Shown: positions 1-26,063, numbered from the stretch's first letter. The stretch: 26,063 nucleotides of DNA from an archaeon (GCA_035390665.1 DAOOUC010000009.1:1-26063), one strand, 5' to 3'. Notes: generated by a model from the letters alone, not told the origin. Translations and numbers: made by a program.

Positions 1-1872
1 AGACACGACTCTTTTAGAAAAGGACAAAAGGAAATGATTAGGGATATTTATGAGTCTATTGTTCTTGGGAAGAATATACTTGTACATGCCCCGACAGGGA
101 CTGGAAAAACTGACTCAGCTCTTTCGGCAGCCATTACTCTTGCTATGGAGAAAAATCTAAAGGTTCTTTTTTTGACCCCAAAGATCTCTCAACATAAGAT
201 TGCTCTTGAAGTGATTGAAGACTTAAATGATAAATATAATCTTAAGATAAAAGCAATTGATTTTGTTGGAAAGAAAAACATGTGTATTGAACCTGTCATC
301 TCTAGAACTGATTCTAACTTTTATGAAATTTGCTTAATGGCTTGCAAGAAAAAACAATGCCCTTTCTTTGAAAATATTAGACCCTCAAACAAAGGACAAA
401 GAGATCTTTTAGCATACACTCTAGAAAAAAAATTATCAGAAAAAGAAGTCTTGACCCATTTAGAAATTAAAAAAATTGCAGAAGACCTAAAAAGTCCATC
501 CGGAGAAAGACAACCAGTTTGTGCTTATGAACTTGCAAAAATTTATGCTAAAAGTTGTAGAGTTGTTATTGCAGATTATTATCATGTTTTTTCTAGCAAA
601 GTTATGGAATCAACACTTAATGAGATTGGAATTACTCTTGATGAATGCATAATTGTTATTGATGAAGCACATAATCTTGAAGAGCGTTTGTTAAAATTAA
701 TATCTAAATCTCTTAATACTAACATGCTCCACAAAGCAATCAAAGAAGCAAAAGATATTAAAAATAATAAACTTAAAAATGTTTTAGAAAAACAACTTGA
801 TTATATTGAAAGAATTGCAGAAAAGAAACTAGAAAAAATAAAAGAAGATAAAATTGAAAAAGACGAAATATTAATTAAAGAAATAAGAGACGACATTATT
901 TCTTTTATTGAAGAACTTGATGAGTCTGGGCTTAAATATATTGAAGAACTTAAAGAAAGTAGTTCTGCTTTAATTGCTGTGGGTTTATTCTTAGAAGAAT
1001 GGATTAAAGAGAAAGATGCACATATTCGTTTTATTAGAAAAGAAAGAAATGTAATTAGTGTTAAATATAATGCACTTGATGTTTCTCCAATTACAAAAAA
1101 AACATTTGAAAGTTGTTATTCTTCTGTTCTTATGTCTGCAACTTTAACCCCTCTTACAATGTATCAAGACATTCTGGGGTTACCAAAAAGTACAACAATA
1201 ACAAAAGAATACCCAACCCCTTTTGAAAAAGAAAAAAGACTTAATCTTTTAATAACTGATTCTTCAACTAAGTTTACACAAAGAAATGATATAGAGTATA
1301 AGAAGATTGCTGGACATGTCGAAAAATGCATTAATGCAATTCCTGGAAACTGTGTTGTGTTCTTTCCTTCTTTTGAAGTGATGAACGATATTTTGCCATT
1401 ACTTAAAACCATTAACAAACCAAAAATAATTCAAGAAGAAAAAATGGATAGCCACGACTTTGAAGAAATGATTTTGGATTTTAAAAAACATTCTAAAAGA
1501 TTTGGAGGTGTTTTATTTGCAGTCATGGGGGGAAAAGCATCAGAAGGAATTGATCTTCCTGGAGAGTTTTTGATTGGAGCGATAATTGTTGGAATTCCTC
1601 TTGCAAGAATGGAGATTGAAACAAAAGCTAAAATTGACTATTACGAAATCAAGTTTAAGAATGGATGGAACTATGCTTATATTCAACCTGCAATTCAAAA
1701 AGTAATACAAAGTGCTGGAAGAGTTATTAGAACAGACACAGACAAAGGAGTTATTGTTTTTATTGATGCTCGCTTTAGATGGGAAAACTATAGAAAATGC
1801 TTTTCAAAAGATATGCAATTTTTAATAAGCAAAGACTCTAAAGAAGAAATTGAAAACTTCTTTAAAAAATAA
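1..1872 (+). CDS. XPD/Rad3 (DinG-family) superfamily-2 DNA helicase with Fe-S domain; 5'-partial at the window edge
   Basis: Walker A 'HAPTGTGKT', DEAH box 'VIDEAHNL', motif VI 'QSAGRVIRT'. A Cys cluster (C-x15-C-x3-C-x4-C, 'MCIEP...EICLMACKKKQCPFF') sits between motifs I and II, as in XPD Fe-S domains. The frame is open from nt 1 (RHDSFRKGQKEM...), and 'FRKGQKEMI' matches the conserved R-x-x-Q element that lies N-terminal to Walker A. The true start is therefore probably upstream of the window, not the ATG at 34. Confidence 0.85.
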   Translation, partial: RHDSFRKGQKEMIRDIYESIVLGKNILVHAPTGTGKTDSALSAAITLAMEKNLKVLFLTPKISQHKIALEVIEDLNDKYNLKIKAIDFVGKKNMCIEPVISRTDSNFYEICLMACKKKQCPFFENIRPSNKGQRDLLAYTLEKKLSEKEVLTHLEIKKIAEDLKSPSGERQPVCAYELAKIYAKSCRVVIADYYHVFSSKVMESTLNEIGITLDECIIVIDEAHNLEERLLKLISKSLNTNMLHKAIKEAKDIKNNKLKNVLEKQLDYIERIAEKKLEKIKEDKIEKDEILIKEIRDDIISFIEELDESGLKYIEELKESSSALIAVGLFLEEWIKEKDAHIRFIRKERNVISVKYNALDVSPITKKTFESCYSSVLMSATLTPLTMYQDILGLPKSTTITKEYPTPFEKEKRLNLLITDSSTKFTQRNDIEYKKIAGHVEKCINAIPGNCVVFFPSFEVMNDILPLLKTINKPKIIQEEKMDSHDFEEMILDFKKHSKRFGGVLFAVMGGKASEGIDLPGEFLIGAIIVGIPLARMEIETKAKIDYYEIKFKNGWNYAYIQPAIQKVIQSAGRVIRTDTDKGVIVFIDARFRWENYRKCFSKDMQFLISKDSKEEIENFFKK

Positions 1873-2005
1873 TATCTGATTTTTTAAGATAAGAAAACAT
1901 TTTTTGAAATTCCTTTTCAGAATATAATTTAGATTTACCTTGCTTGATTTCCTCCATATCCCTTTCTATTGCTTTACCTAAAAGTTCTTGCGCTTTTTTA
2001 TTCAT
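1862..2005 (-). CDS. Unlisted 47-aa ORF translationally coupled to the toxin gene (MNKKAQELLGKAIERDMEEIKQGKSKLYSEKEFQKMFSYLKKSDIIF)
   Basis: Hand translation. Its ATG (2005..2003) overlaps the toxin TGA (2004..2002) in an ATGA arrangement. It is below the ORF-track length cutoff. The 'E..IK.GK..Y...EF' pattern resembles the C-terminal tails of small antitoxin-type proteins. Its 3' end overlaps the convergent helicase stop by 11 nt. Confidence 0.3.
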   Translation of the reverse strand: MNKKAQELLGKAIERDMEEIKQGKSKLYSEKEFQKMFSYLKKSDIIF

Positions 2006-2262
2006 TTCTTATACCATTTTTCATATTCTTTATGACTTTTTAAAAATTTTAAAATATATATTTTATTATCATTAATTTGGTAAATAATTCTACAAGAATA
2101 TCCTACTCTTTCTATGAAATACGGAAGACCATAATGAAAATGTTTCCTCGACATTCCTTCGTCTCTAATTTTTAATAAATGATTTTGTATTTCTTTTCTA
2201 ATTGTTTTATCCAAATCTTTTATATCTTTATGAAAATCTTCTTCAAAAATTATATCTAACAT
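2002..2262 (-). CDS. RelE/ParE-superfamily type II toxin (86 aa)
   Basis: Size, position 2 nt downstream of an RHH gene, and the overall pattern (N-terminal 'F..DIKDLDK..RK.I...L', 'YRIIY' strand, C-terminal 'LK.HKEY') are typical of RelE/ParE plasmid-stabilisation toxins. Confidence 0.6.
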   Translation of the reverse strand: MLDIIFEEDFHKDIKDLDKTIRKEIQNHLLKIRDEGMSRKHFHYGLPYFIERVGYSCRIIYQINDNKIYILKFLKSHKEYEKWYKK

Positions 2263-2264
2263 AT

Positions 2265-2558
2265 TTAATCAAGTAAATCTGGATTTAATTTATAAAACTC
2301 TTCTTCTGTATAGGTTTTCTTTTTTCCTGATTTAACTTTATCCATTTCTCTAGCTATTGCTTTGTTAACAAGTATTACTTCTTCTTTACTTGGTTTTTCT
2401 TCAACTTTGTGCTTGTGAGCTAATTCTAATATTCCTGCTCTAACTACTTCGCTTTTGGTTGCATAATATCCTTGATCAACAAAATCTGAAAGATATTTCG
2501 CTTGCTTTCCTTTAAGCCTTACAATAAATTCAATTTCTGTTTCTTTTTTCATAATCAT
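2265..2558 (-). CDS. Ribbon-helix-helix (CopG/ParD-like) antitoxin / DNA-binding protein (97 aa)
   Basis: 'FIVRLKGKQAKYLSDFVDQGYYATKSEVVRAGILELAHKH' fits a beta-strand / helix / helix RHH fold. It lies immediately upstream of the toxin. An alternative ATG is at 2552. Confidence 0.6.
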   Translation of the reverse strand: MIMKKETEIEFIVRLKGKQAKYLSDFVDQGYYATKSEVVRAGILELAHKHKVEEKPSKEEVILVNKAIAREMDKVKSGKKKTYTEEEFYKLNPDLLD

Positions 2559-2595
2559 TTCACTAAATATTTAAGAAAATAAAGAAATAAAAATA

Positions 2596-2623
2596 GATAT
2601 CATTTTGATATCTTTCTGATATC
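2596..2623. promoter_or_regulatory. Three GATATC palindromes with exact 11-bp spacing; candidate operator for the RHH protein
   Basis: GATATC at 2596-2601, 2607-2612 and 2618-2623 (aGATATCattttGATATCtttctGATATCttt). They lie 38-65 nt upstream of the antitoxin ATG (2558), just beyond a T/A-rich TATA-like stretch (about 2583-2592). They overlap the last codons of the Lrp-like ORF. Confidence 0.4.
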
Positions 2624-3658
2624 TTTAATTTTTGTTTTTGGTTTCTTAGAAATAAGATTTATTTTTTGAACTTCTTGCTCTAATAGATCCCCTGGAAAAT
2701 AATTAAAGATATGTTCTTTGTAAATTCTTGTGGTTTCAAACTCTTTTATTATATCGTTAAATTTTTCTCTAATGTTTCTAGTAAATAAAACCATTTCATC
2801 ATTGTTTTTTATCTCGTAATCAATTTCAAAATCCCAATAACCTATTACTTTTGTTATATCATAAACACAAAGATTGTTTTGTAAAAAATCAATCAATTCA
2901 TTTTCTTTATCTTCTGTTATTGTATTAAACTTAATTAGAGATTTGTAAGCTTGCCTTCCCATGGCTTCTAAATTAATATGCACCTTATAACCTTCAATTA
3001 TGTTTCTATCTTGAAGATGTTTTAATCTATAGATTACTTTATTTGGAGAAGCATTAATTAGTTTAGAAATCTCTACAGAACCAAGTCTTGTATCTTGAGA
3101 AATTATTGACAGAATCTTTAAATCTGTTTTATCAAGCTTTTGAACAATTAAGTCTTCAGAACAAATAAAAGACTTTGTTTTTATTTCTCTGTATTTGTTT
3201 GTAAAATAATCTCTTCCAAAATAAATGTTTTCAAGAGTTGTTAAAACATCTATGTCTTTTATGTTTTCTGGATATTTATTTTTTAATTCTTTTAAAAAAC
3301 AATAATATTGTACAATGTTCTTTCCCATAAAATCAATTATCAAATCCCATTGTCCTGTGCTTTCTGCTAAATAGGAAATATTTCTATTATTTTTTAAAAA
3401 ATCAATAATCGTGTCTTGAACCTTTGGAGAAATATTTGTTAACTTTATCATTGTTCTATAACTTGTATACCCTAGCTTTACAAAATTAATTACTGTGTAA
3501 TAACCTAAGATTACTTTATTCTTTTCAAGACTTTGCAACCTATAGCTCATAACCTGTTGAGAGGTTCTTATTTTTTTTCCTATGTTAGATAAAGGTTGCC
3601 GTGAATCCTTCTCTAATTCTGCTAGTATTTTTAGATCAAAATTGTCTATTTCTTGCAT
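2600..3658 (-). CDS. Tandem-duplicated Lrp/AsnC-family transcriptional regulator (two HTH plus two RAM-like domains in one chain, 352 aa)
   Basis: Repeat 1: 'FDLKILAELEKDSRQPLSNIGKKIRTSQQVMSYRLQSLEKNKVILGY', then 'STGQWDLIIDF'. Repeat 2: 'TDLKILSIISQDTRLGSVEISKLINASPNKVIYRLKHLQDRNIIEGY', then 'VIGYWDFEIDY'. Both match the AsnC-type HTH and the 'tG.yD..l.v' ligand-domain motif. Confidence 0.8.
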   Translation of the reverse strand: MQEIDNFDLKILAELEKDSRQPLSNIGKKIRTSQQVMSYRLQSLEKNKVILGYYTVINFVKLGYTSYRTMIKLTNISPKVQDTIIDFLKNNRNISYLAESTGQWDLIIDFMGKNIVQYYCFLKELKNKYPENIKDIDVLTTLENIYFGRDYFTNKYREIKTKSFICSEDLIVQKLDKTDLKILSIISQDTRLGSVEISKLINASPNKVIYRLKHLQDRNIIEGYKVHINLEAMGRQAYKSLIKFNTITEDKENELIDFLQNNLCVYDITKVIGYWDFEIDYEIKNNDEMVLFTRNIREKFNDIIKEFETTRIYKEHIFNYFPGDLLEQEVQKINLISKKPKTKIKDIRKISK

Positions 3659-3784
3659 ATATTTGTTTTATTGTCAAAAAACTATATAAATCTAGCGATT
3701 TCACAAAATTTTTGTGAGAATGTTATAAATAGTAGCAAATTCACAAATTATCTATAAAAAGGTAATAACTTAAAAAGACCTTGT
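3659..3784. promoter_or_regulatory. Divergent promoter region with two TATA boxes and a perfect 17-bp palindrome plus an extra half-site
   Basis: Minus-strand TTTATATA at 3690..3683, about 27 nt from the ATG at 3658. Plus-strand TATAAAAA at 3753-3760, about 28 nt from the ATG at 3785. Palindrome TCACAAAA-T-TTTTGTGA at 3701-3717. A third TCACAAA lies at 3741-3747, exactly 40 bp after the first. Confidence 0.5.
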
Positions 3785-5338
3785 ATGAATGTGCTTTTTG
3801 TAGCATTCCCAAATCATCCACTTCTCCCCCCGAATGTGGAAATAGAAAAGAACAAAAAACCTAACAGAAAAAATAAACAAAAGAAAGAATTGCTATTCTC
3901 TAGCATCCCATTTTTTCTATCTTCTTCTTTTGCTTTTGATTTCTTATATCTTGATTCTTTTGCTTTTTCTGAAATTATTTCCAAGAAACCAGAAATAATA
4001 ATAATGGATATTTCTTTCTTTAAAGAACTTGGAGAAGACTATCTTAATAATTATTATAGAATCGTACAAAAAATTAAAGAAACAATTCCAGACACAAAAA
4101 TAATAACCATATCTAATAAGGAAAATAAAGATTGTCAAAACCTCTTTGTTTATGATATTAAGGACAAAGAAAAAACCATTTGTAAAGATTTCAAAAAATA
4201 TCTTAAAAATCTAAAGATTAAATTGCCAGAAAGTTCTTTTAATTTATACAATATAGTCAAGGAAAAATTTGACTTGTGTGTTGTCCAAGATTTAGTGTGT
4301 TTTTCTAATCATATAGAAACTTATAAACATCCGGGACTTGATTTTTTTTATTTTTTTAATTATACAGCAGATTTTGATTTTGATCTATTATCTGAGATAT
4401 CATATAGAATTGAACTCTCCTTTGAGGACATGATATCTAAAAATCTAGAGATTTTACCTAAAACCGGGTGTGTGGAAATAATTTGCCTTTTTAATTTAAA
4501 TGAAAAAAATAAAATTGAATTGCAAAATAAGATAAAGATTATTTCTCAAATAAAAAATAAACTAAATTTAAAATTTAAGATAATACCTGAATGTAAAAAT
4601 AACAAAAATCTAATTGATGTATTAAATTTATTGGATTACGTTAAAATTGATTATCAAATAACTAAAAATCAATGTCCTGGTTCTAATCAAAACATTTTAT
4701 TTTCATTAGTTGAATGCTTTAAAGATTGTATACCTGAAACTAAAGATCTAAAGAAAAGACTAACATTAGATATTTATTCTATTTCACAAAATATTACTCT
4801 TGAAAATCTTGTAAATGCAATCTTTGAATTAGATAATCAATATATGGATATTTATCTAGATCTTATTCATCTGTTTGATGGATATTTTACTACAGAAGAA
4901 ATAATTGGTTATCTTATAAAATTACATCCAAGACACACAAAAGAAGAAATAGATTCTGAGACACAAAAATGTATTCTATTTTTAGAAAAGAAAAAATTAA
5001 TTACAAAGGACAAGGATTATCAGACAAAACCAAAACTAAATAATAATTTTAAACTAAAAAGTGTATTACCTCAAAGAACAGAATTGCAATTATTATACTC
5101 TGGTTCAGAAAAAGGATACTTTATGATTAATACAAAACTTAAATTAAAAGATTTGGAAAAAATATCTAAAGATTTATTTTTCTTTTTTATTTTTTCAAAA
5201 GGAATATATTATATTAGAGAAGTTTCTGAAAAATTGCATCTTATTCTAGGAGACTGTGTTGAGTTTAGTAAAGATAATTATATTAAAACAACAGGCAAGA
5301 TTTATCAAACATTAAAAAGATATAAACTTTGTAAATGA
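3785..5338 (+). CDS. Orphan 517-aa protein. Possible degenerate B12-binding/radical-SAM-like scaffold (no Fe-S Cys motif) with a PqqD-like winged-helix segment
   Basis: Long ORF with a well-placed TATA box. N-terminus 'VLFVAFPNHPLLPP...KPEIIIMDISFF...IVQKIKETIPDTKIITISNK' resembles the N-terminal Rossmann-like domain of class-B radical SAM proteins. No CxxxCxxC motif is present. Residues about 355-406, 'LFDGYFTTEEIIGYLIKLHPRHTKEEIDSETQKCILFLEKKKLI', resemble PqqD/RRE domains. Function unknown. Confidence 0.45.
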   Translation: MNVLFVAFPNHPLLPPNVEIEKNKKPNRKNKQKKELLFSSIPFFLSSSFAFDFLYLDSFAFSEIISKKPEIIIMDISFFKELGEDYLNNYYRIVQKIKETIPDTKIITISNKENKDCQNLFVYDIKDKEKTICKDFKKYLKNLKIKLPESSFNLYNIVKEKFDLCVVQDLVCFSNHIETYKHPGLDFFYFFNYTADFDFDLLSEISYRIELSFEDMISKNLEILPKTGCVEIICLFNLNEKNKIELQNKIKIISQIKNKLNLKFKIIPECKNNKNLIDVLNLLDYVKIDYQITKNQCPGSNQNILFSLVECFKDCIPETKDLKKRLTLDIYSISQNITLENLVNAIFELDNQYMDIYLDLIHLFDGYFTTEEIIGYLIKLHPRHTKEEIDSETQKCILFLEKKKLITKDKDYQTKPKLNNNFKLKSVLPQRTELQLLYSGSEKGYFMINTKLKLKDLEKISKDLFFFFIFSKGIYYIREVSEKLHLILGDCVEFSKDNYIKTTGKIYQTLKRYKLCK

Positions 5339-5403
5339 TGTACCCCCCAGCAAGGCTTTTAATATCTTTCCTTATAAATATATTATATTAAATGTGAATA
5401 ATA

Positions 5404-6540
5404 ATGAGCGAAGAAAACTTCAAAGTTACGCCTTGGGAAATTGAAGGAAAAGTTGATTACCAAAAACTAATTAAACAATTTGGAACAACTGCTATTGATA
5501 AACAATTACTTGAAAAACTTAAGAACAAAACAAAGTCGAAAAGATTATCTGCTTTCTTTAGAAGAGGATTTATTTATTCTCATAGAGATCTAGAAAAGAT
5601 CATTGATAATATTGATAAAAATAATTTTTTCATATATACTGGCAGAGGCCCTTCTGGAAAGATGCACATTGGACATCTTATCCCTTTCATGATATCTAAA
5701 TGGTTTCAAGACGAATTTGATTGTAATGTTTACATCGCAATGGCAGATGACGAAAAATTTGTATTTAAAGACAAATTAACATTTGAAGAAATGGAAAAGA
5801 CAGCAAAAGATAATTTTTTAGATATTTCAGCTATTGGATTAAATCCAGATAAGACTTTTTTCTTTTCTGATATTGAATATATTTCTAAACTTTATCCTGT
5901 TGCTTTAAAATTTTCAAAAAAAATTAACTTTTCAACAGCAAAAGCGGTCTTTGGATTTAATAATGAAAGTAACTTAGGCCAATTCTTCTATCCTGCTGTT
6001 CAAATTGTTCCAACAACTTTTGAAAATAAAAACTGTTTGATACCTGCTGGAATTGATCAAGACCCTTACTGGAGAATACAAAGAGATGTTGCTGAAAAGC
6101 TTGGATATAAGAAAGTTGTAGCAGTACACAATAAGCTACTACCACCACTTCAAGGACTTGAAGGAAAGATGTCAAGTTCAGTTGGAGATACAGCAATATT
6201 TTTAGATGATGACTCTAAAACTATAGAAAAGAAAATAAACAAATATGCTTTCTCTGGTGGACAACCAACTTTAGAAGAACAAAGAAAAAAAGGTGGAAAT
6301 ACTGAAATTTGTGTTGTTTATTCCTGGTTAGAAATCTTGTTTGAAGATAGTGATGAAAAACTAGAACAAAGAAAAAAAGATTGTAAATCAGGAAAGATAC
6401 TTTGCGGAGAATGTAAAAAATATTTATCTGATAAGATTTCAAAAACCTTAAAACAACATCAAGAAAACAAAATTAAAAACTCTCCACTTATTGAAAAATA
6501 TAAATATTCTGGAATACTTGCACAAAAGATGTGGAAATGA
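5404..6540 (+). CDS. trpS: Tryptophanyl-tRNA synthetase, archaeal/eukaryotic type
   Basis: 'VTPWEIEGKVDYQKLI', HIGH motif 'GRGPSGKMHIGHLIPF', 'AGIDQDPYWR', KMSKS-equivalent 'GKMSSS', and C-terminal 'GGQPTLEEQRKKGGNTEICVVYSWLE...CGECKKYL' track archaeal TrpRS closely. TATA-like TTATAAAT at 5372-5379. Confidence 0.95.
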   Translation: MSEENFKVTPWEIEGKVDYQKLIKQFGTTAIDKQLLEKLKNKTKSKRLSAFFRRGFIYSHRDLEKIIDNIDKNNFFIYTGRGPSGKMHIGHLIPFMISKWFQDEFDCNVYIAMADDEKFVFKDKLTFEEMEKTAKDNFLDISAIGLNPDKTFFFSDIEYISKLYPVALKFSKKINFSTAKAVFGFNNESNLGQFFYPAVQIVPTTFENKNCLIPAGIDQDPYWRIQRDVAEKLGYKKVVAVHNKLLPPLQGLEGKMSSSVGDTAIFLDDDSKTIEKKINKYAFSGGQPTLEEQRKKGGNTEICVVYSWLEILFEDSDEKLEQRKKDCKSGKILCGECKKYLSDKISKTLKQHQENKIKNSPLIEKYKYSGILAQKMWK

Positions 6541-6547
6541 TCTTACA

Positions 6548-7144
6548 ATGAAAAAAATAAAAATCGCAATTGATCTTGATGACACATTAGTTCCAACAGT
6601 TGAACTACTTATTAAGGAAATGCTAAAAGACAAGAAATATCCTGCATTTAGAGGATATCATTCTATTAAGGACTTTTCTTTTGAAGAAGAACTTACATTA
6701 TACAGATATATTAGAAAAACAATAAACAAACAAGACGTTAGTAAATTTAAGCCAATGCCTGGTGCAATTCCAGCTATTAAAAAACTTGCAAAAGATTTTG
6801 ATCTTTACTTGGTTACAGCAAGAACTAAAAGTGCTAAAAAAACAACAAGAATTTGGATTGCTCATCACTTTCCCGGACTTTTTAAAAAAATAATATTTGG
6901 ACAATATAGAAAAGAAGGAGACTTCAAGAAAACAAAAGGACAAATCTGTAAAGAACAAGGTATTTCTTTAATTATTGATGATAGAGCAGATTATTGTTTA
7001 GATTGTTATAATCACGGAATAAAAGCAATTGTTTTGGATTATAATAACAGTTATCCTTGGTCAAAAGATAAAATTCCAAAAGACTTAAAAAAAGCTAAAA
7101 ACTGGAAAGAAGTTCTTGAAATTATAAAAAAGACAAAGTTTTAA
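6548..7144 (+). CDS. HAD-superfamily hydrolase, 5'(3')-nucleotidase-like
   Basis: 'KIAIDLDDTLV' is HAD motif I (DxDxT). 'LVTART' fits motif II and 'LIIDDR' motif IV. The start is set at the ATG at 6548 (MKKIKIAIDLDD), 8 nt after the TrpRS stop, rather than the track start at 6491, which lies inside trpS. Confidence 0.7.
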   Translation: MKKIKIAIDLDDTLVPTVELLIKEMLKDKKYPAFRGYHSIKDFSFEEELTLYRYIRKTINKQDVSKFKPMPGAIPAIKKLAKDFDLYLVTARTKSAKKTTRIWIAHHFPGLFKKIIFGQYRKEGDFKKTKGQICKEQGISLIIDDRADYCLDCYNHGIKAIVLDYNNSYPWSKDKIPKDLKKAKNWKEVLEIIKKTKF

Positions 7145-7171
7145 ACTTGTTTTATTTATCTATTTATATAT

Positions 7172-7244
7172 AGCCTGGTAGTGTAGTGGCCAAGCATACA
7201 AGACTCTGGATCTTGTGACAGGAGTTCGAATCTCCTCCGGGCTA
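7172..7244 (+). tRNA. tRNA-Gln (anticodon CUG)
   Basis: Hand-folded cloverleaf. Acceptor AGCCTGG/CCGGGCT (A1-U72). D-arm GTGT-AGTGGCCAA-GCAT. Anticodon arm CAAGA-CTCTGGA-TCTTG with CTG at 7206-7208, U33 and G37. Four-nt variable region. T-arm AGGAG-TTCGAAT-CTCCT. Discriminator A. No encoded CCA. Confidence 0.9.
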
Positions 7245-7267
7245 TTAACCATTTGGGGGAATAATAG

Positions 7268-7507
7268 ATGGCAATATTTGATGTGTTTAAGAAAAAAGAA
7301 AAAACTGAAGAAGAAAAAGCAAAAGAATTAGAATTACAGAAATTAAAACAAAAACAAACTCCACAAATTGATATGGCAAATTCTAAATATCCAACTGAAA
7401 CTTGTGCTGTTTGTAGTCAAAAGGGCTGCGATAAAAAATGGGGCGGACAATATTGGCATAAAAAATGTCTTCGCTCTGTTAAAGGTATGGCAAAAGACAT
7501 GATTTAA
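7268..7507 (+). CDS. Small charged protein with a C-terminal CxxC...HxxC zinc knuckle (79 aa)
   Basis: 'ETCAVCSQKGCDKKWGGQYWHKKC' gives CxxC plus HxxC ligands after a Lys/Glu-rich coil. It starts 24 nt after the tRNA and ends 2 nt before the next gene. Confidence 0.5.
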   Translation: MAIFDVFKKKEKTEEEKAKELELQKLKQKQTPQIDMANSKYPTETCAVCSQKGCDKKWGGQYWHKKCLRSVKGMAKDMI

Positions 7508-7509
7508 TT

Positions 7510-7983
7510 ATGCAAATTTTTATTCTTGATAAAGGTCCGATTAAAGCTGCAAAAATGCTTTGTGATAAACACGTTGTTAAGATGATTGTTGAATCTGCTC
7601 AAATTCTTTCAACAGTTCATCATCTTTTTGATTCTAAACATAAACATTTAGTTTACAAGAAAACACATGAAAGACATCCTTGCGTTATTTGGGCAGGTAC
7701 ATCAAAACAAAACTATTTGTGGCTTTTAGAACACCTTCATGCTTTGATTGAAGAATATGAATATAGATATAATAAGAAACATAAAACCACAGAAATAAAA
7801 AAAATATTAGAAAATTATCCTAAAAATATTCCTGATATTGGATTAACTCCATTTGCTCAAGCAATTCCTGAAGAATATAGACAAAAAAATGCAGTTAAAG
7901 CCTATAGAGAATTCTATAAAAAAGAAAAAAGTCATTTTGCCAAATGGACAAAAAGAGAATCACCTATTTGGTTTTTAGAATAG
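7510..7983 (+). CDS. Conserved protein of unknown function (157 aa)
   Basis: The N-terminal pattern 'IFILD..P.KAAKMLCDKHVVKMIVESAQILSTVHH ... HPCVIWAG.S..NYLWLLEH..AL.EEYEYRY.KKHK' is one I recognise as recurring in bacterial, phage and viral genomes. I cannot name the family or its function with confidence. Confidence 0.6.
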   Translation: MQIFILDKGPIKAAKMLCDKHVVKMIVESAQILSTVHHLFDSKHKHLVYKKTHERHPCVIWAGTSKQNYLWLLEHLHALIEEYEYRYNKKHKTTEIKKILENYPKNIPDIGLTPFAQAIPEEYRQKNAVKAYREFYKKEKSHFAKWTKRESPIWFLE

Positions 7984-7986
7984 AAA

Positions 7987-8985
7987 TTATCTTCTAATTT
8001 TTCTATTACTTTTATCAAAAATATTTCCTACAATTTCTTCTAAGATATCTTCTATTGTTACAAGACCTAAGACGTCTCCTTTTTTATCAACAACAATAGC
8101 CATTAACACTGATTTATCTTCAAATTCATATAGAAGATCGCCTATCTCTTTATCAGGCAAAACAAATTCAACAGTTCTAGTTATGTCTTTTATTAAAGAA
8201 TCTGCTTTTTTATCCTTGATTGCTTTTAAGACATCATCAACATCTACAATTCCAATAATATTGTCTTCTTCTTCAATATAAACTGGATATCTTGAATGAG
8301 ATTTTCTAACAATAAAATCAATTGCAGAATCTATTTTTAATTGACCATCAATCAAATGCACCTTTTCAAAAGGAGTCATTATTTTTGTAACTTTTGTGTC
8401 TTCAAAATCAAGAACTTTATGCATAATTCTTGCGACTTCTTTACTAATTATACCTTCTTCTTTTCCAAGAGTTAGAATAATTCTTAATTCTTCTTCAGAT
8501 ATTGTTTGTTTCTTTTTGGTTTTAAATACTTTATTTATAAGATTAGATAATTGAGTAAATAACCAAATTATTGGGAAAAAAACAATAGACAAATAATATA
8601 TAGGTGCTGCCAAAACTAAAGAAATATCTTCATGGTGTTGAACAGCCAAAAGCTTTGGAAGAATCTCTCCAAAAGTTAAAATAACAATTGTCATAACTAT
8701 TGCAGAATATGCCATTCCTGCTAATCCAAAAACTTGTATAAATAATGCCGTAGCAATTGCTGTAGCAAATATGTTTACTAAATTGTTTCCAACAAGAATT
8801 GTAATAATTAAATTGTGTGGTTTTTGTTTTAATTTGTATAATATTACAGAACCAGGCCTATTTTTTTTTAATAATGCTTTAACTTTTACCATGTGTGTAG
8901 ACATTAGCGCAGTTTCTGCTGCAGAAAATAGTGCTGACAAAATTATTAAGAAAAATAAAAGTAATAAATAACTAATAGTTTGCAT
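7987..8985 (-). CDS. CNNM/DUF21 plus CBS-pair membrane protein (HlyC/CorC-type putative divalent-cation transporter), without the C-terminal CorC_HlyC domain
   Basis: N-terminal membrane domain with 'SALFSAAETALMS' and 'GEILPK', then a CBS pair ('IMTPFEKVHLID...', 'RYPVYIEEEDNIIGIVDVDDVL', 'MAIVVDKKGDVLGLVTIEDILEEIVG'). The ORF ends right after the second CBS. Confidence 0.85.
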   Translation of the reverse strand: MQTISYLLLLFFLIILSALFSAAETALMSTHMVKVKALLKKNRPGSVILYKLKQKPHNLIITILVGNNLVNIFATAIATALFIQVFGLAGMAYSAIVMTIVILTFGEILPKLLAVQHHEDISLVLAAPIYYLSIVFFPIIWLFTQLSNLINKVFKTKKKQTISEEELRIILTLGKEEGIISKEVARIMHKVLDFEDTKVTKIMTPFEKVHLIDGQLKIDSAIDFIVRKSHSRYPVYIEEEDNIIGIVDVDDVLKAIKDKKADSLIKDITRTVEFVLPDKEIGDLLYEFEDKSVLMAIVVDKKGDVLGLVTIEDILEEIVGNIFDKSNRKIRR

Positions 8986-9042
8986 AGATTATAACAACTC
9001 TTTACTGTGTGAGTTCTTCACAAAAATTATAAAAAAGAGAAT

Positions 9043-9555
9043 TTAAGCAACGCCAATATACATTCTTATTCTCTGTTTAATTTTTAGAATATTATCTAAA
9101 TAAATATTTAATTTTTTTTCAATTAAACTCATTTGTTCTTCTGCATCTTTTATTTGCCCTGCAACAAAGAAACTTTCAGAACCTAAGCCATTATATTTTA
9201 ATAGTTCTTTTCTTAAGTCTAAATATTCTTTTAAAGTATAATAATATGCTGTGTAATTTTCATATAATCTATTAAATAAAACTCTTGTTGTATCGTCTTT
9301 GAAAAATCTTCTGCCGTCTATTTCAAAATAATTTTTTGTTTTTGCACCAAGACTATTATTATTTACAACATTGTTTACTGTTTCTAAATGTTCTTCAATC
9401 CATTCTGTGTTTTTAGATCTAAAATCACATCTTTTTATTACAGCAGAATCAGACATCTTTTTTGTTTCTTTAACAATTGATTCATCAATTTCTACTTCTT
9501 CGCCACCTGAAATTTTTTTAAATATTTTTTTAAGAACTGTTATCATTTTAGTCAC
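9043..9555 (-). CDS. Orphan 170-aa protein, no recognisable motifs
   Basis: ORF only. The track start at 9555 is GTG and an in-frame ATG is at 9546. A TATA-like TTTTATATAA lies on the minus strand (plus coordinates 9574-9583). Predicted soluble, helical C-terminal half. Confidence 0.45.
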   Translation of the reverse strand: MTKMITVLKKIFKKISGGEEVEIDESIVKETKKMSDSAVIKRCDFRSKNTEWIEEHLETVNNVVNNNSLGAKTKNYFEIDGRRFFKDDTTRVLFNRLYENYTAYYYTLKEYLDLRKELLKYNGLGSESFFVAGQIKDAEEQMSLIEKKLNIYLDNILKIKQRIRMYIGVA

Positions 9556-9684
9556 CTATTTTTTCCATAAATATTATATAAAAGTATATATATTTAGGCA
9601 ATAGGATTTAAATTCTTATCTTTAAGTAAAAAATAGGTAAAAATTTAAATAAAATCAGTAACTGTCTCTGTTTTCGGGTAAAAT

Positions 9685-10218
9685 TTAGAACAAAAACTTA
9701 GTTACTAATTTTTCTTTTTTAATAATTTGTCTTAATTGTGTTGTTAATTTCTCTGGAGATATAGATATTACATTAAAATCACAAATTCTATTCCAACCAA
9801 CATCTCCTTTATATCTTGGAAGAACATGGAAATGAAGATGATTTATACTTTCTCCTGCAATTCTTCCTATACTACAACCAATATTGTATCCTTCTGGTTT
9901 CATAAATAAATCCAAGGAATAAACAGAAAGATCTATTAAGTTAAATAATTCTTTTCTTTCAATACTTGTAAGTTCTGTTATTTGATTTATGTGTCTTTTA
10001 GGAATAATAAGTAAATGGCCTGCAGAATAAGGATATTTATTTGCTTGAATAAAACATTTTTTTGTTTCTAATATTTGTAAATCTTTTTCTACTTTGCAAA
10101 AAGGACAAACATTAGAATCTTTTGTTTTTTCTTTTTCTTCGCTTGTTTTTGTAACATATTCTTGTCTCCAAGGAGCATACAATGATTTACATCTATCTTT
10201 TACAATCATATTATTCAT
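9685..10218 (-). CDS. HIT-family nucleotide hydrolase/transferase (Ap4A-phosphorylase-like branch)
   Basis: Histidine triad 'HLHFHVLPR', N-terminal 'LYAPWRQEYV' and a 'CPFC' element. Confidence 0.85.
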   Translation of the reverse strand: MNNMIVKDRCKSLYAPWRQEYVTKTSEEKEKTKDSNVCPFCKVEKDLQILETKKCFIQANKYPYSAGHLLIIPKRHINQITELTSIERKELFNLIDLSVYSLDLFMKPEGYNIGCSIGRIAGESINHLHFHVLPRYKGDVGWNRICDFNVISISPEKLTTQLRQIIKKEKLVTKFLF

Positions 10219-10373
10219 TCTTTATTAAATTTGTAAATAAAAACCGTAATTAATGCACCAATTGCAACACCAGCAGAAAACCACGCATTTAATAGTGTAG
10301 TAAATATTAGAAAAATTGCAATAAATATTGAAAAAATTTCATCTTTTGTTAGTTTTTTATTTTTTGGTTTCAT
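10215..10373 (-). CDS. Unlisted 52-aa single-pass membrane miniprotein (MKPKNKKLTKDEIFSIFIAIFLIFTTLLNAWFSAGVAIGALITVFIYKFNKE)
   Basis: Hand translation. The ATG at 10373 is 9 nt after the MetRS stop. Its TGA (10217..10215) overlaps the HIT ATG (10218..10216) as ATGA. Basic N-terminus followed by about 33 hydrophobic residues. Confidence 0.4.
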   Translation of the reverse strand: MKPKNKKLTKDEIFSIFIAIFLIFTTLLNAWFSAGVAIGALITVFIYKFNKE

Positions 10374-10381
10374 ATTGTTTC

Positions 10382-11983
10382 TTATTTAAATTGATCCTTT
10401 TCTGTCTCTTCTAATTTTCTAAACAGAATTTCTGGCTTATTTATTTTCTTTGAAGAAATATCTATTTCTATTTTTTTATTATCTGTGTTTAATAATTTCA
10501 ATATCTTTTCAGAAGACTCTGGTAATATTGGACTAAAGTATATAGATAATAATCTTATGATTTCTAAACAATAATTTAATACATCTGTATCTCCTGATTT
10601 CCAAGGCTCTTTTTCATTAAGATACCTATTTCCAATATCTGATAATTTTAATAAATCATATAGAGCAAACCTTAATTCACAAGAATCATAGAAATCATCT
10701 ATTTTTCTTATAGACTCTAATATCTCTTTTTCTAATTCTGGATTTCTTTCTTTTATTTCTGGTACTTCTCCATTTAGTTTATTATATACAAAATTAAGAA
10801 CCCTATTAACAAAGTTCCCATAATTTCCAATTAGTTCTTTATTTACTCTATCAAAGAATTCATCAAGCATAAACTCTGAATCTTTTGTTTCTGGGAGAAT
10901 GTATGTTAAATAAAATCTCCAATATTCTATAGGAATATTACTTTTTACTGCTGTATCTGCAAAAATTCCAATGCCTTTACTTTTTGAAAATTTTTGTTTT
11001 TCAAAATTCATATATTGTAATCCAATTACATTTTTTGGAAGAACAAGTTTTCCTTGGCCAATTATTTGACCTGGCCAAAAGATTGTATGGAATGGAATAT
11101 TATCTTTTCCTAAGAAATAATAAGTTTCTGTTTTTTTATCTTGCCAAAGTTTTAAACCCTCATCTCCAAGTAATTCTACTGTTCCTGAAACATAACCAAT
11201 AACATTATCAAACCAAACATAAAATACTTTATCATCATATCCTTTTATTGGAATCTTGACTCCCCAGGTTAAATCTCTTGTTATACATCTTTCTTGAATC
11301 CCTTGCTTTATCCAACCCTTGGCTAATGCTTTTACTTGTTGTCTTATATTTGGATTTTCATCAATCCATTTTTCTATATCTTTTGATAATTCTCGTAAAT
11401 CAAGAAATAAGTGTTTTGTTTTTTTAAAAATAATCTCTTTACTTTTACAAGTTGTACAAAATGGTTTTACAAGTTCTATTGGATCCAAGACTGAACCACA
11501 ATGTTCACATTGATCTCCATTTGCCTTTTCATAACCGCATTTTGGACAAGTGCCTGTAATATATCTATCTGCTAATCCTTTTTTACAACTATTACAATAT
11601 GGAATTTCTATTTCCTTTTCTGTAATACATTTATTTTTATAAAGATCTAAGAAAAAATCTTGAACAAGTTTATGATGGATGTCTCTAGATGTTCTTGAAA
11701 AATTATCATAGCTTATTAAGAAATCAGAATATAATTTTTTATGAATCTCATAATAATAATCACACAATTCTCTTGGAGTTATGCCTTTTTGTTGGGCCGC
11801 AAATTCAGTTGCTGTTCCGTGTTCGTCTGTTCCACCTATAAATATTACCTTATGACCCTTTAGTCTAGAATATCTTGCAAAAATATCCGCTGGAAGATGA
11901 CTTCCAATAATGTTTCCTAAATGTGGAGAACTATTTACAAATGGTAATGCTGAGGTTATTATTCTTGTACTCATAAATATCAT
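10382..11983 (-). CDS. metG: Methionyl-tRNA synthetase (core enzyme, no C-terminal tRNA-binding appendage)
   Basis: 'ALPFVNSSPHLGNIIG' (HIGH region), four CxxC knuckles ('CNSC','CPKC','CEHC','CTTC'), 'KFSKSKG' (KMSKS), and 'WGVKIP', 'VWFDNVIGY'. An alternative ATG is at 11974. Confidence 0.95.
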   Translation of the reverse strand: MIFMSTRIITSALPFVNSSPHLGNIIGSHLPADIFARYSRLKGHKVIFIGGTDEHGTATEFAAQQKGITPRELCDYYYEIHKKLYSDFLISYDNFSRTSRDIHHKLVQDFFLDLYKNKCITEKEIEIPYCNSCKKGLADRYITGTCPKCGYEKANGDQCEHCGSVLDPIELVKPFCTTCKSKEIIFKKTKHLFLDLRELSKDIEKWIDENPNIRQQVKALAKGWIKQGIQERCITRDLTWGVKIPIKGYDDKVFYVWFDNVIGYVSGTVELLGDEGLKLWQDKKTETYYFLGKDNIPFHTIFWPGQIIGQGKLVLPKNVIGLQYMNFEKQKFSKSKGIGIFADTAVKSNIPIEYWRFYLTYILPETKDSEFMLDEFFDRVNKELIGNYGNFVNRVLNFVYNKLNGEVPEIKERNPELEKEILESIRKIDDFYDSCELRFALYDLLKLSDIGNRYLNEKEPWKSGDTDVLNYCLEIIRLLSIYFSPILPESSEKILKLLNTDNKKIEIDISSKKINKPEILFRKLEETEKDQFK

Positions 11984-12023
11984 ATATATTAATAATACAA
12001 AAGAATAAAAAAAGAAATGGTAT

Positions 12024-12716
12024 TTATATAAACTTTAATTTAAAGAACAATAAATAAGATATGGAAACCATTAAAAGATATAATATAGATTTAATTAGAT
12101 TCCAAGAAAGTAAATAATATAAATATTGACTTTTTAATGCTTGACTTGTAAACATCTGTGCAATATATGGAGTCAAGAATGTAAAAAATGAAAACAAAGT
12201 AAATACAGTTTCAATAACAAAAACAATTAAAACTATCTTAAATATTGTTTTTATAACTTTTTTAAACTGGAGATTGTGTTTTGCAGACTCTAATCCCATA
12301 TATACAAATGCCCCAATGTTTATACACAATAAAACAATTGAAAACATTAAGAAAAATAAACTATCTTTTGCTAAGTTTACATAATAGGGATTAAGATTAC
12401 TGTATACTGCGAATTGTAAAGAAAAATCCAAAATTAATGTAACAAATAATAAAACAAAAGGAACCCATAAATAATTATAATATCCGTCTTTAGAAAAGAT
12501 AGACTGTATAAATGTAGAATTATTTTTTTGAGAATCTAATTTTGGTGCCCTTAAATAATATTCTGTTTGAGCAGGAATTGTTTCTTTAACAAATCCGTTT
12601 CTATTTGGTTTATCTGCTTTATTTTTGGTTATGTGTGGTGTTATCTTTTTTGTTCGCTTAACGTTTTTATTATCATATCTATTATTTGGATATTTATTTG
12701 TTCTTTTTACAGGCAT
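12024..12716 (-). CDS. Polytopic membrane protein with a long basic N-terminal tail (230 aa), function unknown
   Basis: About 60 Lys/Arg/Asn-rich residues, then 4-5 hydrophobic segments. No catalytic motif recognised. Confidence 0.5.
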   Translation of the reverse strand: MPVKRTNKYPNNRYDNKNVKRTKKITPHITKNKADKPNRNGFVKETIPAQTEYYLRAPKLDSQKNNSTFIQSIFSKDGYYNYLWVPFVLLFVTLILDFSLQFAVYSNLNPYYVNLAKDSLFFLMFSIVLLCINIGAFVYMGLESAKHNLQFKKVIKTIFKIVLIVFVIETVFTLFSFFTFLTPYIAQMFTSQALKSQYLYYLLSWNLIKSILYLLMVSISYLLFFKLKFI

Positions 12717-12759
12717 TTAATCACACTTATTTTTATTTTATCTAATATTATATTAATAA

Positions 12760-14712
12760 TTAATGTTTAATAAGCTTTTGTTTTTCCAAAAACTCATTTA
12801 ATTTTGATTTTACAACTTCATTTGCTTTAGAGCCATCAACAAGCCCATTTGTTTTTGCCATTAGTCTGCCCATTAATAAACTTTGGGCTCTTTCTTGTAG
12901 TTGTATAATCTTGTCTTTATTTTCTTCAATTATTTCATCCATTATCTTTTCTAAATCTAATGATTCCATTTTTGAGAAAATCTTTAGATCGTCAATAACA
13001 TCTTCAATTGATTTTTCAGAATTCATAAAATCAATAAATACTTCTTTTATTTTTGTTTTTGGAACCTCATTAAATTTTTCATAAGAAAAGAAATAAATTA
13101 AATCTTCTGCAAAAACATTATCTATAATTATTGATCCTTCTCTTGCCCAAGTAATCAAGTCTTCTAGCATAAAGACTGCAACTTGTGTTGGATTTAGGTT
13201 CTTATTTACTTTTATAATTTTTTCAAAAGTTACAGCATAATTATCAAGAACCATTTTTTCAATCAACTGATTGCTTAATCCAAATGTTGAATATAGTTTT
13301 TTCCTTTCTTCAACTGAAAGAGGCATTTCTTTCTTTGCATTGTCTAGTATTTCTTTTGTAAAATAAATTGGTAGAAGATCTGTTTCAGGATACATTCTTG
13401 CACCACCAATTGATAATGGCCTTTGATATTCTGTGTTTCCTTCTGGTGTTACAATTCTTGTTTCTTTTGGTATTCCTTTTAATAATTCATTTAATCTTTC
13501 TTGTATTGTTTCTTTTACTTTTGTTATTTCTTCTGAAAAACACATAACTAGAATAAAACCATCATTTTCTGTTAGTTTTAAATTTTGTTTAACAGCATTA
13601 ACTTCATTTTGAGTAATTCCATAATTTGGAAGTTCATCGCTGTGGAATAATCCTTTTAAACTTGTTTTTACTTTTAAGATACTTGAGATTTCTGTTCCAA
13701 CTCTTCTGTTTGGTTGAACCTCATAACCAATAATTCCTTTCATATTTGGTATTAAAAAACCAAAGATTTGTTTTTTAGAATCTAGAGAAGATCTAACTGC
13801 TTTTGATTCTGTGTTTTTGAAAATGTCTGAAAGATTTTTTTCTTTTAAGGTAAAATTTTTAATATTTTTTTTCTCAAGTTCTTTTTTTACTTCTAAAAGA
13901 CTTAATTGTCTTTGTATTTCTCTTCTTATAATTTCTGGAATCAAGTCTAGTTCTTGACAGCCTTTAATTTCTGTTCTATTTCCGTTTTTTATTGAAACAT
14001 TAATATCTTGACGAATGGATCCTAGGCCTCTCTTGGCTTTGCCGGTGATTCTAAATATTTGTCCAATATTTCGTGCAACTGTTTTAACATCTTCTGGGGT
14101 GTGCATATCATGCCAAACAACTAATTCTATTAATGGTATTCCAAGTCTATCTAAAGAATAAATGCTTTCAGTTTCTGTTTTTTCTATAGCTCTTGCTGAA
14201 TCTTCTTCTAGAAGAATTTTATCAATTCTTACTTTCCCAAAATCAAAATCAAGATAACCATCAGTTGAAATCATTGTTGTTCTTTGAAATCCTGAAACAT
14301 TTGAACCATCAATAACTTGTTTTCTCATAATTATAGATTTATCAACTAATTTACTGTTTGTTAGATTTGAGACAATAATTGCTGTTCTTAAAGCATCTGG
14401 ATTTGTTCTGATTGGTGGTTGACAGTCGGCTTCTACTAAACAGTTACAATCATTATAGAAATAATAAACATAAGTTTTGTCTTTTTTGTGCTCAGAAACT
14501 GCAGTTAGATCTAGTTCTCCTGATTCTGAATAAACAGGTCTTAGTTTTCTTTTTATTATTCTATCTGGCTTTGTTCCGTCTTTTATCATCTTTGATTTAC
14601 ATTTACAGAAAAGTTTTCCTGTGTCTAGTTGTTGGTGTAATTCTAAACCACAGCAAAGGCCTACTTCTTTATAATCAATTGCATCAATATTTATTTTATT
14701 CATTGGAATCAT
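12760..14712 (-). CDS. gatE: Glutamyl-tRNA(Gln) amidotransferase subunit E (archaeal)
   Basis: 'GLCCGLELHQQLDTGKLFCKC', 'LVEADCQPP', 'QRTTMISTDG', 'EEDSAR', 'RQDINVSI' and 'MYPETD' are typical GatE/GatB-fold motifs. Length and position after gatD fit. Confidence 0.95.
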   Translation of the reverse strand: MIPMNKINIDAIDYKEVGLCCGLELHQQLDTGKLFCKCKSKMIKDGTKPDRIIKRKLRPVYSESGELDLTAVSEHKKDKTYVYYFYNDCNCLVEADCQPPIRTNPDALRTAIIVSNLTNSKLVDKSIIMRKQVIDGSNVSGFQRTTMISTDGYLDFDFGKVRIDKILLEEDSARAIEKTETESIYSLDRLGIPLIELVVWHDMHTPEDVKTVARNIGQIFRITGKAKRGLGSIRQDINVSIKNGNRTEIKGCQELDLIPEIIRREIQRQLSLLEVKKELEKKNIKNFTLKEKNLSDIFKNTESKAVRSSLDSKKQIFGFLIPNMKGIIGYEVQPNRRVGTEISSILKVKTSLKGLFHSDELPNYGITQNEVNAVKQNLKLTENDGFILVMCFSEEITKVKETIQERLNELLKGIPKETRIVTPEGNTEYQRPLSIGGARMYPETDLLPIYFTKEILDNAKKEMPLSVEERKKLYSTFGLSNQLIEKMVLDNYAVTFEKIIKVNKNLNPTQVAVFMLEDLITWAREGSIIIDNVFAEDLIYFFSYEKFNEVPKTKIKEVFIDFMNSEKSIEDVIDDLKIFSKMESLDLEKIMDEIIEENKDKIIQLQERAQSLLMGRLMAKTNGLVDGSKANEVVKSKLNEFLEKQKLIKH

Positions 14713-14715
14713 TCC

Positions 14716-16068
14716 TTAAATATCAAAATTATCAAAACTTTCTGGAATTTCTTTTTTTGAAATTTCTCCAGCTATGTTTTTTTCCATGTATTTTATTATA
14801 TCTTCTTTTGTTTTAAATCTTGAAAGAGCAACACTTAGTTTTAGATATGTAACTTCTGGTAACATGTCATGTTGGTCAAGATAACAGCCTCCTGCTTCTT
14901 GAACATATCTTAAATTTGCATAGACATTTCCATTTACTCTTCCAAATAAACACTGGGTGGTTATAATTACAATTATTCCTTTCTCTGTTGCTTTCTTAAT
15001 ATATGGGACCCAGCTTTTCTTCTTATCAAAGGATTTATCGTTTCCACCCATTCCTGTTGGGCAATGTCCAAGTCCTGTGCCTTCTATTACTATTCCTTTA
15101 TAGCCTTTCTTAATATACCACTCTATGATTTTTGGATCACTATTTGGATAAGCCTTAACAATTGCAACATTGTCTGAGAAATCAATAAATAGTTTTGGCT
15201 CTATTCTTGGTCTTACAATCAATTGCCTTTTGTCTTTTAAATATTCTATCTTTCCATTTTGATAAACCTTTGCTATTGGGAAATCATTAATTGCTCTAAA
15301 AGAATCCCTTCTAGAAGAATGCATTTTTCTACATTTTGTTGCTCTTATTACATTACAGAAATCATCACTAATTGAACCATGCATCATTGTGTAAATTCCA
15401 GGAACTTCTTCTTTAATAAATTGAGCAGCACATATTAGATTCATTGCTCCATCAAAACTAGCCCTGTCTGGAGACCTCTGTGCGCCAACTAAGATTATTG
15501 GTTTGTTTATATTTTCAATCATAAAAGAAAGAACTGTTCCTGTCCAGGTTAAAGTATCTGTTCCGTGAGAGATTATTATTCCTTTAATTTCTGGGTTAAT
15601 CAATTGCTCATAAACTTTCTCTGCAATCTTTTGCCAATCTTTATAACCTAAATCTTCGCTTCCTTTCATAGCTACAGGTTGTATATTTTTAATATTAACA
15701 ATTTCAAGAAGTTCAGGAACTGTTGAAATTATTTCTTCAGGAGTTCTTGACATACTTACTCCGCCAGTCTTATAATCAACATGAGTTCCAATTGTTCCCC
15801 CTGTTGAAACTAAAGAAATTGCTGGGAGTGCTTCATTTTGTTTAATTATAATCTTTTGTTTTTTTCCTAAATTTTTCTTTTCATTTTCTATTTCTATTTT
15901 TGTGTCTTTATCGGTAGTTACTCCAATATTATAACCATTATCTAAAAGTTTAAGAGTTAGTTCTTGTTGTTTGTTTTTTTCAATAACCTTTACAAGATAA
16001 CCTTTATAGCTTATGTTGTTTTTAATAACAGTAATTAGTTTCCCTCTATCTTTTTCAGACACAATCAT
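14716..16068 (-). CDS. gatD: Glutamyl-tRNA(Gln) amidotransferase subunit D (asparaginase-like)
   Basis: Asparaginase motifs 'STGGTIG' and 'HGTDTL', with the archaeal N-terminal extra domain. It ends 3 nt before gatE. Minus-strand TTATATAT (plus coordinates 16090-16097) sits about 26 nt from the ATG. Confidence 0.95.
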   Translation of the reverse strand: MIVSEKDRGKLITVIKNNISYKGYLVKVIEKNKQQELTLKLLDNGYNIGVTTDKDTKIEIENEKKNLGKKQKIIIKQNEALPAISLVSTGGTIGTHVDYKTGGVSMSRTPEEIISTVPELLEIVNIKNIQPVAMKGSEDLGYKDWQKIAEKVYEQLINPEIKGIIISHGTDTLTWTGTVLSFMIENINKPIILVGAQRSPDRASFDGAMNLICAAQFIKEEVPGIYTMMHGSISDDFCNVIRATKCRKMHSSRRDSFRAINDFPIAKVYQNGKIEYLKDKRQLIVRPRIEPKLFIDFSDNVAIVKAYPNSDPKIIEWYIKKGYKGIVIEGTGLGHCPTGMGGNDKSFDKKKSWVPYIKKATEKGIIVIITTQCLFGRVNGNVYANLRYVQEAGGCYLDQHDMLPEVTYLKLSVALSRFKTKEDIIKYMEKNIAGEISKKEIPESFDNFDI

Positions 16069-16123
16069 AAATACTCACTTTTCTAAAATATATATAAGAA
16101 AAAGAATATAAAAGCTTAACCAT

Positions 16124-16621
16124 TTAATGTCCAAACTTACTAAATAATATCTTATGGCAAAAATATCTTGTAAGAAACATTAAAAGAGAAGAAATAATAT
16201 TAGCTAAAAGATAACCCATATTATATCTTTCTACAAATATTACTAATATTATTAGATTTAAAATAATTGTAATTATAGATATGCTAAAATATAAAAAAGT
16301 AAACAAACTACTTGCTTTCTTTTGATTTTTCGTTCTTTCTTTTACTATGTATTTTTTATTTAAAAGATAATTTACATAAATTCCTGCAGTTATTCCAACT
16401 CCTGCAGAAAATAAATAAAATAATCCAAGTTCTGTTAAGATTACAAGAATAACAAGATGAACTAAAGTTCCTATTAAACCTAAAGTCGCATACTTAAGAA
16501 ACATTTTATTACTATAAAATATAGAATAACTTGTTAGTTGATAATATACTGAATGAAAGAAATCCGTTTTCTTTTTTGTTAATAAAGTATCTCTAAATGA
16601 TATTTTTTTTCTTTTAAACAT
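16124..16621 (-). CDS. GtrA-like small membrane protein (lipid-linked glycan translocation family)
   Basis: About 4 TM segments with the GtrA-type pattern 'LKYATLGLIGTLVHLVIL...' and a basic loop 'KKYIVKERTKNQKK'. The size is typical of the family. Confidence 0.65.
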   Translation of the reverse strand: MFKRKKISFRDTLLTKKKTDFFHSVYYQLTSYSIFYSNKMFLKYATLGLIGTLVHLVILVILTELGLFYLFSAGVGITAGIYVNYLLNKKYIVKERTKNQKKASSLFTFLYFSISIITIILNLIILVIFVERYNMGYLLANIISSLLMFLTRYFCHKILFSKFGH

Positions 16622-16681
16622 TGCTTTTCCCGGTTTGGTTCTAAATTTGATTTATATAAAATATAATAAAAATAAATATAA

Positions 16682-18091
16682 ATGGTTTCTATTACTATTT
16701 ATATTATGAATACTAATTTTGAAAATCAACTTGATCTTATTAAAAGATATTTAGATTCTAAAAGTCTTGATTATTATGATATTAGACTAGAAAATACTAC
16801 GTCTAATAGAATAGCAATCGAGAACAAAATAGTAAAAGATATTGGAATTAATTCTGTTAGTGGAGTTGGAATTAGAATTATAAAAAATGGAAAGCTTGGA
16901 TTTTGTTCAAGTAATAATATTGATAACTATAAACAAATAATTGATGATTGTATCTCTAATCTTAAAGGAATTGATACTAAAACTAAGTTTAAAAACTTTG
17001 CAGAAAATAAAGACAAAGTTAAAACTAAATTTACTGATTTTGAAAACAAGACTATTGATGAAAAAACAAAAGGATTACTTACAATTAACAATAAAACACT
17101 AAAATCAAAAACCAAATATAAAATACTACAATCAAATATTACTTATCTTGAAAAACTTAAACAAAAATACTTTGTAAATCCTAATTCTTTTATTTATCAA
17201 GAACAGCCACATGTTATTTTTTATTCTATGATTACTGGAAAGTCTGGAAAAACTATTGAAAATAATATGGAGAGGTTTGGAGCTTTTGGTGGTCTTGAAA
17301 AATCAGATTTTTCTGTGTTTGATGGGCTTGTTAAGAAAAACATAGCTGGAGTTTCAGAATTACTTTTAGCTAAACCTTGCCCTGCTAAGAAAACAGACAT
17401 AATATTAACACCTAACTTGGTTGATCTTTTAGCACATGAAGCCATTGGCCATGCTTCTGAAGGAGATGCTGTTACTAATCATTCTTCTGTTTTAAAACTT
17501 GGACAAGTACTAACTGAAAATAAAGAAATAACAATTGCTGATAATCCAACAATTAAAGAATTTGGGCATTATGTTTATGATGATGAAGGAATAAAAGCAA
17601 GAGAGAAAACAATTGTTAAGAAAGGAATTGTTAGTGATTATCTTCTGGATATTGAATCTGCAACTAAACTTGGTATGAAATCTAACGGAAATGCCAGAGC
17701 TGAAAGTTTTTCCTCTAAACCAATTGTTAGAATGAGTAATACTTATTTCTTAGAAGGAAAAGAAAAACTTGATAGCATACTAAAAGACTTTAATGGCTAT
17801 CTTCTTGACGGCTTTGCTGGTGGACAAGTTGATCCAAGTGTTGGAACTTTTATGTTTGGAATCAAGAAAGCTTATGAGTATAGAAATGGAAAAAAGATTG
17901 GAACTTTTAAACAAGCCTCAATTTCTGGTAATATCTTAGATTATCTAAAGAATGCTAGTGCAGTAACAAACAAGATAGGAGAATTTGGATTTGGATTCTG
18001 TGGAAAAGATGGGCAGACTGCTTTTGTTTCTGGCTCTGGTCCACATATTAAAATTGATAATGCTGTATTAGGGGGAACCAAACATGAGTAA
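16682..18091 (+). CDS. tldD: TldD-type metallopeptidase (PmbA/TldD family, catalytic subunit)
   Basis: 'HEAIGHASEGD' (HExxxH...E) plus C-terminal Gly-rich 'GFCGKDGQ...SGSGPHIKI'. TTTATATA at 16651-16658 is about 27 nt before the ATG. Confidence 0.9.
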   Translation: MVSITIYIMNTNFENQLDLIKRYLDSKSLDYYDIRLENTTSNRIAIENKIVKDIGINSVSGVGIRIIKNGKLGFCSSNNIDNYKQIIDDCISNLKGIDTKTKFKNFAENKDKVKTKFTDFENKTIDEKTKGLLTINNKTLKSKTKYKILQSNITYLEKLKQKYFVNPNSFIYQEQPHVIFYSMITGKSGKTIENNMERFGAFGGLEKSDFSVFDGLVKKNIAGVSELLLAKPCPAKKTDIILTPNLVDLLAHEAIGHASEGDAVTNHSSVLKLGQVLTENKEITIADNPTIKEFGHYVYDDEGIKAREKTIVKKGIVSDYLLDIESATKLGMKSNGNARAESFSSKPIVRMSNTYFLEGKEKLDSILKDFNGYLLDGFAGGQVDPSVGTFMFGIKKAYEYRNGKKIGTFKQASISGNILDYLKNASAVTNKIGEFGFGFCGKDGQTAFVSGSGPHIKIDNAVLGGTKHE

Positions 18092-19379
18092 GGAAATATT
18101 TGATTTATGTCAAATAATAGCACGAGAAGAAAAAGTTGAGTTTCTTTATAGTGATGGATATTCTAAGAATATTAGAATAAATGGATTTGGTCTCTCAAAG
18201 ATTAGTAATCAAGAAGCTTCTGGTCTTTTGATTAGAGTTATTGTTAATGGTTATTCTGGTTTTACAACAATAACAAACATAACTGAAAAAAACATAAGAA
18301 TTGGAATAGATAAGGCTAAGAGAATTGCAAAACTTAAGAAAGGAACAAAAATTGTTGATTTTGGAAATAATGTTTCCAAAATAAAAACAAAACAAGACAA
18401 AGACATTCTTAATTTTGATATCTCTAGTAAATTTAAAGAAATTAAAAGTAACCTAACTAAAGAAAAACACATTAAAAGCTATGAAGGCGGATTAACTTGG
18501 AATAAAGGATATTCTTTTTATATTAACCCTTATACCTTTAAAGAAGACCTTCATGCAGTTACTTCCTTTGGGCTTATGGTTAACACTTTAGATAAGAGGC
18601 CATCTAGTGCTTCAGCATCACAAGTTTTTACAAAAGTAAAAGACATTGATTATGTTTCTGTTATTGATGAGGCTAAAAAAGAAGCAAAAACTACTTTAAA
18701 TCCTAAACAAGGAGAAAAAGGAGAATATGATTTAATATTTAGTTTTGATGCAACTGCTAGTATTCTTTCTAGTTTTATAATTCACCCAACTATTGGAGAA
18801 CTAATGTTTAAGAAACAAAGTTATCTTTCTAGTAGTCTTGGTAAATCTGTTTTTTCTAAGAACCTAACAATTACTGAAGATCCTTTTTTAGATTATTTTT
18901 CACACTCAGAAAGTATTGACGATGAAGGATTTAAGACAAGCAAGAAAGACATAATAAAGAACGGAAAATTTAATACATCCATTTACGATCAAGAATATTC
19001 TATTCTAGCTGGAAAGAAACCAACAGGTAATGGCTTTAGAGACGGGATTTATTCTCCAGTAACTTGTAACTTTACAAACCTTGTTGTCTCTCCAGGTAAG
19101 ACAAAGAAAGAAGACATTATCTCTAAGACTAAAAAAGGAATATATGTCTATGACGTGATGGGGATACACACAAGCAACATGACAAGTGGGGAATTCTCAT
19201 TAACCATTAATTCTGGAAAAGAAATAATTAATGGGAAATATAAAGACACAATCACTAACCTTAACTTTACTGGAAATGCTAGTGAGATGTTTAAGACACT
19301 TGAGATGTCAAAAGAACTGAAATTCTTTGGTTCTGCGATTGTTCCTGAGATGGTAATCCCTAAGGTCAAATTAATTTAA
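18084..19379 (+). CDS. pmbA: PmbA/TldE-type partner subunit (no HExxxH)
   Basis: Same fold signature ('GIYVYDVMGIHTSNMTSGEFSL', 'DDEG') without the metal-binding motif. Its ATG overlaps the tldD stop (ATGAGTAA). Confidence 0.85.
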   Translation: MSKEIFDLCQIIAREEKVEFLYSDGYSKNIRINGFGLSKISNQEASGLLIRVIVNGYSGFTTITNITEKNIRIGIDKAKRIAKLKKGTKIVDFGNNVSKIKTKQDKDILNFDISSKFKEIKSNLTKEKHIKSYEGGLTWNKGYSFYINPYTFKEDLHAVTSFGLMVNTLDKRPSSASASQVFTKVKDIDYVSVIDEAKKEAKTTLNPKQGEKGEYDLIFSFDATASILSSFIIHPTIGELMFKKQSYLSSSLGKSVFSKNLTITEDPFLDYFSHSESIDDEGFKTSKKDIIKNGKFNTSIYDQEYSILAGKKPTGNGFRDGIYSPVTCNFTNLVVSPGKTKKEDIISKTKKGIYVYDVMGIHTSNMTSGEFSLTINSGKEIINGKYKDTITNLNFTGNASEMFKTLEMSKELKFFGSAIVPEMVIPKVKLI

Positions 19380-19395
19380 ATAAAAATGATTTACA

Positions 19396-20340
19396 GTGAT
19401 AGACAAATTAATTTCAAATTACTATCTAACAAAATATAAATTTTATTCTTTTTTAAAAGGAATAAAGATTATTAGGAATAACAATTATTTCACGCTTATT
19501 AAAAATAACAAAAAATTAATTGTTAAGAAAAAAGAACTAACTTGGAGAAATCCATTAACTATTAAAAATAATTTTGATAAAATAAAAGTGGAATATAAGA
19601 ATCTAAACCAGGCAATTAATCTTTTTGATAAACTTTTTTCTTATTCTGTTTCTAAAACAGAAATTGATTTAACAAAAGACTTTGAAATTAATTTTTTCGG
19701 AAAAACTATCACCACTGATTTTGAACAATTTAAAGAAATAGAATATGGAATCTTGTGGTATAATAAACACTATAAACTAAAAGTTGGAGATGTTGTCTTT
19801 GATCTTGGAGGATATCACGGACTCTATTCGATTTTTGCATCATCTGTCGTTGGACCTAATGGAAAGATTTATTGTTTTGAGCCAGACAAAGACAATTTAG
19901 AAATCTTAAATAAAAATATTAAAGATAATAATTTAAAAAACATAATTGTAGAACCATTTGCAATCTCTAATAAAACCGGAGAAACCCAATTTTTTAAAAG
20001 AGGGCACGGGTCAAGAATTGTATCCTCTGACTTTAAAACAAACACAAAAAACGCAATAATCACAATCCGAACAATAAGACTATCAGACTATATAAGAAAC
20101 AACAAAATCCAGAAAATTGACTTTATCAAAGCAGACATAGAAGGAGCAGAGATTGAATTTGTTGAAGACTATCTAAAAAATATTTTGCCACTTGATATAA
20201 AGCCACGCATGGCAATAGCAAGTTATCACTACAGAAAAGACCTTGGCACAAACACCAGTAAACAAATTGCAAAAGAATTTAAAGACAAAGGAATAAAAGT
20301 AAATATAGGGAACCAAAAACACCTATGTGTTTTTGTTTAA
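19396..20340 (+). CDS. FkbM-family SAM-dependent methyltransferase
   Basis: 'VVFDLGGYHGLYSIFAS...GKIYCFEPDKDNLEILNKNIKDNNLKNIIVEPFAISNKTGETQFF...IDFIKADIEGAE' matches the FkbM signature. The only start in this frame is GTG at 19396, with no in-frame ATG before the catalytic core. Confidence 0.8.
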   Translation: MIDKLISNYYLTKYKFYSFLKGIKIIRNNNYFTLIKNNKKLIVKKKELTWRNPLTIKNNFDKIKVEYKNLNQAINLFDKLFSYSVSKTEIDLTKDFEINFFGKTITTDFEQFKEIEYGILWYNKHYKLKVGDVVFDLGGYHGLYSIFASSVVGPNGKIYCFEPDKDNLEILNKNIKDNNLKNIIVEPFAISNKTGETQFFKRGHGSRIVSSDFKTNTKNAIITIRTIRLSDYIRNNKIQKIDFIKADIEGAEIEFVEDYLKNILPLDIKPRMAIASYHYRKDLGTNTSKQIAKEFKDKGIKVNIGNQKHLCVFV

Positions 20341-20344
20341 TAAA

Positions 20345-21070
20345 TCACAACTTTTTTGCAACAATAATCATTGATGGAGAAAAATACTTGTTAGGCCATT
20401 TTATAAAAAAATTGATAATTCTAGCAATTATACTTAATGGATAAACTATTAATTTTGTTAATATGTTTTTATCTTTAATATCTTTCAATCCAAAATATAT
20501 GGTATTATAATAGTTGGCATATATTATTTTTAAATTCTCTTTTTCAATAATAATTTTAAGTTTCTCTAGATCCATAATTTCTAAATTGTGATTAAAAAGT
20601 GTTTTTCTATCAAAAAGATAATAGAACCAATATGTGGCATATCTGAAATTAGGAATTTCTAAAACTAAATAACCTTCTTTTTTAATTAAATCTATTTGTT
20701 TTTTAATTATTTTTTCAGGATTATGAAAATGTTCTATAAATCCAAAAGAACACACTACATCAAATTGAATACGAGGACTCCATTTAAAAAAATCAGATTT
20801 ATATAACTTATAATCCTTAACTCTATTATAATCTAAATTATTTTTTGTAAATCTAATTTTTTCACTATAATCTATACCATAAACTTTATATTTAAATATT
20901 TTGTTAAAATAAATCATATAATTCCCGGGAACACACCCTATTTCTAAAAAAGTTTTTTTTGTTTTTGGTAAATATCTATATAATATGTCACTATAAAGCA
21001 CAGTTTCTACTCTTTTTTTACTTAGCCCAGACCAATATCCGTCCCAATAATTTTTAGTTGTTAGTTTCAT
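20345..21070 (-). CDS. Class I SAM-dependent methyltransferase
   Basis: Motif I 'FLEIGCVPGN', 'VYGIDYS', and post-I/II 'FDVVCSFGFIEHF'. Confidence 0.75.
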   Translation of the reverse strand: MKLTTKNYWDGYWSGLSKKRVETVLYSDILYRYLPKTKKTFLEIGCVPGNYMIYFNKIFKYKVYGIDYSEKIRFTKNNLDYNRVKDYKLYKSDFFKWSPRIQFDVVCSFGFIEHFHNPEKIIKKQIDLIKKEGYLVLEIPNFRYATYWFYYLFDRKTLFNHNLEIMDLEKLKIIIEKENLKIIYANYYNTIYFGLKDIKDKNILTKLIVYPLSIIARIINFFIKWPNKYFSPSMIIVAKKL

Positions 21071-21076
21071 TTTTAT

Positions 21077-22048
21077 TTACCTTAAAGTGTTATTAAAAAA
21101 AGAAATATCTTTATTTTTAATTTTCTTTAAATTAATTAAAACATAAAATTGTGCACAAAATAGATACCAAATATTTTTTAAATTAAAATTAAATAAATAT
21201 ATAATAAAATTTTTCAATATTCTTCCGAATTTACTCCAAATAAATATTAAGGTGTTCTCGAAATACCCTCCAAAATGAATATTAAATAAATATATATCGT
21301 AAACGGCTTCCATATATATTAAATCTTTTTTTGGCATTCTCACATTTGTTGTACCTTCGTGAAAATAACGCGCCTTTCCGGTTAAAAACAAAGTATTTGG
21401 ATATTTTTTATATATTCTGTGAGATAAATCAATATCTTCGTTCCAACAATATTTCTTTAAATTATTATCCGGTTTTATTTTTAACAATATGCTCTTTTTG
21501 AATGTAGATTGCCCAGATAACCACATACAAGGAATTATCTTATTTTTTATATTTAATGGATAAGTATTTCCTAAAGACGGCCACAAATTACAATAATCAT
21601 TAGTATTTGCTGATATTAAGAATATACGATTATATATCTTTGTTATTTTATTTAATAATGCGTTTTTCCTTTTGATAGTATTAAACCCCATAACCCCTAA
21701 TGCGTCCGAGTTTTTATCAAATACTTCTAATATAAATTTATAATAATCCTTTTCAATAATCATATCATCATCTATAATGGATATTAAATTGCCTTTTGCT
21801 AACTGTATGCCCTTGTTTTTTCCAACAGTTAAACTATTTTCATCAGATTCTACATATATGATATTAATTTTTTGTGCGCGCTTATCTAATTTAATCTTCT
21901 TACATAGATTTTTAACAAATTCTAATTTGCCATTATCTATTATTATTAATTCCTTTGGCAGAATTGTTTGATTCAAAATTGCATATATACAATCTTCTAA
22001 TTCTTTTTGTCTTTTATAGGTTACTATTATCGTAGTTATAGAATACAT
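21077..22048 (-). CDS. Family 2 glycosyltransferase with a C-terminal hydrophobic tail
   Basis: 'TTIIVTYKRQKELEDCIYAILNQT...LIIIDNG', DxD 'IIDDDMI', and hydrophobic C-terminal segments. Confidence 0.85.
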   Translation of the reverse strand: MYSITTIIVTYKRQKELEDCIYAILNQTILPKELIIIDNGKLEFVKNLCKKIKLDKRAQKINIIYVESDENSLTVGKNKGIQLAKGNLISIIDDDMIIEKDYYKFILEVFDKNSDALGVMGFNTIKRKNALLNKITKIYNRIFLISANTNDYCNLWPSLGNTYPLNIKNKIIPCMWLSGQSTFKKSILLKIKPDNNLKKYCWNEDIDLSHRIYKKYPNTLFLTGKARYFHEGTTNVRMPKKDLIYMEAVYDIYLFNIHFGGYFENTLIFIWSKFGRILKNFIIYLFNFNLKNIWYLFCAQFYVLINLKKIKNKDISFFNNTLR

Positions 22049-22049
22049 A

Positions 22050-22808
22050 TTAATACTTCCAAATCAAATAAATTATTTTATAATATCTATAATTTTTTTC
22101 AGTTAATGGCTCTAATTTTATTTTAGAAATTTCATATTTCTTAAAAAAAAGAGAAGATAATTTATCTTTTAAAATTTCTTTATTCAAAAATTTAGTTCTT
22201 AATATATTTAAAGTTTTATTGGACAAATTAAATGTTTTAAAAATTTTTCGAGCCTTATTTTTAAATATAGTAAAAATCGTTTCTTTTTTAATTAAAAAAA
22301 CGCCATAAATTTCTAGATTATTATATTCTTTTTTAAGGTCTATAGGATTATAATAATATTTTCCCAAATCGCTTTTTTTAAATCCATCTTCGCGAAAAGC
22401 ATTGGGAATTTCTACAATTATTGTTCCATTAGAATTTAACCTTTTCTTTGCATTTTTAAGAAATTTATCCAATTTAATGTACTGTAATACTTGCATTGCT
22501 GAAATTACATCATATTTTCGTTTGTGTTTAAATTTTAGAAAATCGCAACATTCAAAATCAATTTTATTTGCATTTTTTTTAGAAATATTTTTTTTAGATT
22601 CTAATATATTTTCTTTATCGATATCAATAGCGTATATTTTCTTAATATTTTGATTTAACAAATAGTTTAATCCTAATCCGGATCCACACCCTACATCTAA
22701 AAGAGTTTTATCTTTAGAATATCTTTTAATTAATTCATACCTTTTTCCAATAATTTGTAATTCTTCTTTAGTATATGCTCGATTAATTGTCTCGGCTTCT
22801 AAACCCAT
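22050..22808 (-). CDS. Class I SAM-dependent methyltransferase
   Basis: Motif I 'LLDVGCGSGLG', 'IYAIDID' and 'YDVISAMQVLQYI'. Confidence 0.8.
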   Translation of the reverse strand: MGLEAETINRAYTKEELQIIGKRYELIKRYSKDKTLLDVGCGSGLGLNYLLNQNIKKIYAIDIDKENILESKKNISKKNANKIDFECCDFLKFKHKRKYDVISAMQVLQYIKLDKFLKNAKKRLNSNGTIIVEIPNAFREDGFKKSDLGKYYYNPIDLKKEYNNLEIYGVFLIKKETIFTIFKNKARKIFKTFNLSNKTLNILRTKFLNKEILKDKLSSLFFKKYEISKIKLEPLTEKNYRYYKIIYLIWKY

Positions 22809-22812
22809 TATA

Positions 22813-23961
22813 TCACTTCTTTTTGTAAAAATTTTGTATTATCTTAATTACATAATCTATTTGTTTATTTGCTAATTCAGGATACATTGGCAAAGAAATT
22901 ACTTCATTGGATATCTTTTCAGTAATAGGAAGTTTAAATTTATGTAATTCTGTTAATGCCTTCTGTTTATGATTTGGTATTCTCCAAGAAACTATTGTTT
23001 CCACACCACTTTTATTTAAATAATCATTTAACTTATCTCTTTTACCGTCTTTTACTCTTATCACATAATTTTGGTAAACATCATAATAATCTCCATTACT
23101 TGGTGCAGGAGGACAAACTATTTCTTTTAATCTTGATAATTCTTTATTATATCGGTTTGCAATCTCTCTTCTTCGTTTTATTGCTTTATCAAAATGTTTT
23201 AATTTAATTAGTAAAAATGCCGCATCCTTATTATCTAAAATAGAATTACCACCAATACAATGAATGTCTTTAGGGTCTGCCTTAATATTAAACATTCTTT
23301 GTACATATCCTGGGTATAATCCGTGATCTCTTAGTAAATATAATTTTTTCGCAAGCTCTTTATCTGTAGTTATTGCCATCCCGCCTTCTCCTTGAGAACC
23401 CAATACTTTTGCTGGGTAAAAACTATAACAACTAACATCTCCATAATGTCCTTTGCCTTTAAATTTAGCACCCGCGGCTTGTGCAGAATCTTCAACTACA
23501 AATAAATTATACTTTTTTGCAATTTTCATTATTTTTTCCATATTACACATTCTGCCATTTAAGTGAACTGGAATTATTGCTTTTGTTCTTTTAGTTATTA
23601 CTTTTTCAATTAGAGATTCATCCATGTTGTGATCTGTTTCTTTAACATCTATTAAAACTGGTGTTGCCCCCAATCTGCAGATGACGTCAATTGTAGCTAC
23701 AAATGTGTGAGACACAGTTATTACTTCATCTCCTGGACCTATGCCTCTAGCCCATAACGCGATATGTAATGCACCAGTACAACTGTCTGTACCTATACCA
23801 TATTTTGAATCATTCATTTTAGCTAGTTTATCTTCAAAATCTTGTAATTCTTTTTGAAAAATATAAGCACCTCTTTCATCACAACTACTATATGCCTTAT
23901 CAAATTCTTTTTTGTGATCTTTATATTGTTTTATGTATCCTACGAATGGAACTTTATACAT
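22813..23961 (-). CDS. DegT/DnrJ/EryC1/StrS-family PLP-dependent NDP-keto-sugar aminotransferase
   Basis: 'GTDSCTGALHIAL', 'DEVITVSHTFVAT', 'VVEDSAQAAGA', and 'SFYPAKVLGSQGEGG' (the catalytic Lys region). Confidence 0.9.
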   Translation of the reverse strand: MYKVPFVGYIKQYKDHKKEFDKAYSSCDERGAYIFQKELQDFEDKLAKMNDSKYGIGTDSCTGALHIALWARGIGPGDEVITVSHTFVATIDVICRLGATPVLIDVKETDHNMDESLIEKVITKRTKAIIPVHLNGRMCNMEKIMKIAKKYNLFVVEDSAQAAGAKFKGKGHYGDVSCYSFYPAKVLGSQGEGGMAITTDKELAKKLYLLRDHGLYPGYVQRMFNIKADPKDIHCIGGNSILDNKDAAFLLIKLKHFDKAIKRRREIANRYNKELSRLKEIVCPPAPSNGDYYDVYQNYVIRVKDGKRDKLNDYLNKSGVETIVSWRIPNHKQKALTELHKFKLPITEKISNEVISLPMYPELANKQIDYVIKIIQNFYKKK

Positions 23962-23962
23962 C

Positions 23963-25933
23963 TTAATCTCCTTTAAATTTTTTTAAAATTATATTTTTTA
24001 TTTTTTCAGAGTTAACAAAATATTCTTTCTCTAAAATTGAATTTGCTGGAGCTGGCGTGTCTGGTAAACATAATCTATAAATTGGATTTTTTAATTTCTT
24101 AAAAACTTCGCTTTCAGAAATCACTGCTGCAACTTCACTAGAAAAACCATTTGTTTTCCAACCGCCATCTACAATTAATACATTCTTTGTTTTACTTACT
24201 GAGTTAATTATTGTTTTTTTATCTAATGGTTTAATGGTTCTTACATCTATTATTTCACAAGATGCATTTTTTAATTCATTTGTGGCTTTTAGACACTCTG
24301 TAACTAAATATGAATTCGATATAATGGTTAAATCAGTCCCTGTTTTTACAATTTTTGCTAAACCTATTGGAATTTGTGGAGTGTTTATAGGAACTTTTGA
24401 CTTTGTATTATATAACCATTTATCGTCTATTAAGATTACTGGATTTGGATCATCAACTGATGAAACTAACAATCCGCTTACATCTGTTGCATTACTTGGC
24501 GCGACTACTTTTAATCCAGGAACATGCGCAAACATGCCATGTAATGATTGAGAATGTTGAGCACCCTGCTCCCCGCCGCGATTAATTATTGCTTGTATCG
24601 TTATGTTACAACTTAATCTGTCACCAAACATATAATTCCAATTAGATGCTAAATTAATTAATGGATCAAACGATAAATACATAAAATCGTGCCTTGCTTG
24701 TATCAATATAGGTTTTGTCCCAGAAAGACCTGCGCCTACACAAATTCCTGTAACTGCATTTTCTGAAATTGGGCAATCTATAATTCTATTCTCACCATAT
24801 TTTTTTATTAATCCATTAACACAACCACCAACATACCATGGACTTTTGATACCTATACCTATCAGGAAAGTATTTTTGTCTTTATTTAACAGAAAATCAT
24901 AAGTATCTCTTATTGCTTGTTCATAAGTTTTTTCTATTTGTTTTAAATTTCTTTTTTCTTTTGGAATTTTTGAAATATTTGAAAAAACATCTTTATAAGT
25001 GTCCTCAGGATTTGGCTTTGGTGCTTTCTCTGCCCAATTTATAATTTTGTCAATTTTTGAATATAGTTTATTATATCTTTCATCTATTTCTTTATTAGAA
25101 ATATTATATTTTTTTTGTAAATTCTTTATAGGGCATTTACTTATCCAGTAGTCTAATTCTTTTTTACTCCTTAACCCCATATCTAAATCGTTGTTTGGAC
25201 CAACATGTCCCCTTATTCTGTAAGTTATTGCTTCTATAAATATTGGACCTTGCCCTTTTGCAATTAATTTCTTTGCTTTTTTAAAAGTATTACTCACTTC
25301 CTCTACATTGTTTCCATCAATCAAAAAAGAGATTATCCCAAAAGATCTTGCTTTTTTACAAAGGTCAGTATCTGCAAATATACTTTTTAGTGGCATGTGA
25401 GTACTGTATCCATTATTTTCGCAAACTAAAACAAATGGCAATTTGTGTATTTTTGAAAAATTAAGAACTTCATAAACTATCCCTTCATTCATTGCGCCAT
25501 CTCCCACAAAAGAAACGGCAATGTTTTTTTGTTTTTTTATTTTATTTGCAAGCGCAACTCCTGCTCCTAGTGCTGGAGAACTACCTACAATTGCAGAACT
25601 ACCAAAAAAACCCATTTCTGGATATATTAAATGCATGCTTCCGCCTTTTCCTCGAGAACATCCCAATTTACTTGTAAAAATCTCTGCAGTAATGCCTTTT
25701 ATGTCGTTTGTTTTTGCAAGATAATGAGCATGTGATCGGTGATTACTAAAAATAATATCGTTTTTACTTAAATTAGAACAAACACCTACCGCTATTGCTT
25801 CTTCTCCTTCAGCTAAATGAACAGGTGTTTTTATCTTTTTATTTTTAGATAAATCTGCAATTCTGTTTTCAAAACACCTAATTAAGATCATCTGATCTAA
25901 ATAATTAATTATTTCTTTTTTTATTTTAGTCAT
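23963..25933 (-). CDS. Single-chain fusion of ThDP-dependent 2-oxoacid dehydrogenase E1 alpha and E1 beta modules
   Basis: N-terminal half: 'HLAEGEEA', 'GKGGSMH', and the ThDP motif 'GDGAMNEG...ENNGYS'. C-terminal half: 'DCPISENAVTGICVGAGLSG', 'GAQHSQS', 'PGLKVVAPS', then a transketolase-C-like end. The start is set at the ATG at 25933 (MTKIKKE), which overlaps the upstream gene's stop by 8 nt. The track start at 25960 would overlap by 35 nt. Confidence 0.85.
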   Translation of the reverse strand: MTKIKKEIINYLDQMILIRCFENRIADLSKNKKIKTPVHLAEGEEAIAVGVCSNLSKNDIIFSNHRSHAHYLAKTNDIKGITAEIFTSKLGCSRGKGGSMHLIYPEMGFFGSSAIVGSSPALGAGVALANKIKKQKNIAVSFVGDGAMNEGIVYEVLNFSKIHKLPFVLVCENNGYSTHMPLKSIFADTDLCKKARSFGIISFLIDGNNVEEVSNTFKKAKKLIAKGQGPIFIEAITYRIRGHVGPNNDLDMGLRSKKELDYWISKCPIKNLQKKYNISNKEIDERYNKLYSKIDKIINWAEKAPKPNPEDTYKDVFSNISKIPKEKRNLKQIEKTYEQAIRDTYDFLLNKDKNTFLIGIGIKSPWYVGGCVNGLIKKYGENRIIDCPISENAVTGICVGAGLSGTKPILIQARHDFMYLSFDPLINLASNWNYMFGDRLSCNITIQAIINRGGEQGAQHSQSLHGMFAHVPGLKVVAPSNATDVSGLLVSSVDDPNPVILIDDKWLYNTKSKVPINTPQIPIGLAKIVKTGTDLTIISNSYLVTECLKATNELKNASCEIIDVRTIKPLDKKTIINSVSKTKNVLIVDGGWKTNGFSSEVAAVISESEVFKKLKNPIYRLCLPDTPAPANSILEKEYFVNSEKIKNIILKKFKGD

Positions 25934-26063
25934 ACATTTTGAACCATTTAGTATATTCATTCAACCCTTTTTCAATATCATATTTAGGAGTCCACCCCAA
26001 TAATTTATTTGCTTTAGAAAAATCAGCAACTAACTGGTGGACTTCTCCAATTCTTGCAGAGAC
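25926..26063 (-). CDS. C-terminus of an NAD-dependent NDP-sugar epimerase/dehydratase (partial; continues beyond the window)
   Basis: Hand translation: VSARIGEVHQLVADFSKANKLLGWTPKYDIEKGLNEYTKWFKMYD*. The pattern 'D.SKA...LGW.P......GL..T..W' is typical of SDR-type sugar epimerase/4,6-dehydratase C-termini. Confidence 0.6.
   Translation of the reverse strand, partial: VSARIGEVHQLVADFSKANKLLGWTPKYDIEKGLNEYTKWFKMYD

Follow-up and report, generated by a model that had tools for sequence, protein, structure and literature searches.

Described E1-type sugar-branching systems and the window enzyme

To our knowledge, sugar-branching enzymes of the E1 type have been described in no more than a few antibiotic pathways of actinomycetes, and solely by genetics. 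The reaction proposed for these enzymes is the transfer of the C2 unit of pyruvate to a 4-keto sugar (PMC5659172, PMC4753412, PMC4802897, PMC10338323). Deletion of txnB4 led to loss of the 4-C-acetyl octose of trioxacarcin, and TxnB3, a homologue of KstD7, has been put on a functional par with AviB1 (PMC5659172). EvdU5/EvdS3 are still termed hypothesised (PMC10338323), and Pau7, the ketoreductase for the acetyl branch of paulomycin, is an AKR (PMC4753412). The evidence for E1-type branching enzymes thus consists of gene knock-outs and proposals (PMC5659172, PMC4802897, PMC10338323); in the literature searched we found neither an in vitro reconstitution of any such enzyme nor any relevant account of loci for O-antigen, capsule or archaeal glycans that contain E1-like genes.

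The locus analysed here lies at one end of a stretch of archaeal DNA of 26,063 nucleotides (the window). Like TxnB3/B4, KstD7/D8, AviB1/B2, Pau11/12 (= Plm8/Plm9) and EvdU5/EvdS3, its product is an E1 alpha/beta-type ThDP protein without E2/E3, and, as in the actinomycetes, the gene stands beside that of an NDP-sugar dehydratase or decarboxylase. The actinomycete enzymes consist of two proteins, contribute to an antibiotic and are coupled to a ketoreductase, whereas the window enzyme is a single chain, attributed to a DPANN archaeon and a surface glycan and coupled to a DegT aminotransferase. Judged by sequence, it appears to be of the same kind as the known actinomycete branching enzymes.

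The same proposed chemistry, ThDP-dependent acyloin addition to a nucleotide keto-sugar, is represented by the ALS-type enzymes YerE, ErwE and MyGE, which branch CDP-4-keto-3,6-dideoxyglucose for Gram-negative and mycobacterial LPS. In YerE-type pathways the product is part of a surface glycan, and a carbonyl-processing enzyme acts after branching (PMC9306805). The YerE-type fold (TPP_enzyme_N/M/C, flavoprotein type) is, however, unrelated to the window E1, which in Pfam showed just a weak match to TPP_enzyme_C (23 bits) over the ThDP motif. Transketolase and DXP synthase, the latter a carboligase that depends on pyruvate, share with the window E1 the single chain and three modules in the same order. 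When the predicted window model was aligned over its full length with transketolase, TMq values were 0.65-0.68; in sequence the resemblance is far weaker, with scores of 109.9 bits for the transketolase NCBIfam model (cutoff 488) and 94.3 bits for that of DXS (cutoff 466). A phosphonate (PepM/Ppd) pathway was ruled out, as PEP mutase is absent and Ppd has a different ThDP fold.

The fused E1 gene and its neighbours

The preliminary description had placed both halves of an E1 in one chain of 656-665 aa, translationally coupled to an NDP-sugar epimerase/dehydratase on one side and a DegT aminotransferase on the other. This holds in every respect: the quoted motifs GDGAMNEG...ENNGYS and HSQS (as AQHSQS) are present in the translation, the Pfam search returned E1_dh, Transket_pyr and Transketolase_C in that order, and the gene overlaps its upstream neighbour by 8 nt (ATGACTAA), while the DegT gene starts 1 nt past its stop (see Table 1 for the features). 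The fusion is confirmed as real and intact; the ORF recurs in a second assembly (L087) and in two 93%-identical relatives (L088, L089). The longest ORF extends from 23963 to 25960 on the minus strand and codes for 665 aa, as compared to 656 aa from the ATG at 25933. Since this ATG provides the overlap with the upstream stop and the N-termini of the homologues coincide with its Met, M1 being nearly invariant in the alignment, it is probably the start codon.

Table 1. Features of the window locus (positions in the window; residues numbered in the 665-aa ORF)
Feature	Position	Strand	Basis
Fused E1 alpha-beta ThDP enzyme	23963..25933	-	ORF translation, Pfam and NCBIfam scans, AF2 model
E1 alpha module, E1_dh, residues 24-316	25013..25891	-	Pfam PF00676, 204.5 bits, 2e-60
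ThDP/Mg-binding motif GDG(X)25ENN, residues 153-183	25412..25504	-	Translation; columns invariant in alignment
Outer active-site loop GHVGPNNDLDMGLR, residues 251-264	25169..25210	-	Alignment to human E1 alpha
E1 beta pyrimidine-binding module, Transket_pyr, residues 345-518	24407..24928	-	Pfam PF02779, 4e-21
Catalytic His motif AQHSQS in Transket_pyr module	24545-24562	-	Alignment to E1 beta of G. stearothermophilus and of human
E1 beta C-terminal module, Transketolase_C, residues 534-654	23999..24361	-	Pfam PF02780, 113 bits, 1e-32
Extended-SDR NDP-sugar enzyme, 3' end only (gene cut by window edge)	25926..26063	-	Tail translation
DegT/DnrJ/EryC1-family PLP aminotransferase	22813..23961	-	Pfam, 339.8 bits
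SAM-dependent methyltransferase, next operon gene	22050..22808	-	Pfam Methyltransf_31/11/23
GT2 glycosyltransferase	21077..22048	-	Pfam PF00535
Second SAM-dependent methyltransferase, last gene of minus-strand operon	20345..21070	-	Pfam Methyltransf_23/31

Alignment to solved E1s showed that the window protein has kept GDG..NN, the activating Glu and the catalytic residues alpha-His252 and beta-His469. The cofactor-activating Glu belongs to an ISENA motif inside the Transket_pyr module (placed by aligning E1 beta of human and of G. stearothermophilus), and the outer-loop His aligns with the catalytic His of human E1 alpha that precedes phosphoserine site 1. The AF2 model of the fused protein reached a pLDDT of 88.4 and a pTM of 0.89. 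The solved chain nearest to the alpha half is human PDH E1 alpha (3.5e-41), and the best solved match of the beta half is human PDH E1 beta (TM 0.93); among profiles and structures alike, the top matches are E1s of the pyruvate type rather than those for branched-chain substrates or 2-oxoglutarate.

A complete orthologue of the truncated SDR is encoded in L088 (9061-10008, 315 aa; Pfam GDP_Man_Dehyd, 257 bits). The SDR motifs are SSSEVYG and YGVSK, and among solved structures the SDR comes closest to Pal (6bwl) and UDP-GlcA decarboxylase. NCBIfam scores of the orthologue were 212 bits for RmlB, 208 for LegB and 197 for GalE, every one under its cutoff; since GalE nearly matches RmlB, these scores do not pin down the activity, and it is family, motif and context that suggest formation of a 4-keto sugar. 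In the DegT protein the PLP lysine is kept (SFYPAKVLG). Among solved chains the protein most resembles 7b0d, followed by C-3 aminotransferases; a single-sequence AF2 model had a pLDDT of 38. The protein is 41-49% identical to the DegT proteins adjoining E1 in L001, L002, L060, L085 and L080, so that DegT tracks E1 across the subclade and appears to co-evolve with it. The first methyltransferase has a 46% identical orthologue in L088, and a GT4-like gene takes the place of the GT2 glycosyltransferase in L088 and L089. The order SDR-E1-DegT, with overlapping or 1-nt junctions, is kept in the window, L088, L089 and L001. GatD/GatE and XPD are also encoded in the window, and the relatives of GatD are from DPANN lineages, pointing to a DPANN archaeon as host; the operon is a putative glycan operon.

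A clade of E1 proteins without adjacent E2 genes

In a neighbour-joining tree of 85 full-length E1s, the window protein and 15 others formed a distinct clade with 200/200 bootstrap support; when only the alpha half was used, TxnB3 joined this clade with 178/200 (all trees were neighbour-joining, with 85-93 E1 sequences). Profile scores agreed: the window protein reached 811 bits against a clade HMM built without it and 661 against an E2-linked HMM (+150), and TxnB3 reached 413 and 335 bits, respectively (+78), with HMMs built without actinomycetes. Since the alpha half of the window protein is only 34-35% identical to TxnB3, as against 38% to the best E2-linked E1, placement with TxnB3 rests on trees, profiles and signature motifs. 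TxnB3 (P0298, the trioxacarcin E1 alpha) and its E1 alpha counterpart from Micromonospora okii (P0259), which produces kosinostatin, both fall in the clade and carry its alpha signatures, namely RTPxH, absence of Trp172 and an EHVGP outer loop. Among the actinomycete branching enzymes, this sequence comparison covered the alpha subunits TxnB3 and its homologues.

The E1s of PDH, BCKDH and acetoin dehydrogenase have fold, domain order, ThDP/Mg motif, activating Glu and both His residues in common with the window protein, which differs from them in the lack of an E2/E3 gene, in sub-cutoff NCBIfam scores (278.7 against a cutoff of 393.85 for PDH_E1_alph_y; for E1 beta, 263.5 against 321 at subfamily and 239 against 454 at equivalog level), in another outer loop, and in the absence of Trp172, the GEDVG Glu, E599 and D624. 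Pfam scans of all ORFs of the 26-kb window detected no E2 and no E3, and neither was present in the further 10 kb upstream that L088 provides. For all 16 original clade members, the 10 kb around the E1 gene are free of E2 genes, whereas E2 adjoins E1 in 54 of the 69 E1s outside the clade. A tblastn search with E2 and E3 gave no match in 336 kb of clade loci, with positive controls; this set covered the glycan-locus members of the clade other than the Streptomyces plasmid loci L096/L098, the S. magneticus locus L097 and L099-L103.

Five signatures of E2-linked enzymes (GHSxxDP, the AALWKLP Trp, the GEDVG Glu, and the VVxEE and LDAP acids) are all replaced in the window protein and the clade, at positions conserved in 93-94% of E2-linked enzymes. 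Clade members have [KR][TCS]PxHL where E2-linked enzymes have GFxHL, and an outer loop of the form H-[VC]-G-P with a three-residue insertion instead of GHSxxDP; they have lost Trp172 and the Glu of GEDVG, and possess an invariant Arg423. The acidic E599 and D624 (motifs VVxEE and LDAP; 93% conserved) are Gly and Lys in the window protein. These changes map around the active site and to the beta C-terminal domain. The LDAP position aligns with beta-Glu285 of G. stearothermophilus, which presumably has a role in binding the subunit-binding domain of E2. The outer loop of PDH E1 engages the lipoyl domain and holds down carboligation side reactions (PMC2663715); in the clade, this loop is rebuilt and the ThDP-binding and catalytic residues are retained.

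Among the best 120 database matches, from public metagenomes, at least 92 are fused clade members, which rules out the fusion itself as a novelty; fused and split forms occur among both E2-less and E2-linked enzymes. Fused E1s of about 670 aa whose genes accompany those of an AMP-ligase, an E2 and a carrier protein in Vibrio, Photobacterium and Paracoccaceae are single chains like the window protein, with which they share 33-36% identity; unlike it, they fall into the E2-linked tree group, carry the E2-linked signatures and have an adjacent E2. We take these systems to resemble the QncN/QncL type, in which a C2 unit is loaded on an ACP. Members of the clade occur in archaeal and in many bacterial surface-glycan loci, including those of Planctomycetota, Verrucomicrobiota, Cyanobacteria, Bacteroidales, Desulfovibrionales and others, and one relative (P0092) is an NTP_transferase-E1 fusion. 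The clade is not confined to sugar loci: its members on Streptomyces plasmids adjoin PKS, NRPS-like or fatty-acid-type genes, and these neighbourhoods, not being sugar-related, were rejected as deoxysugar clusters.

The preliminary description had noted no E2/E3 near the gene and asked for a phylogeny against complex E1s; the searches at the locus and its relatives were indeed empty, and the protein groups with the E2-less clade rather than with E2-linked PDH, BCKDH or acetoin-type E1s. Its suggestion of a single-chain version in an archaeal glycan operon stands, with the corrections that the fused form is common and that the clade is widespread in bacterial polysaccharide loci. Its AviB1/AviB2-type interpretation is supported by the clade shared with TxnB3, but that precedent, itself only genetically supported, leaves the role of DegT unexplained.

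Predicted branching reaction and alternative explanations

The ORF probably codes for a single-chain, lipoyl- and E2-independent carboligase of the E1 (alpha2beta2-type) family that acts on a nucleotide-activated keto-sugar. The SDR would oxidise an NDP-hexose at C-4 and dehydrate or decarboxylate it to an NDP-4-keto sugar, as its family, motif and context suggest. Because the cofactor and catalytic residues are conserved and the closest similarity is to pyruvate-type E1s, the fused E1 is predicted to form the hydroxyethylidene-ThDP enamine by decarboxylation of a 2-oxo acid, which is most likely pyruvate. Because of the clade shared with TxnB3/B4 and the gene context, we infer that this enamine would attack the carbonyl of the sugar, not a lipoyl group, to give a C-acetyl-branched tertiary alcohol, i.e., a pyruvate-dependent C2 transfer to an NDP-keto sugar. 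DegT would then turn a carbonyl of the branched intermediate into an amine, most economically the side-chain ketone, which would yield a 1-aminoethyl branch; in sister bacterial loci, where an AKR replaces DegT, a 1-hydroxyethyl branch would result. This order of E1 and DegT action is assumed and may be either. The neighbouring methyltransferases and glycosyltransferases would finally modify the sugar and build it into a surface glycan. What the analysis shows directly is the domain anatomy, the clade membership, the lack of E2 near clade members, the residue changes of the clade and the gene neighbourhoods; donor, acceptor, regiochemistry and product are predictions, and the window operon probably builds an undescribed branched sugar.

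The loci of relatives bear on the acceptor. A predicted 4-keto-forming SDR lies directly upstream of E1 in the window, L001 and L088, and PglF-like UDP-GlcNAc 4,6-dehydratases adjoin E1 in L002, L080, L085, L100, L101 and L102. Since the fused E1 is accompanied in L100 and L102 by such a dehydratase but by no aminotransferase, its partner is likely to be a keto sugar and not an amino sugar. In L099, L101 and L103 the fused E1 is grouped with Bac_transf and AKR, again without an aminotransferase, while DegT is found in the subclade of the window. The swap of AKR and DegT is open to other readings, because AKRs act also on ring positions in deoxysugar pathways; likewise, all characterised DegT relatives we know of aminate ring carbons, and side-chain amination would lack precedent. 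A more specific reading, which we consider less likely than not, is that the joint product of E1 and DegT is a deoxy-sugar that carries a 4-C-(1-aminoethyl) branch, is possibly methylated and is displayed on the DPANN surface glycan; where PglF/PglC-like partners are present, in Bacteroidales, deltaproteobacteria and Nitrosospira, polysaccharide repeat units would begin with this sugar, and the AKR loci would make a 1-hydroxyethyl (N-acetyl-yersiniose-like) analogue.

The same sugar-nucleotide pathway might employ ThDP chemistry other than C-4 acetylation, which we regard as rather unlikely, albeit the most serious alternative. In place of a PglD-type N-acetyltransferase, the E1 could provide the acyl group for the amine that DegT forms; it could add a larger branch from a 2-oxo acid that is longer or functionalised, the 2-oxoglutarate or pyruvate set free by DegT included; or it could branch at C-3 or extend an aldehyde carbon. 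In L002, L060, L085 and L080 the E1 gene indeed sits within a PglC-like/DegT/PglF-like module, with no acetyltransferase among the genes scanned around it; C-3 aminotransferases are among the closest solved relatives of DegT, some heptose loci encode both E1-type and ALS-type ThDP enzymes, and ALS-type branching enzymes accept functionalised C4-C8 2-oxo acids (PMC9306805). However, N-acylation from pyruvate would have to pass through acetyl-ThDP and so require an oxidant, for which no gene lies nearby; the best matches are E1s of the pyruvate type; and, with an aminotransferase missing from L100 and L102 and from the reductase loci L099, L101 and L103, an amine is not the general acceptor. A simple replacement of PglD as N-acetyl donor was down-weighted on account of these dehydratase-E1 and AKR-E1 loci.

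It is very improbable that the protein serves as a usual E1 in a dehydrogenase complex for pyruvate, acetoin or branched-chain 2-oxoacids, with E2/E3 elsewhere in the genome and sugar genes as chance neighbours. The E1 fold and every catalytic residue are retained, fused E1s with an adjacent E2 exist (33-37% identity), and the absence of E2/E3 is established for the locus, not for the remaining genome; but the protein falls outside the E2-linked group in tree and profile, misses every NCBIfam equivalog cutoff (279 vs 394 for alpha, 263 vs 321 for beta) and lacks the residues typical of E2-linked enzymes; in addition, the SDR-E1-DegT order with its overlapping or 1-nt junctions is conserved in the window, L088, L089 and L001, and the 336 kb of clade loci gave no match to E2 or E3. 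Equally little credence is given to a free-standing decarboxylase or acyloin synthase (forming, e.g., acetaldehyde or acetoin), either metabolic or pulling the DegT transamination by using its 2-oxo acid, with the sugar left untouched. DegT does release a 2-oxo acid, and side reactions of this type of E1 enzymes are described (PMC2663715, PMC7696235). Such an enzyme would, however, leave unexplained the NTP_transferase-E1 fusion, the pairing of E1 with dehydratases in loci without aminotransferase, and the clade tie to TxnB3/B4, where loss of TxnB4 specifically removes the branched sugar.

Sugar branching by the fused E1, if correct, has consequences beyond this locus. Metabolic reconstruction is led astray by the current annotation of clade proteins as dehydrogenases of pyruvate, acetoin or 2-oxoisovalerate, most gravely in DPANN genomes, where the gene would pass for central carbon metabolism; simple sequence signatures and the absence of E2 suffice to identify the clade. 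The single-chain proteins dispense with co-expression of two subunits and may allow a first in vitro reconstitution as well as new carboligases for biocatalysis; Solidesulfovibrio magneticus RS-1 (plasmid pDMC1) is a cultured host of a clade member. C-branched sugars, possibly amino-branched, are predicted in glycans never examined for them, and 4-C-(1-aminoethyl)-branched sugars, if made, would be a sugar class not yet described. The E2-less clade that contains TxnB3 is now placed beyond the actinomycetes, in archaeal and bacterial surface-glycan loci.

A single-chain E1 enzyme in an archaeal glycan operon

The ORF carries both halves of a ThDP-dependent E1 in one chain, as the preliminary description had stated: a Pfam search placed E1_dh (24–316), Transket_pyr (345–518) and Transketolase_C (534–654) in that order, the NCBIfam models of PDH E1 alpha (15–326) and E1 beta (345–658) matched below their curated cutoffs, and the motifs quoted for the two halves are present in the translation. 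The shorter form is preferred, because an 8-nt overlap links its ATG to the upstream stop codon (ATGACTAA) and its start agrees with the N-termini of homologues. The AlphaFold2 model of the single chain is confident (pLDDT 88.4, pTM 0.89); solved E1 beta chains match its beta half with TM 0.92–0.94, and the whole chain compares with transketolase at TMq 0.65–0.68. The identical fused ORF occurs in another assembly (L087), and the fusion recurs in two 93%-identical relatives (L088, L089), ruling out an assembly artefact. The antisense ORF inside the gene is most likely a chance ORF.

Coordinates of the E1 gene and of other features in the window and related loci
Feature	Record	Position	Strand	Remark
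Fused E1 alpha-beta ORF	window	23963..25960	-	665 aa; 656 aa from ATG 25933
Antisense ORF	window	24234-24551	+	105 aa
Methyltransferase	window	22050-22808	-	
GT2	window	21077-22048	-	
Methyltransferase	window	20345-21070	-	
Methyltransferase	window	19396-20340	+	
TldD/PmbA pair	window	16682-19379	+	
GtrA-family membrane protein	window	16124-16621	-	
ORF without Pfam match	window	12024-12716	-	230 aa
ORF without Pfam match	window	9043-9555	-	170 aa
ORF without Pfam match	window	3785-5338	+	517 aa
GT4-like gene	L088	13893-15113		406 aa
Extended SDR	L088	9061-10008		315 aa
NTP_transferase-E1 fusion P0092	L005	10001-12877		958 aa
Heptose-type locus with two ThDP enzymes	L006	14188-15960		
E1 alpha/beta pair	L096	11998-14044		
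Sugar cluster	L097	23314-33320		plasmid pDMC1
E1 alpha/beta pair	L098	11950-14024		
Planctomycete-type locus	L099	7047-10046		
Planctomycete-type locus	L101	6011-9070		
Planctomycete-type locus	L103	146-3823		

The minus-strand gene order is SDR (cut by the window edge), E1 alpha-beta, DegT, methyltransferase, GT2 and methyltransferase, with junctions of -8, 1, 4, 1 and 6 nt from the SDR onward, the first two of which bear out the claimed coupling of the E1 between a sugar SDR and a DegT aminotransferase. Beyond the edge, L088 and L089 contain, in order, genes for DUF354, an AsnB-like amidotransferase, a heparinase II/III-like protein, a Zn-ADH/GFO-IDH-MocA oxidoreductase, a UDP-GlcNAc 2-epimerase, a GT1/GT4 glycosyltransferase and, directly before the E1, a 315-aa extended SDR. 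This SDR has the motifs SSSEVYG and YGVSK and scores best as RmlB (212 bits), followed by LegB (208) and, close to these, GalE (197); its nearest solved relatives are Pal (6bwl) and UDP-glucuronate decarboxylase. The Glu of the S-x-E motif is typical of SDRs whose reaction releases, or proceeds through, a 4-keto intermediate. No E2 or E3 gene had been noticed nearby, and a domain scan likewise detected no lipoyl, 2-oxoacid_dh or pyridine-nucleotide-disulfide-oxidoreductase domain in any ORF of the window or of L088.

In L088 and L089 the window's GT2 gene is replaced by an unrelated GT4-like gene between syntenic flanking genes, which amounts to an exchange of glycosyltransferases within the operon at strain level. 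Three SAM-dependent methyltransferase genes, one of the FkbM type, cluster with the operon, so the glycan may be heavily methylated.

The window is AT-rich (about 27% G+C) and encodes the archaeal proteins GatD, GatE and XPD helicase, besides MetRS and the TldD/PmbA pair. All named relatives of its GatD belong to DPANN lineages (Iainarchaeum, 57%; Aenigm-, Micr- and Woesearchaeota, 46–50%). Judged from this gene content, the host is archaeal. A GtrA-family gene lies just beyond the glycan operon, between GatD and the TldD/PmbA pair; GtrA genes accompany E1 genes in locus L011 as well. Three sizeable window ORFs have no Pfam match.

Relationship to E2-linked E1 enzymes and to actinomycete branching proteins

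A homologue scan with one genome per species returned 80 loci, in which ORFs were called, neighbours marked with seed proteins, and split alpha and beta genes joined. In the NJ tree of 85 E1 sequences, a clade of 16 stands apart from all others, including the E1s of 2-oxoacid dehydrogenase complexes, with a bootstrap of 200/200. It comprises the window protein, whose phylogeny had been called for, and those of L001, L002, L005–L014, L033, L060 and L085. The 16 lack any E2 gene within 10 kb; E2 lies immediately beside E1 in 54 of the 69 sequences outside. A tblastn search with one E2 and one E3 gave no match in 336 kb from all sampled glycan loci of the clade (a set without the Streptomyces plasmid loci L096 and L098, the S. 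magneticus locus L097 and loci L099–L103), and recovered the E2 in every control locus. The window protein scored 811 bits against an HMM of this E2-less clade built without it, as compared to 661 bits against the E2-linked HMM. Since G+C contents within the clade span 27% to 70%, base composition is not its cause. Fused and split forms occur in both groups, and among the best 120 database matches, all fused and of about 670 aa, 92 fell in the E2-less clade, 28 were E2-linked and 0 were ambiguous. The single-chain form is thus real but common, and not the point of interest of the locus.

Cofactor motif, activating Glu and the two catalytic His residues are retained in the E2-less clade. Positions conserved in 85–96% of E2-linked enzymes are substituted, and others are fixed only in the clade. 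In the alpha part, [KR][TCS]PxHL replaces GFxHL, Trp172 of AALWKLP is absent, and the loop that follows the catalytic His (H[VC]GPxxDxxxGYR) is three residues longer than its E2-linked counterpart (GHSxxDPxxYR). In the beta part, the Glu of GEDVG is absent, GRGWGQ or NRGGEQ precedes the catalytic His, and two acidic positions of the C-terminal domain (VVxEE, LDAP) are gone; Arg423 is invariant within HxRxDF. The LDAP position aligns with Glu285 of G. stearothermophilus E1 beta, which we take to contact the E2 subunit-binding domain. The alpha catalytic His of the window protein aligns with the His preceding phosphoserine site 1 of human E1 alpha. In PDH E1, the outer loop behind this His takes on order when it engages the lipoyl domain, and it may keep carboligation side reactions in check (PMC2663715); the rebuilt loop of the clade would fit a different second substrate.

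A tblastn search of plasmids located clade members on two Streptomyces plasmids and in a sugar cluster on pDMC1 of Solidesulfovibrio magneticus RS-1. With a Streptomyces alpha subunit as query, TxnB3 of S. bottropensis, an E1 alpha of the kosinostatin producer Micromonospora okii and an S. rochei protein were retrieved (P0298, P0259 and P0250; mutual identity 61–66%); the E2-less clade including these three is supported by 178/200 in an alpha-only tree. TxnB3 has all alpha signatures of the clade and favours its HMM, built without actinomycetes, by 78 bits. TxnB3/TxnB4 of trioxacarcin biosynthesis were proposed to transfer a two-carbon chain from pyruvate onto a 4-keto sugar, deletion of txnB4 led to loss of the branched octose, and the step was equated with that in avilamycin formation (PMC5659172). 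An identical proposal, C2 from pyruvate to a 4-keto sugar, exists for Pau11/12 (= Plm8/9) (PMC4753412, PMC4802897), and EvdU5/EvdS3 were still termed hypothesised in 2023 (PMC10338323). This kind of branching enzyme is thus known, but only genetically; in the literature searched, in vitro activity has been demonstrated for no E1-type sugar-branching enzyme. The sugar-branching interpretation of the preliminary description gains support from the common clade of the window protein and TxnB3.

Gene neighbourhoods across the E2-less clade

As a correction to the preliminary description, the clade is widespread in bacterial polysaccharide loci. In the window's subclade (196/200), the E1 is always followed by a DegT, whose identity is 41–49% across members, against 27–31% to DegTs from the remaining subclades. 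The order in archaeal-type loci (window, L088, L001) is SDR-E1-DegT-methyltransferase, and the bacterial loci L002, L060, L080 and L085 contain a PglC-like transferase, E1, DegT and a PglF-like UDP-GlcNAc 4,6-dehydratase. In L100 and L102, the PglF-like dehydratase is directly beside the fused E1, and no aminotransferase was found at either locus. Bac_transf, aldo-keto reductase and fused E1 genes occur together in L099, L101 and L103, which are Planctomycete-type polysaccharide loci with an aldo-keto reductase and a small Bac_transf where the window's subclade has DegT.

Among more distant subclades, some members belong to heptose-nucleotide clusters that also encode SDRs, Zn-ADH or short-chain reductases (L005, L006, L008, L012, L091, P0018 locus), and others lie with GHMP kinase, DegT and SDRs (L013, L014, L097), or with small GT2, GtrA and radical SAM genes (L007, L009, L010, L011, L033). 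P0092 joins a sugar-phosphate nucleotidyltransferase (NTP_transferase) to E1 alpha and E1 beta in one triple fusion; its heptose-nucleotide cluster may be a flagellin-glycosylation island, as it includes a B12-radical SAM gene, a split transketolase and a flagellin gene. In the heptose-type loci L006 and P0018 (Synechococcus and a relative), an E1-type ThDP enzyme coexists with one of the acetolactate-synthase/YerE type, each adjoining an FkbM methyltransferase. The cluster of the cultured S. magneticus RS-1 comprises GT2, radical SAM, NUDIX, kinase, E1 alpha, E1 beta, GDP-fucose-synthase-like, DegT, SDR and nucleotidyltransferase genes; RefSeq labels its beta subunit only "transketolase C-terminal domain-containing protein".

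The Streptomyces plasmid members sit in non-sugar neighbourhoods: the L096 pair is beside a 1103-aa condensation-domain protein, an ACP, a PPTase and type II PKS genes, the L098 pair beside an ABC transporter, an AMP-ligase, a TrpA-like gene and an acyl-CoA dehydrogenase. Belonging to the clade is thus by itself a sign only of E2-independent carboligase-type chemistry, and a sugar acceptor for the window protein is proposed from gene context. A separate, conserved AMP-ligase/E1/E2/carrier-protein cluster was seen in Vibrio, Photobacterium and Paracoccaceae (L004, L024, L054, L057, L061, L069, L072), its E1 alpha-beta fused or split (1259 aa in L054), with a PPDK-like gene also in L004; it looks like a system for loading a 2-oxo-acid-derived acyl unit on ACP.

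Proposed chemistry of the archaeal operon

In the proposed pathway, the SDR would produce an NDP-4-keto sugar, the fused E1 would decarboxylate pyruvate to the ThDP enamine, addition of the enamine to the sugar carbonyl would create a C-acetyl branch, DegT would aminate a carbonyl, and methyltransferases and glycosyltransferases would complete the glycan. Pyruvate is tentatively favoured as donor, since pyruvate-type E1s give the best matches by profile and by structure. The dehydratase-only loci argue for a keto sugar rather than an amino sugar as the partner of the E1, and the exchange between DegT and aldo-keto reductase points to a partner enzyme that acts on the carbonyl made by branching. 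The acetyl branch of paulomycin is reduced by Pau7, an aldo-keto reductase (PMC4753412), and acetyl branches are modified further by reductases, transaminases or oxygenases (PMC9306805). Among solved structures, the window DegT is nearest to 7b0d (301 bits), then to the C-3 aminotransferases QdtB, WbpE, DesV and WlaRG, with C-4 enzymes after these; its top NCBIfam model is PseC.

What goes beyond precedent is the conserved DegT coupling of the window's subclade, which the actinomycete E1-like branching enzymes do not account for, and not the single-chain fusion. An amino-branched sugar as the product is a possibility that we regard as rather doubtful; if true, it would be one not yet described.
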